IMG/VR virus record: IMGVR_UViG_3300030098_006079
Length of the DNA: 64,000 bases
Direction: 5' to 3' (one strand)
Source: a virus
Lineage: Duplodnaviria > Caudoviricetes
Shown: positions 1-64,000 of the stretch, piece after piece
Layout of the letters: each line of letters starts with the position of its first letter
Position numbering within the stretch: position 1 is the stretch's first letter
Notes under the pieces: generated by a model
What the model was told of the DNA's origin: nothing
What the model saw: only the letters and a program-made list of their open reading frames with translations
The model's database searches: none
Made by a program: the position numbers and the translations under genes

Positions 1-1359
1 GGTCATTATTCCTTACATTGTAACACAACAGCTAACCAGAACGTTGCAGTCGGTGCTTGTACATTAATGAACAACTTAACAGGATCTAATAATACTGCAG
101 TTGGTCATGGTGCTTTACATTCTAATACTACCGCGGCTAATAACGTTGCTGTAGGTCAATGCGCTTTGAGAAATAACTGCTGTAGTGGTGCAAAAGAAAA
201 TGTCGCGGTAGGTGCAACAGCTTTGCTTGCTAACTGTTCTGGTTGTAGAAATAATGCTCTTGGTACATCCGCTTTACAATGTAATACAAGCGGTGTTAGA
301 AACCAAGCATTTGGTGGTTGGGCGTTACGTAGAAATACAACAGGTAGTAACAATACTGCTAGTGGTTATTATTCTCTTAATTGTAATACTGGTGGTAGTC
401 AGAATACAGCTTATGGACATTATACTCTTAGAAGTAATGTTACTGGAAATTGTAACACTGCGATGGGTTCATGTGCTGGTTGTGGTACGACAACAGGATC
501 CGTGGTAGCAATAGGCGCTGCGGCTCTTAAAGACAATACAAGCGGAGTTAACTTGGCGGTCGGTTATTGTGCTGCTGGTAGAACCACCTCAGGTGGTCAG
601 AATACTGTTGTGGGTACTCGCGCCATGGAATTGAATACAACTGGTGGTTGTAACACAGTAATGGGTGACCACGCCATGCATTATAATACAGGTAATTATA
701 ATACAGCCATGGGTCGTTTAGCTGGTTATTGTAGCATTGGTACAGAAAACGTTTATATAGGTTATAAAACTGCATGTATATCTACTAGCGCTAATTACAA
801 CACATTTGTTGGATCAGGAGCTGCTGCTAATAATACTGTTGGAGATTGTCATACTAGTCTTGGAGCAGGTACAGGACCAACTGCTTGTAACTTAACTAAC
901 ACTATTTCAATTGGTTACAATGTAACGGTTGCAGCTAACAACTATACATGCATTGGTAACAGTGCAACGGTCTGCTCAGTTGTCCCGAACATTTCTACTA
1001 ACTGCTTTACGACTGGTGCGTTCATGGAAAGTAACCTCAGCTCCTTTGAGATAAAGGGCAATCCTACAGGAACGGTATTGATATGGAAAGATGGTAAAGC
1101 TATACCTTGTGAAGAAGAATACGATGTAACAGTATTAGGTGTAGCTGCAGATAATAATGAATCTCCTATTATAATTGGAGCAGAGCCAGTGTTAGTAACT
1201 GGACCAATTAACGAAGGAGACTTTATTGTTACATCTGACAAGAGAGGACATGGAAAGAAAGGATTTAGTAACAACTTGTTTGGTAAAGTTATTGCTCAGG
1301 CATTAGAGTCTGGAGATGGTGATAGCTATACTATCAAGGCTATGATTAGGAAAATGTAA
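1..1359 (+). CDS. Cys-rich tail fibre/adhesin-like protein, 5'-truncated; N-T-A-x-G repeats, C-terminal peptidase G2-like chaperone domain
   Basis: Frame open from base 1 (GHYSLHCNTT...); ~14-aa NTAxG repeats of YadA/Hep_Hag type; C-terminus PVLVTGPINEGDFIVTS..GHG..GKVIAQALE. Confidence 0.75.
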   Translation, partial: GHYSLHCNTTANQNVAVGACTLMNNLTGSNNTAVGHGALHSNTTAANNVAVGQCALRNNCCSGAKENVAVGATALLANCSGCRNNALGTSALQCNTSGVRNQAFGGWALRRNTTGSNNTASGYYSLNCNTGGSQNTAYGHYTLRSNVTGNCNTAMGSCAGCGTTTGSVVAIGAAALKDNTSGVNLAVGYCAAGRTTSGGQNTVVGTRAMELNTTGGCNTVMGDHAMHYNTGNYNTAMGRLAGYCSIGTENVYIGYKTACISTSANYNTFVGSGAAANNTVGDCHTSLGAGTGPTACNLTNTISIGYNVTVAANNYTCIGNSATVCSVVPNISTNCFTTGAFMESNLSSFEIKGNPTGTVLIWKDGKAIPCEEEYDVTVLGVAADNNESPIIIGAEPVLVTGPINEGDFIVTSDKRGHGKKGFSNNLFGKVIAQALESGDGDSYTIKAMIRKM

Positions 1360-1380
1360 CTAGAGATCTCGAGAAAAATT

Positions 1381-1394
1381 TTTTTGCAAAACTC
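1381..1394. repeat. TTTTTGCAAAACTC motif, copy 1 of 3
   Basis: Exact 14-mer also at 46364-46377 and 47055-47068; palindromic core TTTTGCAAAA. Confidence 0.7.
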
Positions 1395-1442
1395 GGGGAG
1401 ATTTTACATTAAGGGGTTTAAAAAATAAATAATTAAAGTTAT

Positions 1443-4400
1443 ATGGCGAAAATTGTTATAACTAACGGTACTATTCACTCAGATGATGATTTTAACTTAA
1501 CATCTGGATCGGATGCGAATACACGTAATAACTTCCGGATATGTAAGCAAAAAGATTCACATACCCGATTACGTTCATTATCATCCTTTAGAATAAAAAC
1601 GCACGATTTACTCAATACTGGTAATGCAGAGATTTGTGGAAATCTTACTGTACATGGTACCTGTACTGTTCTTAATACTACCTTATGTTTAACAGATACA
1701 ACTGCGACTGATAACTTTACTCTTGTATCTACTGATGCGGGTGCGTCTGCTGCTCCTGATTTTAAACTGTATAGAAACTCAGCCAGCCCAGCTAATAACG
1801 ATTCTTTAGGCCATATTAAATTTAGTGGTAAGGATGCTGCCGGCAATGAAACTGAGTATGCAAGTATAAAGGGTTGTATCCAATCTGTTGGTTCTGGTAG
1901 TGAGTGTGGCGCAATGTTAGGTAATGTTGTTATTAATGGGTCATCAACTGATATAATCAGAGTTGATTATGCAGGTTTGTGGACTCAAAACAACAAAAAT
2001 TTGTATCTTAATGGAAGTGGTCAACTTCGAAATTACGGGGCTTGTTTAAGACTATCTACAGGAGGAGGAGACTATAAAATAACATTCGAGCCAGACTCTA
2101 CTGTTAAAATGTGTTTACATGGAGGAGAGTTAACAGTTTGTAATAAAGTTTATACACCAATATTAAGAGCTACTGCTTGTACATTTTATGGTGCTTGTGG
2201 TTCTAGTAAATTATCCTCTGATGGAGATAATATGCGCCATACTACACAGTATGGTTGTATTAATTTTGGTCCAGGTAATGCTAGTTATGCTCATATAACA
2301 ACTGATAGAAGTCAATTTTATTTTAATAAACAGCTTGTAGTCGATTCTGGCGTTGTAATGTCTTACAATGAAGATCTTAAACTTTCACGTGCTGGTAATA
2401 GTGTAAATGCTATTTATATATGTAGCGCTCTAACAACTAGTTGTAATCCAACTAAACTATTTTCACAACAAGGACATACCATACCGCAGACTGGTAATGC
2501 TGTGTGTTGGTTGAAATTTGGATCTTTATGTATACCGCAACACGGTTATAAGATGCGCATGAAAGTTGTTGCGAGTAATGGTTACGGTTCTAGTACAACT
2601 GACACTACTCAAGAAACAACACTTTTATTTCAAACTGCAAACACCGGTGAAGCTAGTTCCGGTTCAAGTGTGTGTGCGTGTGTACATTCATTTATAGAAG
2701 GTAGTACGAAACGTGAATCAGATGCTCCTTACTGTTTTATTGTACACGAAGTTAATTCCGCATTATTTGAAATATTTGGTAAATTTAACACTTATACAGG
2801 AACCGGTAGTTATTATACAATAGAATCTGGACCTACTACATGTTGGATTGCATGTAACTCTTTTGTAGATCCTGATTCTTGTTCAGGTTCTTGTATAGTA
2901 TCTATACCTAATAGAGGTACTATATTTTGTACATCTTCCTCTACTACATGTATATGTGGTTCTGCTATTGTTCAGGGCGATATATGCATGAATAACAATT
3001 CGCGTGGTTATAAATTAGGTACTGATACCGGTGGTTCTGGTAGTAGAGCTTTTCTAGCATTAGATTCTGACGGTTCTGATGGTATTGGAGCTGGTTCTGA
3101 TTATTTCTTCGTTGCTAATGATGGTTCTGATACCAGATTTTATAATGAAGGCCCGGAACATATAAGACTATGTGGTAGTTCGTGTGTTGCTTTTTGTAAA
3201 CCGATAGCAGTTCACTGTTGCGCAAGAATAGCTACTATTAGAAACTTTACCAATACTACATACATGTGTCTTTGTGGTGGTTGTTGTTTGATAGGTGGTA
3301 TACAGTTTAAAGACTGTCAAGGTTGTGACCGTGGCTGGGTGTATCATGATGGTGCTGCTAATTTTGGTTTATTATCATGTGCTGGATCTTGGGCTATTAA
3401 AATAACAGGTACTAGTAATATACAAAGCTCTTACACTCATTGTTTTTCCGGAAATATTGGTCTTGCTGGTGGATCTGCTAGTCGGGTGTGTATAGCTGGT
3501 AAGCGCGCTATAGAAGGTAATAGTTGTATATTATCTTTAGGAGAAGATTGGGATTGTATATGTTTACGAGCTACTTGTACATATTCTACAGGAAACATAT
3601 GTACTACTGCATGTTTACAATCATCTGTGGTTTGTTCTACAGGTTGTGTAAAAACTCCGTTGATACAAGCGCAAGGCGGTGGAAGTTGTTTTGGTGCGCC
3701 TGCAGGTTGCGATGACTGGGAATGTAGTCCTATTAGCATTAGAGAAAGAGGAGCAGTTTCTTCTAATCAAAGTCATGATTGTTATGCTCCTAACTTAAAC
3801 TTTCATTGGGCTGGTAGAGTTTCAAACTCTTTGTATATGGCGGCGAACGGTCACTTAAAGTTTGGTTCTTATAATAGCAGCGGTTGTCCTGATGGTCCGA
3901 ACGGTGTTTTCTGGGCTGGTACTCTGTGTGGTAATACTTGTGTAAAATCTCCTATTGTTTGTGGTACAACATGTTTAGCTACTAATGTTATTTCTAGTAG
4001 TGGTAGTGCACCATCTGATTACGGTGCATTGGCGATTGAAGGAGCCAAAGGAGGTTATGGTGGTGTTCATTTCTGTGGGTATACATTTATGGCAGCATCA
4101 GATTGCGGTGGCGGTGGTATTTATAACGATACTCACAATCAATGGGCTATATGGAATGGTGCAAATGCTGCTACTTACATTTATCATGCTGGTAATGCGA
4201 AATTACATACTATCACCAATGGTGTACGAGTATGCAAAGAATCAAACGCCGGGTATATAGACATTTGCCCATCAGGTGGTTGGGGTCATCTTATAACTAG
4301 TAACAATTGTTTCTACATGAACGTACCATTGATGGTCAATGGAGGTAGTATTGGTTCTTATGACGAAGATTTAACGCTACAAAGAGGTTATTCCCTTACT

Positions 4401-5168
4401 GCTGCTGAAAGTATAAAGATTACATCAGGTACTACTCATATATGTCAGCTTACAAAAGTTCATGGTTGTATATGCGCTACCTCTAACATTCAAACTGCAG
4501 GTAAGATTCATATTTGTTCTGCTCATAATTGTCTTCATATGGCGTCTATCTGTGATGCCACGAACTATAACTTTACCATATGCTCAATGTATAATTGGGC
4601 TTGCTCTCTCCGTATTACAAACAGGGGCGTACCCATATTAAAGGTATGCTCTGGAAATTGTATTACTTCACTATGGGGTAATAATACCGAAAGGATTTGC
4701 CTTCATCCTACGGGTACAAAAATAGTTGGAGATTTATGCGTTACAGGTCAGGTTTGTGCAGATGGTATGGAGGGAGATACTCTCACAAGCCAGACTGTAT
4801 GTACAGGTACTATTTGTTTTAATACTAGTTGTGTAACAGGGTTGGATGCGGTATATGATGTGTATGTTTCAGCTAACCCAAATTGTGGTGGTTCAACACT
4901 ATATAGAGATATAGTACATATGTCAGTATATGTTACCACAGGTTGGAGTGGTTCAGCAGTGACTAAGTACATTAACCACGTAAATAATTTTGTTAGAGGA
5001 GCTGTACATGGTTCTGGCGCCGGTTCGGTAACTGCCGTTCCTAAATTATTAGTCGGAACAACAGGTTGTGAGTGTTATGCTGCTGCTTGTGCGACTTGTT
5101 TGCAAATTCAAGTAGCGGGTGGGTCAAATAAATATGACACGTGTGTGAAAATTAAAAGAGTTTTATAA
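1443..5168 (+). CDS. Cys-rich long tail fibre-like protein (1241 aa)
   Basis: G/S/T/N-rich beta-repeat composition, VCxxTCV repeats, about 85 Cys by hand count; preceded by ATAAATA late-type promoter. Confidence 0.7.
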   Translation: MAKIVITNGTIHSDDDFNLTSGSDANTRNNFRICKQKDSHTRLRSLSSFRIKTHDLLNTGNAEICGNLTVHGTCTVLNTTLCLTDTTATDNFTLVSTDAGASAAPDFKLYRNSASPANNDSLGHIKFSGKDAAGNETEYASIKGCIQSVGSGSECGAMLGNVVINGSSTDIIRVDYAGLWTQNNKNLYLNGSGQLRNYGACLRLSTGGGDYKITFEPDSTVKMCLHGGELTVCNKVYTPILRATACTFYGACGSSKLSSDGDNMRHTTQYGCINFGPGNASYAHITTDRSQFYFNKQLVVDSGVVMSYNEDLKLSRAGNSVNAIYICSALTTSCNPTKLFSQQGHTIPQTGNAVCWLKFGSLCIPQHGYKMRMKVVASNGYGSSTTDTTQETTLLFQTANTGEASSGSSVCACVHSFIEGSTKRESDAPYCFIVHEVNSALFEIFGKFNTYTGTGSYYTIESGPTTCWIACNSFVDPDSCSGSCIVSIPNRGTIFCTSSSTTCICGSAIVQGDICMNNNSRGYKLGTDTGGSGSRAFLALDSDGSDGIGAGSDYFFVANDGSDTRFYNEGPEHIRLCGSSCVAFCKPIAVHCCARIATIRNFTNTTYMCLCGGCCLIGGIQFKDCQGCDRGWVYHDGAANFGLLSCAGSWAIKITGTSNIQSSYTHCFSGNIGLAGGSASRVCIAGKRAIEGNSCILSLGEDWDCICLRATCTYSTGNICTTACLQSSVVCSTGCVKTPLIQAQGGGSCFGAPAGCDDWECSPISIRERGAVSSNQSHDCYAPNLNFHWAGRVSNSLYMAANGHLKFGSYNSSGCPDGPNGVFWAGTLCGNTCVKSPIVCGTTCLATNVISSSGSAPSDYGALAIEGAKGGYGGVHFCGYTFMAASDCGGGGIYNDTHNQWAIWNGANAATYIYHAGNAKLHTITNGVRVCKESNAGYIDICPSGGWGHLITSNNCFYMNVPLMVNGGSIGSYDEDLTLQRGYSLTAAESIKITSGTTHICQLTKVHGCICATSNIQTAGKIHICSAHNCLHMASICDATNYNFTICSMYNWACSLRITNRGVPILKVCSGNCITSLWGNNTERICLHPTGTKIVGDLCVTGQVCADGMEGDTLTSQTVCTGTICFNTSCVTGLDAVYDVYVSANPNCGGSTLYRDIVHMSVYVTTGWSGSAVTKYINHVNNFVRGAVHGSGAGSVTAVPKLLVGTTGCECYAAACATCLQIQVAGGSNKYDTCVKIKRVL

Positions 5169-5174
5169 AATACT

Positions 5175-8100
5175 ATGGGATTATTAAGTCAACAATACGG
5201 AAAACTAGTCGAGCTTACTGCAGGAAGTACTTTATGTACCCCTACTATTCGCGCGAATGCGGATAACGGTAGTGGGTGTGTACGGTTTGGTAATATATGT
5301 GTGGGTTCCGAAAACCTGTACAACACAATACAGAGTTGCACTAACCTCCACTTTCGCGCAGCGGGTAACTGTCCTATTATTGTAGGAGACTCTGGCTCTA
5401 CTCATACTAAAATCTGTAATGCAGTATGTTCTCCTATACTTTGTGGTACAACATGTCTATCTACCGCGCAAGTCATTGGTACAAAAGTTTCTGTTGGTTC
5501 TCTTAATACGAATTATGATCTTTACAATAATGGTACGAGTTATTTAAATGGTCATGTCACAATAGATGATAGTTTAGCCATTACAGGCGCGAAGATAATG
5601 AAAACTGGTGGTTATAATAAACCAGGTATTCAAATGTGCGGTACAGGAAATTATAGTTTTTGCGACCTAAACGTTTTTCTTAAAAATACAGGTGCTGCTA
5701 ACTCTGCTATATTCTCTGATTATGAACCACATGGAGAGTGGGGATTATTTCATGATAATAATGATGACGCATTTTATATTACTGCAGGGTCATCATGTCA
5801 TAATGTAGGCAGTTTTAATATGAAAAACTGCGCTGGTACAGTTAGAACAGCGTACATTAAACAAAAATTTGTTCAAGGTAATGGTAATGCGGAGATCGGA
5901 GGGAGTCTTTCTGTAAGCCCTGATTGTTCAAATAATTATAATGGTATGGCGATTGGTTGTACTTATACTAATATTGGTGGTTGGCACACTCAGCTTAGTA
6001 TGTATGGAGGCTCTCATGCAGTTGCAAGATGGAATCATGGCGCTGGTACAGATGGGGCTAATAACTCTCGGCATAACTGTATATATGCACACGTAGACAA
6101 TCCATTTGTAATCTGTAGTTCTGGTAATATTAGGTTAAAACCCGGTACTGGTACGACAGTTTCGTGTGGTATGTTTTGCGCCGGTTGTGTATGTGGTGTT
6201 ACTTGCGTATATTCAAATTGTGTATACGCCAACAAACTTCAGGCTGATACATGTGTTGTAACTGGTGATTTGTGTTTAACCGAAGACTATAGTGGAGACA
6301 TGTCTAACGGAATACAGTTAGGTCGTAGTATTGGTATACCGCAGGCAGCATGGGGAGAGTCTGGTGTGAAAACCGGTAGAATTGAGATTGGGTTACCAAC
6401 TAAAGATGGTGAAGGAGGTAGTAGTCATTTAGGTATGATTCATATGACTGTTGATGTATATGAATACGACGGTAATGATGTCTCGACTTTTATTATCGGT
6501 GGTCACAACTGGAGTTGTCGTTGGTACAATTGCGGTGCTCATATCACGGGAGGCTGCACAAACAAAACTATAAAATTAGCCTATCATGCTTGTGGTGGTA
6601 CTTGTAACGGAAGGTATGTTGTTCTAATTGGAGAGTGTGATAGCTCTTGGAACTATGGTTCGGTACATGTGAGAAGAATTAATAACGGACTGTATTACAA
6701 TGGTAATATGGATATGGGTACTCCTATGTATGTTAAGAGAGTTACTTGCTCTGATAGTTATTATAATTGTACTACTAGTGATTTAAGATCAGATTCAAAA
6801 AGTATGGCAGCATACCAATACGCTACGACCTGTGTTCACACTCCTAGGGTTTGTGCTACTACTTGTGTAAGGTCGTCTTATTTATACTCTACAGGTAATA
6901 TATGTGGTACTGAAATTTGCTCTGGTTCGTGGTTTAGAAATGCTAATTCAGGTCAAGGGTTGTATAATTCAGCTACAGGGTTTCATTTTTATTCCACAGC
7001 AGCAAATATTGTTCGGATTTATGGTGCTAGCGCTGATAATATCGGTCTACAAGGATATAGTTGTGGTGCTGCTCGTGGTTGTTTAAATTGGAATTGTTAT
7101 AATCAACTCAATGTGTACGACTCTGGTGGTAATGTTAGATTTTTAATAAACTCTAATACTGATATTAGACTGTGTAATACAACCTGTTTACATTGTAATA
7201 TATATGTTGGTGGCCGAATATTTGCTTGTACCCAGAGCGAAAGTCTCAACTTTAAAGGAGCTCGTGGTTGTTTTACTAATGAGTATATGCACCTATACAA
7301 TAAAGTAGGTATAGGTCATCCATCTGGCTGGGGGTGTGGTGAAACAAATACTCCTGATAAAGGACTTTCTACATATGGTAAAGCATGTATAGGTTATGGT
7401 GTATCTGCTTCGACTGATACATTGAAGGTTGCAGGAGGAGTTTCAACTCTCGGTGCAAAAGCTTTATATAGTGAGAGTTATGCAAATTCTTTTTATCCTG
7501 ATGCGGTTGGTACATGGAACCTTAAATCTGCATCTGGTCAGACTCACAGTAGCTTAAGATTTAGACGAGGGGATGGGAATATTGATGGTTATGTATATTC
7601 AAGTACAGGTGGGTATATAGGTTTTCTTGATTCAGCATCTTATTGGGCGTATGGTCATCAAACTAACGCGTGTCATTGGTGGAATATAAGCAATACTACG
7701 CATATGAAACTGTGTGGTAATTGTCTTTGTCATTGTCATACTATATGTGCTCAACATTGTTTACGCGCTGATAAAGTAGAAGGCGTTTCGTGCGTGCAAA
7801 GTTGTAGATATCAACATCATTGGCGCACTATAGCTATAGGAGGAGATTATGATAAGTTCTATCCTATTGGATTTACTGTGAAAGGTGGTAATAACTCTGA
7901 AGATATATTAGAAATAGCTCAACCTAGTGTTCACGCTCCGACCACTAGTTGCGGTGCTATGTATCTTAAATTAGGTGTTAATATTACAGGTTGGGGTCAT
8001 ATTAGTAATCATTATATAGTACACAAGTATGCAACTGGTGGTACTAATTCATTAGTATCCAAGGTTAGAGCAATCGACCATTCAACATGTAGAGTTGGTG

Positions 8101-9962
8101 TATGGTTACGAGGTGGTCTCACTTATTACTATAGATCTAGAGAAGGTACTATTGCTTGTAATATTACTGGTGGTACTACTGCGAGTTGTTTATCCTACGA
8201 TAATGCAAATAACGCTTATGATGTATCCGTACAGTATACTAGCTCTGTAGAGGATAACAATTTTGGTAATACAGGTGGTTGTAATGCTGGAAATGCTTAT
8301 TTAACTCACCATAGTAGTCTAGGTACAAGTGTAGTTCTAACTACCGATAACTTACAACAGGCTTTGTGTTGTGGGTGTTGTACAAACACAGTTTGTTTAG
8401 GAAATTGTGGTGTTATAAAAAATACAAACTTTACTACAGGGGTTGTTTGTGGTAATGATTGTGTAAGAGGTGGTAAGTTATGCTCTTCTGCATGGATATG
8501 CGCCAACACAGAAATATATCTCACTAATTGGGTAAGATTTAATACAGCGAATAAAGGTCTTTATTGGGCTGGTGCATGTCAGACACATCTTTACCCGGCG
8601 CAATCTAATTCAACTTTGTATTTGAGATCGTGTCACTCTAATACTAGTTTAGCAATAACTACAAGCAACAATACTACTATACGTGGTTATCTTTATGGTG
8701 ACTCGAGTAATAACTTTGGTTTCTTAGACTCTGATGGACAATGGGCTATAAGACACCTAGGTAATAATTGCACTGAATTTAGAATAGACAATGGAATAAA
8801 AGCAACTATATTCTCTTCATGTTTTTGTAGTAATAATGTTATATGCGCTGCTACATGTGTACATAGCGCAAAAATTTGCGGTACTCATTACGGAGATGGA
8901 TCTAACTTAACTGGTGTTGGTGGTGGTTACTGTACTTGTTGTAATACCACAATAAAAACTGGCGGTACAGATTGTGGTAATATATATTTAGGTAAAGATG
9001 TGTTCGCTTGTGGTGTTGCTCAGGGTAAAACAACAGGGCATTTTAGGAACGTTGCTATAGGTGATTTTGCAATGGGTGCTCTTGGGTGTGACCCACATAG
9101 TAACGTAGTTATTGGATATAGCGCCGGCTCAACTGCTGGAACAACTTGTTGTCGAGGCTGTAACGGCTATTGTTATAATGTATACATAGGTCGTAATGCT
9201 GGGGACGGTACTTTTAATGGATCAATCGGTGGTACCTCTAATACCGGTTCATGTAATGTGTTTGTTGGAGCATATACTGGCGGTGGTCCGCATAATGGGA
9301 AAAATAATGTTCTTATTGGAACTAACTCTGGTTACAATATGCAGTGCGGCGCGTCTTGTAATTTGTTTTTAGGTCATGGATCTGGCGGTCATGTAACTAC
9401 TGGTTGTAAGTGTGTTGTAATTGGTTATGGTAGTGGTCAGTGTTACGACAACGCATCAATTTGCGCTGCGTGTACTCATGTAGCAACGTTAAATAAAAGC
9501 TCTGGTTCTTTTATTATTCCGCATCCTGATCCAGCAAAAACAGCGACAACTGACTTACGACATAGTTATGTCGAATCTCCTACGAGAGGTGATAATATTT
9601 ATAGATGGCAAGTGGATGTTACTAATTGTTGTAACGTTATTACGTTGCCAAGCTATTATCAATTTTTAAATGAAAATGATATGGTATGGGTATCACCTGT
9701 AGAGCATTTCGGTTCAGCATATGGCAAAGTCACAGAAGATCAATGTTGTGCAATTATATGTACAAATGCTGACGGTAAATATAATGTTTTATTAGTAGGT
9801 ACAAGATGTGACTGTATGGCTTTAAATCATTGGAAGGGTGTTGAACCACCAATGGAGAGTACATCTCCAGCACTTAGCGCTATTACTGAAGAAAATCCTA
9901 ATGGGCCAGATTTTCCTCGTAGATTTGTATGTAATGTCAGAAAGCCAATGTCTGAATGGTAA
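5175..9962 (+). CDS. Cys-rich long tail fibre-like protein (1595 aa) with C-terminal chaperone-like domain
   Basis: GSWFR/NWVR fibre motifs, NxAIG repeats, C-terminal SGSFIIPHP..LRHSYVESP..ITLPSYY..LN domain typical of fibre ends. Confidence 0.75.
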   Translation: MGLLSQQYGKLVELTAGSTLCTPTIRANADNGSGCVRFGNICVGSENLYNTIQSCTNLHFRAAGNCPIIVGDSGSTHTKICNAVCSPILCGTTCLSTAQVIGTKVSVGSLNTNYDLYNNGTSYLNGHVTIDDSLAITGAKIMKTGGYNKPGIQMCGTGNYSFCDLNVFLKNTGAANSAIFSDYEPHGEWGLFHDNNDDAFYITAGSSCHNVGSFNMKNCAGTVRTAYIKQKFVQGNGNAEIGGSLSVSPDCSNNYNGMAIGCTYTNIGGWHTQLSMYGGSHAVARWNHGAGTDGANNSRHNCIYAHVDNPFVICSSGNIRLKPGTGTTVSCGMFCAGCVCGVTCVYSNCVYANKLQADTCVVTGDLCLTEDYSGDMSNGIQLGRSIGIPQAAWGESGVKTGRIEIGLPTKDGEGGSSHLGMIHMTVDVYEYDGNDVSTFIIGGHNWSCRWYNCGAHITGGCTNKTIKLAYHACGGTCNGRYVVLIGECDSSWNYGSVHVRRINNGLYYNGNMDMGTPMYVKRVTCSDSYYNCTTSDLRSDSKSMAAYQYATTCVHTPRVCATTCVRSSYLYSTGNICGTEICSGSWFRNANSGQGLYNSATGFHFYSTAANIVRIYGASADNIGLQGYSCGAARGCLNWNCYNQLNVYDSGGNVRFLINSNTDIRLCNTTCLHCNIYVGGRIFACTQSESLNFKGARGCFTNEYMHLYNKVGIGHPSGWGCGETNTPDKGLSTYGKACIGYGVSASTDTLKVAGGVSTLGAKALYSESYANSFYPDAVGTWNLKSASGQTHSSLRFRRGDGNIDGYVYSSTGGYIGFLDSASYWAYGHQTNACHWWNISNTTHMKLCGNCLCHCHTICAQHCLRADKVEGVSCVQSCRYQHHWRTIAIGGDYDKFYPIGFTVKGGNNSEDILEIAQPSVHAPTTSCGAMYLKLGVNITGWGHISNHYIVHKYATGGTNSLVSKVRAIDHSTCRVGVWLRGGLTYYYRSREGTIACNITGGTTASCLSYDNANNAYDVSVQYTSSVEDNNFGNTGGCNAGNAYLTHHSSLGTSVVLTTDNLQQALCCGCCTNTVCLGNCGVIKNTNFTTGVVCGNDCVRGGKLCSSAWICANTEIYLTNWVRFNTANKGLYWAGACQTHLYPAQSNSTLYLRSCHSNTSLAITTSNNTTIRGYLYGDSSNNFGFLDSDGQWAIRHLGNNCTEFRIDNGIKATIFSSCFCSNNVICAATCVHSAKICGTHYGDGSNLTGVGGGYCTCCNTTIKTGGTDCGNIYLGKDVFACGVAQGKTTGHFRNVAIGDFAMGALGCDPHSNVVIGYSAGSTAGTTCCRGCNGYCYNVYIGRNAGDGTFNGSIGGTSNTGSCNVFVGAYTGGGPHNGKNNVLIGTNSGYNMQCGASCNLFLGHGSGGHVTTGCKCVVIGYGSGQCYDNASICAACTHVATLNKSSGSFIIPHPDPAKTATTDLRHSYVESPTRGDNIYRWQVDVTNCCNVITLPSYYQFLNENDMVWVSPVEHFGSAYGKVTEDQCCAIICTNADGKYNVLLVGTRCDCMALNHWKGVEPPMESTSPALSAITEENPNGPDFPRRFVCNVRKPMSEW

Positions 9963-9998
9963 TACTTGAATTTTATCTATAACTAGATAAATTTTTAC

Positions 9999-11066
9999 GT
10001 GGACAAACATATTATCTTTCACGTAGAAGGCGGTATCGGTAAGAACATTATGGCTACGGCCGTAGCTGAAGCTATATCAAAAGCACATCCTGATAGAAAA
10101 TTAATCGTAGTAGCTGCATGGGCAGCAGTATGGGTAAATAATCCTCATATTGAACGTTTTTATATGCTGGGCGCTACTCCATACTTTTTTGAAGATTTTA
10201 TTAAAGGTAAAGATACTTGGATCTTTAAGTCTGAACCATACCACCATCATGACTTTTTAAACGGTAAGAGATACCTTGCAGATATTTGGTGTGAGCAACT
10301 AGGCGTACCATACAACGGAGAATTACCCACAATAGTTCTATCTAAAAATGAGAAAGATAATATGGATAGAAAGCTCCGTGGTTTTGGTAAGCCTATATTT
10401 GCTCTACAAACTAACGGAGGTGGTCCACAAGACTACCCAGTATCATGGGTAAGAGATGTACCTCTATCTAATCTTAAAGAAGTACTAAACGAAGTTAATA
10501 AAGAATATAAGATTATTCATATTAGGAGGAAAGATCAGTTAGAGATTAAAGGTATTGATTATATCGAAACTCCAAATGTAAGAGACCTATTTGCTCTTGT
10601 AGAATATTCTCATAACAGATTATTAATTGATAGCTTTGCTCAACACGCAGCAGTTGCATTAGATAGACCATCTACTGTATTATGGCCTATTGATAACGTT
10701 AAGACATTAGGTTATCCTGATTTTCATAACAATATTGTATCTAATGCTGATACTCGTAAAGTACATTTAATTGATAGTTACTTAGGTGCTCATCCGATCA
10801 ATGGAGAGTTCTTACATGAGTGTCCATTTGATAATGACAATATATTTGAATCCCAACCAATCTTCGACAGTCTCGAAGAATTAGAAGAGAAAGAATTTTA
10901 CGAAGCTCCTGCAGGGGTGAGAGTAAGTAACAAGCAAGAGAAGAACTTATTTGATACCGCTAAGCCGTTACCTCCAGAGCCTATGTTAGCTCAAATGAAC
11001 AATCCATTCCCTCCTGCACCAGGTAAACGTACTAATAGACAAAAACCTAAGAAACGTAGAAAGTAA
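9999..11066 (+). CDS. Glycosyltransferase, GT9 (heptosyltransferase)-like
   Basis: EGGIGKNIMATA, NNPHI, IDSFAQHAAVAL motifs of GT9-like fold; GTG start after ATAAAT. Confidence 0.65.
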   Translation: MDKHIIFHVEGGIGKNIMATAVAEAISKAHPDRKLIVVAAWAAVWVNNPHIERFYMLGATPYFFEDFIKGKDTWIFKSEPYHHHDFLNGKRYLADIWCEQLGVPYNGELPTIVLSKNEKDNMDRKLRGFGKPIFALQTNGGGPQDYPVSWVRDVPLSNLKEVLNEVNKEYKIIHIRRKDQLEIKGIDYIETPNVRDLFALVEYSHNRLLIDSFAQHAAVALDRPSTVLWPIDNVKTLGYPDFHNNIVSNADTRKVHLIDSYLGAHPINGEFLHECPFDNDNIFESQPIFDSLEELEEKEFYEAPAGVRVSNKQEKNLFDTAKPLPPEPMLAQMNNPFPPAPGKRTNRQKPKKRRK

Positions 11067-11884
11067 TGTCAACAATCTTTTTTCAGTCCTCTATGCCGAG
11101 GGCAGGTAGTACATTATTACAAAATGTACTTGCTCAAAATCCTGACATATATGCTACACCTACCTCAGGTGTATTAGAGTTAACATTCGCGGCTCGTCAT
11201 ATGTTTAACGAATCTAATGAGTTTAAAGCTCAAGACTCTAAAACTATGGAGGAAGGTCTTATTGGTTTCCTCAATGAAGGTATACATGGTTGGTATGATA
11301 ATATTACTGACAAACCATATGTAGTGGATAAGAGTAGAGGTTGGGGTATACATTATGACTTCTTAGATGCTTTCTTAGAATATGAACCTAAGATTATCTG
11401 TATGGTAAGAGATCTTAGACAGATTATTGCCTCTATGGAAAAGAAATTTAGAGAGAATCCTCTCGACCATGACCCTATAGTTAATTGGTCAGAAATGTCG
11501 GGCACAACTGTTGAGAAAAGAGCGGACGTATGGTTACAAACACAGCCTGTAGGCTTAGCATTAGAGCGTTTTGGTGAGATAATTAAACGCGGGTGGGATA
11601 AACATATGTTGTTTGTAAAGTTTGAGGACTTCACAAAGTATCCAGATGAAGAAATGGATAGGATATATGACTATCTAGAACTTGATTCTTATACTGGACA
11701 CGACTTCAATAAGGTAGAACAGACTACAAAAGAAGATGACACCATATACGGAATATACGGTGATCATAAAATTAATCCTGTAGTAAGCGAGTTACCACAG
11801 GATTATATCGACGTACTTGGTGTTAAAACTTGCGACCATATAAAAGATGTCGGTCAGTTTTATTTCAAGTATTTTAATTATTAA
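11066..11884 (+). CDS. Sulfotransferase family protein
   Basis: PAPS-binding SMPRAGSTLLQ, DKSRGW, CMVRDLRQIIASM, FVKFEDF. Confidence 0.85.
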   Translation: MSTIFFQSSMPRAGSTLLQNVLAQNPDIYATPTSGVLELTFAARHMFNESNEFKAQDSKTMEEGLIGFLNEGIHGWYDNITDKPYVVDKSRGWGIHYDFLDAFLEYEPKIICMVRDLRQIIASMEKKFRENPLDHDPIVNWSEMSGTTVEKRADVWLQTQPVGLALERFGEIIKRGWDKHMLFVKFEDFTKYPDEEMDRIYDYLELDSYTGHDFNKVEQTTKEDDTIYGIYGDHKINPVVSELPQDYIDVLGVKTCDHIKDVGQFYFKYFNY

Positions 11885-12165
11885 GCAGCGCTGTTAGACT
11901 GATAATAAGTCCTACCCTCTGTAATAGCGGTATTGAACTTACTCTTCTGAGCTGTTGTAGCAGTTCCAGTAAACCAATCTTTATCCATCATAAGTTCGAT
12001 GTGTCGATAGTTTCTGTCTGCATCATCAGCTTTCTCAGCTGTAGTTTGTCCTGCTACTGCTTCTGTATTATCTACGATATTATCAATAACTGTAACAGAA
12101 TCTAACGCGGCTGTTACTGCTGCCTGCGCTTCCGTCGAATTTGCTGTTGGATCACCTTCTGGCAT
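11881..12165 (-). CDS. Small fibre-associated phage protein
   Basis: AALDSV..RNYRHIELMMDKDWF pattern recalled from small marine phage proteins near fibre genes. Confidence 0.6.
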   Translation of the reverse strand: MPEGDPTANSTEAQAAVTAALDSVTVIDNIVDNTEAVAGQTTAEKADDADRNYRHIELMMDKDWFTGTATTAQKSKFNTAITEGRTYYQSNSAA

Positions 12166-12220
12166 GTAAGTATTTAATCAAAGTTGACTAAATTCCACAT
12201 AGGTATAAATAATTTTCGTT

Positions 12221-12466
12221 ATGGATCCGATACAAGCATTAGATATGTTAAATCAGGTTGTAAAAGGTATCAAGCTACCTTACAATGAACACGTCTTACT
12301 TGAAAGATCTGTAGATGTTCTTAAAGACGCACTACAAAGTGGTGGTGGTCAAGAACCTGCAGAGCTTCTAGACACAGATGAACCTGTTGTACTAGAAGAT
12401 GAAGCCCCTAAAGCAACGAAGGCGAAGGCTAAAACCCCTCGTCGTGGCGGAAGGAGGAAGAAGTAG
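12221..12466 (+). CDS. Hypothetical protein (paralog of 12468-12701)
   Basis: TATAAATA late promoter at 12204; shares QA..Y.EHV.LE. Confidence 0.7.
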   Translation: MDPIQALDMLNQVVKGIKLPYNEHVLLERSVDVLKDALQSGGGQEPAELLDTDEPVVLEDEAPKATKAKAKTPRRGGRRKK

Positions 12467-12467
12467 T

Positions 12468-12701
12468 ATGGCGAACATTAGTCAAGGTACCAAAGCACCC
12501 GCTGAAGCCCAAGCACAACCTCAGCAAGAAGGTGGGCAAGAGATTAATCTAGATGAGCTCAGTACTGAGCAAGCATTTGGGTTTATTACAAGCGCTGTAA
12601 GATCACAGCCGTTCACATATATGGAGCATGTTCAATTAGAGCAAGCTAGAGCGGCAGTAGGAACAGCAATTGGACTCACTCAACCCGCTGGACAAGTTTA
12701 A
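12468..12701 (+). CDS. Hypothetical protein (paralog of 12221-12466)
   Basis: ATG directly after upstream stop (MANISQG...). Confidence 0.65.
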   Translation: MANISQGTKAPAEAQAQPQQEGGQEINLDELSTEQAFGFITSAVRSQPFTYMEHVQLEQARAAVGTAIGLTQPAGQV

Positions 12702-12724
12702 CATAGATTAAACATAATAAATCA

Positions 12725-12749
12725 AAGGCTCCGAAAGGAGTCTTTTTTT
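12725..12749. terminator. Rho-independent terminator between convergent genes
   Basis: aaggctcc-GAAA-ggagtctt followed by T tract. Confidence 0.8.
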
Positions 12750-13737
12750 ATGCTTCTTGATAAATTTCACTCGCTTCAAACTCAGTCATAAATGTTTTGA
12801 TATCGAGTCTAGACTTATCCATATTTTTAAGATATAGATGAGTCTCTTTTATTAGCTCAATATCATTTATTTTTTTATTAGCAGTCTCTAGCGAGTTATA
12901 ATAGAAGGGATAATCTTCCCCTAGGTATTGTACTACAGCTGGGTGACAATTAACTAGAAGTGGAATGTTTCTTGATATACAATCAGTAACACCATTATTA
13001 GCGCTTGTGTCTATTAGATATAAGAAACCAATTGTGTCAGTCATAAACTTATCAAACTCTTTATTCTCTAAATGCTTATGTACTATAACATTACCTTTAA
13101 TTTGTTCACCAGTATACTCTTGCTTACGCTTAAACTCTTTCATTTGCTCATCATATATTTGATGTGCATAAGGTAATCTGCCTAACAAAACATTCTTAGG
13201 CATTTGAGTATCTAACAGCCAATACTTTTCAAAGTCTCTCAACCAGTAACCTAAACAAGTAACTTGAGGTTTCGCTAAGAACGCATTCAAATTAAATTCA
13301 TCTACATCTAATGGTGTTGGGTGTAGTAAATTTTCTACTAAAATATGATCAAATCCGTATTGTGTAAAAATGTATCTTATATGATCTTCTAAATCATCTG
13401 ATAAGGTGAATATACCTTTACAGTTTCGCATAGCTAATACAAACGGTAACCGGGCACACATATTAATAGGTGTTTGTTTGATGTCAAACGGTTTTGGTAT
13501 AATCATTGGATTGTGAATAAAACCAATCCAATCTTTTTTATGGTGAGGGAGTACTTGAGGCTTGTCGTTGTTAAAGCAATAGTCCCAATCAAACGTTCTT
13601 TCTATAAATTCATCTATTAGTATATCTGCGTTATCATTATGGTATCGTTTTACCATACACGCATTGACCCAATTCCAGCCCGCTCGATGTATTTCTTCTT
13701 TAAATGTTTTTTTCCTTAGAAAGTTAAATTGCTTCAC
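12748..13737 (-). CDS. Putative glycosyltransferase-like protein
   Basis: HRAGWNWV, WIGFIHNP, SANNGVTDCISRNIPLLVNCHPAVVQYLGEDYPFYY resembles GT-B C-terminal region. Confidence 0.5.
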   Translation of the reverse strand: MKQFNFLRKKTFKEEIHRAGWNWVNACMVKRYHNDNADILIDEFIERTFDWDYCFNNDKPQVLPHHKKDWIGFIHNPMIIPKPFDIKQTPINMCARLPFVLAMRNCKGIFTLSDDLEDHIRYIFTQYGFDHILVENLLHPTPLDVDEFNLNAFLAKPQVTCLGYWLRDFEKYWLLDTQMPKNVLLGRLPYAHQIYDEQMKEFKRKQEYTGEQIKGNVIVHKHLENKEFDKFMTDTIGFLYLIDTSANNGVTDCISRNIPLLVNCHPAVVQYLGEDYPFYYNSLETANKKINDIELIKETHLYLKNMDKSRLDIKTFMTEFEASEIYQEA

Positions 13738-14126
13738 AATAACTCTTTATCGCGTCTTACACAATAATATGTATCTTTTTTTGTTTTATTAACAAGTGAA
13801 CAATTATAATATAAACGCTCGATTTTCTTCCACACTGCAGTACTATTTTCGTTGAGTAGATGAGAAGATCTAAATTCAGTAGCGCCAAGATCTAAACATT
13901 TTGATATTGTAGCAGTATAAAATTGGAAGCCAAGATTTAATCCATGCAGCGCTGCATGTACATCAGAGTTAGTAACTGTAAATATTCTCCGACCATCTAT
14001 TTTTTCAATATCTCCTTTTAGCTCTCCTTGTTCTTTTCCGCCTATTATTTCTATCAATTTTGATTCAAATGTCTGGTCATGTAGTTCGACATAAACTTCA
14101 AACTTAATTGTGGCTTGAATTATCAT
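13734..14126 (-). CDS. Hypothetical protein, GNAT-like
   Basis: HGLNLGFQFY..SSHLLNENSTAVWKKI resembles GNAT motifs A/B. Confidence 0.4.
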   Translation of the reverse strand: MIIQATIKFEVYVELHDQTFESKLIEIIGGKEQGELKGDIEKIDGRRIFTVTNSDVHAALHGLNLGFQFYTATISKCLDLGATEFRSSHLLNENSTAVWKKIERLYYNCSLVNKTKKDTYYCVRRDKELL

Positions 14127-14148
14127 CGGCTGATACTAAAATTATTTA

Positions 14149-14379
14149 ATGATTCATTCCGACATACTCAACTCTTTATCTGACGAAGAAAAGGCTATGC
14201 TATTAGCTTGTGTCAATCACCATACAGGCAAAGAGTATGATTATCCAGACTTGCAATATTTTAGGAGAAATGTTTTTAAAGAAATCCTGCAAAGCTATTA
14301 CAAGATTATAAACGAGAAGTTTAAACCAGAATATAAAAAAATGGTTGATAATATTAACACAGCATTTAAATCATTATAA
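14149..14379 (+). CDS. Hypothetical protein
   Basis: 76-aa ORF, coupled to next gene. Confidence 0.6.
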   Translation: MIHSDILNSLSDEEKAMLLACVNHHTGKEYDYPDLQYFRRNVFKEILQSYYKIINEKFKPEYKKMVDNINTAFKSL

Positions 14380-14894
14380 TGGCTTTTAGATTATTTGTTC
14401 TATTGGTATTATTGTTGTGTGGGTGTCAATCTAGTGATATTAATCAAGGTAAGGTTATACATCATGATGATTATAAACATTATTATGTTGTAAAAGAAGA
14501 AGGCCCAGATAAGGATATAGGTGAAAAGGTTGATACTGTTGCAGATAAAATAAAGAAGGTATTTAAAAAAGATCCTCCTGTTAAGTCAGCTACACCTACT
14601 AAGCCTAAAACAATTACCACAAATAAACCTAAAGCTGTTAAACCTATACAATTACCGAAAAGAAGAGTTAGAGAAGTTCAAGAAGTAACTAAACTACCTA
14701 TTATTGTAGATGATACCAAACTTATGCCTATGACAGAAGAGCAAGTTGAGATAGTTGATCTAAAGAATAATTTTGTTACTTCTGTTGCATATATTCAAGC
14801 AATTTTTATATTAGGGTTAGCTGGTTTTATATTTTATATCTATCATAAGAATAAAAAGAAGAAAATAGTTTCCGACAAAGTGTTGAAATTATAA
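14379..14894 (+). CDS. Lipoprotein-like membrane protein
   Basis: Lipobox LLLCGC; K/P/T-rich linker; C-terminal TM helix. Confidence 0.65.
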   Translation: MAFRLFVLLVLLLCGCQSSDINQGKVIHHDDYKHYYVVKEEGPDKDIGEKVDTVADKIKKVFKKDPPVKSATPTKPKTITTNKPKAVKPIQLPKRRVREVQEVTKLPIIVDDTKLMPMTEEQVEIVDLKNNFVTSVAYIQAIFILGLAGFIFYIYHKNKKKKIVSDKVLKL

Positions 14895-14920
14895 CCTAAC
14901 TTTATCAATAAGAATATTAT

Positions 14921-15079
14921 ATGACCTACCTTGATCTTTTAGAGAAACTTCAAGCCTTAGACGAAGACCAGCTAGAACAAGACGTTGAAGTAGTTGGCGA
15001 CTGTATTAGAGATGAATATTACGACATCGATGTCCGGTTAGATGATGATGGATACACTGTCCAGATAAGCCTCACCTAA
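14921..15079 (+). CDS. Small acidic hypothetical protein (52 aa, below ORF-track cutoff)
   Basis: MTYLDLLEKLQALDEDQLEQDVEVVGDC... fills the intergenic gap. Confidence 0.55.
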   Translation: MTYLDLLEKLQALDEDQLEQDVEVVGDCIRDEYYDIDVRLDDDGYTVQISLT

Positions 15080-15117
15080 GTTCTTGCATACCTCTGCAGA
15101 TAAATTATTATATGCGT

Positions 15118-15345
15118 ATGAATGAATTCGAGTCCCTTGATGATATGTTAAATTATGTTTCTGATAATGCAGACACAATTCTTAAAAATGTTGATTACGA
15201 CTCAGATGATCCAGAAGGTATGAAAAAAGCACTAGAAATAAAAGCAATGCAAGAATTGCTAGATGAAATGGTTGCCGAAGGTTTGCTTAAAATCGTTGGT
15301 AAGAATGAGAATGGTGATGATCTGTATCAATGCGCTGACGAATAA
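15118..15345 (+). CDS. Hypothetical early protein
   Basis: TTGCAT-16-TATTAT promoter ends 6 nt before this ATG. Confidence 0.6.
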   Translation: MNEFESLDDMLNYVSDNADTILKNVDYDSDDPEGMKKALEIKAMQELLDEMVAEGLLKIVGKNENGDDLYQCADE

Positions 15346-15581
15346 TGTACGTTGAATCTATTCTAATAAAAGATAAAGAACAACTCATCCCATTTGTAAA
15401 TCTAATAAATGAAATTTGCGCGACGGGGCTAATAGAAGATGAATACGTTAGTGATTGGATAACTACTCATCACAACTTCTTAAATAAAACCCCTTTGGAA
15501 GAGTTTAATGATAATGGTATGGATAGAGTTTTAGATTTATTATCCCTAATTCATCTCGATGAAGCAGATGTAATTGATTAA
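15345..15581 (+). CDS. Hypothetical protein
   Basis: Coupled ORF; WITTHHNFLNKTPLE resembles antitoxin Xre/MbcA C-terminal motif. Confidence 0.55.
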   Translation: MYVESILIKDKEQLIPFVNLINEICATGLIEDEYVSDWITTHHNFLNKTPLEEFNDNGMDRVLDLLSLIHLDEADVID

Positions 15582-15582
15582 T

Positions 15583-16008
15583 ATGGAAGTAGAAACGTTA
15601 AATAAAACATGGTTCGTAGATGTAGATGGAACAATCCTACATCATCACACAAATGATAGCTTGGATAAACTTATCGAGGAGTATGGAGAAGATAGTTTTA
15701 AATATGAACAGCCTATTGTTAGTGCTGTAGAGTTTTTTCAAGATCTACCGGAAACAGATATCATTGTTATTGCAACTGCTCGCGAAAAGAGACACACCGA
15801 TCATACATTAAATGTATTAGAATATATTGGTATGCCTTTTGATCAATGGATATTCGAGTTAGGTGCTGGTCCTAGAGTTGTGGTAAACGACATCAAACCA
15901 CCGGGCGCGGCTGGCAATAAAAGAGCTCTCAAGACAGCTTACGGAATTAATCTAGATCGAGATGGAGGAATTACATCAAAGCATCGTGCGATTGCAGCAA
16001 AAATTTAA
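15583..16008 (+). CDS. HAD-superfamily phosphatase-like protein
   Basis: FVDVDGTI motif I, IATAR motif II. Confidence 0.75.
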
Positions 16009-16009
16009 A

Positions 16010-17191
16010 ATGGTAACAAAAATAGGAACCCCGTTTACGAAGACTTCTACTTTAGTAATGCTATGTGGAAGTGGAGAGTTAGGTAAAGAAGTTGTAATTG
16101 AATTGCAGCGTTTAGGTGCTGAAGTAGTTGCAGTAGACTCATATGAGAACGCTCCAGCGCATCAAGTAGCAGATCATTCGGCTGTTATTGATATGCTCGA
16201 CGAAAAACAATTGAGGGATGTCATCGTTAAATACAATCCTAATATTATTGTTCCAGAGATTGAAGCTATTGCTACAAATGTCCTGAAAGAAGCAGAAGAA
16301 TGTGATCGTACAGTCATACCAAATGCTAGAGCAGTTCAACTTACTATGAACCGAGAAGGTATTCGGTCTCTTGTAGCTGAAGAGCTAGGTTTAAAGACTT
16401 CTAATTATAAATTCGCTTCTACTAAAGAAGAGTTCACCGCAGCTGTTGAAGAAATCTCTTTACCTTGTGTAGTTAAGCCTATTATGTCTTCTAGCGGTAA
16501 AGGACAGAGTGTAATTAGATCGTTTGACGATGTACATACTGCCTGGGAATACGCTCAAACTGGAGGTCGAGCTGGAGCTGGTCGAGTTATTGTAGAAGAG
16601 TTTATTGAATTTGATTATGAAATTACTTTACTCACAGTAAAGCATAACGACGGTATCTCTTTTTGTGAACCTATCGGGCATGAGCAAGTAGATGGAGATT
16701 ATATTAAATCCTGGCAACCTCATCCAATGTCTGGTACCGCGAGACAAAAAGCTGAAGATATTGCTAGAAGCGTAGTAAGCAATCTTGGTGGGTATGGTGT
16801 GTTTGGAGTAGAGTTATTTGTAAAGGGTGATGAAGTTTATTTTTCTGAAGTATCTCCACGCCCACATGATACTGGTTTAGTGACTATGATCTCTCAAGAT
16901 CTATCAGAATTTGCTCTACATGCAAGAGCTATATTAGGTTTACCAATCCCTAATATTCTACAGCTAGGTTTTGGAGCATCTCATGTTATTAAGCTAGAAG
17001 GTAAGAGTGATAATGTAACATTCTCTGGCTTCGACGGTTTAAAAGAAACAGGTACTCAAGTGAGACTGTTTGGAAAACCTGGAGTAAATGGTTCGCGTCG
17101 TATGGGTGTTGCTTTAGCAATTGATAATGGTTTAGGATATGCAAAAGAAAAAGCCGAACGAGTCGCACTCAGCGTTAAGTCCGAATTGTAA
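16010..17191 (+). CDS. purT: Formate-dependent phosphoribosylglycinamide formyltransferase
   Basis: [55 protein letters not shown]. Confidence 0.97.
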
Positions 17192-17342
17192 GATTATAGC
17201 AATTACTTGGAAAGACGAGAGATGGTCTGCATCCCTAAAAGAGCTACAAGAAATAAACAAGCTGCTAAGAAAAAACGGCGAGCTAAAACGACCATCTCTC
17301 TTTCGTCGAATTATCAATATGATATCCTCCCTGAAGAAGTAG
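17139..17342 (+). CDS. Hypothetical basic protein
   Basis: Short ORF overlapping purT end; start uncertain. Confidence 0.4.
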
Positions 17343-17409
17343 ATGGTCAAGATTATTTCGTATGGTTTTGGTAGTTGCTATATTCTCTAGAATCCTTATT
17401 ATTTAAACA

Positions 17410-17853
17410 ATGACTTGGTACGCAAATTCAGAAGGCCGACACGGAGCAAATGGTCGTAAAGGAGATCAAGGTGAAAAACTAGTAGAAGAATATTTTCTGC
17501 ATAATAGTATAACTTATGAACATAAAACTGATATTGAAAGTCAAGTCCATAAAAAGATTGACTTTAGTGTTGGAGATAGAACCATTGATGTAAAGAACAA
17601 TGTTTATAAAGGTTGGCATTGTGTCGAAGTAGGTAAGAAAAATGGATCTCCAGGTTGGTTATTTACATCGAGTGCTGATAGTATTTACGCAGTAGATTAT
17701 GAGAACAAAAACATCTACTCATATGATCTACTTGAGATGCGTAATCATATTAACGTAATTCGATGGGAGAAGAAGTCAGCTAAAATTACGAAGAATGGAG
17801 ATCAAGTTATTTGGGTTAGCGTAAATGAACCTTTCTTTACTAAGCTACAATAG
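17410..17853 (+). CDS. PD-(D/E)XK nuclease-like protein
   Basis: GDQGEKLV..IDF..IDVK; TTGCTA-16-TATTAT promoter 7 nt upstream. Confidence 0.55.
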   Translation: MTWYANSEGRHGANGRKGDQGEKLVEEYFLHNSITYEHKTDIESQVHKKIDFSVGDRTIDVKNNVYKGWHCVEVGKKNGSPGWLFTSSADSIYAVDYENKNIYSYDLLEMRNHINVIRWEKKSAKITKNGDQVIWVSVNEPFFTKLQ

Positions 17854-17854
17854 A

Positions 17855-17941
17855 GCCAGTGTGGTGAAATTGGCAAACACAACAGACTTAAAATCTGTCG
17901 CCCTTTTGGGCTTGTCGGTTCGAGTCCGACCACTGGTACCA
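17855..17941 (+). tRNA. trnL: tRNA-Leu(TAA)
   Basis: GCCAGTG/CACTGGT acceptor stem, acaga-CTTAAAA-tctgt anticodon arm, long variable arm, GTTCGA, encoded CCA. Confidence 0.97.
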
Positions 17942-17945
17942 TTTT

Positions 17946-18035
17946 ATGACAAAGAAACAATTAGTAGGAGTTTGGATATTAATACTATTAATAGTGATAC
18001 TTAATTGCGTACTAGCAGCAAAGTATTTAGTATAA
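17946..18035 (+). CDS. Single-TM peptide (29 aa)
   Basis: MTKKQLVGVWILILLIVILNCVLAAKYLV fills the gap. Confidence 0.35.
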   Translation: MTKKQLVGVWILILLIVILNCVLAAKYLV

Positions 18036-18044
18036 CAAATAATT

Positions 18045-18989
18045 ATGGAACTAGTAACAATATGGATGGCGATAGGCTTCTTTCTAGCAGCTTATTCGGT
18101 AATAGCAAACGATTCAGTACAAACACTCGGAACTTGGATAGCATCTAATAACGAGAAGTTTAAATGGACTACAATGTGGGCTGGAGCCTCTATTGTCCTT
18201 CTATTCACTCTGTGGTATGGTTGGGCAGTTAATGGAGGAGATATCTCATATGGTAGGTTAACTAAGATACCTTTTGTAGATATACAATGGTATCATGCAT
18301 TAGCACCAGCAATACTAGTATTACTTACTCGTATAGGTGTGCCTGTTAGTACTTCATTTTTAGTATTATCGGCATTCGCTTCTACGGTTGTATTAGAGAA
18401 GATGCTTTTAAAATCTATTGCTGGTTATGCAGTAGCTGCAGTAGCTGCTTATTCTATTTGGCTTGTGTTGTCTAAGCTTCTTGATGAGAGTAAAGATGTT
18501 AACATTAAACATGAAACATTTTGGAGAGTAGCTCAATGGGCTACAACTGGCTTTTTATGGTTTACTTGGCTGTCTCATGATATGGCTAACATTGCAGTAT
18601 TTCTACCTAGAGAAGTACCCGCTGATCTAATGATCCTTATTTCCATTATCTTTGTAGCAGGGTTAGCATTTATGTTCAAAGAGAAGGGTGGTAAGATTCA
18701 AGAGATTGTTCTTAACAAAAGCAGTACGAAGTTTATTAGGTCAGCTTGTATTATTGATACAGTTTATTGGATCATATTATTCATCTTTAAAGAAATTAAT
18801 AATATACCGATGAGTACTACATGGGTGTTTGTTGGTTTGTTGACTGGAAGAGAGTTAGCGATTGCAGCTGCATCTAAAAAGAGAAAAGCAAAACAAGTCT
18901 TTCCTCTTGTAGCAAAAGACTTCGGTAGAATGATGATTGGTTTATGCGCATCCGTAGTTGTAGTTATTGTTGTGCATCATTTGAAATAA
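18045..18989 (+). CDS. PiT/PHO4-like inorganic phosphate transporter homolog
   Basis: Multi-TM; ANDS, GVPVSTS, HDMAN, IPMSTT match the two PiT signature repeats. Confidence 0.7.
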   Translation: MELVTIWMAIGFFLAAYSVIANDSVQTLGTWIASNNEKFKWTTMWAGASIVLLFTLWYGWAVNGGDISYGRLTKIPFVDIQWYHALAPAILVLLTRIGVPVSTSFLVLSAFASTVVLEKMLLKSIAGYAVAAVAAYSIWLVLSKLLDESKDVNIKHETFWRVAQWATTGFLWFTWLSHDMANIAVFLPREVPADLMILISIIFVAGLAFMFKEKGGKIQEIVLNKSSTKFIRSACIIDTVYWIILFIFKEINNIPMSTTWVFVGLLTGRELAIAAASKKRKAKQVFPLVAKDFGRMMIGLCASVVVVIVVHHLK

Positions 18990-19014
18990 AAGACAACGTA
19001 CATAATTAATTAAA

Positions 19015-19386
19015 ATGAAAGTAAGACATAAGAGATATGGAGCTGTAACAAATAAAAATTGGGGTAATGTTATTAAGATTGTTGATAATGAAGAAAATAA
19101 TTACAGCGGTAGAATTATAAATTTGAATCAAAATCAAATGACCTCTACTCATTTTCATTCTAAGAAACATAAAACAATATATGTCTTGCAAGGTACTCTT
19201 ACAATTGAAATTATTGAACCTACAAACGGAGAAACTATTTCATTTGATGTAGACTCGGAAGAGTGTTTTGATATTGAACAAAATGTTGCGCATCGTTTAA
19301 TGGCTAAAGATGGTGGAGTTACCGCCATTGAAATTAGTACTTTTCATCATGATGAAGATGTATACAGAGTATCTCCTGCACTGTAA
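19015..19386 (+). CDS. Cupin (mannose-6-P isomerase-like)
   Basis: KNWG..STHFHSKKHKTIYVLQG..HRL..EIST. Confidence 0.8.
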   Translation: MKVRHKRYGAVTNKNWGNVIKIVDNEENNYSGRIINLNQNQMTSTHFHSKKHKTIYVLQGTLTIEIIEPTNGETISFDVDSEECFDIEQNVAHRLMAKDGGVTAIEISTFHHDEDVYRVSPAL

Positions 19387-19391
19387 TACAG

Positions 19392-19467
19392 GCCAGTTTA
19401 GCTCAGTTGGTAGAGCACTCGATTTGTAATCGAACGGTCGTCAGTTCGAATCTGACAACTGGCTCCA
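19392..19467 (+). tRNA. trnT: tRNA-Thr(TGT)
   Basis: 76-nt cloverleaf GCCAGTT/AACTGGC, loop TTTGTAA, GTTCGAA, CCA; C27-A43 mismatch. Confidence 0.95.
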
Positions 19468-19486
19468 TTAAATAATTAAAATTAAT

Positions 19487-19801
19487 ATGGAAGTATTGTT
19501 ACCGTATTCTTTTGGTGTTGTGTTTGGTTGCTTCTTTATGTGGTCCTGGTTTAAGTGTCGAAAAAAACCAGCCATACCAAACCTCACCCATGTTGGTCAC
19601 ACATCGAAATTAAAACAGTTATGGCTAATATGGTGCCGAACTGTTGATCATCGGATAGGTAAAACAGATGATGATGAGCCTCAAATACCTATCTTATCCC
19701 TAGAACAAGCTAACGTTAGTTTAATATTCCGCACGACTATTATCCTAATTAATGTTATAACTTGTATTTTTATTGTAGCTAATATAATACACAAATGGTA
19801 A
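19487..19801 (+). CDS. Two-TM membrane protein
   Basis: Hydrophobic N- and C-terminal helices. Confidence 0.6.
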   Translation: MEVLLPYSFGVVFGCFFMWSWFKCRKKPAIPNLTHVGHTSKLKQLWLIWCRTVDHRIGKTDDDEPQIPILSLEQANVSLIFRTTIILINVITCIFIVANIIHKW

Positions 19802-19807
19802 AAATTT

Positions 19808-19945
19808 ATGGCAAAGAAAACTAATCCTACTAAACTAAGATTAAATGAAAAGAAAAGAATGAATGGTCGCCATTCTAAAAATAAAACTAGCAACCAAAAG
19901 AGCTCTAAACTTTATGTAAAGAAATATAGAGGGCAAGGGCGTTAA
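19808..19945 (+). CDS. Small basic phage protein ending KKYRGQGR (45 aa)
   Basis: C-terminal YRGQG motif recalled from many marine phages. Confidence 0.7.
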   Translation: MAKKTNPTKLRLNEKKRMNGRHSKNKTSNQKSSKLYVKKYRGQGR

Positions 19946-19947
19946 TA

Positions 19948-20148
19948 ATGATAACCCGTCATAATCAAAAGCATATGAAAGTAAAACCAGTAGAAGAACT
20001 AAGACAATATGTAATCGAAAAGATGAGATCCGCAGACGATACATCTCTCGTTTGTAAAGCATATGAATCCTTATCCGGAAACATTGTAACAGATGAAGCT
20101 GAAGTCGAAGGAACTGGAGAGGATTGGGTTTATGTTTACGAGTCATAG
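19948..20148 (+). CDS. Hypothetical protein (paralog of 23259-23459)
   Basis: VEELRQYVIEKM / LEELKKHIIDRL similarity. Confidence 0.55.
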   Translation: MITRHNQKHMKVKPVEELRQYVIEKMRSADDTSLVCKAYESLSGNIVTDEAEVEGTGEDWVYVYES

Positions 20149-20160
20149 TCGAGTTTAGAC

Positions 20161-20204
20161 TTGACTAGCTCTCTGGCTACGCTATAATCTTGGTGTTGTC
20201 AGAG
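20161..20204 (+). promoter_or_regulatory. Sigma70-like early promoter with conserved 16-nt downstream element
   Basis: TTGACT-16-TATAAT-cttggtgttgtcagag-ATG. Confidence 0.8.
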
Positions 20205-21128
20205 ATGAAACTAAACATAAACAAAACTAAGTTCGAAAAGATATCGAATATCGATGTCCCTGATATCTTTTACAATCGTCTAAAGTCTGGAATCGACGTA
20301 GTAGATAATGCTTTTGGTGATGGGTTTCTCCCTTCTAGCACTGTTGTTATGAGCGGGGAACCTGGCACCGGTAAGACTACATTCCTGTTACAAGTACTCG
20401 AGGAGCTCGCCATTCGGAAATACAATGTAGGTTATGTTTCTGGAGAAGAATGCATAGAGCTGCTTAAGGTCAATTGTGACCGGATTGGTGTCAAGAATGT
20501 TCTGGCTTGTAATGAGACTAACCTCAACTCCATCCTCAAACATATCCCGAGCTTCGATGCATTAGTCATAGATAGCTTCCAGTCACTGAATACAAACAAG
20601 CGCGGCTTGGCTCATGAGAAAGAATGTGTCGAGAAGATTTGCGCTGCAGCTAAGAAGCATCAGACTACTGTATTCATTATCTCTCATATTACTAAGACTG
20701 GTAAGATGAAGGGTAGTACGTTGTTGCCTCACTCTGTGGATGTGGTGTGTCATTTGACTCGTCATGATGACTTCGACGAGATGGAAGATAAGTCAGTGGT
20801 GCTAAATATTACTAAGAATAGATTCGGCCCTACATTAGTTCGAGAGCTAAACTTCACTGCGCGCGGTTATGATTGGACTACAGTCAAGGAAGTAAAAGCA
20901 GAGAATACAGCAGCACCGAAGAGTCAGCGTATCAAGTCTGAGACAACTACGATCAAGCAACTTGCAGAAAAGATTAAGGATGGTAAGTTTAGCATTGACG
21001 AAGTGACCAAGAAGATCAAAAACAAACCTCGCGCATATTATGTGTTGAAAAAACTTCGGGATGATGGTATAATTGTTGAAGCTAATAAAGCTGGTAAGAG
21101 TAAGACTCACTACACATTCAAGAAGTAA
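20205..21128 (+). CDS. RadA/Sms-like AAA ATPase (no Lon domain)
   Basis: GEPGTGKTT Walker A, YVSGEE, VIDSFQ, SHITKTG, LPHSVD, KNRFGP. Confidence 0.85.
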   Translation: MKLNINKTKFEKISNIDVPDIFYNRLKSGIDVVDNAFGDGFLPSSTVVMSGEPGTGKTTFLLQVLEELAIRKYNVGYVSGEECIELLKVNCDRIGVKNVLACNETNLNSILKHIPSFDALVIDSFQSLNTNKRGLAHEKECVEKICAAAKKHQTTVFIISHITKTGKMKGSTLLPHSVDVVCHLTRHDDFDEMEDKSVVLNITKNRFGPTLVRELNFTARGYDWTTVKEVKAENTAAPKSQRIKSETTTIKQLAEKIKDGKFSIDEVTKKIKNKPRAYYVLKKLRDDGIIVEANKAGKSKTHYTFKK

Positions 21129-21571
21129 TGCAAACGTTTCTACCATATAACAATTTCTATCAGAGTGCAAAAGTACTAGACCAGAAGCGTCTAGGGAAGC
21201 AGAGAGTAGAAGTACTTCAATTGCTTAACTCTATCAAAGCATCGAAAGAAGATAGACCGTATAGAGGTTGGAAGAATCATCCATGTCGCAATATGTGGTA
21301 CCTCAAAGGTAAACATGACTACGCTAACGCATTAGTCTACTACGGCCAAGCAGTATGTAAAGCTTGGAAAGAGCGCGGGTATAAAGATACTTGCTATGAG
21401 AAAATATCTGCTCTTTATGATCATTCGAAAAAGTTAGTATTTCCTCCGTGGTTAGGTGTTCATAAACTTCATGAGTCCCATCGTAGTATGTTGACTCAGA
21501 AAGATAGTAGCTGGTACAGAAAGTTATGGCCTTCTACTCCAGATAATCTAGAATATTACTGGCCCGTATGA
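21128..21571 (+). CDS. Pyrimidine-dimer DNA glycosylase-like (MSMEG_6728 family)
   Basis: MQTFLP..LDQKRLGKQRVE, GWKNHP, HRSML..KD, YYWPV. Confidence 0.85.
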   Translation: MQTFLPYNNFYQSAKVLDQKRLGKQRVEVLQLLNSIKASKEDRPYRGWKNHPCRNMWYLKGKHDYANALVYYGQAVCKAWKERGYKDTCYEKISALYDHSKKLVFPPWLGVHKLHESHRSMLTQKDSSWYRKLWPSTPDNLEYYWPV

Positions 21572-21582
21572 TAAAGAATTTA

Positions 21583-21734
21583 AAAGTCGGTGAGTGTAAC
21601 GCCTCCATAGCCTCCTCTCGAATCTAGATACAGAGATGCGATGTTATACCGCAATGGACAAGGATGGTAAGACATCTTACACTTGATAACCAACTAGAGG
21701 GTTATCGTATCGCAGGTGGCGCTGCGACGACTTT
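21583..21734 (+). ncRNA. Candidate structured RNA (unidentified)
   Basis: ORF-free, GC-richer interval closed by AAAGTCG/CGACTTT with several internal helices. Confidence 0.45.
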
Positions 21735-21766
21735 AATTTATGTTAATAATAAACGTTACAGGAATA

Positions 21767-22546
21767 ATGAAAGTATTAATACGTGTTGCAATAATAGGTA
21801 GTTTAGCTTATTTTGCTGGGTATGCGGTAGGTGCACCAATGACACCTTCTCCAACTATACAAAAATACAATGGCTTATTCATGCCAATATCAGAAAAAAA
21901 ACCTCATTTATTTTATTTTTTAATGAGAGGAGAGGTCGTCGTTGGAGATGACAAAAAAATTCAACTAGATGATGATGCATTTATTCAAGCAGTTAAAGAA
22001 ACAGAAGGTCATAAAATATATCAATTGAGGATAAGAGGTAGCGCAGTTAGTCATATAGGTATTGAAGCTCTTAAAGGACAAAATGAATTACGATATTTAG
22101 ATTTATCTAACAACAAACTTATAACAGATGTTGCTTGTAAAAAAATAGCAGAATATTTTCCACGACTAGAACGGCTTAATTTATTTAACACCTTTGTATC
22201 TGATAAAGGGTTATCTCATCTCATTAATCTACAGGAACTTAGACAACTACATATAGGAGAGACTAATGTGACATGGGATGCTGCAAATAAGTTTAGAGGT
22301 AAAATGGAAGCTATAGGTGGTAACGACGACTTAGAAATTACAACAGGGTATCATGCCCAACCGCTTGGAAGTATTAAACGCAATAAGTGGCTAAGATCTA
22401 ATTATCAAAAAAATGCAGAGTTAAGTATTATAGATGAAGAAGCTATACTCAAAAAACACTTGCTTATATCTCCAGATAGTATAAAATCTAACAAGACGTA
22501 TGAGGACGATACAAAAAAAGAAGCAGACGGTCCAATTTTAGAATAA
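21767..22546 (+). CDS. Secreted leucine-rich repeat protein (PVC type)
   Basis: Signal peptide; LRYLDLSNN, LERLNLFNTFVSDKGL, LRQLHIGETNVT. Confidence 0.8.
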   Translation: MKVLIRVAIIGSLAYFAGYAVGAPMTPSPTIQKYNGLFMPISEKKPHLFYFLMRGEVVVGDDKKIQLDDDAFIQAVKETEGHKIYQLRIRGSAVSHIGIEALKGQNELRYLDLSNNKLITDVACKKIAEYFPRLERLNLFNTFVSDKGLSHLINLQELRQLHIGETNVTWDAANKFRGKMEAIGGNDDLEITTGYHAQPLGSIKRNKWLRSNYQKNAELSIIDEEAILKKHLLISPDSIKSNKTYEDDTKKEADGPILE

Positions 22547-23262
22547 TGAAACTTACATTAGCCCTATTACTGGCAGTTGGGTCTGTTGTAGCAGATGAAA
22601 CTGATGGCATAAAGATCAGAGAAGATATATTCAATCAAAAAACTAATATAGATTATTATATCATAAATGATTTCTTCAGCGAAAAAACAATTTTTGTTCC
22701 GCAAAAAAAAGCAAATGAATATTTTTTGAAATCTTTAAATTATTATAACCGTAATCTTTCTACCGTAACAAAAAAAGCGATTGGTAAGGCAAAAGAAGAA
22801 AATAAAACAATCTTTGTTAATATAGTAGCAGGGGATAACATTCCAGCTCATGCATGGAAAGGAAGAAAACCTACTTACAAAGTAGATGAATACACAAACG
22901 GTCAATGGACTATTTTTAAGATAGATCCAAAAGGTAATATAGATATGGATCATTATACTGCTGGACAATACGGTCAAGTAGGTAGAGATGGAGTCTCATA
23001 CGAACATGCAGTAAAGGTGTTTGGTGGTGTTAGTATTCGTAACGCTATAGAGCGTGCTAAGAAAAATGATAAAGAGTATGATTGGTTTATAACTGTTAAG
23101 CTTCCCGATATACCTCCAAGTTATATACAATTAGATACGTTTGTTGAGTATGAAGCTTGGTATAATTCTACAAGATTTCAACCTCAGCATTATACGGTTG
23201 AGAAAGTTAAACGAGAAAGATCTTTACCTACTCTCCCTACTTTACAAAATAATAACAAATGA
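22546..23262 (+). CDS. Secreted hypothetical protein
   Basis: Signal peptide MKLTLALLLAVGSVVA. Confidence 0.65.
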   Translation: MKLTLALLLAVGSVVADETDGIKIREDIFNQKTNIDYYIINDFFSEKTIFVPQKKANEYFLKSLNYYNRNLSTVTKKAIGKAKEENKTIFVNIVAGDNIPAHAWKGRKPTYKVDEYTNGQWTIFKIDPKGNIDMDHYTAGQYGQVGRDGVSYEHAVKVFGGVSIRNAIERAKKNDKEYDWFITVKLPDIPPSYIQLDTFVEYEAWYNSTRFQPQHYTVEKVKRERSLPTLPTLQNNNK

Positions 23263-23459
23263 AAAATCAGATCGCGTATAGAACGTTAGAGGAGCTAAAG
23301 AAGCATATTATAGACAGGTTAAACGACCCTAAAGGTAATCCATTAAGTGTAACGAGAGCGCACGAAGCTATGTTTGGAACTCTAATACCGCGCGCAGTTG
23401 GAGAAGATGCTCCAGAGGGAAAATATAAAGTGGTACTTAGTACTCCTTTACCTAATTAA
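23259..23459 (+). CDS. Hypothetical protein (paralog of 19948-20148)
   Basis: Coupled ORF with helical similarity to its paralog. Confidence 0.55.
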   Translation: MKNQIAYRTLEELKKHIIDRLNDPKGNPLSVTRAHEAMFGTLIPRAVGEDAPEGKYKVVLSTPLPN

Positions 23460-23464
23460 TTAAT

Positions 23465-24031
23465 ATGGGAATGTTCGACGATATTAAAGTACCGGTAGCT
23501 TATTTAAGAGGTATCTTAGATAAGAAAACAGAAAAACTATTTGATGATGACGTAGTCTTTCAAACTAAAAGCTTAGAGAACGCGATGTTTACTTATAAAG
23601 TCCATCGAAGACAATTATATAAAGCATCAGTGCTAAGCGAAGACAAATGGGAGAAGGACACCCATACAGGTACGATTGATTTTTATACATCTGTAAAAGA
23701 TGAGAAGGAGACTGAGCATTGGTTTGATTTTAGATTTGTTTTTAAACATGGTAAGTTAGACTCAAAAGAGTTTGTAGGTACTCATGTTCTTGAGACAAAG
23801 AAAGAGAAGCAAGAGAGAGAAACTATGTTCAAGATTGAGCAACAATATTTTGATGAGCATAGAAACAAACCTCTCGTTAAAATGTGGGATAAGTTAGCTT
23901 GTTTATTTTCTCGCTTATCAAGTTACGCGCAATTAAAAACTCAAATACCATACAAGGTAAGAGAACAAGCATACAAAGTTTCAGAGCGTTTAAAGAAAGA
24001 TCCATCCGCTCTAGATCAATATAAAAAATAA
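23465..24031 (+). CDS. Conserved phage hypothetical protein
   Basis: MGMFDDI..FQTKSL pattern common in phages. Confidence 0.7.
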   Translation: MGMFDDIKVPVAYLRGILDKKTEKLFDDDVVFQTKSLENAMFTYKVHRRQLYKASVLSEDKWEKDTHTGTIDFYTSVKDEKETEHWFDFRFVFKHGKLDSKEFVGTHVLETKKEKQERETMFKIEQQYFDEHRNKPLVKMWDKLACLFSRLSSYAQLKTQIPYKVREQAYKVSERLKKDPSALDQYKK

Positions 24032-24240
24032 TGGCACACTTCATTAAACTACACGGCTCAGATAATGCTGAGATGTTATTCAATCTTGATACTGTTGTAA
24101 GTATTGATCCAATGCCTGAAGGTACAGTCATTTGTACCAGATGGGGCAGCACTAAAGTAAAAGAAGACTTAGACACAATATTAAGACTGTCTAACTCTCC
24201 TTCTGGTGCAAGTCCGAACGAAATGCTTATTACTGAGTAA
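24031..24240 (+). CDS. FlbD-like small protein
   Basis: FIKL..FNLDTVVSI..VKEDLDTI fits FlbD pattern. Confidence 0.6.
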   Translation: MAHFIKLHGSDNAEMLFNLDTVVSIDPMPEGTVICTRWGSTKVKEDLDTILRLSNSPSGASPNEMLITE

Positions 24241-24659
24241 TGCCGTCTCAATTAGAATTAGATAAAACCTATTTGAGGATGGCTGCTGTGTGGGCTAATC
24301 TATCAAAAGCTACTCGTAAGAAGGTAGGTTGTCTAGTTGTTAAAGACGGTCAAATTATTTCCGACGGGTATAATGGTACTCCTTCTGGTTTTGATAATGA
24401 GTGTGAACATTTTGTATCGGGTACTCTAACGACAAAGCGAGAGGTATTACACGCTGAGTCTAATGCTCTAATGAAACTAGCTAAAGGCACTAACAGTAGT
24501 AAAGGAAGCACAATCTATCTAACTTTGAGCCCATGCTTTGATTGTGCTAAGTTAATTGTTCAAGCAGAGATAGAGAGAGTTGTATGTGCTGAAGCATATA
24601 GAATTACCGATGGTATCGACTTTCTACGTAAAAATAATATCCAAGTGGATATAATCTAA
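24240..24659 (+). CDS. dCMP deaminase
   Basis: HAESNA and PCFDC zinc motifs, GYNGTPSG. Confidence 0.95.
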   Translation: MPSQLELDKTYLRMAAVWANLSKATRKKVGCLVVKDGQIISDGYNGTPSGFDNECEHFVSGTLTTKREVLHAESNALMKLAKGTNSSKGSTIYLTLSPCFDCAKLIVQAEIERVVCAEAYRITDGIDFLRKNNIQVDII

Positions 24660-24838
24660 TCATGGCACCCACATCCGCTACCGCAACATTCGTCTTGTTC
24701 AGTATTTTGTTCTTGTATCTGTGGCTCCTGAGCCGAAGTCGCTCCAGTAAATGAAGTATTCAAATAATTATGTCCAAGTTCGTTTTCCATATGATTAAGC
24801 ACTTCACTATTCAAAGGCCATTGTGGTTTGTCAACCAT
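24656..24838 (-). CDS. Small protein with C-terminal CCGSGCGCH
   Basis: Preceded on - strand by ATAAATA; metallothionein-like tail. Confidence 0.5.
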   Translation of the reverse strand: MVDKPQWPLNSEVLNHMENELGHNYLNTSFTGATSAQEPQIQEQNTEQDECCGSGCGCHD

Positions 24839-24841
24839 CGT

Positions 24842-24855
24842 ATAAATATATTTAT
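24842..24855. promoter_or_regulatory. Palindromic bidirectional late-type promoter
   Basis: Perfect palindrome ATAAATATATTTAT giving ATAAATA on both strands between divergent starts. Confidence 0.6.
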
Positions 24856-25534
24856 GAAATACCTATTGTTCTTCTTACTGTGTAGTTCCGTTGTTGCTCA
24901 AGATCGTTATAAAGCCATTACTGATAGAAATGCTTTTGCATTATTAGATGCAGTTCCTACACGAACTACTACTCCTCCTATTATTGTTCAATCCCCTATC
25001 AAATTAAACTTAACAGGTATTATTGCTCGCCGTGGAGTTACTAATGTGTATTTGTTTACAAAAGATATACCTAAAAGGTTTCTTACTCTTTCTACTTTAC
25101 GTAGAACTGATAGTGGTGTTACATTACTGAGTGTAGAAAAGGGTTTAGTTGAAGTTAATAACAATGGTACAGTAGAATTGCTTTCGTTCGAGACTCACAA
25201 ACTGCCTAACGTAGTAACCTTACCTGCTCTCAAAGCAACACCTACAATAGTTAAAAAGAAAGAGAAGAAAGACAGTAAAGGTAAAGAGATTAAAATTCTA
25301 CCAGCAGCTCCTAAACCAAATATAGTTACTGTCCCGTCTAGAATGCCTAAAGTTGATCCTAGAATAATTCAAAAAGGATTAGAGTATATAGACAGAATAG
25401 AAGATAAAGAAAAGAGAGAATATATTCTTCAGCGACTTGAAAGACTTCAATCTGGGCAACAAAAGCTTGATAGTAAAATAGATAATAATGAGCGTCGTCG
25501 CCAATATGATGAGCGTCGCCGACGCGATGACTAA
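24854..25534 (+). CDS. Exported GspC/PilP-like protein of Verrucomicrobia type
   Basis: Signal/TM; YKAITDRNAF.L..PP..LNLTGI..VEVNNNG..LSF recalled from verrucomicrobial pilus/T2SS-linked proteins. Confidence 0.5.
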   Translation: MKYLLFFLLCSSVVAQDRYKAITDRNAFALLDAVPTRTTTPPIIVQSPIKLNLTGIIARRGVTNVYLFTKDIPKRFLTLSTLRRTDSGVTLLSVEKGLVEVNNNGTVELLSFETHKLPNVVTLPALKATPTIVKKKEKKDSKGKEIKILPAAPKPNIVTVPSRMPKVDPRIIQKGLEYIDRIEDKEKREYILQRLERLQSGQQKLDSKIDNNERRRQYDERRRRDD

Positions 25535-25539
25535 AAACA

Positions 25540-26193
25540 ATGAGTAACAAAGTTAAACTTATATCCCTCACCCAGCCGTTCGATCATGAAGCAACTGAAT
25601 CTCCAGAAGACTTAATTGCATATTGTGCTCGAGTAAGTAATCCTGAAAATCAAAACAATACTCAAACAGCTCCTAGACTACTTAAGTTTCTAATAAAGCA
25701 CAAACATTGGTCACCATTTGAAATGGTTGACATGTGTGTAGAGATTAAAACATCAAGAGCTATTGCAGCTCAAATATTAAGACACAGAAGCTTTTCTTTT
25801 CAAGAATTCTCTCAACGTTATAGTGCTGCTACAGATATAGAGCCAATCGAATTAAGATCTAAAGCAGAGACTAATAGACAGAGTAGTTCGGATGTAATAG
25901 ATGATCCTGTACTTAAAAATGTCGTCCAGCATTCTATAGATACAGCAATGATGACTTATGATAAACTTATTACACAAGGTGTTGCTAAAGAGCAGGCTCG
26001 TATGGTGTTGCCATTAACAACTCAAACTACTATGTATATGAAAGGAAGTATTAGAAGCTGGATACATTATATTGATTTGAGAACAGAAGAAAACACACAG
26101 AAAGAGCATAGAGATATAGCAGAGGAGTGTAAGAGTATTCTTAAAGATCATTTCCCTAATGTTGCCGAAGCTCTCTGGAGTAAGGATGATTGA
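25540..26193 (+). CDS. thyX: Flavin-dependent thymidylate synthase
   Basis: ARVS, HWSPFE, QILRHRSFSFQEFSQRY, EQARMVLP, TQKEHR. Confidence 0.97.
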   Translation: MSNKVKLISLTQPFDHEATESPEDLIAYCARVSNPENQNNTQTAPRLLKFLIKHKHWSPFEMVDMCVEIKTSRAIAAQILRHRSFSFQEFSQRYSAATDIEPIELRSKAETNRQSSSDVIDDPVLKNVVQHSIDTAMMTYDKLITQGVAKEQARMVLPLTTQTTMYMKGSIRSWIHYIDLRTEENTQKEHRDIAEECKSILKDHFPNVAEALWSKDD

Positions 26194-26311
26194 ACTAGTA
26201 TTACAAGTTGCATCGGGATTAATAATCTTTATAGCATTCATGTTCGCTTGGTCGTCTACCAGACTAGTAGAAGAGAAAAAGAAGAGACAAAGAGAGAGAA
26301 AGAATAAATAG
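26186..26311 (+). CDS. Single-TM small protein (41 aa)
   Basis: MIELVLQVASGLIIFIAFMFAWS plus basic tail; overlaps thyX stop. Confidence 0.5.
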   Translation: MIELVLQVASGLIIFIAFMFAWSSTRLVEEKKKRQRERKNK

Positions 26312-26315
26312 TTTT

Positions 26316-26786
26316 ATGAAACGTATTATATTAATACTAGGGTTGGTTTTCTCTATGGTTGCTGTTGATGCTAAACCACAGAAAGGACCAAAGGGCAAAG
26401 GCAAGGCACTCAAAGAGCGGTTCGAAGCTGCTAAGAAGAAGCGAGATGCTAAACGCGGTGATGCTAAAAAGAAAGGTCACAAGCATAAAGGACCTCGAGG
26501 TGAATTCGGAAAGCTAGTTCGTAATGATGAAAAGATTAAAGAACTAAAAAAAGAATTCGCTGCAGCTAGTGAAAAGCTTAAAGGCAAATTTGATCGTAAG
26601 AAGTTCAAAGATGCTACTGACGAAGAGAAAGCTGCATTGAGAGATAAGCTTAGAGCTTCTCGCAAAGAGTGGGAAACAGCTATGAAAGCTCATAGAGTCG
26701 AAGTTGGTAAACGTATCAAAGAGATTCGAGAAGAGTTTAAAAACAATCGCGATAAGGTGATTGAAGGTAATAAACCTGGCGAATAA
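26316..26786 (+). CDS. Exported basic helical protein (Spy/CpxP-like character)
   Basis: Signal peptide, K/E/R-rich coiled coil. Confidence 0.6.
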   Translation: MKRIILILGLVFSMVAVDAKPQKGPKGKGKALKERFEAAKKKRDAKRGDAKKKGHKHKGPRGEFGKLVRNDEKIKELKKEFAAASEKLKGKFDRKKFKDATDEEKAALRDKLRASRKEWETAMKAHRVEVGKRIKEIREEFKNNRDKVIEGNKPGE

Positions 26787-26810
26787 TCTACCGTGTGAAG
26801 ATAGTGTGCT

Positions 26811-26836
26811 AAAGGTGGCTTCGGCCACCTTTTTTT
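26811..26836 (+). terminator. Rho-independent terminator
   Basis: aaaggtggc-TTCG-gccaccttt plus T tract. Confidence 0.9.
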
Positions 26837-26874
26837 ATAGTTGCATATTATTCGGCTTATGTTAAAATAACGTT

Positions 26875-27372
26875 GTGCCAAAATATTCATACGGTAAAGA
26901 TGGTGATGAGAGTAGTGTTGGTTTTGGAGGAACAAAACCTAAGCAAACTAAATCTAAAGCTGCAAAGACGTTTAATCAGTTAGTACGTTCTATCTATCGC
27001 TCGACTATTATGGCGCAGCGTAAAGTAGACGAGCAGGTTGTAGAGCATTTTCTAGAAAGATTCTTTGATAAAGATGGTCATCCTAATTTGTTTAGGTTAA
27101 GTCTCCCGACACACGACGGAGCACCTGTAGAAGTAGATGTACCTCTTATTACATTAACTCATGGTAATCATCTCAATATCAAAGAATTAGAGATTGATTT
27201 TGAAGTTGAGCTAGGTCACTTAGAAGATATTGACAATGATGATATTAGTGCTGCAGTTACATCAGTTAATGGTAAGCGGATGGCTAAAGTCCGAATGAAA
27301 CTTGACTCTACAGAGCCGCCTGAGGGTATAGCTCGCATACGACAAGAGATGATTAAACAGCTCCCATCTTAA
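26875..27372 (+). CDS. DUF2589 family protein
   Basis: FNQLVRSI..AQR..VDVPLITL..LNIKELEIDFEV; GTG start 6 nt after TTGCAT-16-TAAAAT. Confidence 0.75.
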   Translation: MPKYSYGKDGDESSVGFGGTKPKQTKSKAAKTFNQLVRSIYRSTIMAQRKVDEQVVEHFLERFFDKDGHPNLFRLSLPTHDGAPVEVDVPLITLTHGNHLNIKELEIDFEVELGHLEDIDNDDISAAVTSVNGKRMAKVRMKLDSTEPPEGIARIRQEMIKQLPS

Positions 27373-27422
27373 TTGCTCTGGATACATAGATTAAAATAAT
27401 ATCGTAGATAAATAATTTCGTT

Positions 27423-28091
27423 ATGGCAGGTATCGCAGATCAATTTAAAGGACTTCCAATGTCCGACCTTATTAGTCAACCCCTTATTGCTGCAGCAAAA
27501 GCACAAGGTCAACTATCAAACATTACGCAACAGTTCATTAAAGACGTAGGTCTTCAAGAAACTGGAGAAAAAGACGCAAGTGGTAATCCGAAATACTCAG
27601 CTCGTTCTGTTGATTTTGGATTTAAATCACCTGTTACCGATGGTAAAGGTAAAACAGAGCTTAAAGATGATAATCTTTCAGTTCCATTACTGTCTATTGT
27701 AAATGTTCCTAACCTTTCAGTTAAGAAAGCTACAGTAGATTTTTCTATGGAAGTAAAGGCTTCAAGCTCTGATACATCTTCATCTAAAACTGATGCTAAC
27801 ATCAGCACTAGTGCTAAGTATTCAGCATGGTGGTCACCAGTTAGTGTTGAGATGAAAGCATCAGTAAGTACTAGTAACAAGCACGAGAGTGTACGTAAAA
27901 CAGATAACTCTGCTAAGTATGATGTTCATGTTGAAGCTAGAGATGATGGTGCTCCTGAAGGTTTAATGAAAGTGTTAGATATTCTTAACGCAGCAATTAT
28001 TCCAAATGGTGAATCGACTCCTGCACCAGCTGCGGCTCCAGCAGGTGGTGGTAGTGGTGGTAGTGGTGGTAGTGGTAATAGTGGAGGTTAA
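27423..28091 (+). CDS. DUF2589 family protein
   Basis: FKGLPMSDLISQPLIAAAKAQ..VPLLSIVNVPNL..SAKYDVHVEA..PEGLMKVLDIL; ATAAATA late promoter. Confidence 0.85.
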   Translation: MAGIADQFKGLPMSDLISQPLIAAAKAQGQLSNITQQFIKDVGLQETGEKDASGNPKYSARSVDFGFKSPVTDGKGKTELKDDNLSVPLLSIVNVPNLSVKKATVDFSMEVKASSSDTSSSKTDANISTSAKYSAWWSPVSVEMKASVSTSNKHESVRKTDNSAKYDVHVEARDDGAPEGLMKVLDILNAAIIPNGESTPAPAAAPAGGGSGGSGGSGNSGG

Positions 28092-28111
28092 TCCGGAATT
28101 ACATATTAAAG

Positions 28112-28138
28112 AAAAGGTGGCTTCGGTCACCTTTTTTT
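28112..28138 (+). terminator. Rho-independent terminator
   Basis: aaaaggtggc-TTCG-gtcacctttt; near-identical to 26811. Confidence 0.9.
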
Positions 28139-28153
28139 ATAAATACTTTTGTT

Positions 28154-28606
28154 ATGAGTATTCCCCGTAGACGAAGAAGATCAATTAGGACAGTTATTGC
28201 TGATTTACAGAGTGCAATTGCTGATTTAGATGCACGTGTAGATGCATTAGAAGAAGAAGATGAATGGCTTTTAGAAGCTCCAACTGGAACAACATTCACA
28301 CAACCAGATACCACAGTAGATGGTGGACAATCTATTGGTGTTGGAAGTACTGCTCCGACAGTTACTATCCCGGCCGCTACATTAGTTAATTTAATCCAGG
28401 CTCAGCCTATAAATACTTCTATGAGTGATAATGTAGGTATTGGAAGTTCTGCTCCACCCGTTGGAGTTGGAAGTACAAGTGATGGTGTTGGAGTTGGAAG
28501 TACTGCTCCAACAGGAACAACATTCACCCAACCTGACACTACTGTTGACGGTGGACAAGTTGGTATTGGTAGCACGACAGATGTCGGTATTGGAACTTCT
28601 TCTTAA
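28154..28606 (+). CDS. Late protein with coiled coil and G(V/I)GST repeats
   Basis: TATAAATA upstream; two APTGTTFTQPDTTVDGGQ repeats. Confidence 0.7.
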   Translation: MSIPRRRRRSIRTVIADLQSAIADLDARVDALEEEDEWLLEAPTGTTFTQPDTTVDGGQSIGVGSTAPTVTIPAATLVNLIQAQPINTSMSDNVGIGSSAPPVGVGSTSDGVGVGSTAPTGTTFTQPDTTVDGGQVGIGSTTDVGIGTSS

Positions 28607-28626
28607 TTAAAAAAGAGTCAACACAC

Positions 28627-28654
28627 AAAAGCCTCCTAACGGAGGCTTTTTTTT
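28627..28654. terminator. Bidirectional terminator
   Basis: aaaagcctcc-TAAC-ggaggctttt between convergent genes. Confidence 0.85.
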
Positions 28655-28989
28655 CCCCAAAATTTATGCTCGTAGTCTGGGGTATTTTCTTCTATCAAAG
28701 CATCTCTCCATTCTGTCTTAGAGGCATCAGATAATAATATGTGATTGGTGGTGTTAGTATCAGGAGATGGTTCCCATCTCCTTGCTAGCTCATGCAATTG
28801 AGCTTCTTCGTAACTTAACATATGAGTCAAGTTAGCAAAGCGTTTAAGTAATGAACGTTTAGGAGGAGGATTAATACCTCTTTCCACTTTACGCCACATT
28901 CTCTTTTCTACTCCAAGTATCTTACTAAACTTAGTTAAGTCTTTGAAGTATTTTAATCTTATTTCTTTTATGTAAGTATTAAATTTCAT
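28636..28989 (-). CDS. XRE-type HTH protein
   Basis: IKEIR..LTKFSKILGV..WRKVERGINPPP. Confidence 0.75.
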   Translation of the reverse strand: MKFNTYIKEIRLKYFKDLTKFSKILGVEKRMWRKVERGINPPPKRSLLKRFANLTHMLSYEEAQLHELARRWEPSPDTNTTNHILLSDASKTEWRDALIEENTPDYEHKFWGKKSLR

Positions 28990-28991
28990 TT

Positions 28992-29198
28992 TTACCAACT
29001 GCTCCCAACTCCAACATTACCGAAGCTATTAAATTCTGTTATTTCATTTACACTATAGAAGTCAAAATACGAATAATGATAACTATCTAATGATATAATA
29101 TCAAGAGGATCTGGCGCGACTACATTAGTGTTTGTTTGAGTACTGCTTGTTGCTGTATTATAATTAACTGGTCCGGTAAATGAAAACTGACCAGGCAT
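28992..29198 (-). CDS. Hypothetical protein
   Basis: Coupled ORF in minus-strand module. Confidence 0.55.
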   Translation of the reverse strand: MPGQFSFTGPVNYNTATSSTQTNTNVVAPDPLDIISLDSYHYSYFDFYSVNEITEFNSFGNVGVGSSW

Positions 29199-29444
29199 TT
29201 ATTCTTCCTTTTTTATTTTTATTGGTACATGTTGTTGAGTTGACCATGCGTGATGTAGACTATCATACGCTTCATCATAGTTCCATCGCGGACACTTAAA
29301 AGACATTGTTCTATGCTTAGGATAGTCTTCTTGCCATACCCATGTTCCTGAACACCCGCATAGAGTTATCACAATACAGCTATACAGTAAAGTAAAAACA
29401 AACCTACGAAAGGCGCTACGGCCACAATTAAATATTCTTTCCAT
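29199..29444 (-). CDS. Lipoprotein-like protein
   Basis: Lipobox TLCGC. Confidence 0.55.
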   Translation of the reverse strand: MERIFNCGRSAFRRFVFTLLYSCIVITLCGCSGTWVWQEDYPKHRTMSFKCPRWNYDEAYDSLHHAWSTQQHVPIKIKKEE

Positions 29445-29526
29445 TGTTTTTTAAAATCGTATCTACATATATTATAGACGCAAATTATATGCTCTTTAAA
29501 AGTTAGCTTCTTGAGTAATCGCGCCA

Positions 29527-29682
29527 TTACCTAACTCCTGACCCAACTCTTATTGGGAAGTATTGTTTTTTAACCTCTAAGTCACCTCTACCTTCGCAAG
29601 ATGAAACTGCTATTGCTATCATAAAAACTGTTAGCAATACCGTTATAAAAAATTCTTTTCTTTTTTGACTCATTCTACTCAT
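29527..29682 (-). CDS. Small lipoprotein-like protein
   Basis: MSRMSQKRKEFF..IAVSSC; start overlaps the cyclase stop. Confidence 0.5.
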   Translation of the reverse strand: MSRMSQKRKEFFITVLLTVFMIAIAVSSCEGRGDLEVKKQYFPIRVGSGVR

Positions 29683-31252
29683 CAGTTTTAAACTCCGCTT
29701 TTTTTGTTCCTCGCCAATGAGGAAATTCTCTTCTACCAAAATTGTTACCATATGCGGTCCACATATGAACAGTAGTTCCGTGTTTAACTATAACAGGTCC
29801 CCAATCATCAAACTGTAAGCCAGGTATATCCATTTCACATACATACTGGTGTACATCGTTTGATATTAATAAGTGATCATTATCCCCTGCATCCATACAA
29901 CGTTGAGCCATATTAATACCTGTACCGCTTACGTTAGGGTTATCATTTATATCTTTTACAGGGACTACTGGACCAGAATACAATCCATTCCTTAAACCAA
30001 TACTAGAATGTTTATAAGTCATACGCCCTACATCGACCATACACTTAAATGCAGCATTAACGCTATTAAAAAATACTAACGCCATACCATCTCCAGTAGG
30101 TAATATAATTAATTTACCTTGTCTGTCTGCTTGTTGATATCCTTGTGTACCTTTAACACAATCAATTAACTCATCTGTAACTTTCTTTTGCTCAGCTGTA
30201 GTCTTTTTAGAATAACCTACTATATCCATAAAGTAGGTATGAGCTCGACATGGAGAGTCGTATTGAATTCCTTCTCCTTTTAACTTAAATGGATCTTGTC
30301 CCCACTTCCATTTTATAACTCTTTGTTTCTTTTTATCTTCTTCTTCTTTTTGTATTTTCTCAGCTGCTTCTCTTCTTGCTTTAGCTTGTTCGCCTGCTAT
30401 TCTATTCTTTACAGCTTCTCTTTTCTCTTTTTTATCTTTTGATTCAAATAGTTTACCTAACAGCGTATCAGGTTCTTGTAATGCTTTTCTATCTTCATCT
30501 TGTTCTCTACGTTCTTTTCTTATGCGATCTAAAGCTTCGTCGGCAGCTTTATTATCAAAAACTTGATTATTGACTCTTGGTTTGTATTTAGGATTATCCC
30601 TACTAGGGTGTTTACATGCTCCTCTTTTAACTAAGTAGTCAAGCATTACATTACTATTATTAGCATTAGCTATTTCCCAGGCATTATAATGGAATTGATC
30701 ATTAGGATTGTAAGTTGATCCGTTTATGTTCGCTTTAGCATCTAATAAAATTTTAACTATATTAATATTGTTAATATCTACTGCGTAGTGTAAGGCCATC
30801 CACCCTCTATGGTCTCTTGCATTAATTTTTAAACTATCATCTTCTAATAGACCTTCTATTTCATCTATATCTTCTAACTGTACGCATTGATGTAAAGTAA
30901 GTTCTTTATTATAAAACATACCCCCTGCGTCTCTTAATGAACCTACAATTTTATGACGATTAGGTCCATCAGCTACATCCATAGCGGTAACTATAGGACA
31001 TTCTTTGTCCTCCATTATCGCTAAGTTCCAACTACTCTGTCTAACACTTACTGGTTTACTTGGAGTGTTTGGATCTACTCCAGCTTCAAGAATAACGCTT
31101 ACTATTTTTACTTTACTTTTATTAGACGCGTAGTGAAGTGGAGTCCATCCGTTATCTTCATCTGTAGAATAAAATAAATTAGGAGTTTCTAAAGCCCTTT
31201 TTATACATCTTAAGTTCCCCGTCGCAGCTAATTGATGCAAACTCTCATCCAT
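29675..31252 (-). CDS. Ankyrin-repeat / coiled-coil / class III nucleotide cyclase fusion
   Basis: GWTPLHYA and GWMALHYAV ankyrin repeats; FMDIVGYS, PTGDGMALVF, GLYSGPV, GINMAQR cyclase motifs. Confidence 0.9.
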   Translation of the reverse strand: MDESLHQLAATGNLRCIKRALETPNLFYSTDEDNGWTPLHYASNKSKVKIVSVILEAGVDPNTPSKPVSVRQSSWNLAIMEDKECPIVTAMDVADGPNRHKIVGSLRDAGGMFYNKELTLHQCVQLEDIDEIEGLLEDDSLKINARDHRGWMALHYAVDINNINIVKILLDAKANINGSTYNPNDQFHYNAWEIANANNSNVMLDYLVKRGACKHPSRDNPKYKPRVNNQVFDNKAADEALDRIRKERREQDEDRKALQEPDTLLGKLFESKDKKEKREAVKNRIAGEQAKARREAAEKIQKEEEDKKKQRVIKWKWGQDPFKLKGEGIQYDSPCRAHTYFMDIVGYSKKTTAEQKKVTDELIDCVKGTQGYQQADRQGKLIILPTGDGMALVFFNSVNAAFKCMVDVGRMTYKHSSIGLRNGLYSGPVVPVKDINDNPNVSGTGINMAQRCMDAGDNDHLLISNDVHQYVCEMDIPGLQFDDWGPVIVKHGTTVHMWTAYGNNFGRREFPHWRGTKKAEFKTDE

Positions 31253-31260
31253 ATAATTAT

Positions 31261-31545
31261 TTATTCAGCATAGTAGAAGGGAATACTAGCCGAAGCGTGA
31301 CATTCATAACACCTATCATAAGTTTTTACCAATAATTGTATATCATCTGCATGAATATTAACTGAATTATATTCAGGCATAGCCTTTAGTATGTCAACTT
31401 GTCTTTTATATGTTTGACAGGCAGCTATTTGAGCTCTTCTCTTAGCGTTACTGTAGGATTGAACGGCGAGAGCTGTCAATAGCGCTATAATTGTTATAGT
31501 GAGTAATAATTCTAGTAGAGTATATCCTTTATTCCCATGCGTCAT
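31261..31545 (-). CDS. Short type IV prepilin-like protein with C-terminal CxxCH
   Basis: G/YTLLELLLTITIIALL N-methylation motif; RCYECH at 31297-31311. Confidence 0.8.
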   Translation of the reverse strand: MTHGNKGYTLLELLLTITIIALLTALAVQSYSNAKRRAQIAACQTYKRQVDILKAMPEYNSVNIHADDIQLLVKTYDRCYECHASASIPFYYAE

Positions 31546-32509
31546 CCCAATACCATCCCCATGAGTCGAAAGTTTTTCCTGATATATCTCTTAAATTCCA
31601 CTCTCTTACATATCGTCCAATACCTCCACCCATCCAACCTTTCCATGGATGATTGTTAGGATAAGGGACAATAGCTCTTTCTTGTAACCACTGCAAATCT
31701 CTATTACCCGGGCTTACTACTTGTTCTAGACTAGTGTTAGGGTTCTTTACATGTTCTGGTATGTTTTTAGTGAGCTCTTCTAACCATCTTCTAAACTCAA
31801 CATGCCCATCAGTAAATGATACCACTGATCCATTTATATGATATATACCAGGCCAATCCATAGAAAATATAGACTCCTTATCTTTTAGTACAGGAACTAC
31901 TCTAAAGTTACCTGCGTTAATTGATTCTGCTGGCATCTCAATAAATGTAAACATGTTACTCGGGTCAGTTATATCTGCATATTTGTGATGTACTTTATAT
32001 TGATTGTCATATAAAAAAGGCCATCCTGACCATCCACCTACAAATATATTCATACTGTATGATCTTGCTCGTTGTACAGTAGTAACTTTATTTGTACCAG
32101 AAGAGGGAGGAGGGACCATTCCCCATCTTCCACCATCCCAAGTTACAGTAGACTTATCTTGAGGACAACGATAGATACCTTTACCGGCATACTGGAACAA
32201 AGGAGACCAAATTAAAGACCTTTCCGTTTGAGCCCATTTGCTCCACTTACTACCACCTGACATACTATCAGCTACCCAGGCTCTTGGTGCAGTAGGTTCG
32301 TTGTGCCAAGCAGATGCGTATGCTATTTTATCATCAGAGTCTAATGCTAGCTGACTCATAGCATAGTTTAGTTGCTTATGATTAGAAATACAAAGAGCTT
32401 TAGATGCAGACTGCTTTGACTTAGATAAAGCAGGTAATAATAAGGCAGCAAGTATAGCTATTATAGCTATTACTACAAGTAGTTCTATTAAAGAAAAGGC
32501 TTTTTTCAT
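31529..32509 (-). CDS. Prepilin-type cleavage/methylation protein, DUF1559-like with H-X9-DG C-terminus
   Basis: AFSLIELLVVIAIIAILAALLLPAL, CISNHKQL, YRCPQD, SYSMN, H-INGSVVSFT-DG-H. Confidence 0.92.
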   Translation of the reverse strand: MKKAFSLIELLVVIAIIAILAALLLPALSKSKQSASKALCISNHKQLNYAMSQLALDSDDKIAYASAWHNEPTAPRAWVADSMSGGSKWSKWAQTERSLIWSPLFQYAGKGIYRCPQDKSTVTWDGGRWGMVPPPSSGTNKVTTVQRARSYSMNIFVGGWSGWPFLYDNQYKVHHKYADITDPSNMFTFIEMPAESINAGNFRVVPVLKDKESIFSMDWPGIYHINGSVVSFTDGHVEFRRWLEELTKNIPEHVKNPNTSLEQVVSPGNRDLQWLQERAIVPYPNNHPWKGWMGGGIGRYVREWNLRDISGKTFDSWGWYWDDAWE

Positions 32510-32534
32510 CTCTTTAACTATTTAGAGTTAAATA

Positions 32535-32765
32535 TTACTTACTCAAATAAGATGATAATAAAGAAGTTGCGAAACCAATCACAGAAGCTCCTATAGCACC
32601 ATACATAATTATTTTAGTACTTAGTGTAGCTAATTGCACTTCTATTTTCTTTTGGTTCTTTTGAAGCTCTTCGATATCTGAGTTTAGACGACTTAACTCA
32701 CTGAGTACCAAACGTCTCCACTCAGCCCAGGAACCGTTCTCTAATTTATTTGGATCATTACTCAT
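32535..32765 (-). CDS. Small coiled-coil + C-terminal TM protein (holin/XhlA-like)
   Basis: Heptad region followed by IIMYGAIGASVIGFATSLL. Confidence 0.55.
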   Translation of the reverse strand: MSNDPNKLENGSWAEWRRLVLSELSRLNSDIEELQKNQKKIEVQLATLSTKIIMYGAIGASVIGFATSLLSSYLSK

Positions 32766-33099
32766 GCGGGACAAGGGTTACTTTTTTATGTATTAATTTG
32801 CCATTTCTGTTTAGATCTCTTATCTTTACTGTGTGAGTGGCACCATTGATATCTACTGTGACTGTCTTTCTAGACCATTTTGAAATATCTACACCAATAA
32901 TACTTTTTAGACCCTTGTTGTGGATTTCTGTACTATCCACTTCAAATGACTGTTGAAAGAATTCATTGCACCATTTAATTCTGCCTGCTTCGGATACCAG
33001 CACGATGGAATAATCCGCTTCAGTAACATAATTAATAAAGTCGTTTTCATGCAGCTCTAGCTGATGTGTCAACTTTTCTAATTTCTTCAAATTAGTCAC
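32758..33099 (-). CDS. Stand-alone PAS-fold protein
   Basis: SIVLVSEAGRIKWCNEFFQQSFEVDSTEIHNK fits the PAS signature; ATAAATA upstream on - strand. Confidence 0.6.
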   Translation of the reverse strand: MTNLKKLEKLTHQLELHENDFINYVTEADYSIVLVSEAGRIKWCNEFFQQSFEVDSTEIHNKGLKSIIGVDISKWSRKTVTVDINGATHTVKIRDLNRNGKLIHKKVTLVPHE

Positions 33100-33133
33100 T
33101 TGTAATTATTTATGGAAAAGCTACAATAAAAGT

Positions 33134-33895
33134 ATGAAATTTGATAAGCCAAGAATTTTGGTCATTGGTGATAAGTGCGCTGATCAGTACGTTTATGGTA
33201 ATGTGACGCGTCTTTGCCCGGATGTTCCTGCGCCTGTCTTCAAACCTGTTAAGACTGTCCAGACAGATGGTATGGCTGGAAACGTAGCCCGACAGTTAAG
33301 AGAGTGGGACTGTTATGTTGATACTAAGTTTAACGAGGAATTTATTTGTAAGAGAAAATACATCGATGAGAAGACTAATCATACTATCATTAGAGTAGAT
33401 ACTGAAAAACCTGTTAGTCGGATACAATCTGATAATTTAAATGAATTATTACATAATGCTAACGAAAAATGGGATGGTATTATTGTATCAGATTATGGTA
33501 AAGGATTCTTACATCAACAAGATATTAGAAAGATTTGTGAGGCACACCCATTAGTGTTTGTTGATACTAAAAAGACTTTAGATCATAATTTTAAGTCATG
33601 TGCTTTTATTAAGATAAACGAACCCGAATGGAACGCTACAAAAGATAATGTATCATCTGAAGTAAAAAATAAAGTTATTGTGACGCTAGGGGGTAAAGGT
33701 TGTATGTATAATGGTAAGACATATCCTGTTAACCCTGTAGACGTTTTCGACTTATCTGGAGCTGGTGATACCTTTATGTGCGGATTAGTCACATCTTATA
33801 TTCACGAACAAGATATTGATACAGCTTTATTTTGCGCTAATGATTGCGCTGTTCGTGTAGTCCAGAAAAAAGGTGTTGCAACAATCGAGATTTGA
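33134..33895 (+). CDS. rfaE: PfkB-family kinase, RfaE/HldE heptose-7-P kinase domain
   Basis: ILVIGD..YVYG..R, GMAGNVA, VSDYGKG, FVDTK, DLSGAGDTF. Confidence 0.85.
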   Translation: MKFDKPRILVIGDKCADQYVYGNVTRLCPDVPAPVFKPVKTVQTDGMAGNVARQLREWDCYVDTKFNEEFICKRKYIDEKTNHTIIRVDTEKPVSRIQSDNLNELLHNANEKWDGIIVSDYGKGFLHQQDIRKICEAHPLVFVDTKKTLDHNFKSCAFIKINEPEWNATKDNVSSEVKNKVIVTLGGKGCMYNGKTYPVNPVDVFDLSGAGDTFMCGLVTSYIHEQDIDTALFCANDCAVRVVQKKGVATIEI

Positions 33896-33909
33896 TATAT
33901 AATAATGAT

Positions 33910-34161
33910 ATGGGTTATCAAGACTTAAAACTACTCAAGCGGCCTAAAGGTACAACTCATGCACGGATTGTAACTGATCAAGGTAAGAAAGCTAAATGTC
34001 CTATCAAAGACTTCGAAGTATTTGAAGGTGTTGAAGGTGAAGTAACATTCTTAAAAGAAGAACGTAAAGGTAGTGTACGAAAATATAAAGAATTAGGTAA
34101 GATGCATTTTGATGGCGTATGGCCCATTAGGGTCGATGAAGAGGAAACTGTAGGAAATTGA
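33910..34161 (+). CDS. Hypothetical protein
   Basis: ORF with ATG at 33910. Confidence 0.55.
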   Translation: MGYQDLKLLKRPKGTTHARIVTDQGKKAKCPIKDFEVFEGVEGEVTFLKEERKGSVRKYKELGKMHFDGVWPIRVDEEETVGN

Positions 34162-34180
34162 ATAAATTATAATAAATATT

Positions 34181-34543
34181 ATGAGTATGAAGAAAATCAT
34201 ATTGACAGTAGCCTTAATCGGCTTAATGAGTAGTCCAGTCCAAGCGGGCTGGTTCGGTGCGAAGTTCGGAGAAACATCTAGTGTTACTCTTTTCGGTCAA
34301 ACACTTCAAGTGTCTGTTCCAAGTGTAACATTGGGGAGCGCAGCTGGTACGAAAGTATCTGCATCAGCAGATTCTGGTAGTGCTAGTGTTTCACTTCCGT
34401 TCATCAAAATAGGAGCTAAAACTCCTAAACTGACTGTAGGAGTACCTGGTACCCAAAAGGTATCTGTTTCTACAGAAGGTATCAAAACAGTAGGAGCTAA
34501 AAAGGCGGGTCCAGCTAAGAAGAAAGCTGGTAAAAAGAAGTAA
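34181..34543 (+). CDS. Exported beta-rich protein with basic tail
   Basis: Signal peptide ending VQA; ATAAATA upstream. Confidence 0.65.
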   Translation: MSMKKIILTVALIGLMSSPVQAGWFGAKFGETSSVTLFGQTLQVSVPSVTLGSAAGTKVSASADSGSASVSLPFIKIGAKTPKLTVGVPGTQKVSVSTEGIKTVGAKKAGPAKKKAGKKK

Positions 34544-34569
34544 GCTTCTATCTTAAAAATGGGGATTGA

Positions 34570-34600
34570 AGAGTCAGTCTTTCGAGGCTGGCTCTTTTTT
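34570..34600 (+). terminator. Rho-independent terminator
   Basis: agagtcagtct-TTCG-aggctggctct plus T tract. Confidence 0.85.
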
Positions 34601-34650
34601 CTCTAAAATAAAAGGTTGAAATTTAAATTTCGTATGCTATAAATAATGTT

Positions 34651-34884
34651 ATGAAAGCATTCTTAAATTATGAGTACATGATTACTCCTGGTGTTCTTAA
34701 GATTCTATCTTATATCGGAATGGTGTTAGCAATTATTGCTGGCTTGTTTACCGCGTTCACAGCTGACTTATGGACTGGACTCGGTACAGCAGTACTTGGA
34801 CCAATCATTGTACGTATCTACGCTGAGCTGATGCTCATCATCTTTGAACTACATAAAGAGTTAAAGAAGATATCATCTAAGTAG
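34651..34884 (+). CDS. DUF4282 membrane protein
   Basis: FLNYEYMITP..IIVRIYAEL..IFEL. Confidence 0.8.
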   Translation: MKAFLNYEYMITPGVLKILSYIGMVLAIIAGLFTAFTADLWTGLGTAVLGPIIVRIYAELMLIIFELHKELKKISSK

Positions 34885-35254
34885 ATAACAAATATATAAT
34901 CTGTTGAAGATTATCTAGAGAGACCCTGTCAAATATAAGGCAGGGTCTCTTCATTATCTCATCTCCGATTCTTAGTCCATATACTTCTTCCTCGACTTCG
35001 ACTAGATCAGTTATAAAGTCAGTTAGATACAATTGCTTTATCCATTTGTAATAGATGTCCTTATTGTGTTTGTGCGTTTCTAAAAGGAACTCAGCGTCTT
35101 TCTTAACAAAAGTAGATATGTACAAACAAACTGATCGAATAGCGAGAGGCTCAGAAGGTGGACACACAATCCCTTCTCTGAATATTATTGGCTTAGTGCT
35201 TGCCATCCCTCTGGAAATATTTATAATCTTTGGTATGGGAATGATAGATAACAT
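34877..35254 (-). CDS. Hypothetical protein (true start probably near 35120)
   Basis: 3' half looks protein-like; 5' half overlaps a + strand promoter. Confidence 0.35.
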   Translation of the reverse strand: MLSIIPIPKIINISRGMASTKPIIFREGIVCPPSEPLAIRSVCLYISTFVKKDAEFLLETHKHNKDIYYKWIKQLYLTDFITDLVEVEEEVYGLRIGDEIMKRPCLIFDRVSLDNLQQIIYLLST

Positions 35255-35426
35255 TCGATCAGCTAAAGACGTAAAGAGCGCTCAAGAGTTCTTAGATGCA
35301 TTAAAAGGCTACGGACAAGCTTCTGAGAAGACATTGCGCCGAGCTCAAAGAGCTCTTTCTTCAAAGGAACAGGAACTTAACGCTCCGAAGAAAGAGAAGA
35401 AATCAAAGAAGACGAAGAAGAAATAG
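35235..35426 (+). CDS. Small basic early protein
   Basis: TTGCCA-16-TATAAT 7 nt before ATG. Confidence 0.6.
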   Translation: MGMIDNIRSAKDVKSAQEFLDALKGYGQASEKTLRRAQRALSSKEQELNAPKKEKKSKKTKKK

Positions 35427-35535
35427 TTTCTTCTTCACGACAATTGTCACACAATAGTTTGAGTGTGTGGTTAATATTCGTCCATGTTAGCTCTTGTTCT
35501 TTGTATCTTTGCTTACAATTTTCACACTCACACAT
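35377..35535 (-). CDS. Zinc-ribbon-like peptide (52 aa, below ORF-track cutoff)
   Basis: MCECENCKQRYKEQ..LLCDNCREEE; CxxC..CxxC. Confidence 0.5.
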   Translation of the reverse strand: MCECENCKQRYKEQELTWTNINHTLKLLCDNCREEETISSSSSLISSLSSER

Positions 35536-35545
35536 ATAAATACTT

Positions 35546-36163
35546 ATGAACATGCAGTCATTTAAAAAGTTCTTCGAAGATCAGGAAACAGCGTTAGTTC
35601 CTTCTGCTGGTGAACCTCTCTCTTCTTTCTTACAGAAGCTTGAAGGGTCAACTATCAAACAAATACTCGACAAGACTTCTTTCCTTAATTTGTATTTCAT
35701 GAACAAGCATGGCCTTGGAGGAGCAGCTCAAGGTTCTGATAAAGCTATACAAGACTTCTCTGAAGATTTAACTCGATTTGTCAACAGAGATGAAAAGGGT
35801 AGAGGACCTAGTTCGTTTAGACCTAGAGTGTATGAGACAGATGAGTTCAAAGCTAAGCATAATTACGATGAGTATAAAGAGTTAGATAGACAATATCGAC
35901 AAGCATTTAAGAAAGTGTTTATGGCTCGTCGAGAGGATGATAAGAAAGCGCTTGCTGCTGCTGAGAAAGAAAAAGAACAATTCTCTGCTGCAATGGCAAA
36001 TTCAGAGTTCGGTAAAGCTGAAAAGGCTGCTCGTAATGCAGAAGATGAGTATGTAGAAACTTTACACAATACTCCATTAAGTTCCGAACAACTATCTGAT
36101 GATGGTAGTGAAGAATATAAAGAGCTAGAACAATCTTACAATAGAGTACTTGAGTACTTATAA
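35546..36163 (+). CDS. Late hypothetical helical protein
   Basis: TATAAATA directly upstream; M.SFKKFFE start typical of T4-like late small proteins. Confidence 0.7.
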   Translation: MNMQSFKKFFEDQETALVPSAGEPLSSFLQKLEGSTIKQILDKTSFLNLYFMNKHGLGGAAQGSDKAIQDFSEDLTRFVNRDEKGRGPSSFRPRVYETDEFKAKHNYDEYKELDRQYRQAFKKVFMARREDDKKALAAAEKEKEQFSAAMANSEFGKAEKAARNAEDEYVETLHNTPLSSEQLSDDGSEEYKELEQSYNRVLEYL

Positions 36164-36175
36164 TATAATAACAAC

Positions 36176-36358
36176 ATGAGTCCTGATACATTACCTAAGA
36201 GGATCTTTTTTTGCTTACTAATCATAATATTAGTATTTGGCGCGATGGGTTGTAGCACAACCAAGTATGAATGGTTACCAGAAGACCAACCACCGTTACA
36301 TATTCACGAAAAAGAAACTGGTGTAATAAAAGGTACAATTGTAAAGTTATCCTTTTAA
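36176..36358 (+). CDS. Small lipoprotein
   Basis: Lipobox AMGC. Confidence 0.6.
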   Translation: MSPDTLPKRIFFCLLIIILVFGAMGCSTTKYEWLPEDQPPLHIHEKETGVIKGTIVKLSF

Positions 36359-36359
36359 T

Positions 36360-36746
36360 ATGGATGTATTTGAACAAATAACTCATAAGTGGTTCATTAG
36401 ATGGTGGGCTACTATTTGTTTCTTTCTTGGTATAGGAGTAGTATTTGTTGCTCATTCAGCTCCTATGAAACCAATTGATGCTGACATGGAAGTAAAGATA
36501 CCTGGCTTAGTTTGCTCATCATGTGCAATTGGTATTAAAAACTATTTCAAAAAAGAAATCAATGTAAAAGATATTACATTTGATATTAAAAAAGAACTTG
36601 CGCTCATTGACTTTGTAGAGTCGAATGGGATAGTTCAGTTCCTGAGAAATAGCAAAGTTGTTGAGCTAGTAAAAAAAGCTGGCTATGAGGTGAAAAGTAT
36701 CAAAAGACTTGACAAAAGTTCTCCAAATCGATACAATAAACCATAA
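36360..36746 (+). CDS. Exported heavy-metal-associated (HMA) domain protein
   Basis: TM/signal; IPGLVCSSCAIGI..KKAGY. Confidence 0.85.
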   Translation: MDVFEQITHKWFIRWWATICFFLGIGVVFVAHSAPMKPIDADMEVKIPGLVCSSCAIGIKNYFKKEINVKDITFDIKKELALIDFVESNGIVQFLRNSKVVELVKKAGYEVKSIKRLDKSSPNRYNKP

Positions 36747-36757
36747 ATAATTTTAGT

Positions 36758-37135
36758 ATGTCACACAAAACAGAACTTAGAAATTACTTATCAGCCGCTG
36801 GCGATGATGGTTTCGGTAGCCCGGGAAATAATAGTAACACACCATTCCGCGCTATTGAACAGGCTAAGTGGAAGCTAGAACAGACTGAGCAGGCGGCTCG
36901 CGACTTATTTAAATTTTTAGATGAGACATGTGAGATTGATGGTCTTGATGTTGCTCGTACAACAGCAGCTACTCAAGTCAAAAAGGTTACTGATTCATTA
37001 ACCGCAGCTAAATCTGCTGTTGCAGCTCTTTCATGGACTGATTTAGATGATCATTGGCCAACCGCAAAAGCAGCTGTCTCAGATTTAACTGATTACGTCG
37101 AACCAGAAGAATCTCCAGCAAGCCCTGCTGAGTAA
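36758..37135 (+). CDS. Hypothetical late protein
   Basis: ATAAATA upstream. Confidence 0.65.
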   Translation: MSHKTELRNYLSAAGDDGFGSPGNNSNTPFRAIEQAKWKLEQTEQAARDLFKFLDETCEIDGLDVARTTAATQVKKVTDSLTAAKSAVAALSWTDLDDHWPTAKAAVSDLTDYVEPEESPASPAE

Positions 37136-37139
37136 TTTT

Positions 37140-37328
37140 TTGAATAAAAAGTTTAATTTAAGAGAAAGCATACGGTCTCGTAATGAGAAACTGTATGCTT
37201 TCTCTATATTATTCCCTATTGCTTTTATACTTCACGAGCAACCTTCCGACTTCCCTTTAGATAAATACGCTTCTCCAATAACTGAAGAGCAAGAACACGA
37301 ATATCGCAAATCTTTATCGGTAAAGTAA
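37140..37328 (+). CDS. Hypothetical protein
   Basis: 62-aa ORF. Confidence 0.45.
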   Translation: MNKKFNLRESIRSRNEKLYAFSILFPIAFILHEQPSDFPLDKYASPITEEQEHEYRKSLSVK

Positions 37329-37372
37329 TCCTACCTTTACTGAGTAAAGATAAAAATATCCCGAGAAAGTAG

Positions 37373-37417
37373 TTGACGTTTAGCTTCGGATACGCTATAA
37401 TATTGGCGTTGTTAGAG
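37373..37417 (+). promoter_or_regulatory. Sigma70-like early promoter with conserved 16-nt element
   Basis: TTGACG-17-TATAAT-attggcgttgttagag-ATG. Confidence 0.85.
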
Positions 37418-37792
37418 ATGATAGCGAATGACTACAAAAACCTCGCGGCTGAGAGCACAAGCTCCAGATTTGCTTCAGTAAGTTCAGAAGAAGCTTTTAT
37501 GAAAGATCCAGTTGAAAAGAAAGGACTCCTTAAATGGGGTGATCGTAAATTCATCGAGCATAAGAATTTTGCTTACGGAGATGTGACAGTTTATTCTGTT
37601 CCTGTTAAAGGTAAAATTGACAAGGATAGGATTAGAAAAGCTCTTGATAAGAAGTTCCCTCGTCAATCTTCATATGGTAAATTGAGATGGTTTACTGGTC
37701 ATGCAGTTCTTAATGAAGGTGATATTGGATTTAAGAAAACCAATATAAAGAATACAGTTACTGTTGAGCAGCATTTCGGAATTGCAGACTAA
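37418..37792 (+). CDS. Hypothetical early protein
   Basis: ATG after conserved promoter element. Confidence 0.65.
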   Translation: MIANDYKNLAAESTSSRFASVSSEEAFMKDPVEKKGLLKWGDRKFIEHKNFAYGDVTVYSVPVKGKIDKDRIRKALDKKFPRQSSYGKLRWFTGHAVLNEGDIGFKKTNIKNTVTVEQHFGIAD

Positions 37793-37793
37793 T

Positions 37794-38045
37794 ATGAAAT
37801 TAGAATACGATAATACTCTCGACCGTCGCAGAGATCCAAGAGGTCCTCTTGCAAAGAAAAAAGTTTATGTGCATGGTATTGCTGAACCAGTTGAACTTAA
37901 GTTCGAAGAATGGGAAAAACTTCCTAGTGATATTAAATTAACTAGAGGTGAGTGCAATCAGCTTTATAATATTCTCACTTATAATCTAACCAGCCCTACA
38001 GCTAGCGTCAAGCAATTGATCGCTAAGCTCGAGAAGCAAATCTAA
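37794..38045 (+). CDS. Hypothetical protein
   Basis: Follows upstream stop directly. Confidence 0.6.
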   Translation: MKLEYDNTLDRRRDPRGPLAKKKVYVHGIAEPVELKFEEWEKLPSDIKLTRGECNQLYNILTYNLTSPTASVKQLIAKLEKQI

Positions 38046-38047
38046 GC

Positions 38048-38091
38048 TTGACGTTCTCTCCAGATAAGATATAATTATTGTGTTGTTAGAG
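38048..38091 (+). promoter_or_regulatory. Sigma70-like early promoter with conserved 16-nt element
   Basis: TTGACG-16-TATAAT-tattgtgttgttagag-ATG. Confidence 0.85.
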
Positions 38092-38319
38092 ATGAAAGTT
38101 AAAACTGAAAGAACTGATAGGGGGCATGGAAGCCCATATGATCGAGGAACAGCTGATAGTTGGTATAGCCGTACTCCAAAACCTCATTACTTCGAAGGTG
38201 ATACATATTACTCTCCTAAAGTAGAAGAGAAGGATATGAGTAAAAAGCAGATTTCTGAGTACTGGGCTGGTTATGATGATAACGAAGCTGATACTTCTAT
38301 GAGAAAGGATTGGGAATAA
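38092..38319 (+). CDS. Conserved phage hypothetical protein
   Basis: HGSPYDRG.ADSWY.R..PHY..Y.AGY pattern recalled from many phages. Confidence 0.7.
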   Translation: MKVKTERTDRGHGSPYDRGTADSWYSRTPKPHYFEGDTYYSPKVEEKDMSKKQISEYWAGYDDNEADTSMRKDWE

Positions 38320-38528
38320 TGCACAGTAATATATTAAATTTCATAAACACTATTTCGATCTCAGGTGATTCTGAGTATGCTAATATCATCGAGATTAAGC
38401 GTGAGATCAAAGAAAGCCCATTAGCAAATAGCGGTAGAGTTAGGGTGACGGATAATAATAACGAAATTGGTTTTGTTTTTGATAACGATACTGGTGAATT
38501 GTTATACATGCATAATTACAAACAATAA
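38319..38528 (+). CDS. Hypothetical protein
   Basis: Coupled ORF. Confidence 0.55.
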   Translation: MHSNILNFINTISISGDSEYANIIEIKREIKESPLANSGRVRVTDNNNEIGFVFDNDTGELLYMHNYKQ

Positions 38529-38710
38529 TGTGTTTATGTGTGTTAACAGACAATAATAGAGAATATATTGAAACAAGAATGAGTTCAAGTCAATTTATAG
38601 AGCAAGAGCGAAAGAAGCTAAAGCGTGAATGGGAAAGCTTACAAGAGCCAAAACCATCCTGGGAAGCGTGGAAGCGGATGACTTCTAAAAAACGAAATAC
38701 TTTCAAATGA
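38528..38710 (+). CDS. Hypothetical protein
   Basis: Coupled ORF. Confidence 0.5.
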   Translation: MCLCVLTDNNREYIETRMSSSQFIEQERKKLKREWESLQEPKPSWEAWKRMTSKKRNTFK

Positions 38711-38862
38711 GAGCAAGAAACGCAGCGCAAGGCGGTAATAGTTTCAGTAAAAGACCTCCAATGGAGGAGTGGAAACTAGCTAGAATAATTAATGACCCAG
38801 ATAAAAGCTGGGTCGCGAACTCAATAGATCATTATTTGTACAAACCTAAAAAAAAACAATGA
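38707..38862 (+). CDS. Hypothetical protein (51 aa)
   Basis: ATGA overlaps at both ends. Confidence 0.5.
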   Translation: MRARNAAQGGNSFSKRPPMEEWKLARIINDPDKSWVANSIDHYLYKPKKKQ

Positions 38863-39092
38863 CAAGTCCTTATTATAATTATCCATCAATGGCAGCTGAA
38901 CGTGCAGCTGAGGAGTTACGAGTAACAGAGCTTACTGCTCCTATACCGTATGACGCGTGTGACGAATGCGGTAAAGTAGGTCGATCTGGTAATCCAGTAA
39001 CTGGAGCTATGTTCGGTAATACAGTATTGTTTCAATGTCAAGAATGTTCTCTTCACGAAATCTATACTGAGCTTGATAAAGAGAACGGATAA
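38859..39092 (+). CDS. Zinc-finger protein
   Basis: CDEC..CQEC. Confidence 0.6.
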   Translation: MTSPYYNYPSMAAERAAEELRVTELTAPIPYDACDECGKVGRSGNPVTGAMFGNTVLFQCQECSLHEIYTELDKENG

Positions 39093-39106
39093 GCTATAAT
39101 AGACAT

Positions 39107-39463
39107 ATGAGCTTTAAAGCAGAGAAAGTAGATAAGAGTTGGGGTTACGAACTCATACGAGTTAATAATAAAGAAGAAGATTATTGTAGTAAGATTCTTT
39201 TTATTGAGAAGGGTAAAGCGACTTCTATGCATTATCATCTCAAGAAGCATGAAACGTTTTATGTTAGAGAAGGAATATTATGTATTACTACAATTGATCC
39301 TCAAACTACCGAAACAAATACAACTGCTTTACTACCTGGCGAATGTATGGAAATATCTCGCGGTACGGCTCATCGATTAAGCGCTCCAGATGATGAAGAT
39401 GTAGAGTTCGACGAGACGAGCACTTATTCTGACCCGTTAGATAGTTTAAGGATTTGGACATGA
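39107..39463 (+). CDS. Cupin (mannose-6-P isomerase-like), second copy
   Basis: VDKSWGYE..SMHYHLKKHETFYV..AHRL..ETST. Confidence 0.85.
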   Translation: MSFKAEKVDKSWGYELIRVNNKEEDYCSKILFIEKGKATSMHYHLKKHETFYVREGILCITTIDPQTTETNTTALLPGECMEISRGTAHRLSAPDDEDVEFDETSTYSDPLDSLRIWT

Positions 39464-39675
39464 CACAAGAAGATCAAATAAGTTATCATAAGAGCGTACG
39501 AAATAAGTTACGTACAGCCCAGCATAGAGTAGAAGAGTACTTAGACTTTATGGTAGAGATCAAAAGATTTCTAGATGTGAGAGAAGATAGGTTTGATGAC
39601 CTACGTGATATTGAGCTACTTGCTGATAAATTATTAAAAGTATTGTATGAGTTTGACAATAACGAGGAAGAATAA
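39460..39675 (+). CDS. Hypothetical protein
   Basis: Coupled helical ORF. Confidence 0.55.
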   Translation: MTQEDQISYHKSVRNKLRTAQHRVEEYLDFMVEIKRFLDVREDRFDDLRDIELLADKLLKVLYEFDNNEEE

Positions 39676-39866
39676 TGTTTATTGAACTAACAGAAGTAAT
39701 CACTGCAGGTATTACTGCAGGACATAAACGACAAGTATCTATCAACACCAATAGAATTATTAGCTTTACGCCAGCTGAGTCTGGAGATGGAACTAATATC
39801 GAAGTTAAGCGCGGAGTTATTAGAGTGAAACAAACCTATGAAGAGGTAAAGGAATTAATAGCATGA
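39675..39866 (+). CDS. FlbD-like small protein, second copy
   Basis: MFIELT..INTNRIISF..VKQTYEEV. Confidence 0.6.
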   Translation: MFIELTEVITAGITAGHKRQVSINTNRIISFTPAESGDGTNIEVKRGVIRVKQTYEEVKELIA

Positions 39867-40399
39867 GTGTATTATCAATTACTGGACAAGAACTATTAGA
39901 TATCGTTCACAAAGATGTTGATGACTTTTCATTAGATGCAGGTTATTATATAACCGACTCATCATATGCTGTACCTGATATTACTCATATGATAACAGAG
40001 GTATATAATGGCTTTACTAAATGGTTAAAGTTTATTGGATTAGATAGAAAGACAGGTCAAAAGCAATTCTGGCATCGTAAGTTTGACTGTGAGAACTTAG
40101 CATCATTGTATAAAAGTTATTGTGACTTGTTACATTATAAGACTAACCCGTTAACATTTACAGAGAATTCTAAAGCAAAGAAGAAAAACAAAAGCGATTC
40201 AGAAGGGTTAGCTGTAGGTACAATCTGGTATGATAATAGTAAAGCACCGAATTCACAGAACTTGCATGCTATTAACGCTATTATAACTCAGAAGCCTGGA
40301 CAAAAACAGTTGTCAGTTGTTTACATTGAACCAAATAACGGTTCGCAATTAACTTTAACCAAGAAACAAAAGGAGAGTATATGGTACGCAAAATTCTAA
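39863..40399 (+). CDS. Hypothetical protein (transglutaminase/peptidase-like motifs)
   Basis: FDCENLA..HAINA..YIEP suggests a Cys-His catalytic pair. Confidence 0.5.
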   Translation: MSVLSITGQELLDIVHKDVDDFSLDAGYYITDSSYAVPDITHMITEVYNGFTKWLKFIGLDRKTGQKQFWHRKFDCENLASLYKSYCDLLHYKTNPLTFTENSKAKKKNKSDSEGLAVGTIWYDNSKAPNSQNLHAINAIITQKPGQKQLSVVYIEPNNGSQLTLTKKQKESIWYAKF

Positions 40400-40508
40400 A
40401 GAAGCTATTTAAGTTTAAAGATATAGAAGATTATCATGCTGAACTATATCCTAAAATGAAATATATTGAGGACTTACGACCTAAAAAGAAATATAAAAGA
40501 AAAAAGAA

Positions 40509-40700
40509 ATGATAATTAGCATTCCATACGATTTTGATAGAGAAGCACAGAAAGAATTATGTGCTCGATTAGTTATTAAGGATGATGCAGTCAAAGATAT
40601 TGTTCTCAAACATCTATACAGTTTAGATTATCATGAACGTCAAGCATGGATCAAAGATAACGCTAAGCATAGAGAAGAAATAACAGAAGATCAATTATGA
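40509..40700 (+). CDS. Hypothetical protein
   Basis: 63-aa ORF. Confidence 0.5.
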   Translation: MIISIPYDFDREAQKELCARLVIKDDAVKDIVLKHLYSLDYHERQAWIKDNAKHREEITEDQL

Positions 40701-40881
40701 AAGAAGTAAGTTTAGAAGATATACTGTACACTATTGCTACATGGAAGATTGAAGCAGACTCTGGTCACAATGATGGTTTTACTAGAGAGAACTATACAAG
40801 TAAAATATATAAAGTAGAAGAAGCTGTTAATCGTATAAAAGAGCCTAAACTCGTCACGTAAAGAATAAATAATTCTATACA

Positions 40882-41196
40882 ATGAAACAGTTCCACTCTA
40901 AACTCGACGATCTCTACGAAGGTCTTCATCTCAAGAAAACATATAATGAAGAGAGTAAGAGACCTAACTTCAAGATAGAAGACTTTATCCTTGCTAGCGT
41001 ATACGATCACATTGATAAGAATATACTCGGCTTTGATTGGGACTTCTCTGATAAAGAGATTGTAAGTGATCTCATGGGCCAGTTCAAACAAATTAAAAAT
41101 ATGATTGAAACTCGCTATGAGACTATGAACCGTACCAACATCGGAGATAAAGAGCGATTTCATCAACAAATGGCCCAACAACAAGCCAACTCATGA
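40882..41196 (+). CDS. Hypothetical late protein
   Basis: ATAAATA upstream. Confidence 0.6.
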   Translation: MKQFHSKLDDLYEGLHLKKTYNEESKRPNFKIEDFILASVYDHIDKNILGFDWDFSDKEIVSDLMGQFKQIKNMIETRYETMNRTNIGDKERFHQQMAQQQANS

Positions 41197-41930
41197 GTAC
41201 GTTCTATCCAACACAAGAGGGCTGGTTATCTTCTACAAAGCATATGAGCTTTATAGATTACTGTAAGCTAACAGAAGCATTCGATAATCCATATAACTTT
41301 AATATCGATAGTACCAATAGGAATCTCATACTATATAAATTTAACGTAGACGACGCAGACGAACCATATAGGGTAGAGGCAGCATTCGCTAGTGACGATA
41401 CCTTAGATCAATTCATAGAACCAGAGAGAGATAGTGCTGGTATCGCAAAGCAAAACCACCGGCAAGCGGTACAGGCCGCGGACCAATATGTAGCATCTAA
41501 ATATCCTAATGCAGTTAAACCCGAGTACGCTAACGTTATTGAGTATGGATTCTCTGATGCCGATGAAGGTACTGTCATTAAAACAGGTAAAGGTGGTCAT
41601 AGAGCTACTCGTGTTATAGGCACTATCATACATATTGCGCAACACTATATCATTACTAGACAACCTAATGTATTACTCTTCACTGGTGCTAAAGATGAGA
41701 ATAGAGGTCCAATCTATACTAAACTAACTCACTTGGCTTTCAAATCATTAAGAGGCTCCTCTCTAGAAGGTTACGGTTACTTTATAGATAATAGTGATCG
41801 CAATAATGTTAGATTCTGGATCTATAAAGAAGATGCTCTTCCATACCTCGGAGACGAGAACTTCCAGAAATTCTTAGCTAATAGATGGCAGCAACAAAAC
41901 CCTGGTCTTGATAACGTATACGAACAATAA
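41193..41930 (+). CDS. Hypothetical protein of large phages
   Basis: 245-aa ORF; TGKG..RVIGTI..LLFTGAK..R..IY. Confidence 0.65.
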   Translation: MSTFYPTQEGWLSSTKHMSFIDYCKLTEAFDNPYNFNIDSTNRNLILYKFNVDDADEPYRVEAAFASDDTLDQFIEPERDSAGIAKQNHRQAVQAADQYVASKYPNAVKPEYANVIEYGFSDADEGTVIKTGKGGHRATRVIGTIIHIAQHYIITRQPNVLLFTGAKDENRGPIYTKLTHLAFKSLRGSSLEGYGYFIDNSDRNNVRFWIYKEDALPYLGDENFQKFLANRWQQQNPGLDNVYEQ

Positions 41931-41958
41931 GTCTCGACTCCTTCGACATAATTAACCC

Positions 41959-42002
41959 TTGACGTTCTCTCTAGCTATACTATAATATTGTCTTTGTAAG
42001 AA
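41959..42002 (+). promoter_or_regulatory. Sigma70-like early promoter
   Basis: TTGACG-16-TATAAT-16 nt-ATG. Confidence 0.8.
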
Positions 42003-42365
42003 ATGAATTCTTCAATAGAAACACAAGCACCGGCTCATCGTTCTGCATATGATAAAGCTATGTATTATACGATGGGGTTATGTTCTAATAAAGGTATTGT
42101 TAAGGATGGTACCAATTTCATCGATGATGTAGAAGAGACAGTTAATGGTCTCAAGCAACTTCATGAAGATAGTTATGGTACAGAAACAAGTAAGCTTACA
42201 GTTATGTATGGTGATCATTTAGAAGAAAAAGGTCACAAATCATACCATGCAAGATACTTGTTTAGTTGTCCACACGGTACACGTTTACGCGAACTAGTAC
42301 AGCAAACATTCAAAAAAGCTATTTTAGATAGAAGCTTCTTTAATGGTTGTGCTGCTACAGCTTAA
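42003..42365 (+). CDS. Hypothetical early protein
   Basis: Follows the promoter. Confidence 0.65.
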   Translation: MNSSIETQAPAHRSAYDKAMYYTMGLCSNKGIVKDGTNFIDDVEETVNGLKQLHEDSYGTETSKLTVMYGDHLEEKGHKSYHARYLFSCPHGTRLRELVQQTFKKAILDRSFFNGCAATA

Positions 42366-42426
42366 CAATAACTAACCAACAACCTTAAGAGCACAGTAAT
42401 TGTGCTCTTTTTTTATAAATACTTAC

Positions 42427-42618
42427 ATGAGATCTGATATATATGGAACAGAGATTGATAAGGGTTTAGAAACTATAGTTGAGAGCATGAACACTCATGT
42501 TGATACCGATACCGTAGATGAAACCGGCTGTAATACTAAAAGAGAAGGAGCTGCTGATCCTGATAAATTTGAATGCCCTAAATGTGGTGAGTTGATTCAA
42601 GCCGCACATTGTAACTAA
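42427..42618 (+). CDS. Small late protein with CPKC
   Basis: TATAAATA-CTTAC-ATG. Confidence 0.6.
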   Translation: MRSDIYGTEIDKGLETIVESMNTHVDTDTVDETGCNTKREGAADPDKFECPKCGELIQAAHCN

Positions 42619-42619
42619 T

Positions 42620-43111
42620 ATGAAAAAATTTAAAGGACCTAAAACACAAAACGAAGTCCACAACGACGATAAGTTGATGTGGGAATCATTTATATCTAGA
42701 GAAGATAGCGAAGATACTGGTCGTATACCTCATGACGTAGATAGCTTCGGCACTAGTACAGATCAGAGTAATGACTTCATGAACGATCAAGAGCTACTTA
42801 ATCCTCTGCATAAAGCCGCACAAGCTACTGGCGCAGATGACATTGTTGATTATATGATTAAACAGATCAAAGCTCAAGGTGACAATTGGATAGAATGGTT
42901 CATTGATACTGTTATAGGTGATGAAGAAGATTACGACGAATCTACTGATGTACAAGAAGCAGACACTGATAAGGATGTAAAAGACTTACAAGCGCTTCAT
43001 GATAATCCCGATGAAGAGTTCGCGAAAAAGAACTATGGCAGTGTTCAAGCGTATAAAGATATGCTGAAAAAGAAGATAGATAAGCTATTAAATGCATCTA
43101 ATTGTACCTAA
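42620..43111 (+). CDS. Acidic hypothetical protein
   Basis: 163-aa D/E-rich ORF. Confidence 0.6.
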   Translation: MKKFKGPKTQNEVHNDDKLMWESFISREDSEDTGRIPHDVDSFGTSTDQSNDFMNDQELLNPLHKAAQATGADDIVDYMIKQIKAQGDNWIEWFIDTVIGDEEDYDESTDVQEADTDKDVKDLQALHDNPDEEFAKKNYGSVQAYKDMLKKKIDKLLNASNCT

Positions 43112-43267
43112 AAACATATAGATCTCAGATAAAAACATATAGTTTCTCCTCAAAAGTGCATTATTCTAACGAATAGTGCATTTTTTTATTGTATAATAGC
43201 CATATAAGAATACCAATAAACCTTACAGAACTTCCAAGATAGCTCAGTTTTTCTCAAGATAGCTCAG
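43109..43267. repeat. Two pairs of 13-bp direct repeats
   Basis: TAAAAACATATAG at 43109 and 43130; CAAGATAGCTCAG at 43235 and 43255. Confidence 0.75.
43152..43187 (+). terminator. Rho-independent terminator
   Basis: gtgcattattc-TAAC-gaatagtgca plus T tract. Confidence 0.75.
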
Positions 43268-43404
43268 GATCTGACATATGTGTAATACATATATACGTAA
43301 CCATAGAGGATTTACTAACGGCCCCTCAGACAATTCGACTCGACTTCTCCCAATAAAAAAGTAGTGGAATACTGCTCGGGATTTCCTATAATAAGAGGGT
43401 AGTT

Positions 43405-43647
43405 ATGACAGCACAAACATATGCTCAGTCTCAGCTAGAGACAACTGATGGTAAGCGCGCAAGTTGGTTTAAGGACAACGCTCGAGCGCGTCGTGTGACG
43501 GTCGAGATGACCCGAGCAGAGAACGGCGACTATTATGTTCATTCGGCGAAGGCCAATTACAAGGTCGGCGGAAAGACTCAGAAGGTCGGGATCAACAACC
43601 GCTTCTTCTCTCGGGAATTGCAGACTTCTCGCATTACCACTCACTAA
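43405..43647 (+). CDS. Hypothetical early protein
   Basis: TGGAAT..TATAAT promoter upstream. Confidence 0.65.
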   Translation: MTAQTYAQSQLETTDGKRASWFKDNARARRVTVEMTRAENGDYYVHSAKANYKVGGKTQKVGINNRFFSRELQTSRITTH

Positions 43648-43675
43648 TTATCCTCTCAGGATAATTTAATAATCA

Positions 43676-43706
43676 AGCTGGAGGGATATACTCTCCAGCT
43701 CTTTTT
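43676..43706 (+). terminator. Rho-independent terminator
   Basis: agctggag-ggatatact-ctccagct plus T tract. Confidence 0.75.
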
Positions 43707-43781
43707 ATAATCTCTACTATGATTCTACTTTACCCGGAGAGTTAGTAAAGAAAAAAAGTTTAATAAATCCGCAGAAAGCTG

Positions 43782-43826
43782 TTGACGTTTTCAGCTCGAG
43801 CTCTTATAATATTCGTGTTGTTAGAG
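43782..43826 (+). promoter_or_regulatory. Sigma70-like early promoter with conserved 16-nt element
   Basis: TTGACG-17-TATAAT-attcgtgttgttagag-ATG. Confidence 0.85.
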
Positions 43827-44129
43827 ATGATAGAGATCAAAGAAAAAATCGCTCGGGAAGCATATCAAGCTGGTAAGCAAGAAGGTGTGCGGATAGGTAT
43901 TGAAATGGGATTAGCTCATACCATAGAAGTTCTGAGCGCTGAGTTGCATCGTTATAAATTCCCAGAGGGTCATGAAAAGCGCTGGAATTATAAAATCGAT
44001 CAGCATCGTCCAGATGACAATTCGATGTTCGAGTTCAAGTATCAAAGGTATGAGGATCTTGTAAAAGAGCGCGAAGCTAATGAGCGCAGAGCACGAAAAA
44101 ATCGCGCGAGATCCAGAGATCGGCGATAA
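43827..44129 (+). CDS. Hypothetical early protein
   Basis: ATG after conserved element. Confidence 0.65.
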   Translation: MIEIKEKIAREAYQAGKQEGVRIGIEMGLAHTIEVLSAELHRYKFPEGHEKRWNYKIDQHRPDDNSMFEFKYQRYEDLVKEREANERRARKNRARSRDRR

Positions 44130-44230
44130 ACTGTTGTAGCTGCAACGGAAAAAAATCCGAAAAAACAGTTGCCGAAACCAGAGCGAGCCGCCATAATATT
44201 GGTGTTGTTGATAGAACGATAGAGAGAGAT

Positions 44231-44413
44231 ATGAAAGAAATCACATTTAATAAACGAGAAGCTAAAGCGCTTGAAGCGTTGGTTGAAATGCAAATTGAAA
44301 TGATTGAATCTGAAGGTGAGGATGTCATTGTTCAAGAGCCCGATTTGAGAAATGAATTAGAAGAGTTGCGGATGGTTCATTATAAAATGTTGAAATTCTT
44401 CCGTTTTAAATAA
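44231..44413 (+). CDS. Hypothetical early protein
   Basis: TTGCCG-17-CATAAT-attggtgttgtt promoter at 44169. Confidence 0.6.
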   Translation: MKEITFNKREAKALEALVEMQIEMIESEGEDVIVQEPDLRNELEELRMVHYKMLKFFRFK

Positions 44414-44461
44414 AGCGAAATAACAGTTGCACATCTCCGGAAAGCCACTATAATTACTTGT

Positions 44462-44617
44462 ATGAACGCTGATTGCGCCATGAAAATGACAGAGAAAGAG
44501 ATCGATAATCTAAAAGCTTGGAAGCGCTGGGGCGCATTAATGAAAATGCTCCGTGCTATCCATCGTGAAATTGAGCCGCTTCGTAAGGAGCGTCGTGAAG
44601 CAGAAGCTAGTCTTTAA
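44462..44617 (+). CDS. Hypothetical early peptide (51 aa)
   Basis: TTGCAC-16-TATAAT-7 nt-ATG. Confidence 0.55.
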   Translation: MNADCAMKMTEKEIDNLKAWKRWGALMKMLRAIHREIEPLRKERREAEASL

Positions 44618-44652
44618 ACCAATAACCATAACAGAAAGGAATTAATAATAAT

Positions 44653-45117
44653 ATGTCTAAGAAGAACCCAGCCCCAGTATTGAAATGTCTTATCTCTGGT
44701 CAATCCAGAAAGACTTCGCACAACTATCTCGCATCTAAAGCAACGCGCTTAGGTGTTACTAGTGAATGGTTGCTTAATAACTATGTAAGCAAGTATGTAT
44801 GTTCTCAACTTCGAGCTGGTCGTAACGTAAGCGATCTTGCTACTGATGGATGGTCTGGTACCGATGAGCAATTGAAAGAGCTCGTTCAGAAGAATAGTAA
44901 GAGCCGTGTAACTGACTTCTGGTTTGAGGCTGGTGTGTACAAGACCGCTAAGCCTACTCCTAAGAAGAAAGAAGAGAAGGTACAAACTCTTGATGATGTT
45001 GTACAAGTAACCGCTAGCGAGAGCGCGTTAGAGTCGATCGCTAAATCTACTCCAGAACCAGAACCAGAGCCAGCAACGTTCGATGAAGCGTTGGCTGAAT
45101 TACAAGAGCTTAACTAG
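44653..45117 (+). CDS. Hypothetical early protein
   Basis: 154-aa ORF ending before a terminator. Confidence 0.7.
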   Translation: MSKKNPAPVLKCLISGQSRKTSHNYLASKATRLGVTSEWLLNNYVSKYVCSQLRAGRNVSDLATDGWSGTDEQLKELVQKNSKSRVTDFWFEAGVYKTAKPTPKKKEEKVQTLDDVVQVTASESALESIAKSTPEPEPEPATFDEALAELQELN

Positions 45118-45137
45118 TTCATAATCACAACAACACG

Positions 45138-45162
45138 AAGCGCCCTACGGGGCGCTTTTTTT
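45138..45162 (+). terminator. Rho-independent terminator insulating the C-free cassette
   Basis: aagcgccc-TACG-gggcgctt plus T tract. Confidence 0.9.
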
Positions 45163-45199
45163 ATTAATAAAAAAAAGTTCAATAAAATGCATTTTTTTA

Positions 45200-45336
45200 T
45201 TGCATTTTTTCTCTCCAGATATTATAATATATTTTTGCATTTGAAAAACTGCAAATTTAAAATGAAAAATATGATAAAAAAAATAAAAAATAAAATGAAA
45301 AAAGTTCTGGAAATATTTTTGAATTTGATTTATAAT
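45200..45336 (+). promoter_or_regulatory. Three tandem sigma70-like promoters
   Basis: TTGCAT(45200)-17-TATAAT; TTGCAT(45235)-17-TAAAAT; TGGAAA(45308)-17-TATAAT(45331). Confidence 0.75.
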
Positions 45337-45381
45337 ATTTGTGTTTGTGAGAGAGTTAGAGTGAATAATAAAAATAATAAT

Positions 45382-45828
45382 ATGAAAAATAAAAAGTATG
45401 TTGTTGTGAGTGTTGGAGGAATGAATAGTGAGAATGAGAAATGGTTATGTGAATTTAGTAATTTAGATAATTGTTTTGATTATATTAATGAAAAAGTTAA
45501 TGAAGGTGAGATGTATAATAATGATGAAGAATTAGATAGAAATAATATATATTGGGATAGTAAAGAAGAATTAGATATATTTATAAATGATGAGTGGTAT
45601 GAATTATATAGAAAAGATGTTAAGTTAAATAAGGATGATGTTATTATTAATATGTGGTGTATAGGTGAGAGTAATATAGTATATGAAGTTGAGTATGATA
45701 TTAATAAGGGAGATGTAATTGATGGTAATGGTGAAGAAGGATGTGTAGTTGGATTTGATAATGATGAAGTATTATTATGGAATGATGGTGAGGGTTGGAG
45801 TAGTAAGTTGAGTGATTGTATAAAATAA
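45382..45828 (+). CDS. Acidic protein encoded with zero cytosines (148 aa)
   Basis: No P/A/T/H/Q; 36 D+E vs 14 K+R by hand count; leader AATAATAAAAATAATAAT. Confidence 0.8.
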   Translation: MKNKKYVVVSVGGMNSENEKWLCEFSNLDNCFDYINEKVNEGEMYNNDEELDRNNIYWDSKEELDIFINDEWYELYRKDVKLNKDDVIINMWCIGESNIVYEVEYDINKGDVIDGNGEEGCVVGFDNDEVLLWNDGEGWSSKLSDCIK

Positions 45829-45859
45829 AAGTATAGTATAGTATAATAATAAAAATAAT

Positions 45860-46228
45860 ATGAGTAATAGTTATAAAATAGTTAAGGTAGAATATAGTTT
45901 AGAAGAATATGGTATTAATAATATTGATGTTGTTAAGAGTGAGTTTGGTGTAGATGATGTTGTTAAAGGTGTATTTAAATATAAAGATGAATTGTATTAT
46001 GAAATTAAAATTATAGATGAGGAGAATGATATAGGAGTTTTAAGTTATGAAGATGAAAGTATATTATTAGTAATAGGTGATAAGAGTGAATGGTATAATA
46101 AAGTAGAGCAGTTTAATTTAGATAGTATAGAAAAGGAGGTTGATTTTAGTAATGGAGATTATAATGAAGAAGATTGGGATGATTGGGTAGAGTTTGTTTA
46201 TAGTATAATGATAAGAATAAAAGGATAG
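45860..46228 (+). CDS. Acidic protein encoded with one cytosine (122 aa)
   Basis: No P/A/T/H, one Q (CAG at 46109); 31 D+E vs 12 K+R; same A/T leader. Confidence 0.8.
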   Translation: MSNSYKIVKVEYSLEEYGINNIDVVKSEFGVDDVVKGVFKYKDELYYEIKIIDEENDIGVLSYEDESILLVIGDKSEWYNKVEQFNLDSIEKEVDFSNGDYNEEDWDDWVEFVYSIMIRIKG

Positions 46229-46241
46229 TATAGTATAGTTT

Positions 46242-46327
46242 GAGAGTATAGTATAGATATATATAGTATACTCTCTAGCTCTCTCTATATATAGGACTTA
46301 AGTACGAGAATCCGTTATATATAGAGA
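46242..46327. repeat. Two adjacent inverted repeats ending the C-free tract
   Basis: GAGAGTATA(46242)/TATACTCTC(46267); TCTCTATATATA(46282)/TATATATAGAGA(46316). Confidence 0.7.
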
Positions 46328-46363
46328 ACCCTGTAACCCGGGTCAGAAGGGCATGCAAAATTA

Positions 46364-46377
46364 TTTTTGCAAAACTC
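46364..46377. repeat. TTTTTGCAAAACTC motif, copy 2
   Basis: Left flank of the kinase-like gene. Confidence 0.7.
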
Positions 46378-46401
46378 TGATATAAATATCTATAAGGAAT
46401 T

Positions 46402-47052
46402 ATGAAATTTTTTGAAGAAGAATTGTCATCTACTGGGAAAAAAATACATTATAAAAAACATGTGCAACGCGGTTGGGGTAATGTAGTTACAGAAGTAGAG
46501 ATGTTACAAAACTTAGAAAAGTCATTTATCAACGAGCCAGAAATTAATCATTATCCTTTCCCTAAATACATCGATACTACAATATGTACAGAACATTTAG
46601 ATTATAATAATGGAGCTCATTCTACGTCTAACAAAAAAGAAGAACAAGGCCCGTGTTATATAATTACTATGAGTCATTGCGGTTATGATGCATATAAAAA
46701 TACAAAATATAATATCAAACCTATAAATTTGTATAACACTGTAAAATGTATTATCAATAATCTATATAATGTTGGTATAAAGCATACTAGTATAAAACCA
46801 CAAAATACTTGTATAAATGAATCCGGTGAAGTATCTTTAATAGATTTTGATTATTTTGATTATAAAAAGCAAAGTAAATTAGATATTATTTACAAAGAAC
46901 GTAGTATAGAAGAATTAAAGGAGATATTATTTACTAATAACGGTAATACATTTAAGGAAGAATTAAAAATAGTTCGAGAGTGTAAAGAATTACGAGATTT
47001 TGATCGGCGATTTAAGAAAGCCGGACCGTGGAGTATTTTATGTATGTTTTAA
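46402..47052 (+). CDS. Protein/LPS kinase-fold protein with degenerate catalytic loop
   Basis: K..E, FPK, HTSIKPQN (HxD Asp replaced by Ser), LIDFD. Confidence 0.65.
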   Translation: MKFFEEELSSTGKKIHYKKHVQRGWGNVVTEVEMLQNLEKSFINEPEINHYPFPKYIDTTICTEHLDYNNGAHSTSNKKEEQGPCYIITMSHCGYDAYKNTKYNIKPINLYNTVKCIINNLYNVGIKHTSIKPQNTCINESGEVSLIDFDYFDYKKQSKLDIIYKERSIEELKEILFTNNGNTFKEELKIVRECKELRDFDRRFKKAGPWSILCMF

Positions 47053-47054
47053 TT

Positions 47055-47068
47055 TTTTTGCAAAACTC
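47055..47068. repeat. TTTTTGCAAAACTC motif, copy 3
   Basis: Right flank of the kinase-like gene; flanks resemble copy 1 (AATTTTTTTGCAAAACTC..GGAG). Confidence 0.7.
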
Positions 47069-47190
47069 TGCGGAGTTCTTATAATAGGTTTTAATGCACG
47101 TCGACCGAGCAAGTGAACGGAGTGGTCTGCAAAACCATCTATGCAGGGGGCGGTACCCTGGGCGTGCTCCAATTTCTTATAAATACTTAC

Positions 47191-47418
47191 ATGGCTGATC
47201 GTGATGAAAAGAACAAAGAGAATGTAGAAGGTAAGTATTATGTAGATGAGCAGTGTATTGACTGTGATTTATGTAGAGAGGAGGCTCCGAATAATTTTAC
47301 TAGAGAAGATAATGAAGGTTATTCCTATGTATATAAGCAGCCAGAGAATGATCTAGAGGAAGAGATGTGTCAGAGTGCATTAGACAATTGTCCCGTTGAA
47401 GCTATAGGTAATGACTGA
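47191..47418 (+). CDS. Single-cluster 4Fe-4S ferredoxin
   Basis: CIDCDLC..APNNF..CPVEAI; TATAAATA-CTTAC-ATG. Confidence 0.92.
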   Translation: MADRDEKNKENVEGKYYVDEQCIDCDLCREEAPNNFTREDNEGYSYVYKQPENDLEEEMCQSALDNCPVEAIGND

Positions 47419-47593
47419 GATATTAAATTGTGAAGAAGAAGATTGTCCTAAGGATTTTTATGAGCTAGAGAGCTGTGGAGAGACCCATTTAAAGACATGT
47501 ATGAATTGTTTTAAGCGTGTAATGTTAGTAGCTACAAAAGACATGGCGAATGCTTTGATAGAAGAAGGAGAAAGGTGTGCATTAGACCAATGA
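47411..47593 (+). CDS. Small Cys-rich protein
   Basis: Five or more Cys including CMNC; coupled to the ferredoxin. Confidence 0.55.
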   Translation: MTEILNCEEEDCPKDFYELESCGETHLKTCMNCFKRVMLVATKDMANALIEEGERCALDQ

Positions 47594-47698
47594 AGCCTCC
47601 TAGTCCAGATAAGCCAGTAAGTCCATTTGTTATATTAATAGCATTACCAATAGCGTTAATATGTACGTTATTTATGTATTTGAGTAATTTAAAATTTT

Positions 47699-47932
47699 AT
47701 GGTACGAGTGTTAAAAGAGACGAGTAAGTTACTTACTATAATGATAGTTATAGTATTCTTTTCTATCTTATTATCTGAAGAGCCAATAGAGGCTAGAGCT
47801 AATAAGATAGTAGAAGATAAGTTAAGTTTACATAACACCCTTACGAGAGAAGAGAGAGATGAATACATGTTATATTTGCGTAGCTTAAACGCAGAGACAA
47901 AGGATTCAATCTATAGTATAGAGTTACCGTGA
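47699..47932 (+). CDS. Single-TM protein
   Basis: LLTIMIVIVFFSILL. Confidence 0.5.
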   Translation: MVRVLKETSKLLTIMIVIVFFSILLSEEPIEARANKIVEDKLSLHNTLTREERDEYMLYLRSLNAETKDSIYSIELP

Positions 47933-48046
47933 ACTTATTCGTACAATTAGCTATTAATAGGTGGAGGTTTAGGAAAAAAAATTGGAGATTGTATATTAGT
48001 TATTATTATCGTTGGATTAAGAATCGACGAACGATTAAATATTTAC

Positions 48047-48550
48047 GTGACCTTCGAAGAAAAGATTCTCAAAGAGTCGAAGAGTAAAGAAGCCAAGCTC
48101 TTAAGAGCAGCTAAGAAAGCTGCAAAAGAACCCGATACAGGAGTTAAGATACTCAAAAAGTCCGCTTATTACGTTATTCGTGATTGCGCCAAGATTGCGG
48201 AACTTTATTTACCTCACTTAATATATTCACAGATTAAGAACCCCATACAGATGTTAGAGGGTGTGTTTACTAGGTCAGAGGTTTCAGGATTTGTATCCAG
48301 AGCCAAGAAGGATTTAGTTACTAATCAATTATTAAATCTAATAGTATTAGATATAAAGAAGCAAAATTTACTAGAGTCTGCCACTACTGCTCCTCCACAG
48401 ATTCTAGAGTTCGAAGATGTAGATGAAGATGATATATATGGTGACTACGACTCTGAGACGGTATCGGGTGATATCGAAACTGATGTTGTAGTTGAAGTTG
48501 AAAAAGATACACTACAATTATTGCTCGATGCCTTCAAAGTCACTCAATAA
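48047..48550 (+). CDS. Hypothetical late protein
   Basis: TAAATA upstream of GTG; acidic tail. Confidence 0.65.
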   Translation: MTFEEKILKESKSKEAKLLRAAKKAAKEPDTGVKILKKSAYYVIRDCAKIAELYLPHLIYSQIKNPIQMLEGVFTRSEVSGFVSRAKKDLVTNQLLNLIVLDIKKQNLLESATTAPPQILEFEDVDEDDIYGDYDSETVSGDIETDVVVEVEKDTLQLLLDAFKVTQ

Positions 48551-48572
48551 GTACGATTACAAATGTCATTAT

Positions 48573-48752
48573 ATGACCTTAGCAAACATGCTAATATATC
48601 ACGGTTCAGAACTATGCCGCGCTGAAGGGCCGGAAGCTGTCCGGAAGTTAAACGAGCAAGCTATTGCGCGGGCTAGGGAGTTTATAAATAAGTTAGAGCC
48701 GCCTAAATCTCCGCCGGATTTATCAAATGTCAAAGAATACAGATCAGCCTAA
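48573..48752 (+). CDS. Hypothetical protein
   Basis: Helical ORF. Confidence 0.5.
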   Translation: MTLANMLIYHGSELCRAEGPEAVRKLNEQAIARAREFINKLEPPKSPPDLSNVKEYRSA

Positions 48753-48927
48753 AATATGTAAAAACCCCTATTGCTTTGACGATACTTGTCGAGGTGAATG
48801 TCTAGAATGTGTACCTGTAACAAGAACTGAGACATGTTTATCCGAAGACGGAGAATTCACACAATACATAGAGCATAGTCCTCTCCGGTCTAAGTACTTC
48901 TATGAAACGACTATTGGTGCAAGCTAG
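48727..48927 (+). CDS. Small Cys-rich protein
   Basis: CKNPYC..CRGECLEC. Confidence 0.5.
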   Translation: MSKNTDQPKICKNPYCFDDTCRGECLECVPVTRTETCLSEDGEFTQYIEHSPLRSKYFYETTIGAS

Positions 48928-49035
48928 AGAAAAAGCTTGACTGTTTCTCATAAATAGCTATAATGATTGAAGTTATGGCAGTCAAAATGCGAATAATGGT
49001 TAATCGGAACAAATTCGAGATTAAAGTGAGAAACT

Positions 49036-49152
49036 ATGAAAAATCTAAAACCAAGAGTTTTAATAAAATTCAACACCGGGACACGGGTTCACAATCCGCG
49101 AAAGGGTAAAGGATCATATAAAAGAAAGGAAAAATATGGCAGCAAAAACTAG
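49036..49152 (+). CDS. ArfA-like (alternative ribosome rescue) peptide, 38 aa
   Basis: RVHNPRKGKGSYKRKEKY matches the ArfA KKGKGSYxRK motif. Confidence 0.6.
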   Translation: MKNLKPRVLIKFNTGTRVHNPRKGKGSYKRKEKYGSKN

Positions 49153-49246
49153 ACGCACGACAGTCAGAGAAACCACACGAAAAGGTATCAAGACTCGTAA
49201 GACAGTGACTATCACTAAACAGCGTGTATCCCGAAAGAAAAAGTAG
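49136..49246 (+). CDS. Very basic peptide (36 aa)
   Basis: MAAKTRRTTVRETTRKGIKTRKT... Confidence 0.4.
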   Translation: MAAKTRRTTVRETTRKGIKTRKTVTITKQRVSRKKK

Positions 49247-49284
49247 TTGATTAAAAATCTTAGACAGTCTATAATAAACGAGTT

Positions 49285-50310
49285 ATGAGAATAAACGATA
49301 AAAACGTAGCCCTCCAAGACATTAACGAACACTCAGCAATTGCAGTAGAAGGTGTTCATCAGATTTCGAGCAAAGATGAGCTTTATACAAAGGCTGGTCT
49401 AGATTTCGAAGTAGAGCAGGTCAATCTCGGTGAAGCAACCGGTGATGATAACTTTGATAGGTTTTACGGGCTACGTAATAATAAGACTGGTCAAGTCTAT
49501 GCAGTTACAGGTCGTAAGTATGCACCAATTCAGAATCATGAATTGATTGATGCATTTGATGAAGTTCGCAAAATGTATGGCGCAGATTATAAAGCTGCCG
49601 GAGTTATGCGAGGAGGTAGTCGAATTTGGGTTCAAGCTGAGCTTCCAAAGGACTATACGTTTGAGATCCCTAATCGTAAGGGTGATAAGATCAATTCAAT
49701 GCTCACTATGTTGATTGGTCAAGATGGTATTGTGTCTAATTGTATCTTCCCGACGTCGATGCGAGGTGCATGTAATAATCAGTTTGTAGCTATGACTAAA
49801 GAGTCTACTCGTGATTATCGAATCCAGCATTTTTCAAATTGGGGTAAACGCTTGGATACTGTTAAGGCAATCTTCGCTAAGAATATTGACAGCTTGAAGA
49901 ACATGTATACCGATTTCGCGAAACTTGATAGTAGGGCGATTTCAAAAGAAGAGTTATATAACTTTCTTGGTCATTTATACCCGATGCGTGATACTGAAGA
50001 TGAGAAGACTACTCGAGTGCATAACGATGTTGCAGCTCTCTTTTCACGCGGTGCTGGTAATCTTGGTAAGTCGCGATGGGATGCGTTTAACGCGGTGACT
50101 GAGTATGTTGATCATCATCAGCATGCAACTCGGATGGCTAATGCGATTGAGAATAAGAATCATGAATACATCCAGAACCGGATTGGTAGTTTGAATACTC
50201 CAGGTGGTCAGATGGATCGCTTCAAGCGTAAAGCGTTAAACCTGCTAACTGGTACTGTAATGTTCGATAAGCCAGTTGTAAAAGAGCCTGAAATCGTGCT
50301 AGTAGGTTAA
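49285..50310 (+). CDS. DUF932 (TIGR03299-like phage/plasmid) protein
   Basis: AGLDFEV, YAPIQN, AGVMRGGSRIW, RGACNN, WDAFNAVTEYVDH. Confidence 0.9.
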   Translation: MRINDKNVALQDINEHSAIAVEGVHQISSKDELYTKAGLDFEVEQVNLGEATGDDNFDRFYGLRNNKTGQVYAVTGRKYAPIQNHELIDAFDEVRKMYGADYKAAGVMRGGSRIWVQAELPKDYTFEIPNRKGDKINSMLTMLIGQDGIVSNCIFPTSMRGACNNQFVAMTKESTRDYRIQHFSNWGKRLDTVKAIFAKNIDSLKNMYTDFAKLDSRAISKEELYNFLGHLYPMRDTEDEKTTRVHNDVAALFSRGAGNLGKSRWDAFNAVTEYVDHHQHATRMANAIENKNHEYIQNRIGSLNTPGGQMDRFKRKALNLLTGTVMFDKPVVKEPEIVLVG

Positions 50311-50334
50311 TTTCTCCTCATCCAACAACAACAT

Positions 50335-50364
50335 AGAGAACCCATGGGAAACCATGGGTTTTTC
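50335..50364 (+). terminator. Rho-independent terminator
   Basis: gaacccatgg-GAAA-ccatgggttt. Confidence 0.85.
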
Positions 50365-50468
50365 TATCACCAAATCTTATATTCCTTGTATGAACAAATA
50401 GGAGAGAACCGTTCGGATAAGCTGTCTTTTTATGTTCCTTCGTGTGATTGACTCGACTAAATAATTAT

Positions 50469-50960
50469 ATGCTATCGATACAATTGCATGCAAAACAAAC
50501 CGTGAAAAAATGGTTGCGTGATAATGAAATCGATATTCGTATCATCCAAAAATGTACAAACATAATTCTCAATCAAATTCGGCGACACAACAAGTGGGTC
50601 TTTCCTGAGATTGAGATTAAGAGATATAAGAACGCAAACAGCAGTGGATATTATTTTGGTTTCGACGAGCTTTACTTGACTGGAAATCTAGATCAGAATG
50701 GTTGGAGTAAAGAGAAGAGGTTTGATACATTTGTAAGTCATTATCTTCATGAGCTTAGACATTGGATACAGGATAACATGCTGGGGGTATCTGAAGAGAA
50801 GTTGAACTACACAGATGAAGATGTTGATAAAGAGAGACCTACATACTGTCAAAATAAATGGGAAGTAGATGCTCGACGATTCGAAAGACGATATAAGAAA
50901 GAATTCATTCAACTGTATCACATTCTAGAGAAGTTATCCGAGAAAAAAGATTTGCGTTAA
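50469..50960 (+). CDS. Zincin-like metallopeptidase motif protein
   Basis: HELRHWIQ (HExxH) and downstream WEVDA. Confidence 0.7.
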   Translation: MLSIQLHAKQTVKKWLRDNEIDIRIIQKCTNIILNQIRRHNKWVFPEIEIKRYKNANSSGYYFGFDELYLTGNLDQNGWSKEKRFDTFVSHYLHELRHWIQDNMLGVSEEKLNYTDEDVDKERPTYCQNKWEVDARRFERRYKKEFIQLYHILEKLSEKKDLR

Positions 50961-51006
50961 TTTCAATTATACTATTGCTCTAATTTTTATAAGGGTAAAT
51001 AATATT

Positions 51007-51357
51007 ATGAGATTCAATCAACAAGTACTTTTAAAGCATGAGCATGGAATTACTGCTCAATGGATGGCGTCAGATTATTCTAACATGGCGATTGCAACCT
51101 ATCAACAAGAAAAAGGGACAGGGACAGATATTGATGGTAACCAAGTAGTGACGAATAAATGGGTGATGGTAAATTGCTCTGGACCTTGGACAGGTTTAAG
51201 TGAGGATGGAAAGTCGTTAATTATTAATGAGATGTTTGAGGCAGAGAGAAAAAATATTTCGGGGGAAGCGACTGTTATTCTTACCTGTCTTAATGCTACG
51301 TTAGGTGGAGAAAAAGCTCTAGATGGTTTTTGGCAGGCCCAAAAGATAGGTTTTTAA
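51007..51357 (+). CDS. Hypothetical protein
   Basis: 116-aa ORF. Confidence 0.6.
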   Translation: MRFNQQVLLKHEHGITAQWMASDYSNMAIATYQQEKGTGTDIDGNQVVTNKWVMVNCSGPWTGLSEDGKSLIINEMFEAERKNISGEATVILTCLNATLGGEKALDGFWQAQKIGF

Positions 51358-51394
51358 ACTTGACGTTTTCTCTCGCTTTCCTATTATATTGAAT

Positions 51395-51646
51395 ATGGAT
51401 TGCATTTGTGGTAATACTATCGAACCTGCAAGGGTTGAATTCGGTTTTAAGATCTGTAAGTCATGTGCCTTTAATGGGCGAGGTCCTTCTCGTAAGAAAG
51501 GTATTATGGTATTTGGTCATAAGACTGGCGGTGATTGTCAGATTGTGAGTCAAGAGAACTTCGCTGATTATCGCCGCCTCAACCCTTATGGTAAGTTATC
51601 CGGTCGTGGTTCTGGCGTGCATGTTGTATCACCTAAAGCTAAATAA
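51395..51646 (+). CDS. Zinc-finger (DksA/TraR-like) protein
   Basis: CICG..IEPAR..ICKSC; TTGACG-16-TATTAT-7 nt-ATG. Confidence 0.65.
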   Translation: MDCICGNTIEPARVEFGFKICKSCAFNGRGPSRKKGIMVFGHKTGGDCQIVSQENFADYRRLNPYGKLSGRGSGVHVVSPKAK

Positions 51647-51650
51647 TTAT

Positions 51651-51863
51651 ATGAACCCATCAGAATTCGAAAGAACAAAACCAAGAGAAACTTACGCAGC
51701 ATTAGATAGTATGATTAGTAAGTATCGACGTATTGTAAATGAGCACACCTATAACGGTCAATCGTTAATTATGGAAGGTACAGATAGTGCTCAATTACAT
51801 TTAGCTCAACAAGTTGTCGCAGAGTTAGAAAATGTTAAAGCGTTGTTTGTTTCTGGTAGATGA
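51651..51863 (+). CDS. Hypothetical protein
   Basis: Helical ORF. Confidence 0.55.
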   Translation: MNPSEFERTKPRETYAALDSMISKYRRIVNEHTYNGQSLIMEGTDSAQLHLAQQVVAELENVKALFVSGR

Positions 51864-51957
51864 GAAATATATATGTTTATATGACCCTAGGTTTAATTAG
51901 CTGGGGAGTTATATTTGTTTTTGTATATGCTTTTATATGGCTTCTTAGACAATATCT

Positions 51958-54900
51958 CTAGTCGATAATTATATTTTCTAATTCATCATAATAAGGAGTA
52001 ATTTTTTTCAATTCTAAAGTTACTCTTTCTTTTATTTTCTCTTTTAACTTATTATCTTCAATACCTGTGTTTTTTATCTCGACTCGATACTTATTACTAA
52101 TCTTTTCAGGATAATTAAACTTAGTTAATTTATCAATTGTCTCTACATATGTGCGTTGGCCAATTGGGTAAGACCATATAACATTTTTCTCAGGGTAGTG
52201 ATATTTTAAATGCGCTTGTATGTCATAGTATGACATAGTTTTATTATATAATTTAAACCCTTTTATCTTCGCGTTATTGATAAAGTATTTTGTTGGTTGT
52301 AACAGTCTATTAGCTAATGTGAGATAGAATGGAGTACTTACAGCTCCTAAGTAAGAACCAGTACCTAAAATATTATCATGCACATATTTTCCTGCTCGGA
52401 ATATTTGACGACCAGCTTTACGACCATTGACAAATAATTCCATATACCCATGACGTACAGATACATTAACAAAGAAATGATTATAACCTGGTGTTAAATC
52501 TTTTACGTCAAATGACAATGTAGTCTTATCTCTTGGTATAACACCACTAGAAGAAAACTTAGGTTTCGTCTTAAGGAATATTTTAAATCTATTTTTTTCT
52601 GCGCCTGTCTTTTTCAAATAAGAATAAGACGTAACTGATTTTGTTAATTTTAAATCTAATAAATCTTCTCCATGGAACTTCTTCGAAGATATAATTTTTA
52701 AATTGTTGTTTAATTTTGTTAATCTAAAACCGTCGTTAAATTCTTGTATTAATAGAATGTATTTTTTATACACCCCTTCTTCAAAGTCACAAATAATATC
52801 TATATATGATGTATGTATTTTAATAGCATTATCTAAATTACAAAACTGTCTAGTGCGAATTAATTTACGATCAGTATCTAGTATTGATATAATATTGTTA
52901 TCATGTAGCACTATTAATTGTTCTATATCATCTACAAGCACACCGTTAATAACCGAATCTTTATCTAAGCCCGAAATTACTTTTTCATTTTGATCACTAC
53001 GTAAGCCTTTCTGTAAGTAGTTTTTAATAATAGATTTATTGTTAGGAAAATCTTGTTTAATTATATATGGGGTGTTGTTTTTATCTAATGCTATTTCATT
53101 ACCGAACCCATTATAATCATCAACCTCATATACTGTTATCTCATTATTAACGTCTAATATTTTACCTTTTATACCTTTTGTCTCTGATGATAAGACGGTA
53201 GTAAAGTTAGTATTTTTTGGTCTTACAACATTATTTTTAAAGTTATAAGTAAATCGTCTTTTCTGATGCGCAGGATTGAATAAAACATGAACAGCTTCTT
53301 CACCAACCTCCAAGTCTTCTATTATTGCGTTAGAATCTTTTAAATCTTCAATCTTACTTATTAAGTTATTATTTGAATTATAAACGTATATAATATTGTT
53401 TGCACCTAACACATAAAACTCAGAGAAGTTATCTTTACGTGCAATGCCTTTGATCGTAACTGGTTCGTTACCTTCTAACACTAACACTTCATCATAAACT
53501 TCAAAATCATTATTTAAAAATAACAATCTATTTAAGTGACCAGTGAGTGGGTTTGCTGTTGGTAAAATTATATTTGGTGTTACTAAATCAGTATTAAATA
53601 TACCAAACCCTTCTTCGAAATAATTACCAAATATTTGATACCCTAAAGGCTGAGTATAATCATTATTGTGAAGCCAAAAACCAACACTAAAGTCTCCTGT
53701 TACATCGGTTTTTAATCTACCGAAATTCTCTCCATTTAAAATTAACTCATCATCATTGTTAACTTTATTAACAGTAATAGGTACGCCTTTGAAATTTATA
53801 TATTCAATATCTTTACCTATATTATATTTTGAATACGCAATAAATAAATTTTCATAGTCTTGATGACCTACATGATAATAAATATAATCATTATTAGGTT
53901 CGAATGTTAAGCTTGACGACACATCAAATGTTTCTGTAGTTTGAGCACCTGCACCTGTTACTACTTTATAATATGATGTACCGGTCAACGCAGTTACAAA
54001 ATTTGAAACAAGAGGATTATAATATCTGTCTACCCATTTAGTAGTACCATCACTACTACCCGACAACCAACTACACAAATAAACTGGATCGGTATTATCA
54101 GAGTATGAATTATTTTTTACTTTCTCTCTACGTTTGAAAACCTTATCTGACATTAACGGGTTATCTCCTGGTACAGCACCAAGGTTTTCAATCTTAGAAT
54201 CTGCAATGTTTAATTTCGTATACGGTGCTATTGAATTAGGAGTCGTAAAATAGGTAAGCTTATTTGGTTTAAATTCTAAATCGTATGTACCTATATTATA
54301 TGATAAGTTAATTTTATCATAGCCTCCTTGCTGGTGAGTACCTGCATTTATTTTTTCGTATATTCTATTTAAGTAACCTGGTTCAGCATTAAAGTGATTA
54401 TTCTCTGCATAGTACTCATGTAATGTTGCTTGGTTCTTTAACGGAAAAATATCTAAATGAGCTTTTAATTTATTCTCCTCATTACGGTGTAAAAAGTTAT
54501 AGTTGTTACTAAACAAAAAGTAATTGTTACTTATATGTTCCGTTACTGTTGTTGTATTGAGATCTACAGTATCTAAGTTATAAGCTGAAACATATTTTGT
54601 GTAATTGTTGGGTATATTTTTTTGATCTTTTGTTAGTTCGTGTCTAGTAACTTCAAAAAAGGTTGTTGACAGTGCAGACAAATATGTAGTATAATTTGAC
54701 GACCCTGATAAACTTAATTGTAAGTCATTACCATGTACTCCAATGCGAGAGTTGTCATCAGGGCTTAGTAGAGAAATTCTACCATCGTTGAGCGTATACT
54801 TAAACCAAGTTGGGCCTGCTGATGTCCATACTGCTTGACAATCTGTAATAGGTACTTGCCCAGCACCTGCACCTACACCACCACTCGACAAATAATAAGT

Positions 54901-55401
54901 AATAAACTTTGCCCCAGTAGGTTTAAGTACTTCATATTCTGTACTTACAGATATTCTATCTTCCATACCTGGTACAAGTTCAGATTTATGATCTGCAGAT
55001 ACACTACTTACATTAAACGTATAAACATATCTTGATGATAAAGAGCAAAGTTCAGAAACAAATGAACTAGTTAAACTACCTGCTGATACACTTGTATTTA
55101 GTATAGTTGTTTTCAAATACTTACCGTCTTGTTTTATTGTACTTGAAAACGAACTAACCGCTTGAGTTGTATACGGAGTAGATAACTCAATAATTGAGGA
55201 TAATGGATATAAATTAGTTAACGTATACTGGGTGTTAAAGTTAGTTTTTTTATCTTTTGGTACTTCGTCAAAGTAATATTGATTAACAGATAATCCGAAA
55301 GCAAAGTTTTCACGATACCGTTTGTATTTTATTTTGGAATCGTGTACATGACTATAATCTACCGGTAAGATAGACGAATTATCTATTTCTATTACCCTCA
55401 T
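51958..55401 (-). CDS. Large virion (baseplate/tail) protein with split LamG-like domain
   Basis: 1147 aa; DFSVGFWL and HFFVNV..ELFVNG..IKGFKLYN LamG-like halves. Confidence 0.6.
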   Translation of the reverse strand: MRVIEIDNSSILPVDYSHVHDSKIKYKRYRENFAFGLSVNQYYFDEVPKDKKTNFNTQYTLTNLYPLSSIIELSTPYTTQAVSSFSSTIKQDGKYLKTTILNTSVSAGSLTSSFVSELCSLSSRYVYTFNVSSVSADHKSELVPGMEDRISVSTEYEVLKPTGAKFITYYLSSGGVGAGAGQVPITDCQAVWTSAGPTWFKYTLNDGRISLLSPDDNSRIGVHGNDLQLSLSGSSNYTTYLSALSTTFFEVTRHELTKDQKNIPNNYTKYVSAYNLDTVDLNTTTVTEHISNNYFLFSNNYNFLHRNEENKLKAHLDIFPLKNQATLHEYYAENNHFNAEPGYLNRIYEKINAGTHQQGGYDKINLSYNIGTYDLEFKPNKLTYFTTPNSIAPYTKLNIADSKIENLGAVPGDNPLMSDKVFKRREKVKNNSYSDNTDPVYLCSWLSGSSDGTTKWVDRYYNPLVSNFVTALTGTSYYKVVTGAGAQTTETFDVSSSLTFEPNNDYIYYHVGHQDYENLFIAYSKYNIGKDIEYINFKGVPITVNKVNNDDELILNGENFGRLKTDVTGDFSVGFWLHNNDYTQPLGYQIFGNYFEEGFGIFNTDLVTPNIILPTANPLTGHLNRLLFLNNDFEVYDEVLVLEGNEPVTIKGIARKDNFSEFYVLGANNIIYVYNSNNNLISKIEDLKDSNAIIEDLEVGEEAVHVLFNPAHQKRRFTYNFKNNVVRPKNTNFTTVLSSETKGIKGKILDVNNEITVYEVDDYNGFGNEIALDKNNTPYIIKQDFPNNKSIIKNYLQKGLRSDQNEKVISGLDKDSVINGVLVDDIEQLIVLHDNNIISILDTDRKLIRTRQFCNLDNAIKIHTSYIDIICDFEEGVYKKYILLIQEFNDGFRLTKLNNNLKIISSKKFHGEDLLDLKLTKSVTSYSYLKKTGAEKNRFKIFLKTKPKFSSSGVIPRDKTTLSFDVKDLTPGYNHFFVNVSVRHGYMELFVNGRKAGRQIFRAGKYVHDNILGTGSYLGAVSTPFYLTLANRLLQPTKYFINNAKIKGFKLYNKTMSYYDIQAHLKYHYPEKNVIWSYPIGQRTYVETIDKLTKFNYPEKISNKYRVEIKNTGIEDNKLKEKIKERVTLELKKITPYYDELENIIID

Positions 55402-56342
55402 ACGCCATTCATTTTTATACCAGCAAATGATGTTCCTTTATCAAATATTGTGTCACCTGGCGCAAATATTTGTAGTCTATCTCCTGGATTAATAAGCTGT
55501 ATAGTATTCAAACTAAAAACTGAAAAGTCATAATACTGTGTCCCACCTTCTCTAGTTAAATCATAGTTTGTCGGAAAGCATTCGTGAACTATGTTACTGT
55601 TTATTGCAATTTGTATTGGTTGTTTATGTTTATTCATGAAAGGTTCATTCTTTCCATAACTAACTTTAAAATCCCCCATTAACAAATATAAACTTTTTAC
55701 AAACGATCCATCACCCGTACTCGGGAATGTCATATCAAAATTTTCTCCTGCATTACTAAACGTAACATCTTTATTAGTATCAGTAGGATTAACTAAAATA
55801 TGTGAAAATGGTATTAAACCGGTATTCCTATCTATACGAGGACTGCCTCCTCCGCTAAACGCGACTTTAAAGTTAGCAGCTGAGACTTTTTTTGTAACTG
55901 TCTTTAATGCTTCATTACCAGTATTGTTTAATGTATCGTATATACCGGCAATACCAGTTTGTAAGCCTAAAAGAGCACTTTCATTAGATGCGATTTTACC
56001 CGAAACAGTTGCAAGTTCAGTAACCGCAGAATTATTTACTTTAGTAAGTTCAATTGCCCCGCTTATATGTTCGTAATTAGTTTTGTAGCCTGCATTAGTA
56101 CCAGGTGATAATAAACTAAAACCACTGATGGTTTGGTATTGCGCTGCGCCTGTAATATTATCTCCTAAGAACGCTGACGATATAACGTTGTAGAAGCTTA
56201 TGTTATCAGTACCGATGACAAAATCTTTGAACTCAACAAGCTTGGTACCGTTATTAGTCTCAACAAGCAACTTATCAGTCCTTAATATTTCTGTCCCTAT
56301 ATCTATGTCAGATATGTTTATAATTTCGTCTTCTATTGCCAT
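55398..56342 (-). CDS. Virion structural protein with short coiled coil
   Basis: In the structural operon; N-terminus resembles fibre-attachment segments. Confidence 0.55.
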   Translation of the reverse strand: MAIEDEIINISDIDIGTEILRTDKLLVETNNGTKLVEFKDFVIGTDNISFYNVISSAFLGDNITGAAQYQTISGFSLLSPGTNAGYKTNYEHISGAIELTKVNNSAVTELATVSGKIASNESALLGLQTGIAGIYDTLNNTGNEALKTVTKKVSAANFKVAFSGGGSPRIDRNTGLIPFSHILVNPTDTNKDVTFSNAGENFDMTFPSTGDGSFVKSLYLLMGDFKVSYGKNEPFMNKHKQPIQIAINSNIVHECFPTNYDLTREGGTQYYDFSVFSLNTIQLINPGDRLQIFAPGDTIFDKGTSFAGIKMNGV

Positions 56343-56358
56343 ATAATTATTTAATTTG

Positions 56359-57471
56359 TTAGTAATTTACAAACGCAGTTATTGTGCTAGTAGTTGTAGT
56401 TACTGTATCACAACTATTAACATCATACAAATCAACAAGAAAATACCCACCGGATATAGCGCCTGTCACTGCAGTACCTACCCCAACGTTTACATTTGTA
56501 AAATAATAGTAATTTGAATCTTGCAAATTAGTACGTGTTCCAACAATATCTACGAGAGGTATTGTTATTGTCTTTGTAGATAAATCTACATCATTTAAAA
56601 TATCATTACAGTTCCATGAAAGGAAACCACTTAAATGTAAAAACGAAGAGTTAGCTGTCAGCGGTATATAAAATATACTCGGATTAGACGGTAATGGTGT
56701 CGCGCCTTCATTATTTGGATCTGCAGCTCGTGTTCTATATTTTAATTTAATTGAACCATTCTGTTTTAATAGACCTGTATTTGGATTTACTATATTACCT
56801 ATGGAGACTCCAATACTTGCTCCTGTGTTACCATATGCCGCGTATGTTTGTACGTATGGTTTATCATTAGTAAACCCAACTGTAAATTCATTTGTATTAC
56901 TATTTTGATTTTGTAAATTAGGAGTATAGCCTTGATCCGCTGGCGTATCTAAATCAATTAGATTCAAACCAAGTACTTCTGGATTCTTATTAATAAAGGT
57001 TAAGAGTAATTTTTCATTCTCTTCATCGGTATTAAAATAATCTGTCTTTAATAAATTTACATTTTCATATTCAGTAATAGATGGTTTATGCATTGTAAAT
57101 GTAACACTAACTACATCCACTTCTCCATCGTCTCTATAAATCGTAAAATAAACATTACGTTTTATTTTATCTGTAAAGTCTGTTTGTAATACTGTATAGA
57201 ACGTTTCTGAGGAAAGAGATTCAATTAAAGTACCAGGATTATTATCAGTACCTGATAATGTTTGAGATCTATTTAAAGTTAATTCATCTGCATGATCATC
57301 AAAGTCAACAATTATCTTATTAATTCTTTTTGTTGACGCAACAGCGTCATATGCAGACAATTGTTGTAAGTTAAATTGTACTTTTGTAGTACCAGTGAGA
57401 GACTGAGACCTAGTAATAGTACGTCCGTTAGAAAACGGTATAGCTGAAACGTTGTATGTAGTAGTCTTCAT
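56359..57471 (-). CDS. Virion structural protein
   Basis: Beta-rich 370 aa in the structural operon. Confidence 0.55.
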   Translation of the reverse strand: MKTTTYNVSAIPFSNGRTITRSQSLTGTTKVQFNLQQLSAYDAVASTKRINKIIVDFDDHADELTLNRSQTLSGTDNNPGTLIESLSSETFYTVLQTDFTDKIKRNVYFTIYRDDGEVDVVSVTFTMHKPSITEYENVNLLKTDYFNTDEENEKLLLTFINKNPEVLGLNLIDLDTPADQGYTPNLQNQNSNTNEFTVGFTNDKPYVQTYAAYGNTGASIGVSIGNIVNPNTGLLKQNGSIKLKYRTRAADPNNEGATPLPSNPSIFYIPLTANSSFLHLSGFLSWNCNDILNDVDLSTKTITIPLVDIVGTRTNLQDSNYYYFTNVNVGVGTAVTGAISGGYFLVDLYDVNSCDTVTTTTSTITAFVNY

Positions 57472-57474
57472 CTA

Positions 57475-60222
57475 TTATTCTCCCCCTCCTGATGTCTCTA
57501 TTTTTTTAACATCAAATGGCATACCTGTTTCACGATTGATAATGAACGCTGTTACATCTACACCATTTACTACTACCTTCTCACTTTCATTTACAGCTTC
57601 GTATCCTTGGTAGTCTCTAGGCAAATTGATTAATTTATTTCCTGGGTTAGGCTTTGTATCGTCTAAATCTCCTTCTACTGGACAATTTAACGTAAAGTCC
57701 CATGCAGTATCGTCATCAGCGCCCCAAACAACAACATCTACAAATGGGTCATTTCTATCATCTTTAATAAAATATGCATTCCCGTTTATCCCGACGTTGT
57801 CTACTGCTTTTTCATATTGATCCGGTGTATACTTTTGAGCCATTAAAAATGTCTTTAATGTACTTTTATAACCCGAATGATCAGCCGCACCAACCCACCC
57901 AGTATCGATAACTGGCTTGTCCTTCCAATAAACTACGAATCGATCAAAGATTGAATTTGCATTAAACCGTAAAATAACTTTACCGAGAACTGTACCTAAT
58001 GATATTCTTTGATATCCAAGCTCGACTTTTCTTTTTCCGGACTCGTCTTCGATTTCCTGAGTAAATGTACATGGCCAACCTAATCCACCTTCGGCAAATA
58101 CCTCACCGCCACATTGTATAGATGGCGGTTCCCATATTACAGGTTCAGCTGGTTCAATAATCTCTGGTTGGTCAAATACTTTACTTGTTGTTTTTATATT
58201 AGGAGTAAATACTGTCTCTGGTATATCTCCACGAGATACTTTATCTATTACACCAACAATTTCTTCTGGGGGTATTCCTGTATATTTAACTTCTATCTCT
58301 TCTAAAATATCTTCTTCTTGAGGTACATCACATAATGTAGATTTATCAGCTAACGTGCGTTTAACCCGTTGCGCTGTTGCTTTACGAGCTGGGACAACTA
58401 ATTCTACATCAACAGCGTCGTCATCCACTTTTACGTTGACAAGCTTTTCTCGAAGGTTCTTAGATGACTCTTCAAGATAGTCTGTTGGCTCGTCATAATT
58501 ACTTGTAGTAACTGGTGGTTTGATTGCGCATGGTTTATTTACTTTTACACCTTTAGCTTCAAAAGATTTTAACTCGAAAAAGCTACAATAGGTGGATGAT
58601 GTAAATGTCAACCCGACATTCATAACTGGTAAAGTATCGTCTTCAATATCAAACCCTTCCCATGGATCATATTTTTTATTCCCATGAACTGGTCTGTTTA
58701 ATCTAAATTCTGCGATAGTGTTATAATCAGTATCTCCTGTTAGTTTATTATAAATAGTAACTTTCGATCCTCGATTAGATAAATCTACTCTATAATCTAC
58801 CCATGGGTTTTTAGTATCATTAGTTACATCTGCAAATGTATCTAACATTCTATGCATTGGGACTGCGGAAGCAGCTGCAACATCAGTCATAGGTATACAA
58901 GTTAAAACTTGTGTGTTATGAAACTTACTGCCTCTTATACCGACTGAGCATGGAGTTTGAGTATGTGAACCAACAGATGTACCACCATGTTGGTACCAAC
59001 CTGACATATCGTCACTCTTTAAGCAAAATTTACCAGTAATATCAAAACCTACACCTAAGAAACTATCTGCTGGGTAACCGTAATCTAATGGGTCATACTC
59101 TAGACCAGCAGCTTGATACAGATGGGAAGTCCCAACACCAACTTGTAAACTAGTCATACCTATACCGACATTAACAGGCTTTTGAGGGTTCTTAATAAAG
59201 ATACCATCTACAGGGTGATATGTACCTGCTACTTCAACACCTTGTGTTTCTGCTTGCGCGTAACCTAAACTATCTCCAATACCATTAGGTACACCTTGGC
59301 CTTTGCAATCATTTTTATAAAAATAAACACAAAAACCAGCTCCGCCAGATACATCAGCGCTTGAGGCAGGTGTATATTGAGAGTACCATCTTGTAGCATC
59401 TAAACTTGCGTTCTGATTTGACCCATAAGCTGTCATAGTTGGAACATTAAATGCACGTGCTCGAAAATCGACACGTATATTTTGTTCAGGGTCAAAACCT
59501 ACATAATTAGATTTGTAACCAATATATCCGCCTGTATGCATTACCGGGAAAATAGCATTCCCAGTAAGGGAGTCAATTGTGGTATTAGTTTGTTGTAAAG
59601 ATACATTAAACGTTAATGTATCATGTAATTTAGTTCTCGAAATATGAATAGGTGTTAACAAAGGATCAGGCGATCTTTCAAACTCTCCAAAGAACGAATC
59701 CTTTCCGTTCCTTATCATATTACCACCAATAACTAAATTACTGTTTAACGAACCATCAACAAATGTATAAGGACTGTCATTAAATTTTTCATTTGGTATT
59801 AACGTTTTTGTATCTATTAAATACAACTCAGTATCTACATTCTGAAAAAGAAAATTCGTTATTGCTAAACCTTCTGATTCAGTTTCATACTTACCTAAAA
59901 AAGTTACTGAATACCTATCTGTATCTTTATTGTAATTTATTGTCGGTTTAGTTATTGTATTAAAATTTGTACCTTCAGGACATGTAGGTGTTACTGCAAA
60001 TAAATCTGAATAGTCATCAGTAGAAAACGTTGATAAGTTTGGAGGGTATGCAATAGACTTATAATTTGTATCTTTATCAATTTTATAAACTAAAGGTACA
60101 GCGCCATATAATATTTCATCAGCGCCATCGCATTTATCAGCTGTAACAGAACTAACAACACAGACAAACATTTCCTTTGTCTCGTCGTTATAAAAAACAT
60201 CTGATTGTTTTGCAGTGAACAT
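57475..60222 (-). CDS. Virion protein with legume (L-type) lectin-like domain
   Basis: GAGFCVYF..GDSLGY..FLGVGFD..YRVDL..VGLTF. Confidence 0.65.
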   Translation of the reverse strand: MFTAKQSDVFYNDETKEMFVCVVSSVTADKCDGADEILYGAVPLVYKIDKDTNYKSIAYPPNLSTFSTDDYSDLFAVTPTCPEGTNFNTITKPTINYNKDTDRYSVTFLGKYETESEGLAITNFLFQNVDTELYLIDTKTLIPNEKFNDSPYTFVDGSLNSNLVIGGNMIRNGKDSFFGEFERSPDPLLTPIHISRTKLHDTLTFNVSLQQTNTTIDSLTGNAIFPVMHTGGYIGYKSNYVGFDPEQNIRVDFRARAFNVPTMTAYGSNQNASLDATRWYSQYTPASSADVSGGAGFCVYFYKNDCKGQGVPNGIGDSLGYAQAETQGVEVAGTYHPVDGIFIKNPQKPVNVGIGMTSLQVGVGTSHLYQAAGLEYDPLDYGYPADSFLGVGFDITGKFCLKSDDMSGWYQHGGTSVGSHTQTPCSVGIRGSKFHNTQVLTCIPMTDVAAASAVPMHRMLDTFADVTNDTKNPWVDYRVDLSNRGSKVTIYNKLTGDTDYNTIAEFRLNRPVHGNKKYDPWEGFDIEDDTLPVMNVGLTFTSSTYCSFFELKSFEAKGVKVNKPCAIKPPVTTSNYDEPTDYLEESSKNLREKLVNVKVDDDAVDVELVVPARKATAQRVKRTLADKSTLCDVPQEEDILEEIEVKYTGIPPEEIVGVIDKVSRGDIPETVFTPNIKTTSKVFDQPEIIEPAEPVIWEPPSIQCGGEVFAEGGLGWPCTFTQEIEDESGKRKVELGYQRISLGTVLGKVILRFNANSIFDRFVVYWKDKPVIDTGWVGAADHSGYKSTLKTFLMAQKYTPDQYEKAVDNVGINGNAYFIKDDRNDPFVDVVVWGADDDTAWDFTLNCPVEGDLDDTKPNPGNKLINLPRDYQGYEAVNESEKVVVNGVDVTAFIINRETGMPFDVKKIETSGGGE

Positions 60223-60268
60223 ATTAATTATTTACTCAATAAATTTGATAAAGACACAAATTATTAAC

Positions 60269-62665
60269 CTATTCATAACCTCCATCATAGCACACGTATA
60301 ATTGATTTGGGTGACCTGTTATAGAGTCAGTTGTAGAGCTAACAGCACAAGATACTATAGCTTTCGAACTAGCTCCATTCTTAAATTTACCACCTTCAAA
60401 TTTATATAGCTCTGTAACGGTTTCAGCTGATGTTTGTACAACTATTGTGCTTTCAATAATATCAAAATAAATGATATTACTTGTGGAAAGTATATTAGAT
60501 TTAGTACTACCTGTGTTGTGTTTATTAAACACACTTACAAAAGCTGTAGATAAAGGCTCTATTATCTGACTTTCTACATTTCTCACATACACTTCTCCAG
60601 CTGAGACGTGTTGTTGTTCAAATAAATGTGTATCACTATCAGCAAAATTGTTTAAAGAGGATGATTCATATGTTGTACCAGTACTATAAATTGTAGATGT
60701 ATCTATTGTAAAATAAGGTACTGTTGTATCAACAAAGTAATTTGCTACTAAATCAGTTGAATTACCTGGATGGTTTACAAACTCCCCACAATCAACAACT
60801 TCATCAGCTGATACAGAACCACATGACAAACCTTGTGTTGTTATATCTGAGCAGCTTGCAGTCGAAAGAGGAGCAAAAAATGCACATTTTTCACCATCTG
60901 TAATTAAACCTGGGGTTGTTGCTGTACCATTAGCTGATGTAGAATGGCTCGTTAAAAATGTATCATACACACCTGTAATTGAATCGTATAAAGTACCAGA
61001 GCTTTCATAATATGCGCTAGATACTGCTTCTAGCAATGTACTAAAATATAAACCATCATAGTATTCAGCAGCTGTAACACATTCAGTTGATGAAGAAGCA
61101 GCTGGTGAGCTTATATATGACGTACCTGCTTTTCTTTTTGGATAAACAGGTTTGATATGGAAAAATTCATTACCGTATATATCACTCTTTATAGTTATAC
61201 CGGTTTTGTTATTAATAAGTAAATCATTTAGTCTGTCTTGTTCTGGGTATGTGTTTAGTACACTTATCGGATATGTATCAGTATTACGCCAATTTATTTG
61301 ATCTGGAGCATCTTCCCAAAAACTTATATTATCCTCTCTTCTGTTTATACCTGTAAATGTATAATCAAGACTGTTCTCCTTACTCTGATATCCATAGTTA
61401 CGAGGTACTCTATTATTATAAATATCGATTGAACTATTATCAGTAGGATTTTTTAATGTATCAGTTTTAGATTTAAAAACAAAAGGTACAGTAGGTTTGA
61501 ACTTAATATTACGAATTATATCACCAGTTTTTCTACTTTTTATATAACCTATACTTTTAACTCCAGGTTGGTATTTGTTTGGGTTAGGTATTAAGTAACC
61601 ATTATCCGTTATAGCAGATAAAACGACGTTAAATGTTATATTATAAGAATTAAAATTTGTTACACCTGTATTACTAAAAGATAGCTGTTTAGGATAGATT
61701 TCTTTATGTTTTATATCAACAAGATTACTAAACAAGCTAGGTGCATGTCTTTGAGATAAATTATTTGTTGTATTTACGTTATCAAATAATTTTTTAATTT
61801 CTGCTTTTTCTTTGGTACCAGAAACATAATATAAATCATTAGCAAGATATTTCTCAACAATACCTTTCTCGTATGTGAATATTAAATTTTCTAATCTCTT
61901 ATTTTCTTGTCTAAAATATCTTGACGGCAATCTATCAAAATTATCAAACGGGTCATTTATTCCTAACATACTATTAGGGGTTGACACATTATTAAGCCGT
62001 ACTTTTAATTTTTTATTTCCCTTATTGATAGTGAATAATTGAATTATATTCGGAGCTTCATTTAGTACTTTTCTTTTTAGATCTAAAATTAAATTCTTAT
62101 CAACTGCATGTGTTTTATATACTGCAGTATCTGATACATATGTATTTAAATTAATACTGACTTTGTTTGATATAAGTGGAACATTTATATCTTGTACTTT
62201 AGTGTCTGTTCGCTCGGTAACAAATTCTTTATTAAATAGTAACCGAGTTAATAAATTATGTAAATAGTTCTTTATACCTGTTCTAGAATTTTTAAGCTTG
62301 TTTTTCTCAGGTAAAAATTTTGCCTCTTCTCTTATAGATCTTATATTTTCTAATTGAGATTTAATTATTTCAACATAGTAATGAACACTAAGTTCTAATT
62401 CATATATATCGTCCGTATCTATTTTAGATAAAAATTCTCTAGCACTAGGTTCTATAGTACTGAGGTTAATATTTTTTAAAAATTGTATATATGTATTTCT
62501 ATTATAATCAGTATTAAGTTCTGCTAATCGTTCTTTTTCCTCTTTCCATTCAATAAGGTAATTATTGTAAAGAGCTGGTAACTCTGTCGCAGTAGATATG
62601 TCATTATAATATCGCCTCCACTCTGCATACTTATATGGTGTAGTAGTGTTTAAATCTACATTCAT
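60269..62665 (-). CDS. Large virion/baseplate protein
   Basis: 798 aa, coupled to the upstream gene. Confidence 0.55.
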   Translation of the reverse strand: MNVDLNTTTPYKYAEWRRYYNDISTATELPALYNNYLIEWKEEKERLAELNTDYNRNTYIQFLKNINLSTIEPSAREFLSKIDTDDIYELELSVHYYVEIIKSQLENIRSIREEAKFLPEKNKLKNSRTGIKNYLHNLLTRLLFNKEFVTERTDTKVQDINVPLISNKVSINLNTYVSDTAVYKTHAVDKNLILDLKRKVLNEAPNIIQLFTINKGNKKLKVRLNNVSTPNSMLGINDPFDNFDRLPSRYFRQENKRLENLIFTYEKGIVEKYLANDLYYVSGTKEKAEIKKLFDNVNTTNNLSQRHAPSLFSNLVDIKHKEIYPKQLSFSNTGVTNFNSYNITFNVVLSAITDNGYLIPNPNKYQPGVKSIGYIKSRKTGDIIRNIKFKPTVPFVFKSKTDTLKNPTDNSSIDIYNNRVPRNYGYQSKENSLDYTFTGINRREDNISFWEDAPDQINWRNTDTYPISVLNTYPEQDRLNDLLINNKTGITIKSDIYGNEFFHIKPVYPKRKAGTSYISSPAASSSTECVTAAEYYDGLYFSTLLEAVSSAYYESSGTLYDSITGVYDTFLTSHSTSANGTATTPGLITDGEKCAFFAPLSTASCSDITTQGLSCGSVSADEVVDCGEFVNHPGNSTDLVANYFVDTTVPYFTIDTSTIYSTGTTYESSSLNNFADSDTHLFEQQHVSAGEVYVRNVESQIIEPLSTAFVSVFNKHNTGSTKSNILSTSNIIYFDIIESTIVVQTSAETVTELYKFEGGKFKNGASSKAIVSCAVSSTTDSITGHPNQLYVCYDGGYE

Positions 62666-63999
62666 AGTTTAAGACCTTTCCGAATTTGATAATCTAAGTT
62701 TTTGTAAACGACACCACCTGTATTTTGCCAACTACCACTCAAAGAAGAGATGTTGCGAGATACGGTATTGTAACTGTTATTATAATCTATAATATTATTT
62801 TGTATATTTTCAGCTGACAAAGTTGTGTCGTAATTTTTATATTCGTAAAATTCATATATGTCATTTAATCCTGCTGAACCAGAAACTGATGTATCTAATG
62901 GCCAACCCCAGTTACTATATATATTGTAAGCTGAAAGTGGATATTGATTTGAAATTACTTCTTGTATAACAATGTTATCTATACTACCGTTGAAGTCTTG
63001 ACTTACCTCAAATGTGAGTGTTTTATAAATCCCGGCGTTTGTTATAGTTACAGAATGAGTACCATTGTCTGTTACGCTATTAGTTTGAGGTAATGCAACA
63101 CCATTACTTTGTTGCCCTATTATTACATTCAACGTACCTGCTGTACAGTTTGCCACGGTCACAGTAACCTTATAGCTAGAATCCGGTTTAGCATTTATAG
63201 TTTGAAATAAATTATTTGTTGATTGTTCACCAGTATACGGGTTATGTCCTGCAACATTTCCAGTGAGTACCCAACCACTTAACGGGGTATTACCCGTTCC
63301 ATTTATTTGATCTGATACAGTAGCTGACCAGCCAGTTGTAGTCGAGAAGTCTAAATTTGTAGTAGTTAAATCCCAAAGTTCGTTTGCTGGTTGGAAATAT
63401 AAGCTAGCAATTTTTTGAGGTTTAATAGTTATATACTCGTCATTAAATTTTTGTTTTGCAACGAATTTCGTGTCTGCTGTTACTGTATATGTTAAAGTAT
63501 CTATGGGGCTGCTAAAGTCTATATTGCGACTGTCAGCTGATGATGTGTAAAAATTTGTATCATAACTCTCATCAAATCTTGTATAATCTCCTATGAGTTT
63601 AGATACTTTAATACTAAACAAATCATACAATCGTTTTAAACCTGGTGGTGGGTTAGGAGTAATAAAGTCAATATCTTCATTTAAGAAATCATAAAATGAT
63701 TGTATGTTGTTTACATTACAATAGTCAATATCATTATTGTTTGAAACAAAATTAGCTGTACGTTCAAATATAGTTTTACCGAATGTTGTTGGGCTAGAAC
63801 TCGCTTCACCAACAAAGGAAGTAAATACCCCATCAAACAGTTTATCATAATCATGCATGAAGGATTGAAATCTATAACTTTTAATTACATCTGCATAATC
63901 GATACCTTCATTTACTTTATAAATTTCTGAATCATTTGTACTTGGTGCGATAGTAAATGTAAATGAACTAGAGATAATAGAAAGATCTTCTCCTCCATC
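62662..63999 (-). CDS. Baseplate-wedge-like protein with CBM-like insert, 5'-truncated
   Basis: Frame open to the window edge (DGGEDLSII...); TTGW..FQTI..YKVTVTV CBM-like segment. Confidence 0.55.
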   Translation of the reverse strand, partial: DGGEDLSIISSSFTFTIAPSTNDSEIYKVNEGIDYADVIKSYRFQSFMHDYDKLFDGVFTSFVGEASSSPTTFGKTIFERTANFVSNNNDIDYCNVNNIQSFYDFLNEDIDFITPNPPPGLKRLYDLFSIKVSKLIGDYTRFDESYDTNFYTSSADSRNIDFSSPIDTLTYTVTADTKFVAKQKFNDEYITIKPQKIASLYFQPANELWDLTTTNLDFSTTTGWSATVSDQINGTGNTPLSGWVLTGNVAGHNPYTGEQSTNNLFQTINAKPDSSYKVTVTVANCTAGTLNVIIGQQSNGVALPQTNSVTDNGTHSVTITNAGIYKTLTFEVSQDFNGSIDNIVIQEVISNQYPLSAYNIYSNWGWPLDTSVSGSAGLNDIYEFYEYKNYDTTLSAENIQNNIIDYNNSYNTVSRNISSLSGSWQNTGGVVYKNLDYQIRKGLKL

Positions 64000-64000
64000 T

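Follow-up and report, generated by a model that had tools for sequence, protein, structure and literature searches.

The canonical base-selecting pairs of class III nucleotidyl cyclases are Lys/Asp for ATP and a Glu/Cys-type pair for GTP. Cyclic nucleotides also serve hosts as immune signals that phages destroy or sponge, and synthesis of a cyclic mononucleotide by the phage itself would invert that strategy; we found no biochemical characterisation of a phage-made cyclic mononucleotide synthase in the literature. Bacterial class III enzymes are homodimers with interfacial active sites (PMC4174876). Non-canonical base selection has been described for the cyclases of the Pycsar and Pucsar systems (PMC11224242; preprint 10.64898/2026.08.12.744502). 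Adenylate cyclase genes have been reported in uncultivated pelagiphages, where they lie next to curli (T8SS) genes (PMC9599517). A CHASE2-type sensor-cyclase of an uncultured Caudovirales phage (BFVD A0A6J5RWB7) is likewise a phage-encoded putative class III cyclase.

The window analysed here is a 64,000-nucleotide stretch of viral DNA, and its minus strand carries a gene for an ankyrin-repeat protein with a C-terminal class III cyclase domain (Ank-cyclase; protein P0001). Among solved structures, the best sequence and profile matches are Rv1900c (LipJ) of M. tuberculosis (1ybt/1ybu), Ma1120 (4wp9) and the Ruegeria-type 3mr7, with an identity of just ~20%. Rv1900c resembles P0001 in having two metal-binding Asp residues and no selector Lys (Asn stands at the position of Leu384). 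Unlike P0001, it keeps the selector Asp, which is Asn in P0001, and it is the product of a bacterial gene with an alpha/beta-hydrolase fusion instead of ankyrin repeats. PycC (Pycsar) and PucC (Pucsar) share with P0001 a class III-type core and the two metal-binding Asp residues, but they are host immune cyclases whereas P0001 is phage-encoded. The pelagiphage cyclase and A0A6J5RWB7 are similar to P0001 in belonging to marine or uncultured phages and in their proposed manipulation of host signalling, and they differ from it in sensor domains and gene context. The pelagiphage report mentions no ankyrin (PMC9599517), and its cyclase is set apart from P0001 by description, not by sequence; genes of the curli-cluster type (histidine kinase, FecR) had no match among the neighbouring ORFs scanned.

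Domain architecture and fold

29675..31252, minus strand: Ank-cyclase gene (P0001), 525 codons plus TAG stop (ORF list, translation)
30593..31252, minus strand: ankyrin-repeat domain, residues 1-220, two blocks with an insertion at ~62-95 (Pfam, AF2)
30317..30562, minus strand: charged helical linker, residues 231-312, 57% K/R/E/D (AF2, composition)
29717..30250, minus strand: class III nucleotidyl cyclase catalytic domain, residues 335-512 (PDB profile, Foldseek, PF00211 matches of relatives)

The span of the 525-residue open reading frame given in the initial annotation agrees exactly with the ORF list, and a codon check placed FMDIVGYS, LPTGDG, NVSGTG and NMAQR where they had been reported. 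The N-terminal domain is matched in Pfam by Ank_2 (E=1.2e-17) and Ank (E=3.8e-15), with Ank_4 and Ank_3 likewise over their cut-offs, and in the AF2 model it forms the helical pairs of tandem 33-residue helix-turn-helix repeats, with pLDDT mostly >90. The linker that follows had been described as a charged coiled coil. The charged helix was borne out, with helices predicted at residues 234-258 and 272-309 (AF2). Heptad hydrophobicity is poor (36-57% at the best a/d register), and the segment resembles an ER/K-type single helix more closely than a classical coiled coil. Since it lacks a good heptad pattern, the linker may not drive dimerisation.

P0001 itself scores 11.9 bits (E=0.17) with the Pfam model PF00211, short of the 21.9-bit cut-off, and for this reason the cyclase call draws on profile searches and on the predicted fold. 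PF00211 is matched by 50 of 52 subfamily relatives. When a subfamily profile was searched against the PDB, class III cyclases were the only matches (3mr7 at 6.8e-15, 1ybt at 1.1e-11); this search used the cyclase domain alone, because ankyrin proteins dominated the matches of the full-length alignment. An alignment-based AlphaFold model reached a pLDDT of 88 and replaced a single-sequence model of the cyclase domain with a pLDDT of 35. Foldseek placed the model at TM 0.75-0.81 to 1ybt (Rv1900c), 4wp9 (Ma1120) and 3et6, a eukaryotic guanylate cyclase, and superposition on Rv1900c gave TM 0.80, in agreement with the beta-alpha-beta-beta-alpha-beta fold of the cyclase homology domain; Rv1900c and Ma1120 have the same fold as P0001 (TM 0.78-0.81, rmsd 2.8-3.0 Å). 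A homodimer prediction for the cyclase domain scored 0.01 against a mark of 0.42, a result that counts neither way.

Catalytic and base-selecting residues

30224..30226, minus strand: Asp343, first metal-binding Asp (FMDIVGYS), unchanged in all 108 close and all 153 distant relatives
30089..30091, minus strand: Asp388, second metal-binding Asp (LPTGDG), invariant in 261/261 aligned sequences
29900..29914, minus strand: Asn447-Arg451 (NMAQR), transition-state-stabilising pair (alignment of relatives)
30101..30103, minus strand: Leu384, at the slot filled by Lys where adenine is selected and by Glu in guanylate cyclases (alignment)
29933..29935, minus strand: Asn440, at the slot of the second selector Asp (alignment)

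Both metal-binding Asp residues and the transition-state Asn/Arg pair had been called intact, and D343, D388, N447 and R451 are indeed present and conserved in the 261 sequences. Asp343 aligns with the DIVG Asp of Rv1900c (HMMER). The position of Asn447 (codon 29912-29914) is Asn in 108/108 close and 149/153 distant relatives, and that of Arg451 (codon 29900-29902) is Arg in 107/108 and 153/153, respectively; R421 is also invariant across the 261 aligned sequences. These residues bear on the hypothesis of a pseudo-enzyme, in which the cyclase-like domain would bind nucleotide or scaffold a dimer and the ankyrin domain would sequester a host protein. Such a reading is consistent with the non-canonical selectors, with the sub-threshold Pfam score and with the fact that ankyrin proteins commonly work by binding alone. 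However, every metal-binding and transition-state residue has stayed constant, or almost so, throughout a very deep family, and no part of the protein is better conserved than the cyclase domain (dN/dS 0.01-0.06), which is the opposite of what an ankyrin-only function predicts. We consider a pseudo-enzyme very improbable.

How, then, would the base be selected? That Leu384 and Asn440 stand at the two selector positions is supported by HMMER alignments with cyclases of known structure, in which L384 aligns to the Lys of 3mr7 and the Asn of Rv1900c, and N440 to the selector Asp of both (K-T-T-G-D-G and D-I-F-G-D-A-V-N-V-A-A-R in 3mr7; N-T-A-G-D-G and T-D-V-A-G in Rv1900c, 1ybt). Neither canonical pair (Lys/Asp, Glu/Cys) is present in P0001. 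Because Rv1900c, a solved adenylyl cyclase, is also without the Lys, the pair does not define membership and bears on the predicted substrate only. The selector residues of Rv1900c are reportedly dispensable, and Rv0386, with Gln/Asn, is an adenylyl cyclase.

This odd pair gives no support to a special, phage-specific or Pycsar-like chemistry: the same pair occurs in 108/108 close relatives and in most distant ones. Of 153 distant relatives, 147 have Leu or Ile at the Leu384 position (126 with Leu, 21 with Ile), and 146 have Asn at the Asn440 position. To judge from these alignments, Leu384/Asn440 is the norm of a subfamily and no peculiarity of phages. The Leu/Asn subfamily comprises ~1,500 cluster representatives at 50% identity. 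In its bacterial members the cyclase is joined to a Ser/Thr kinase, a TPR array or another module, and these architectures look like those of ordinary signalling proteins. We found no characterised product for any member in the literature. P0001 offers tractable access to a branch of the class III cyclases that is very large and unstudied, and since both textbook selectors are replaced there by Leu and Asn, one LC-MS assay could give the product for the whole branch.

A non-adenine product (cGMP, cCMP or cUMP) might interfere with cyclic-nucleotide immunity of the Pycsar or Pucsar kind, by acting as an effector decoy or antagonist or through premature or mistimed triggering. Besides the missing purine-selector pairs, the observation that small pocket changes switch the base in Pycsar and Pucsar cyclases (PMC11224242; preprint 10.64898/2026.08.12.744502) is in line with this hypothesis, as are weak PycC HMM matches in 23 of 52 relatives (best 9e-7). 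These matches are, however, weaker and rarer than those to PF00211, and PycC models matched neither full P0001 at E<=1 nor its cyclase domain at E<=0.01. The published selector sets are Y50/D94/R97 in BcPycC, F100/R142/Q144 in EaPycC and F60/K104/F109 in AnPycC (PMC11224242), and F341, L384 and T386 of P0001, placed only by their register to the metal-binding Asp residues, match none of them. Moreover, hundreds of bacterial signalling proteins with kinase or TPR fusions carry the Leu/Asn pair, and an effector would be expected to be activated, not blocked, by a cyclic nucleotide. No cNMP-binding domain of a PycTIR/PycTM-type effector was found among the neighbours of Ank-cyclase. By its sequence, Ank-cyclase does not appear Pycsar-like, and we consider interference with these systems unlikely. 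A broader version is doubtful as well, namely that the Leu/Asn subfamily, phages included, makes a cyclic mononucleotide other than cAMP, or a mixture if its pocket is indifferent to the base, and that the phage uses it to hijack or blunt a host cNMP pathway, possibly an immune one, under the control of an ankyrin domain that binds a host protein. If true, Ank-cyclase would be the first cyclic-mononucleotide synthase of a phage to have a defined role against the host, and a product would be assigned to ~1,500 uncharacterised cyclase clusters.

Origin, distribution and selection

The closest bacterial counterpart is a 594-residue ankyrin-cyclase of Verrucomicrobiota (P0120; loci L004 and L016-L018; MAGs), which has the same three-part layout from the ankyrin blocks to the C-terminal tail, an equivalent Lys/Glu-rich linker and the same Leu/Asn pair. 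It is 33% identical to P0001 overall and 44-46% in the cyclase domain, carries ~100 extra N-terminal ankyrin residues, and lies in a chromosomal context with ligA, his genes, flagellar genes and an FGE-sulfatase gene. In the tree, the phage and Verrucomicrobiota ankyrin-cyclases form one clade (support 100/99), in which the Verrucomicrobiota proteins are the sister group; the likeness to Verrucomicrobia cyclases noted in the initial annotation is real. The two proteins are collinear end to end, which together with the single clade indicates that the ankyrin-cyclase fusion arose once.

Homologues of the gene are found in open-ocean plankton metagenomes and fall into more than 100 marine clusters at 60-98% identity. 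dN/dS values of 0.01-0.15 across all three regions denote strong purifying selection, and on both counts Ank-cyclase is a real gene, far beyond chance. Between phage sub-lineages, the ankyrin domain is ~56% identical and the cyclase domain 84-94%; a fast-diverging ankyrin module beside a fixed catalytic module points to a host-specific protein partner.

Ankyrin effectors aimed at eukaryotes have been proposed for the ankyrin proteins of sponge-symbiont phages. By analogy, P0001 might act against a grazer or the animal host of a bacterium, with the cyclase as a toxin-like payload. The ankyrin half is structurally like many ankyrin proteins of eukaryotic viruses and weakly matches models of Legionella Ank effectors. 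The Legionella matches, however, are generic to ankyrin and far below cut-offs, no secretion signal was seen in the P0001 sequence, the orthologue occupies an ordinary chromosomal context in free-living aquatic Verrucomicrobiota, and the gene itself is one of open-ocean plankton. We regard a eukaryotic target as extremely unlikely.

Phage carriage and gene neighbourhood

A 97%-identical copy of the gene shares a 119-kb IMG/VR contig with a T4-type gp32 gene (PF08804, 68 bits, above cut-off), in agreement with the proposal that the cyclase is phage-encoded. On this evidence the carrier is an uncultured marine T4-like phage. A T4-type search of viral records also gave a weak gp19 match; the T4 capsid (PF07068) and portal (PF07230) models matched neither three partial viral records nor their controls, a result that carries no information. 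In another type of phage (L021), a 61%-identical copy is flanked by genes for AAA_24 and a family-A DNA polymerase. The initial annotation had allowed that the fusion might prove common in phage databases and already characterised. Common it is, with its clusters spanning T4-like phages and the family-A-polymerase phage, and we found no characterisation of it in the literature. A tblastn search of cultured and GenBank phages with P0001 and with a 914-aa neighbouring ORF gave no match. Because the gene is ocean-abundant, common to unrelated phage types and strongly conserved, it likely matters to infection.

Three small genes lie downstream of Ank-cyclase and travel with it (tblastn):

29527-29751, minus strand: lipoprotein-like ORF
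29199-29444, minus strand: lipoprotein-like ORF
28636-28998, minus strand: 120-aa ORF

Together (28636..29751) they adjoin Ank-cyclase in 10 of 12 related viral loci (L001-L003, L006-L013), and domain searches assigned none of the three to a family. Pycsar consists of a cyclase and a membrane effector (PMC11224242), and the frequent company of two lipoprotein-like ORFs and the 120-aa ORF would fit a phage-borne defence or exclusion module in which the cyclase signals to downstream membrane or lipoprotein genes and thereby excludes competing phages or times lysis. Against this, the small downstream ORFs (<=81 aa) have no cNMP-binding domain and belong to no recognised family, L009 and L010 have the 120-aa gene in reverse orientation, the synteny of T4-like genomes is generally conserved, and the PolA-type phage copy (L021) has different neighbours. 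Such a module is very unlikely in our view. PF00027 had no match in three related viral records, among them the near-identical 119-kb record, which is 59% complete, whereas 10 of 14 control genomes matched; as the available 59% of that genome holds no cNMP receptor, any receptor would be the host's.

Proposed function

We propose that P0001 is a cytoplasmic class III cyclase in which an N-terminal ankyrin module for protein binding is joined by a long charged helix to a C-terminal catalytic domain. This domain would pair with a second copy, thereby forming the active sites, and during infection would convert a nucleoside triphosphate to a 3',5'-cyclic nucleotide. Conversion of ATP to cAMP is our best guess, and selectivity among purines may be relaxed. 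By binding a host or phage protein, the ankyrin domain would set when or where the cyclase is active, and as a result a second-messenger pathway of the host would be taken over by the phage, which would make Ank-cyclase an auxiliary regulatory gene. Enzymatic activity, product, ankyrin partner and benefit to the phage are what we infer here. The combination of ankyrin repeats with an apparently active, conserved cyclase suggests that the protein probably makes a cyclic-nucleotide signal in the host, most likely cAMP. We assign a probability of roughly 0.55 to the full reading, in which an ankyrin-gated, active cyclase makes a cyclic nucleotide, with cAMP as the best guess, and takes over host signalling. 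The fusions of bacterial relatives with Ser/Thr kinases and TPR arrays also favour a signalling role over defence. Rewiring of host signalling appears more economical than the jamming of immune signalling by a cyclic nucleotide, which is speculation.

Expression signals and other neighbouring genes

Occurrences of the late-promoter box TATAAATA show no enrichment in the window (18, with 13.4 expected), and sigma-70-like promoters and terminators around the Ank-cyclase gene are at chance level. In three marine metatranscriptome libraries, contigs match parts of the gene (90-97% identity), with DNA carry-over as a possible source; they do not cover 31398-32524, which is no evidence of silence. 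A helicase-like ORF had distant, uninformative matches only. Assignment of a host from a neighbouring prepilin-like gene was dropped, its H-X9-DG match scoring 17 bits against a 19-bit cut-off. A 43% relative, first taken as cellular, comes from a 333-kb contig that carries T4 rIIB and numerous small ORFs and is probably a jumbo phage.

A class III cyclase domain in the ankyrin-cyclase

A codon-by-codon check of the ankyrin-cyclase gene placed every motif named in the initial annotation where it had been read:

29675-31252, minus strand: ankyrin-cyclase gene, ORF of 525 residues
D343, in FMDIVGYS: metal Asp
L384 and D388, in LPTGDG: selector position and metal Asp
N440, in NVSGTG: selector position
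N447 and R451, in NMAQR: Asn/Arg pair

Pfam recognizes ankyrin repeats in residues 2-213 well over threshold (Ank_2, E=1.2e-17), and Guanylate_cyc (PF00211) scores the C-terminal part below threshold (E=0.17; 11.9 bits vs a cut-off of 21.9). Is this part nonetheless a class III cyclase domain, as had been proposed? Four agreeing lines bear the proposal out: phmmer, the PF00211 matches of relatives, a subfamily profile and superposition of an AlphaFold model. A phmmer search of residues 320-525 against PDB sequences returned the solved cyclases Rv1900c (1ybt; E=5e-4) and 3mr7 (E=4e-3), with the metal Asp and selector positions aligned in these matches. Searched exhaustively with HMMER, 1.84 billion cluster representatives yielded 1,518 proteins at E<1e-10 that match residues ~337-512 at 40-45% identity, and 50 of 52 sampled subfamily members matched PF00211 independently. 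The subfamily profile matched 31 distinct PDB sequences, all class III adenylate/guanylate cyclase domains, with 3mr7 (6.8e-15), Rv1900c (1.1e-11) and Ma1120 at the top. The alignment-based AlphaFold model (mean pLDDT 88; >90 across most of 335-512) superposes on Rv1900c with a TM of 0.80-0.81 and an rmsd of 2.8-3.0 Å, on Ma1120 with a TM of 0.78 and on a eukaryotic guanylate cyclase with a TM of 0.75, and its look-alikes in the ESM Atlas are PF00211 clusters too. Profile, family and model evidence thus agree that residues 335-512 form a class III cyclase domain.

The segment joining the two modules had been described as a charged coiled coil. It is indeed highly charged and helical, as residues 231-312 are 57% K/R/E/D and the model has helices spanning 234-258 and 272-309; after these, residues 311-327 are modeled with low confidence. 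The heptad pattern of a coiled coil is poor, however, since even the best a/d register has hydrophobics in just 36-57% of positions, and an ER/K-type single helix would account for the modeled linker no less well. Helices that precede class III domains are known to favor formation of the active dimer (PMC5699072), and this linker may or may not do the same.

Base-selector residues and product

Which nucleotide would the enzyme cyclize? Leu384 and Asn440 had been taken as non-canonical features of the phage protein; the residues are real, but an alignment of 108 close and 153 distant relatives shows them to be typical of a large bacterial subfamily too. Position 384 is Leu in 108/108 close relatives and Leu (126/153) or Ile (21/153) in the distant ones, and position 440 is Asn in all 108 close and 146 of the 153 distant relatives. 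Such conservation marks a subfamily signature rather than a peculiarity of the phage protein. In the same alignment both metal Asp residues and Arg421 do not vary, and the Asn447/Arg451 pair is nearly invariant. Fusion partners of the bacterial members include Ser/Thr protein kinases, TPR arrays and a pPIWI-associated nuclease domain, architectures that belong to signalling proteins. A literature search turned up no biochemical work on any Leu/Asn member. Rv1900c, the closest solved relative, has Asn at the selector-Lys position and is an adenylyl cyclase all the same, which calls for caution in reading the product from the two selector positions. Ranked with low confidence, cAMP is the most likely product.

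A Pycsar-like role, also raised initially, was not supported. Models of PycC, the pyrimidine cyclase of these anti-phage systems, matched neither the full protein at E<=1 nor the cyclase domain alone at E<=0.01. Relatives matched PycC weakly (23/52, best 9e-7), and their PF00211 matches were both stronger (best 5e-11) and commoner. The published pyrimidine-selecting sets (BcPycC Y50/D94/R97, EaPycC F100/R142/Q144 and AnPycC F60/K104/F109) (PMC11224242) have no counterpart in F341/L384/T386, the residues of the ankyrin-cyclase when positions are assigned by register from the metal Asp residues. Furthermore, no cNMP-binding domain is encoded adjoining the gene, and none turned up in three related, partial viral records in a search that matched 10/14 control genomes.

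Distribution, origin and selection

A search of other data for the same fusion, suggested at the outset, found it to be common: TARA, ENA and JGI marine data hold the architecture in >100 clusters (90% identity), mostly of 475-551 aa, with cyclase domains 60-98% identical and contigs of up to 162 kb. Several independent studies have marine metagenomes that contain near-identical DNA. Uncultivated pelagiphages are reported to carry adenylate cyclase genes beside curli genes (PMC9599517), and BFVD holds a CHASE2-type cyclase of an uncultured phage and a response-regulator-cyclase of a giant virus; a literature search found no paper on the ankyrin-cyclase fusion. The ankyrin-cyclase is therefore a real and abundant phage-carried variant of a known enzyme kind.

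The likeness to Verrucomicrobia cyclases noted initially proved correct. Among cellular proteins, the closest relatives are ankyrin-cyclases of 594 aa from Verrucomicrobiota and Verrucomicrobiales MAGs (cyclase domain 44-46% identical), found in ordinary chromosomal context with his genes, ligA, flagellar genes and FGE-sulfatase. A maximum-likelihood tree of the cyclase domain (169 tips, LG+C20+F+G4, sequences spanning at least about 165 domain positions) recovered the phage copies (94/99) and the Verrucomicrobiota fusions (99/95) as monophyletic and united them in one clade (100/99), with the other 145 representatives outside. Phage and Verrucomicrobiota proteins are collinear from the ankyrin blocks through the C-terminal tail, and this, together with the shared clade, indicates that the fusion arose once; since the two groups are reciprocally monophyletic, the tree gives no direction of transfer. 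Among phages the gene has moved between lineages, as shown by a copy 61% identical in the cyclase domain that lies between AAA_24 and family-A DNA polymerase/DUF3987 genes in a different phage type. That copy (1651-3078 of locus L021) encodes a shorter, 475-aa ankyrin-cyclase inside the replication module of a non-T4-like phage, a position that hints at expression in the early or middle phase of infection by that phage and at exchange of the gene among phage types.

Pairwise Nei-Gojobori dN/dS among 12 phage copies was as follows:

Cyclase domain: 0.01-0.06
Ankyrin domain: 0.01-0.10
Helical linker: 0.04-0.15

When sub-lineages are compared, identity drops to about 56% in the ankyrin domain but remains 84-94% in the cyclase domain. 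The conserved core is thus the catalytic module, and the ankyrin module is the lineage-variable part, as would be expected of a partner-binding module. This pattern speaks against a pseudo-enzyme. Three marine metatranscriptome libraries from different studies contain contigs over the gene at 90-97% identity (for example, a 572-nt piece across 30414-30982), consistent with transcription of close relatives, with DNA carry-over as an alternative source.

Gene neighbourhood and phage carriage

Plus-strand genes surround the minus-strand block (28636-33099) that holds the gene, and 8 bp separate the stop of an upstream prepilin-like ORF from the start of the ankyrin-cyclase. Neighbours of the gene are:

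29527-29751: lipoprotein-like ORF, travels with the cyclase
29199-29444: lipoprotein-like ORF, travels with the cyclase
28636-28998: 120-aa ORF, travels with the cyclase
31529-32509 and 31261-31545, minus strand: phage-encoded prepilin-type proteins (N_methyl motif)

The first three accompany the ankyrin-cyclase in 10/12 related viral loci compared. Between the two lipoprotein-like ORFs, the stretch 29342-29584 varies from one related phage to another: in a metatranscriptome contig from run X18, 164 unrelated bases stand in place of 241. The prepilin-like genes do not co-travel, and even L006, a related phage with a 97%-identical cyclase gene, lacks the one encoding 326 aa. This 326-aa protein has a C-terminal H-x9-DG-like motif slightly under the NCBIfam cut-off, and its marine relatives at 60-87% identity number in the dozens. 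The gene for a relative at 43% forms a tandem pair with another N_methyl gene on L022, a 333-kb contig that is probably a jumbo phage. A 113-aa ORF (32758-33099, minus strand) with a weak PAS-like match (PAS_GdpP E=0.006, below cut-off) heads the block, is 95% conserved in L006 and was not found adjoining the cyclase in other lineages. A 150-aa ORF (28154-28606, plus strand) has internal repeats, with 'APTGTTFTQPDTTVDGGQ' twice and several 'GVGST/GIGS' units, and just 62% identity in L006, a phage otherwise 97% similar.

The element carrying the gene is a phage. A 97%-identical copy lies on a 119-kb IMG/VR contig (59% complete per CheckV) with a T4-type gp32 over the Pfam cut-off (68 bits) and a weak gp19 match, and the window encodes two tRNAs, a DnaB-type helicase with PHROG matches and many ORFs without family. 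Host-like metabolic or auxiliary genes, all on the plus strand, encode a PurT-type ATP-grasp enzyme (15962-17191; E=6e-59), a sulfotransferase (11066-11884), a PfkB-family sugar kinase (33134-33895) and a leucine-rich-repeat protein (21740-22546). Two adjoining DUF2589 proteins (26875-28091, plus strand; E=8.7e-17 and 8.2e-36) are also encoded, the second ending in a Gly/Ser-rich tail.

Follow-up and report, generated by a model that had tools for sequence, protein, structure and literature searches.

The 64,000-nucleotide stretch of viral DNA analysed here (from now on, the window) carries a cassette of two overlapping prepilin genes belonging to a phage-only clade of DUF1559-like pilins, which, as shown below, is borne mainly by marine T4-like phages. 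We are highly confident about the identity, origin and host of this cassette. Its products are divergent DUF1559-like prepilins that the phage lineage took from a bacterium, and, judging by the sequences compared, the host of the phage is very probably a verrucomicrobium. The features on which the analysis relies are the following.

31529..32509, minus strand: large phage prepilin, called A, of 326 aa (ORF, PF07963 and TIGR02532)
31261..31545, minus strand: small phage prepilin of 94 aa, a two-helix mini-pilin (ORF and PF07963)
29675..31252, minus strand: ankyrin-repeat protein, downstream of the cassette (ankyrin Pfam matches)
32535..33099, minus strand: two upstream co-oriented genes that head the minus-strand island (ORFs; synteny in loci L095 and L105)
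32519..32526, minus strand: TCTAAATA, a T4 late-promoter-like word with one mismatch, 17 nt ahead of the start codon of pilin A
19392..19469, plus strand: tRNA-Thr(TGT), a host marker (ARAGORN and Rfam)

Prepilin signals and family membership

The two ORFs are coupled as first described, with 326 and 94 aa, both on the minus strand and with an overlap of 17 nt. The prepilin cleavage/methylation signal that the initial annotation recognised is genuine in both of them, as the cut-offs of Pfam N_methyl (PF07963) and NCBIfam TIGR02532 are exceeded; for PF07963, the large pilin scores 26.3 bits and the small one 27.2 bits, with a cut-off of 21.2. In pilin A, the N-terminus MKKA/FSLIE comprises a leader of four residues (M-K-K-A), followed by F at +1, E at +5 and the hydrophobic alpha1, and in the small pilin (MTHGNKG/YTLLE) the leader MTHGNKG precedes Y at +1, E at +5 and, again, a hydrophobic helix. 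The N-methylation motif of pilin A had been called complete and the signal is indeed real, but position −1 is occupied by Ala rather than Gly. Across 116 aligned relatives of pilin A this residue is Ala in 52 and Gly in 64, and, judged by this alignment, Ala at −1 is normal for the family and no defect. The prepilin signal, including E+5, is strictly conserved across all phage copies.

The description of pilin A as a DUF1559-like protein with an H-X9-DG C-terminus needs some qualification. At E 0.01 or better, PF07596 (DUF1559) has no match in the window protein itself, whereas 40 of the 116 aligned relatives are recognised by it (best 1.8e-9), and "DUF1559-like" is therefore a fair label and pilin A may be considered a divergent member by transitivity. 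Similarly, the literal word H224...D234-G235 is present, but it sits some 90 residues before the C-terminus, and TIGR04294 (the H-X9-DG domain) scores 17.0 bits at residues 221-239, under its 19-bit cut-off. The DUF1559 family is huge in bacteria, where 165,280 representatives reach an E of 0.001 or better, and an exhaustive HMMER search showed that its ordinary members align to pilin A up to residue ~280. They are without the final 45 residues, a Trp-rich tail (SWGWYWDDAWE) that is common to very few groups, namely one verrucomicrobial subfamily and the phage clade. All of the family-invariant residues (C40, C115, R149, H224, D234, W242, D271 and W274) are kept in the phage copies, H236 is kept in at least 90% of the aligned rows, and the sole hypervariable, indel-rich part is a surface loop at residues ~120-145. 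No equivalog of the type II secretion pseudopilins GspG/H/I/J/K matched over the whole protein, the similarity covering the N-terminal 35-60 residues only, with 16-31 bits against cut-offs of 65-89.

The small pilin has 119 relatives, every one of them from marine metagenomes. Its invariant columns are C43 and C79-x-x-C82-H83, and the word C79-Y-E-C82-H83 is invariant in 16 relatives. Despite this CXXCH word, no cytochrome family of Pfam or NCBIfam matches the small pilin and, as C43 occupies, in the alignment, the position of the disulfide Cys in the large pilins, a disulfide is as good a reading as haem attachment.

A marine T4-like phage lineage

The phage-only clade to which pilin A belongs comprises ~50 non-redundant marine viral contigs. 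In an alignment scan of IMG/VR, 312 viral stretches were found to encode relatives, with more than 55 loci 57-85% identical, and 25 public contigs, the longest of 202 kb, carry exactly the pilin A protein of the window. Among the INPHARED phages, no DNA relative of the window was found except a ThyX fragment, and tblastn gave no match for the large pilin.

One of the IMG/VR loci, L095, is the genome G001, of 200,819 bp, which has direct terminal repeats and is estimated to be 100% complete. It encodes the T4 gp23 capsid protein (E 5e-90) and is syntenic with the island of the window, where the 113-aa gene, the 79-aa gene, pilin A, a second pilin and the ankyrin protein follow one another. The initial statement that the phage is lytic draws its support from this relative, which is T4-like and has no tyrosine integrase, and not from the window. 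Additionally, G001 has no prepilin peptidase (Peptidase_A24) and no assembly ATPase (T2SSE) above the cut-off, its N_methyl genes number two in total, both within the cassette, and the phage pilins have no gene for a secretin, platform or ATPase linked to them. The dN/dS between phage pilin copies is 0.02-0.10 (pairwise, with saturated dS), which indicates that the pilin gene is functional in phages, and its GC content of 38% matches the 36% of the phage.

Cassette architecture and neighbouring genes

The architecture of the cassette was counted in 48 non-redundant loci, in which pilin A is the constant element. It stands alone in 21/48 loci and is accompanied by a small pilin in 10/48, by a second large paralogue, called B, in 6/48, and by a pilin truncated where the contig stops in 9/48; one further locus (1/48) has A, a small pilin and B, and another (1/48) has A, B and two small pilins. 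Cassettes range, therefore, from one to four prepilin genes, the fullest having two large and two small ones. Such four-pilin cassettes resemble a minor-pilin tip set. As A is alone in 21/48 loci, the small pilin is no obligate partner. Where the pair formed by A and the small pilin is present, its gene neighbourhoods are quite different among close relatives, which suggests that the pair moves as a unit.

Downstream, the ankyrin gene begins 8 nt past the small pilin, with AATAAATA located 13 nt ahead of its start, and an ankyrin protein comes after the pilin cassette in 7 phage loci. The upstream pair of genes codes for a 113-aa PAS-like protein (a weak PAS match) and a 79-aa coiled-coil protein with a C-terminal membrane helix. 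The minus-strand island has small membrane or lipoprotein-like ORFs too, and the window contains many host-like metabolic genes, such as those coding for PurT, a PfkB kinase and ThyX.

Predicted structures

The AlphaFold2 model of pilin A, obtained with 116 sequences, has a pLDDT of 88.4 and a pTM of 0.87, and consists of a helix at residues 7-57 followed by a mostly beta domain. Type IV pilins or pseudopilins accounted for 25 of the 30 chains ranked best by an all-against-all structural search, with Z of at most 4.6 throughout. A Foldseek comparison of the model with the PDB gave nothing at E 0.001 or better, and the matches of a PDB sequence search were confined to the N-terminal helix of pilins. 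We tentatively read pilin A as a pilin core that would carry large insertions. The model of the small pilin (pLDDT 82) has helices at residues 10-55 and 66-85 and no sheet, and the complex prediction for the large (29-326) and small (32-94) pilins gave a score of 0.01, which is uninformative in either direction.

These models bear on the possibility that the phage pilins are poison subunits that jam the assembly platform of the host and abolish the fibre, blocking pilus-dependent phages, DNA uptake or motility. The small pilin, made of two helices with no beta-sheet, is like the truncated PilA-like proteins, of 60 residues, known from Pseudomonas phages, for which a possible block of assembly was suggested by the authors (PMC12952977), and other phage proteins are known as pilus assembly inhibitors. 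However, pilin A keeps its whole globular domain, the H...DG site and the Trp-rich tail of the host pair, none of which a plug would need, its dN/dS is 0.02-0.10 along the full length, and the commonest architecture is A alone. Given the conserved globular domain and the purifying selection, poisoning is the least supported option and an improbable one.

Origin of the phage pilins

A maximum-likelihood tree was obtained for 108 proteins by a quick search, SH-aLRT being the only measure of support. All A and B copies of the phages fall into a single clade of 56 rows (SH-aLRT 99), within which A (97) and B (100) are separate. Its sister is a bacterial clade of 17 rows (SH-aLRT 92), and the joint phage and bacterial clade, with a support of 100, is nested among ordinary bacterial DUF1559 proteins, which argues for a transfer from bacterium to phage, once for the phage lineage. 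That A and B group together in the tree (SH-aLRT 84) suggests that they were duplicated within the phage clade, and that they do not correspond one-to-one with the two host genes. Unrelated DUF1559-like pilins are present on other terminase-bearing viral records, one of them complete at 354 kb, so phages have captured this family repeatedly.

The bacterial sister clade corresponds to a tandem pair, with one protein of 302/306 aa and another of 321 aa. For instance, MFL2909954.1, an NCBI "type II secretion system protein" from a 755-kb contig of a Limisphaerales MAG, is a member of this clade. The pair is also carried by G010, a marine MAG of the candidate host family of Verrucomicrobiota, and it was found, usually in tandem, in 18 of the 26 species genomes of the GTDB family of G010 (E <1e-45, 42-50% identity). 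Order-wide, with 27 candidates scored per genome, the pair was found in 2 of 81 genomes, both from the same family. The genes flanking the bacterial pair are always those of a GDSL-type hydrolase and of an alpha/beta-hydrolase esterase, and the GC of the genomes concerned ranges over 42-60%. The proposal that the phage genes are host-style prepilins is thus borne out, their nearest cellular relatives (42-50% identity) being the tandem pair, which in the genomes searched is restricted to one marine Verrucomicrobiota family, and the phage pilins are at most 50% identical to any cellular protein.

A bacterial-type pilin in a viral record could also be an artefact or an inert passenger, that is, mis-assembled bacterial DNA or a recent and functionless capture. 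IMG/VR includes some misclassified contigs and, as mentioned, the DUF1559 family is huge in bacteria. Against this, the identical protein is found on 25 contigs, reaching 202 kb in length, and the synteny of the gene extends to a complete genome with gp23. The phage clade is also monophyletic and old, with 57-87% identity among its members and at most 50% to any cell, selection on the gene is purifying, and its GC of 38% matches the 36% of the phage. The number of contigs, the synteny, the monophyly, the selection and the GC refute this explanation for practical purposes, and its probability is negligible.

Host of the phage

The initial annotation had proposed a Verrucomicrobia host, and two independent lines of evidence, the pilin phylogeny and the tRNA-Thr, agree with it by pointing to the same marine Verrucomicrobiota family. 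The best pilin matches were examined for any position outside PVC; they fall within PVC (Verrucomicrobiota), which leaves the host claim unrefuted. In 7 genomes of the candidate family, a tRNA gene matches the tRNA-Thr of the phage with 100% identity over 76-78 nt, and in 12 more the identity is 96-97%. Elsewhere, among 301 genomes sampled evenly over the Verrucomicrobiota phylum, the best identity is 94% and none reaches 96%; as the comparison spans this phylum, the uniqueness of the 100% match holds within the phylum only. The flanks of the bacterial tRNA-Thr loci are unlike the phage, which indicates that these loci are bacterial genes.

Several members of the candidate family have a GC content of ~40%, near the 36% of the phage. 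A prepilin peptidase is encoded in all five of the candidate-family genomes tested (5/5), one in each, the enzyme of the host family having 382 aa, and the candidate host has 33-137 candidate pilin paralogues per genome. The NCBI records with close relatives are metagenome assemblies and not single-cell genomes and, consequently, provide no direct link to a cell. A T4-like myovirus has been recorded in a marine Verrucomicrobia single cell (PMC4611503).

PurT was considered as another host marker and rejected as ambiguous, since close PurT proteins (65-72%) occur in 3 of the 26 family genomes, while the phylum-wide best is 66%. One of these close PurT genes sits in a 35%-GC patch of a family genome with 59% GC.

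Promoter words and timing of expression

T4 gp55 recognises TATAAATA, and in the window the related word TCTAAATA precedes pilin A, as listed above. In relatives of pilin A, the same position is occupied by TATAAATA in L095, by AATAAATA in L001 and L105, and by TGTAAATA in L087, with flanks that differ. Additionally, CATAAATA is located 15 nt ahead of the first gene of the minus-strand island. The T4 late promoter core, ATAAATA, has 33 copies in the window and, at 8-25 nt upstream of gene starts on the coding strand, 11 copies were found against 0.5 expected, a 22-fold enrichment. Among the genes preceded by such a copy are the one at 1443, which codes for the giant tail fibre, the ankyrin gene and the gene that heads the minus-strand island. 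The exact TATAAATA 8-mer has no window-wide enrichment, and its position relative to gene starts alone is informative. By analogy with T4, these words suggest that the pilin cassette would be transcribed late in infection, a timing that fits the protection of progeny or the remodelling of the surface better than a classical immediate-early exclusion.

In a scan of the window for sigma-70 promoters and terminators, promoter-like sites were no commoner than in shuffled sequence. In four marine RNA libraries, contigs were found over the ankyrin gene, both upstream genes and a 120-aa gene at 34181, and one of these contigs spans exactly 32535-33101. No RNA-library contig at 90% identity or more was found over 31414-32418; as contigs cannot show absence, this result is neutral on expression.

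The promoter words are also relevant for a role outside any fibre, in which the phage proteins would be membrane-anchored in the periplasm and act in the timing of lysis or in envelope remodelling at egress, or would be associated with the virion. The late-promoter-like word before A, together with the exact ones before its relatives, would suit such a role; the same word is found before the giant tail-fibre gene, and the small membrane or lipoprotein-like ORFs of the island would suit it as well. However, the strictly conserved prepilin signal with E+5 argues for processing by the peptidase and for a pilin-type assembly, and no known virion or lysis family of Pfam or NCBIfam is matched. Prepilins insert into the membrane, which is hard to square with the assembly of virions in the cytoplasm. 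Overall, we regard a role of this kind as highly improbable.

Possible purpose of the cassette

The explanation that we favour is that the phage maintains a host-derived prepilin cassette, in which pseudopilin A is translationally coupled to the 94-aa mini-pilin, to change a surface fibre of the infected cell. The phage pilins would be cut by a PilD-type peptidase of the host and then taken by its pilus or pseudopilus machinery. A phage with neither a prepilin peptidase nor an assembly ATPase must have its pilins rely on the peptidase and machinery of the host and, from this gene content, such a dependence is probable. Once assembled, the phage pilins would replace or supplement the orthologous pair of the host and, by analogy with the systems discussed below, the fibre would be altered, probably late in infection. 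The most likely benefit would be to keep other phages, as well as the phage's own progeny, from adsorbing to cells already infected and to their debris. Taken loosely, the whole chain, from host-derived pilins through host machinery and an altered surface fibre to a block of adsorption, has in our estimation a probability of about 0.45. The adsorption-blocking purpose in itself, which is proposed by analogy, is tentative and rather doubtful.

The closest published parallel is that of the FimU-like prophage pilins of P. aeruginosa, and this is the reason why replacement or supplementation of the host pair is favoured. In that case, pilins of phage origin are incorporated into a pilus that remains functional, and phages that bind to its tip are blocked (PMC12952977). 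Several observations, however, stand against the reading that we favour. The evolution of the pilins is conservative and not like an arms race, unlike that of the highly diverse P-FimU; the late-promoter-like word is unlike what is found in the classical exclusion genes imm and sp of T4; the location of the host pair between two esterase-type hydrolases hints at substrate handling; and the small pilin is not obligate, as A is alone in 21/48 loci.

The hint of substrate handling leads to the main rival explanation, an auxiliary function in which the phage copies would sustain or boost uptake or secretion by the host through the GDSL-hydrolase/pilin/pilin/esterase block, in a way that recalls the support of phosphate uptake by cyanophage pstS. 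Such a function would agree with the conservation of every family-invariant, active-site-like residue under strong purifying selection, with the fact that the host pair and two hydrolases make up a four-gene block, conserved in genomes whose GC is 42-60%, and with the abundance of host-like metabolic genes (PurT, PfkB kinase and ThyX) in the window. By contrast, the phages acquired the pilins only and never the hydrolases, and neither riboswitches (Rfam) nor any other ligand clue were found at the host pair or in the window. Additionally, since the host has 33-137 candidate paralogues, an extra copy would add little unless it is specific, and an identity of 42-50% to the host pair makes these genes more diverged than most auxiliary metabolic genes. 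On this balance, an auxiliary function is somewhat unlikely.

To return to the altered fibre, a more ambitious version of this explanation is that a modular set of up to four phage pilins, expressed late and often with the ankyrin protein, re-tips or rebuilds a fibre specific to PVC bacteria. In this form, the proposal must be considered unlikely.

Meaning of the findings

The results assign a probable host, one marine Verrucomicrobiota family, to abundant uncultured T4-like phages of the ocean. DUF1559 is among the largest paralogue families of PVC bacteria; in Planctopirus limnophila, for instance, it outnumbers every other paralogue group and includes two essential members (PMC10632474). 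Within this family, the subfamily selected by phages singles out a tractable gene pair. The replacement of pilus subunits by phages, as it is found in Pseudomonas prophages, would be extended to lytic marine phages and to another pilin family. If the proposal of a fibre-rebuilding set is true, such a set would constitute a surface organelle programmed by a virus, and would offer a first experimental handle on the role of DUF1559 proteins, for example as a phage receptor or a substrate-capturing fibre.

Comparison with known systems

Phage-encoded pilins as such are already known, as PilA-like genes, some of them truncated, have been noted in virulent phages, and PilA-like genes are also present in Xylella prophages (PMC12952977). 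We came across no paper that describes DUF1559-type pilins in phages.

With P-FimU, from the F10-like phages of P. aeruginosa, the window shares a diverged copy of a host pilin in a phage, with no assembly genes and a requirement for host machinery. The proposed outcome would also be the same, namely altered phage adsorption. By contrast, the pilins of the window belong to the DUF1559/H-X9-DG family of PVC bacteria and not to FimU or PilA, and they are found in a lineage of lytic T4-like marine phages, whereas P-FimU is found in prophages. The window lineage also has cassettes of one to four genes, conservative evolution and, probably, late expression, while P-FimU is hyper-diverse.

In comparison with the PF07596/TIGR04294 proteins of Planctomycetota, Verrucomicrobiota and Lentisphaerota, the large pilin has the same prepilin signal, invariant Cys pair, Arg, His...Asp-Gly-His and Trp, but it is under both cut-offs, has the extra 45-residue Trp-rich tail and is encoded by a virus. 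The tandem pair of Verrucomicrobiota is closer, as it forms the sister clade, with 42-50% identity, has the Trp-rich tail, and is arranged in tandem like the A and B genes of the phages; it differs in that the bacterial pair sits between a GDSL hydrolase and an alpha/beta esterase. Finally, the GspG-K and FimU-PilVWX tip sets resemble the phage cassettes in their short leaders, in E+5 and in the combination of one large and several small subunits, although the match with them is confined to the N-terminal helix and the phage genes have no linked secretin, platform or ATPase.

Host-like genes

A tRNA gene and a small ORF of the phage have counterparts in bacterial genomes:

19392-19469 (+), tRNA-Thr(TGT)
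47113-47418 (+), 101-aa ORF

Seven genomes, all from one marine Verrucomicrobiota family, carry a tRNA gene 100% identical to that of the phage, and this tRNA is a strong marker of the host for the phage as a whole. The 101-aa ORF is another host-like gene: the candidate host family has counterparts at 60-67% identity in two of its genomes (loci L203 and L204). Additionally, a PurT gene with 70% identity to that of the phage is found at locus L196 (G112:C3:270690-274843), surrounded by a patch of 35% GC in a genome of otherwise about 59% GC. This patch may be an island of viral or horizontally acquired DNA, or may result from a binning error.

Pilins in hosts and in other viruses

In the candidate host family, the pilin pair orthologous to the phage pilins always has a GDSL/SGNH hydrolase on one side and an alpha/beta-hydrolase esterase on the other, forming a four-gene block:

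L164, 8723-12726
L179, 4745-8723
L181, 5391-9520

Such an arrangement may hint at what the orthologous DUF1559 subfamily handles. Further DUF1559-like pilins, unrelated to the phage pilin clade of the window, occur on terminase-bearing viral records of IMG/VR (L139-L162), for instance:

L140, 42-kb contig, three consecutive DUF1559-like pilins
L141, complete 353,772-bp viral record, DUF1559-like pilin
L148-L162, viral records, 218-aa DUF1559-like pilin

Thus, the family looks to have been captured by phages recurrently.

The mini-pilin and the neighbours of the pilin island

31261-31545 (-), 94-aa mini-pilin with a C-x-x-C-H word and C43
33134-33895 (+), PfkB-family sugar kinase gene
34181-34543 (+), gene for a 120-aa protein (signal peptide, Lys-rich tail)

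Both C79-Y-E-C82-H83 and C43 are invariant among relatives of the mini-pilin with identities as low as 46%. C-x-x-C-H is the c-type haem attachment motif, although a disulfide with the first helix and a metal site are equally possible. The kinase gene and the pilin island are divergently oriented, with a spacer of only 34 nt between them. The 120-aa gene has AATAAATA located 10 nt 5′ of it; in contigs from four marine RNA libraries, it is covered far more deeply than any other part of the region.

Late-promoter-like words

In the whole window, ATAAATA is present 8-25 nt upstream of 11 gene starts (0.5 expected), and a cluster occurs at 26-37 kb. Examples are:

28138-28145, ATAAATA
33107-33114 (-), ATAAATA
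34638-34645, ATAAATA
35535-35542, ATAAATA

This word is the core of the T4 late promoter; in the window, its distance to the start codon (10-21 nt) is unusually short.

What the first reader, a model, noticed from the sequence alone, without database searches (positions are those of the whole stretch)
45308..46270. A transcription unit with almost no cytosine: 963 nt, two intact genes, one C
Seen directly: from 45308 to 46270 the + strand holds only A, T and G, apart from C46109. G is plentiful (12-20 per 60-nt line in the lines I counted), while neighbouring lines carry about 6-17 C per 60 nt, so this is not simple AT richness. The tract begins at the -35 box of the third tandem promoter, covers both ORFs and their spacers, and ends at a hairpin, so it matches one transcript. 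Logical consequences: (a) the mRNA from that promoter needs essentially no CTP; (b) the DNA cannot contain any G/C-containing palindrome, nor CG, GATC or CCWGG; (c) the template strand has no G; (d) translation needs no tRNA for Pro, Ala, Thr or His, nor for the CUN, UCN or CGN boxes. Hypotheses (inference): escape from ddhCTP chain termination by prokaryotic viperins, from CTP depletion, or from C-specific RNases; avoidance of most restriction sites in DNA exposed early; transcription by host RNAP before a modified base or DarT-type G modification matters; or a local strand-specific deamination process. I do not know of a described case.
Basis: partly seen in the sequence, partly recalled or inferred. 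Interest (0 to 1): 0.97.

Follow-up and report, generated by a model that had tools for sequence, protein, structure and literature searches.

The report
Phage gene cassette written without cytosine
A strongly expressed early gene cassette of an uncultured marine phage, and its relatives in about 50 other ocean metagenome contigs, is written with only A, G and T on the coding strand; evolution has kept it so, I found no description of this in the papers I searched, and it probably shields the message from something that acts on cytosine.

Summary
Window 45308-46270 (+) has 390 A, 340 T, 232 G and one C (C46109, the only Gln codon); 45253-46270 has two C. Chance: 4e-73. All 76 other ORFs have 11-25% C.

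It is not an artefact. The same sequence occurs in many independent assemblies and in metatranscriptome contigs.

It is conserved. All 47 related loci carry a C-free tract of 270-1,396 nt around the homologous gene, 26 C in 34,671 non-redundant nt. Fam B varies at 253 of 417 aligned sites, yet almost never to C. Remote homologues with normal composition exist, so the constraint is on the nucleic acid, not the protein.

The unit runs terminator, tandem sigma70-type promoters, a covariation-supported 5' hairpin, a shuffled set of small acidic ORFs, then 3' hairpins. Most residual C lie in promoter boxes or hairpin stems.

Best reading (about 0.3): C is excluded from the single-stranded body of an early mRNA, which defeats C-dependent, single-strand-specific endoribonucleases. 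Rivals: transcription proof against CTP shortage or ddhCTP, Rho evasion, attack on non-template-strand C, template-strand G lesions or modification, mutation bias.

The scan had noted C-free tracts in other phages, all non-coding. Four literature searches for natural C-free genes or transcripts (two of them phage-specific) found no such case.

The parts
45137..45158 (+). Intrinsic terminator of the upstream gene (GC-rich hairpin plus T run); left insulator of the unit
   Evidence: a GC-rich hairpin and T run stand at the same place in related loci
45200..45228 (+). Promoter P1, TTGCAT-17-TATAAT
   Evidence: conserved in related loci
45234..45255 (+). 5' leader hairpin (UUUGCA / UGCAAA) just downstream of the -10 of P1; it holds C45238, C45249 and C45252. 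It overlaps a possible second promoter, TTGCAT-17-TAAAAT, at 45235-45263
   Evidence: The equivalent 7-bp hairpin in 12 related loci has 5 of 7 pairs with compensatory changes
45308..45336 (+). Promoter P3, TGGAAA-17-TATAAT; C45307 lies just upstream of its -35 box. A transcript from here is C-free up to 46109
   Evidence: a fully C-free equivalent (TTGTAT-17-TATAAT) stands in L016/L018-type loci
45253..46270 (+). C-free tract: 1,018 nt with two C (45307, 46109)
45382..45828 (+). ORF-A (Fam A), 148 aa, pI 4.07, 15-letter alphabet, no C in the gene
   Evidence: homologues down to 35% identity also lack P/A/T/H/Q
45830..45847 (+). Intergenic motif AGTATAGTATAGTATAAT, repeated in shortened form after ORF-B; candidate recombination or regulatory module
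   Evidence: in my reading of the related loci it recurs between and after cassette genes
45860..46228 (+). ORF-B (Fam B), 122 aa, pI 4.07; its single C (46109) makes the only Gln codon
   Evidence: (model pLDDT 80.5)
46237..46280 (+). 3' hairpin 1; ascending arm C-free, and C reappears in the descending arm (from 46271)
   Evidence: z = -3.3 for the two hairpins together; comparable hairpins in related loci
46282..46327 (+). 3' hairpin 2, a conserved downstream element ahead of the next promoter

Best explanation
The tract is one very strongly expressed early transcription unit of a roughly 202-kb marine phage, in which selection excludes cytidine from the single-stranded body of the mRNA. 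Shown: the C-free state is conserved through extensive divergence. It covers coding and non-coding parts of the unit, always on the sense strand. It holds at least six shuffled families of small acidic proteins. Most remaining C sit in promoter boxes, in the stem of a 5' hairpin and in the descending arms of 3' hairpins. Inferred: an mRNA with no unpaired C cannot be cut by single-strand-specific, sequence-specific endoribonucleases whose sites contain C. These include most MazF/ChpBK-type toxins and possibly a phage-encoded shut-off nuclease. Such an mRNA also offers no loading site to Rho. With its 5' and 3' hairpins, the message would therefore survive and be translated when other mRNAs are destroyed early in infection. 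The small acidic products would then be first-wave counter-defence or take-over proteins, comparable in role to T4 Dmd or T7 Ocr. Their function is unknown.
For: Sense-strand specificity and match to one promoter-to-hairpin unit. Conservation: all 47 related loci have a C-free tract of 270-1,396 nt, with 26 C in 34,671 non-redundant nt. In Fam B, 253 of 417 aligned sites vary and 14 have a C allele; in the core clade 73 third positions vary and 1 has C. The constraint is on the nucleic acid: remote homologues have normal composition (11-28% P/A/T/H/Q, gene C 12-18%), while a second subfamily is C-free at DNA level. Several unrelated-looking ORF families and the spacers share the property. C tolerated in stems: a 7-bp hairpin at the start of the P1 transcript, with 5 of 7 pairs showing compensatory changes, holds the only 5' C in 12 loci. 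The same holds in the window apart from one loop C, and 3' C begins in descending arms. In L104, C reappears mainly in the terminator and promoter between units. Most residual body C lie at 0.6-0.9 of the cassette length. High expression: metatranscriptome contig depth of 164 on ORF-A with nothing on the flanks in run X7. Tandem promoters. Published basis: sequence-specific toxins cut only single-stranded RNA, and 12 of the 14 MazF/ChpBK-family specificities listed contain C (PMC5408214). ACA-less mRNAs keep being translated in MazF-producing cells (PMC5408214, PMC9102682).
Against: No nuclease, host or defence system is identified, and the host is unknown. Avoiding particular motifs would not require removing every C, so the argument rests on bet-hedging against many specificities. 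Toxins such as ToxN (AAAK) or MazF-mt9 (UUU) would still cut. The window itself has unpaired C at 45249 (a loop), 45307 and 46109. The RNA is AU-rich and weakly folded, so it should be a good RNase E substrate. The transcription start sites are inferred, not mapped, and the palindrome could be a DNA operator rather than an RNA hairpin. The protein functions are unknown: no Pfam, PHROG, PDB or AFDB match.
Confidence: 0.3

Rival explanations
1. Nucleotide-level immunity. The unit is built so that RNA polymerase needs essentially no CTP. The message is then completed when CTP is scarce (it is normally the least abundant NTP) or when a viperin-type defence fills the pool with the chain terminator ddhCTP. 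Each C would be a one-hit risk for everything downstream.
For: Near-absolute exclusion: 0 C in up to 1,396 nt. Transcripts from the last promoter are C-free from +1 in the window and in L016/L018-type loci. Most residual body C lie in the 3' part of the last gene, which fits polarity. Very high expression. C first reappears after the last stop codon.
Against: In at least 12 loci the only convincing promoter gives a transcript with two conserved C in its first ~25 nt, inside a covariation-supported hairpin. That is the worst position under a polar one-hit model. If such C were affordable, conserved Thr, Ala and Pro of the protein family should also have been kept, and they were all replaced. 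The promoters are sigma70-type, so the host polymerase, which must tolerate its own cell's nucleotide pool, makes the RNA.
Confidence: 0.22
2. Rho evasion with directional insulation. Rho loads on unpaired C-rich, G-poor RNA. A C-free, G-containing sense transcript cannot be terminated by Rho even when untranslated. The antisense transcript would be G-free and C-rich, an ideal Rho substrate.
For: C 0% and G 24-39% is the reverse of a rut site. C hidden in stems would be invisible to Rho. Most genes of this phage lack a Shine-Dalgarno sequence (5 of 37), so coupling may be loose. An earlier scan note proposed Rho for a non-coding C-free island (e1-1937248). From my own knowledge, T4 early transcription is known to be Rho-sensitive.
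Against: Rho needs many spaced C. A handful of C per kb would be harmless, so purging to zero and giving up five amino acids is not explained. The ORFs are translated, which already excludes Rho. The host is unknown and might lack Rho.
Confidence: 0.12
3. DNA-level protection. The non-template strand of the most heavily transcribed early DNA is exposed as single-stranded DNA, and C in it would be a target, for example of a single-strand cytosine deaminase followed by uracil excision. Alternatively, the C-free/G-free duplex cannot contain any recognition site that has both G and C on one strand, which would protect it from most restriction, Dam and Dcm sites.
For: The non-template strand is the C-free one in every locus. 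No site with both G and C can occur, which follows from the sequence. The layout resembles the T7 early region: tandem promoters, acidic proteins, then a weakly kinase-like gene.
Against: One protected kilobase in about 202 kb does not save the genome from restriction. The two long assemblies break the genome at different points, 6.9 kb and about 71 kb upstream of ORF-B, so they show no defined genome end at the cassette. AT-only palindromes are not purged. Borders follow the promoter and hairpin rather than a DNA feature. I know of no such transcription-targeted deaminase defence in bacteria.
Confidence: 0.12
4. Template-strand G avoidance. Earlier scan notes on this genome, untested here, report a complete 7-deazaguanine pathway. 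If virion G is replaced by a bulky derivative, or if G lesions accumulate in sunlit water, a template strand without G would be the one template an unmodified host polymerase reads without obstacle.
For: The template strand has no G, which follows from the sequence. Notes e1-5364656 and e1-5364682 report folE, queD, queE, queC, queF and a TGT-like gene. The window encodes a T4 endonuclease V-like pyrimidine-dimer glycosylase, so DNA damage matters to this phage.
Against: All other early genes have template G. From my own knowledge, 7-deaza bases pair normally and major-groove adducts such as glucosyl-hmC are transcribed. I could not verify the pathway. The per-site lesion probability is too low to purge every G.
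Confidence: 0.06
5. No function. A strand-specific mutation pressure, transcription-associated C deamination in a hyper-expressed region, has erased C, and the proteins have adapted.
For: Ala-to-Val and Thr-to-Ile replacements are frequent: 22 of 48 replacement residues are simple C-to-T products. The region is very highly transcribed.
Against: T is not enriched (35% against 32% background), while A and G rise. Pro became Gly, Glu or Lys, not Leu, Ser or Phe. C persists where a -35 box or a stem needs it, and the borders are sharp. Other transcribed genes have normal C. The state is stable across deep divergence, and the tree suggests, without showing, more than one origin.
Confidence: 0.05

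Closest known systems
ACA-less mRNAs in the MazF 'single protein production' system (engineered; PMC5408214, PMC9102682)
   Same: A message is made immune to a single-strand-specific endoribonuclease purely by omitting the nucleotides of its site, so it alone is translated while other mRNAs are cut. Sites inside secondary structure are not cut.
   Different: That system is engineered, removes one triplet and keeps all four bases. Here a natural unit omits the base altogether, including spacers and leader, at the price of five amino acids. No nuclease has been identified.
G-less / C-less cassettes used as in vitro transcription templates
   Same: A promoter followed by several hundred nucleotides lacking one base on the RNA-like strand. 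Transcription needs only three NTPs and stops at the first occurrence of the fourth.
   Different: Those are laboratory constructs and non-coding. The natural unit encodes conserved proteins, and in many loci its leader hairpin contains C.
PeSL (promoter-early stem-loop) cassettes of hyperplastic regions in T4-type phages (PMC2839356, PMC4122927)
   Same: Small early ORFs of unknown function are bracketed by sigma70-type early promoters and stem-loops. There are repeated intergenic motifs, gene order is shuffled and presence is variable between close relatives.
   Different: PeSL cassettes are not reported to lack a base. The T4-type nature of this phage rests on untested earlier notes.
T7 early region (promoters A1-A3, gene 0.3 ocr, gene 0.7 kinase) and T4 immediate-early anti-defence genes (dmd, arn)
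   Same: Tandem strong host-polymerase promoters drive small, very acidic first-wave proteins. A weakly kinase-like gene follows (Pkinase E = 6e-4, below the cut-off).
   Different: There is no sequence or fold similarity to Ocr, Arn or Dmd. Those genes have ordinary base composition.
Non-coding C-free strand-polar arms noted earlier in this scan in SPbeta-like, T5-like and gut phages (e1-3642493, e1-1907817, e1-1940535, e1-1937248)
   Same: One strand almost free of C over 0.5-2 kb, conserved among relatives.
   Different: Those tracts are non-coding and lie beside packaging or control regions. This one is a protein-coding, transcribed operon with sense-strand polarity.

Membership tests
Sequencing or assembly artefact (bisulfite-like conversion, chimera) | Seen in one assembly only; relatives and reads show C at these positions | tested here: not met
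   Identical or near-identical tract in 8 contigs from different samples and assemblers. P0001 is on record in 65 blocks of the collection. RNA-library contigs carry it. 47 diverged relatives are C-free.
Strand-specific deamination hypermutation | C replaced by T: T excess and C-to-T codon products | tested here: not met
   T is 35.3% against 31.6% background, while A is 40.5% and G 24.1%. 22 of 48 replacement residues are C-to-T products, and Pro became Gly, Glu or Lys.
C-less transcription cassette (three-NTP transcript) | No C from the transcription start to the end of the unit | tested here: inconclusive
   This holds for the inferred P3 transcript of the window up to 46109, and for L016/L018-type loci. 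It does not hold for P1 transcripts, whose 5' hairpin has C. Start sites are not mapped.
Interferase-proof (ACA-less type) mRNA | No recognition site of C-dependent single-strand endoribonucleases in unpaired RNA | tested here: met
   No C means no ACA, ACY, UAC, GCU or UCC site in 45308-46108. 5' C are paired in a conserved stem. For the window, exceptions are C45249, C45307 and C46109.
Interferase-proof (ACA-less type) mRNA | Demonstrated resistance to a nuclease active during infection | not testable with these tools
   Host and nuclease are unknown.
PeSL-flanked early ORF cassette of T4-type phages | Early sigma70-type promoter plus stem-loop modules flanking small ORFs, with shuffling and indels between relatives | tested here: met
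   Promoters and hairpins. Gene order A-B versus B-A-C(-D/E). A relative lacking the cassette. The neighbouring gene is absent in L005.
PeSL-flanked early ORF cassette of T4-type phages | The phage belongs to the T4 superfamily | not tested
   Known only from earlier scan notes (uvsX, gp41, gp43). The window has a T4 endonuclease V-like gene and a dCMP deaminase but no core gene. The record could not be searched.
Ocr/ArdA-type DNA-mimic anti-restriction proteins | Sequence or fold membership | tested here: not met
   No Pfam or PHROG hit. The Fam B model (pLDDT 80.5) has no PDB match with E <= 0.001 and only weak AFDB hits to uncharacterised proteins. The Fam A model is too poor to judge.
Ocr/ArdA-type DNA-mimic anti-restriction proteins | Small, strongly acidic, expressed first from strong host promoters | tested here: met
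   pI 4.07, with D+E 31 of 122 and 36 of 148 residues. Tandem promoters. Acidity partly follows from the three-letter code.
Rho-resistant (anti-rut) transcript | C-poor, G-richer unpaired RNA | tested here: met
   C 0%, G 24-39%.
Rho-resistant (anti-rut) transcript | The host has Rho, and Rho acts on this unit | not testable with these tools
   Host not identified.

The most novel reading that the evidence does not exclude
Omitting a nucleotide is a cis-encoded counter-defence. Some phages write their first-wave genes in a three-letter alphabet, so that the message can be made and survives in a cell where cytidine in RNA, or CTP itself, is under attack by C-dependent RNases, ddhCTP or CTP depletion. 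The state may have arisen more than once within a single protein family, and it makes a whole class of C-directed immunity or take-over mechanisms directly testable by recoding.
Probability: 0.5. Interest if true: 0.95.

Novelty: categorically new. Interest (0 to 1): 0.88.

Why it matters
Total exclusion of one base from a conserved, protein-coding, multi-gene transcription unit has not, as far as I could find, been described in nature. One paper I found states that most natural DNA and RNA lack long three-letter stretches (PMC6526412). The exclusion is maintained against the cost of losing Pro, Ala, Thr, His and Gln, in a protein family whose other members use them. This means that something in these infections acts on cytosine, or its template partner, with near one-hit severity. 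That gives a simple experimental handle: compare native and synonymously C-restored versions to find the responsible host or phage activity. It also marks at least six unknown protein families as probable first-wave take-over or counter-defence factors. It shows natural folded proteins built from 15 amino acids. It provides a search criterion, strand-specific base absence over coding DNA, for finding more such units in viral metagenomes.

Tried and rejected
Near and protein-level searches of cultured-phage records found nothing for the region, for P0001 or for a 915-aa neighbour. A DUF932 neighbour gave only distant hits.

Pfam, PHROGs, the ESM Atlas and fold searches gave no function for Fam A or Fam B, nor for the normal-composition homologues. 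The Fam A structure model was too poor to search (pLDDT 60). Rfam found nothing in 44000-48000.

IMG/VR holds only one relative of Fam B and none of Fam A. The intergenic 18-mer matched only unrelated AT-rich contigs, which I used as a control.

Host inference from PurT failed: the nearest cellular homologues are 61-67% identical and spread over many phyla.

I could not verify the earlier notes that the genome is T4-like and has a 7-deazaguanine pathway. The record is not held. Walking upstream was blocked by a 4,398-aa gene that runs off the locus. The one IMG/VR relative is a 20%-complete fragment without a TGT gene.

General palindrome avoidance is rejected, because AT-only palindromes are common. 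Simple AT richness is rejected, because G is 24-39%. Protein-level composition as the cause is rejected, because spacers and leaders are C-free and normal homologues exist. A translation or tRNA explanation is rejected, because non-coding parts share the property.

The tree suggests two C-free clusters, but a single origin is not excluded.
Full report
OBSERVATION. From 45308 to 46270 the + strand has 390 A, 340 T, 232 G and one C, at 46109. The stretch 45253-45306 is also C-free, so 45253-46270 (1,018 nt) has two C, at 45307 and 46109. The window has 16.4% C overall. The chance of at most one C in 963 nt is 4e-73, and 2e-47 even at the lowest gene-level C content of 11%. No other 300-nt window is depleted in any base. 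The next longest C-free run is 60 nt. All other 76 ORFs have sense-strand C of 11-25%, while the two genes here have 0.00. G is 24%, so this is not AT richness. The composition is the window's A/T/G renormalised without C, and T is not inflated. In 449 kb of unrelated AT-rich viral contigs the longest C-free run was 175 nt, inside a stretch that is also G-free for 199 nt.

NOT AN ARTEFACT. The window comes from an uncultured marine phage-like genome of about 202 kb, with no close relative among cultured phages. ORF-B's exact protein is on record in 65 blocks of the assembly collection, including two independent contigs of about 202 kb. Eight fetched contigs from different samples and assemblers are 98.7-100% identical over the tract. 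Contigs of RNA libraries also carry it. In run X7 a 244-nt contig of depth 164 lies on 45410-45653 and further contigs lie on 45624-45707 and 45904-46197, with nothing on 44600-45355 or 46280-47100. Run X4 has a 245-nt contig on 45413-45657. These are contigs from RNA libraries, so they suggest high expression relative to the flanks but do not prove it. One RNA-library contig joins 45116 to 46299 with 73 other letters between. A relative without the cassette therefore exists.

ANATOMY. The parts, in order:
- an intrinsic terminator of the upstream gene (45137-45158);
- promoter P1, TTGCAT-17-TATAAT (45200-45228);
- an inverted repeat, TTTGCA...TGCAAA (45234-45255), which overlaps a possible second promoter (45235-45263);
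- promoter P3, TGGAAA-17-TATAAT (45308-45336);
- ORF-A (45382-45828, 148 aa);
- a 31-nt spacer with the motif AGTATAGTATAGTATAAT;
- ORF-B (45860-46228, 122 aa);
- two strong hairpins (46237-46280 and 46282-46327; z = -3.3).
C reappears in the descending arm of the first hairpin. Both proteins use 15 amino acids and have pI 4.07. Neither ORF has a Shine-Dalgarno sequence. That is typical of this phage: only 5 of 37 genes have one, and A-rich leaders are the rule. The predicted RNA is about half as stable per nucleotide as other parts of the same strand: -0.113 against -0.234 +/- 0.024 kcal/mol/nt.

THE PROPERTY IS CONSERVED. ORF-B (Fam B) has 330 homologous protein clusters down to about 60% identity. 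Nearly all have none or one of the residues P, A, T, H and Q. ORF-A's homologues, down to 35% identity, behave the same way.

DNA of 46 metagenome loci and one IMG/VR locus was fetched. Every one has a C-free tract around the homologue, always on the sense strand, of 270-1,396 nt. Many have no C at all. Pooled, the non-redundant cassettes have 26 C in 34,671 nt.

In a codon alignment of 32 distinct Fam B genes, 253 of 417 sites vary and only 14 have a C allele. In the core clade 73 third positions vary and one has C. Synonymous codon choice is strictly the C-free subset. dN/dS is 0.4-0.9, inflated because C-ending synonymous changes are forbidden. The Fam B model folds with pLDDT 80.5. These are real genes.

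THE CONSTRAINT IS ON THE NUCLEIC ACID, NOT THE PROTEIN. The cassettes hold a shuffled set of at least six small acidic ORF families. The order is A-B here and B-A-C(-D or -E) elsewhere, with F and G in others. Spacers and leaders are C-free too.

A profile search of 1.8 billion representatives found remote Fam B homologues with ordinary composition (11-28% P/A/T/H/Q). It also found a second subfamily with none. DNA confirms both. Normal homologues have 12-18% C (L105-L108). L103 and L104 are C-free, with G about 35%. In L104 the C return mainly in the terminator and promoter region between two units.

The family's conserved T, A and P (as in VYTGYAENSI and LVIPE) become S/I/V, V and G/E in C-free members.

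A tree places the two C-free/low-C clusters apart, nested among normal members, with support of 81-91. Compositional attraction would tend to join such clusters, not separate them, but a single origin is not excluded. More distant members (L045-L055) are leaky: a 270-344-nt C-free core lies inside 700-900 nt of low C.

WHERE THE REMAINING C ARE. At the left border the C sit in -35-like boxes and in the inverted repeat just after the -10 of P1. In 12 loci that repeat aligns as a 7-bp hairpin, starting about where the P1 transcript starts. Five of its seven pairs show compensatory double changes, with three different stem sequences. This points to a 5'-terminal RNA stem-loop, although a DNA palindrome cannot be excluded.

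In L016/L018-type loci and in the window a further promoter follows, so the last transcript is C-free from its start. At the right border C begins in the descending arms of hairpins. Most C inside the body lie at 0.6-0.9 of the cassette length, in the last gene.

So C is excluded from the single-stranded body of the message. It is tolerated where a promoter box or a G-C pair needs it. The window's exceptions are C45249 (hairpin loop), C45307 and C46109.

MECHANISM. Sense-strand polarity, the match to one promoter-to-hairpin unit and the inclusion of non-coding parts all point to selection acting through the transcript or the act of transcription. I put that at about 0.6-0.7.

I rank first (0.3) exclusion of unpaired C to defeat C-dependent, single-strand-specific RNA attack. 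In a published review, sequence-specific toxin endoribonucleases cut only single-stranded RNA, and 12 of the 14 MazF/ChpBK-family specificities listed contain C. In the same literature, ACA-less messages remain translatable in MazF-producing cells (PMC5408214, PMC9102682). Removing every C would be a universal answer to many specificities. The 5' and 3' hairpins fit a message built to last.

The argument against a strict CTP-free or ddhCTP-proof design (0.22) has two steps. First, many loci keep two C in the first ~25 nt of the only convincing transcript. Under a polar one-hit model that is the most costly position. Second, all conserved Thr, Ala and Pro codons were given up, which suggests that a paired C costs nothing while an unpaired C costs much.

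Rho evasion (0.12) fits the composition but does not require zero C. DNA-level readings (0.12) do not explain the polarity or the borders, and AT-only palindromes are not purged. Template-G avoidance (0.06) is prompted by earlier, untested notes of a 7-deazaguanine pathway in this genome, which I could not check. Pure mutation bias (0.05) is disfavoured: T is not enriched, the borders are sharp, C is retained where needed, and the replacement residues do not fit. None of these readings has been tested experimentally. The host is unknown and so are the protein functions.

COMPARISON WITH WHAT IS KNOWN. In function the unit most resembles the engineered ACA-less mRNAs and the laboratory C-less or G-less transcription cassettes. 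In architecture it resembles the promoter-plus-stem-loop (PeSL) cassettes that shuffle small early ORFs in T4-type phages (PMC2839356, PMC4122927). In layout it resembles the T7 early region, with tandem promoters, acidic proteins and then a weakly kinase-like gene. It is not a member of the Ocr or ArdA families. Four literature searches for natural C-free genes or transcripts found no natural protein-coding unit lacking a base. Earlier notes of this scan describe C-free tracts in other phages, but all of those are non-coding.

VERDICT. The finding is real, conserved, selected and apparently undescribed. The mechanism is open but directly testable by synonymous recoding.

Noticed in passing
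window 46402-47052; L005: The 216-aa gene just downstream of the cassette has a weak protein-kinase match (Pkinase E = 6e-4, below the cut-off) and is the C-poorest ordinary gene in the window (11% C). It is absent from one otherwise near-identical contig, L005, so it is a presence/absence polymorphism.
   Followed up: partly
window 45116 / 46299 (RNA-library contig of run X6): A 234-nt contig joins 45116 to 46299 with 73 other letters between. A relative therefore lacks the whole C-free cassette, and the cassette behaves as an insertion/deletion module between the upstream terminator and the downstream hairpin.
   Followed up: no
window 24240-24656, 21128-21568, 15962-17188, 47113-47418: The window encodes a dCMP/cytidine deaminase-family protein (E = 1e-22), a T4 endonuclease V-like pyrimidine-dimer glycosylase, PurT and a 4Fe-4S ferredoxin. 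ThyX, a sulfotransferase and a KaiC/DnaB-like ATPase are also somewhere in the window. The deaminase plus ThyX suggest that C nucleotides are channelled to T, but no link to the cassette was shown.
   Followed up: partly
L109 1-9917 (upstream of the window start): A single called gene of 4,398 aa runs into the start of the window and has no Pfam hit on record. Earlier notes call these genes fibres.
   Followed up: no
window, all genes: Only 5 of 37 larger genes have a Shine-Dalgarno-like sequence. Most start after an A/T-rich 'AAATAATT'-type leader, which suggests a host with little Shine-Dalgarno use. The promoters nevertheless look sigma70-type.
   Followed up: partly
window 17855-17941 and 19392-19467: There are tRNA-Leu(UAA) and tRNA-Thr(UGU) genes. 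UUA and UUG are almost the only Leu codons used in the cassettes (99% of Leu codons), while Thr codons are essentially unused there.
   Followed up: no
L034-type loci upstream of P1 (e.g. L034 about 1040-1070): C-free direct repeats of GTAAAGT-like units lie between the upstream terminator and the first promoter in most related loci. They could be an UP element or a factor-binding site.
   Followed up: no
window 46282-46400 and 47035-47085: A conserved structured element follows the cassette, and a palindrome (TGCAAAATTATTTTTGCA type) sits at the promoter of the next gene. A similar TTGCA-type promoter stands at 47058-47085, so this looks like a family of early promoter/operator modules.
   Followed up: no
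L104 640-1132: In the second C-free subfamily a promoter-like block (TTGATTTTTGTAA.GTTTGTTTGTATTAT) is repeated before successive low-C units, separated by a C-containing terminator. This looks like a tandem array of C-poor units.
   Followed up: no
contig lengths: Most contigs carrying cassette homologues are only 0.5-5 kb, and many end inside or at the cassette. Assemblies tend to break here, perhaps through microdiversity or shuffled variants.
   Followed up: no
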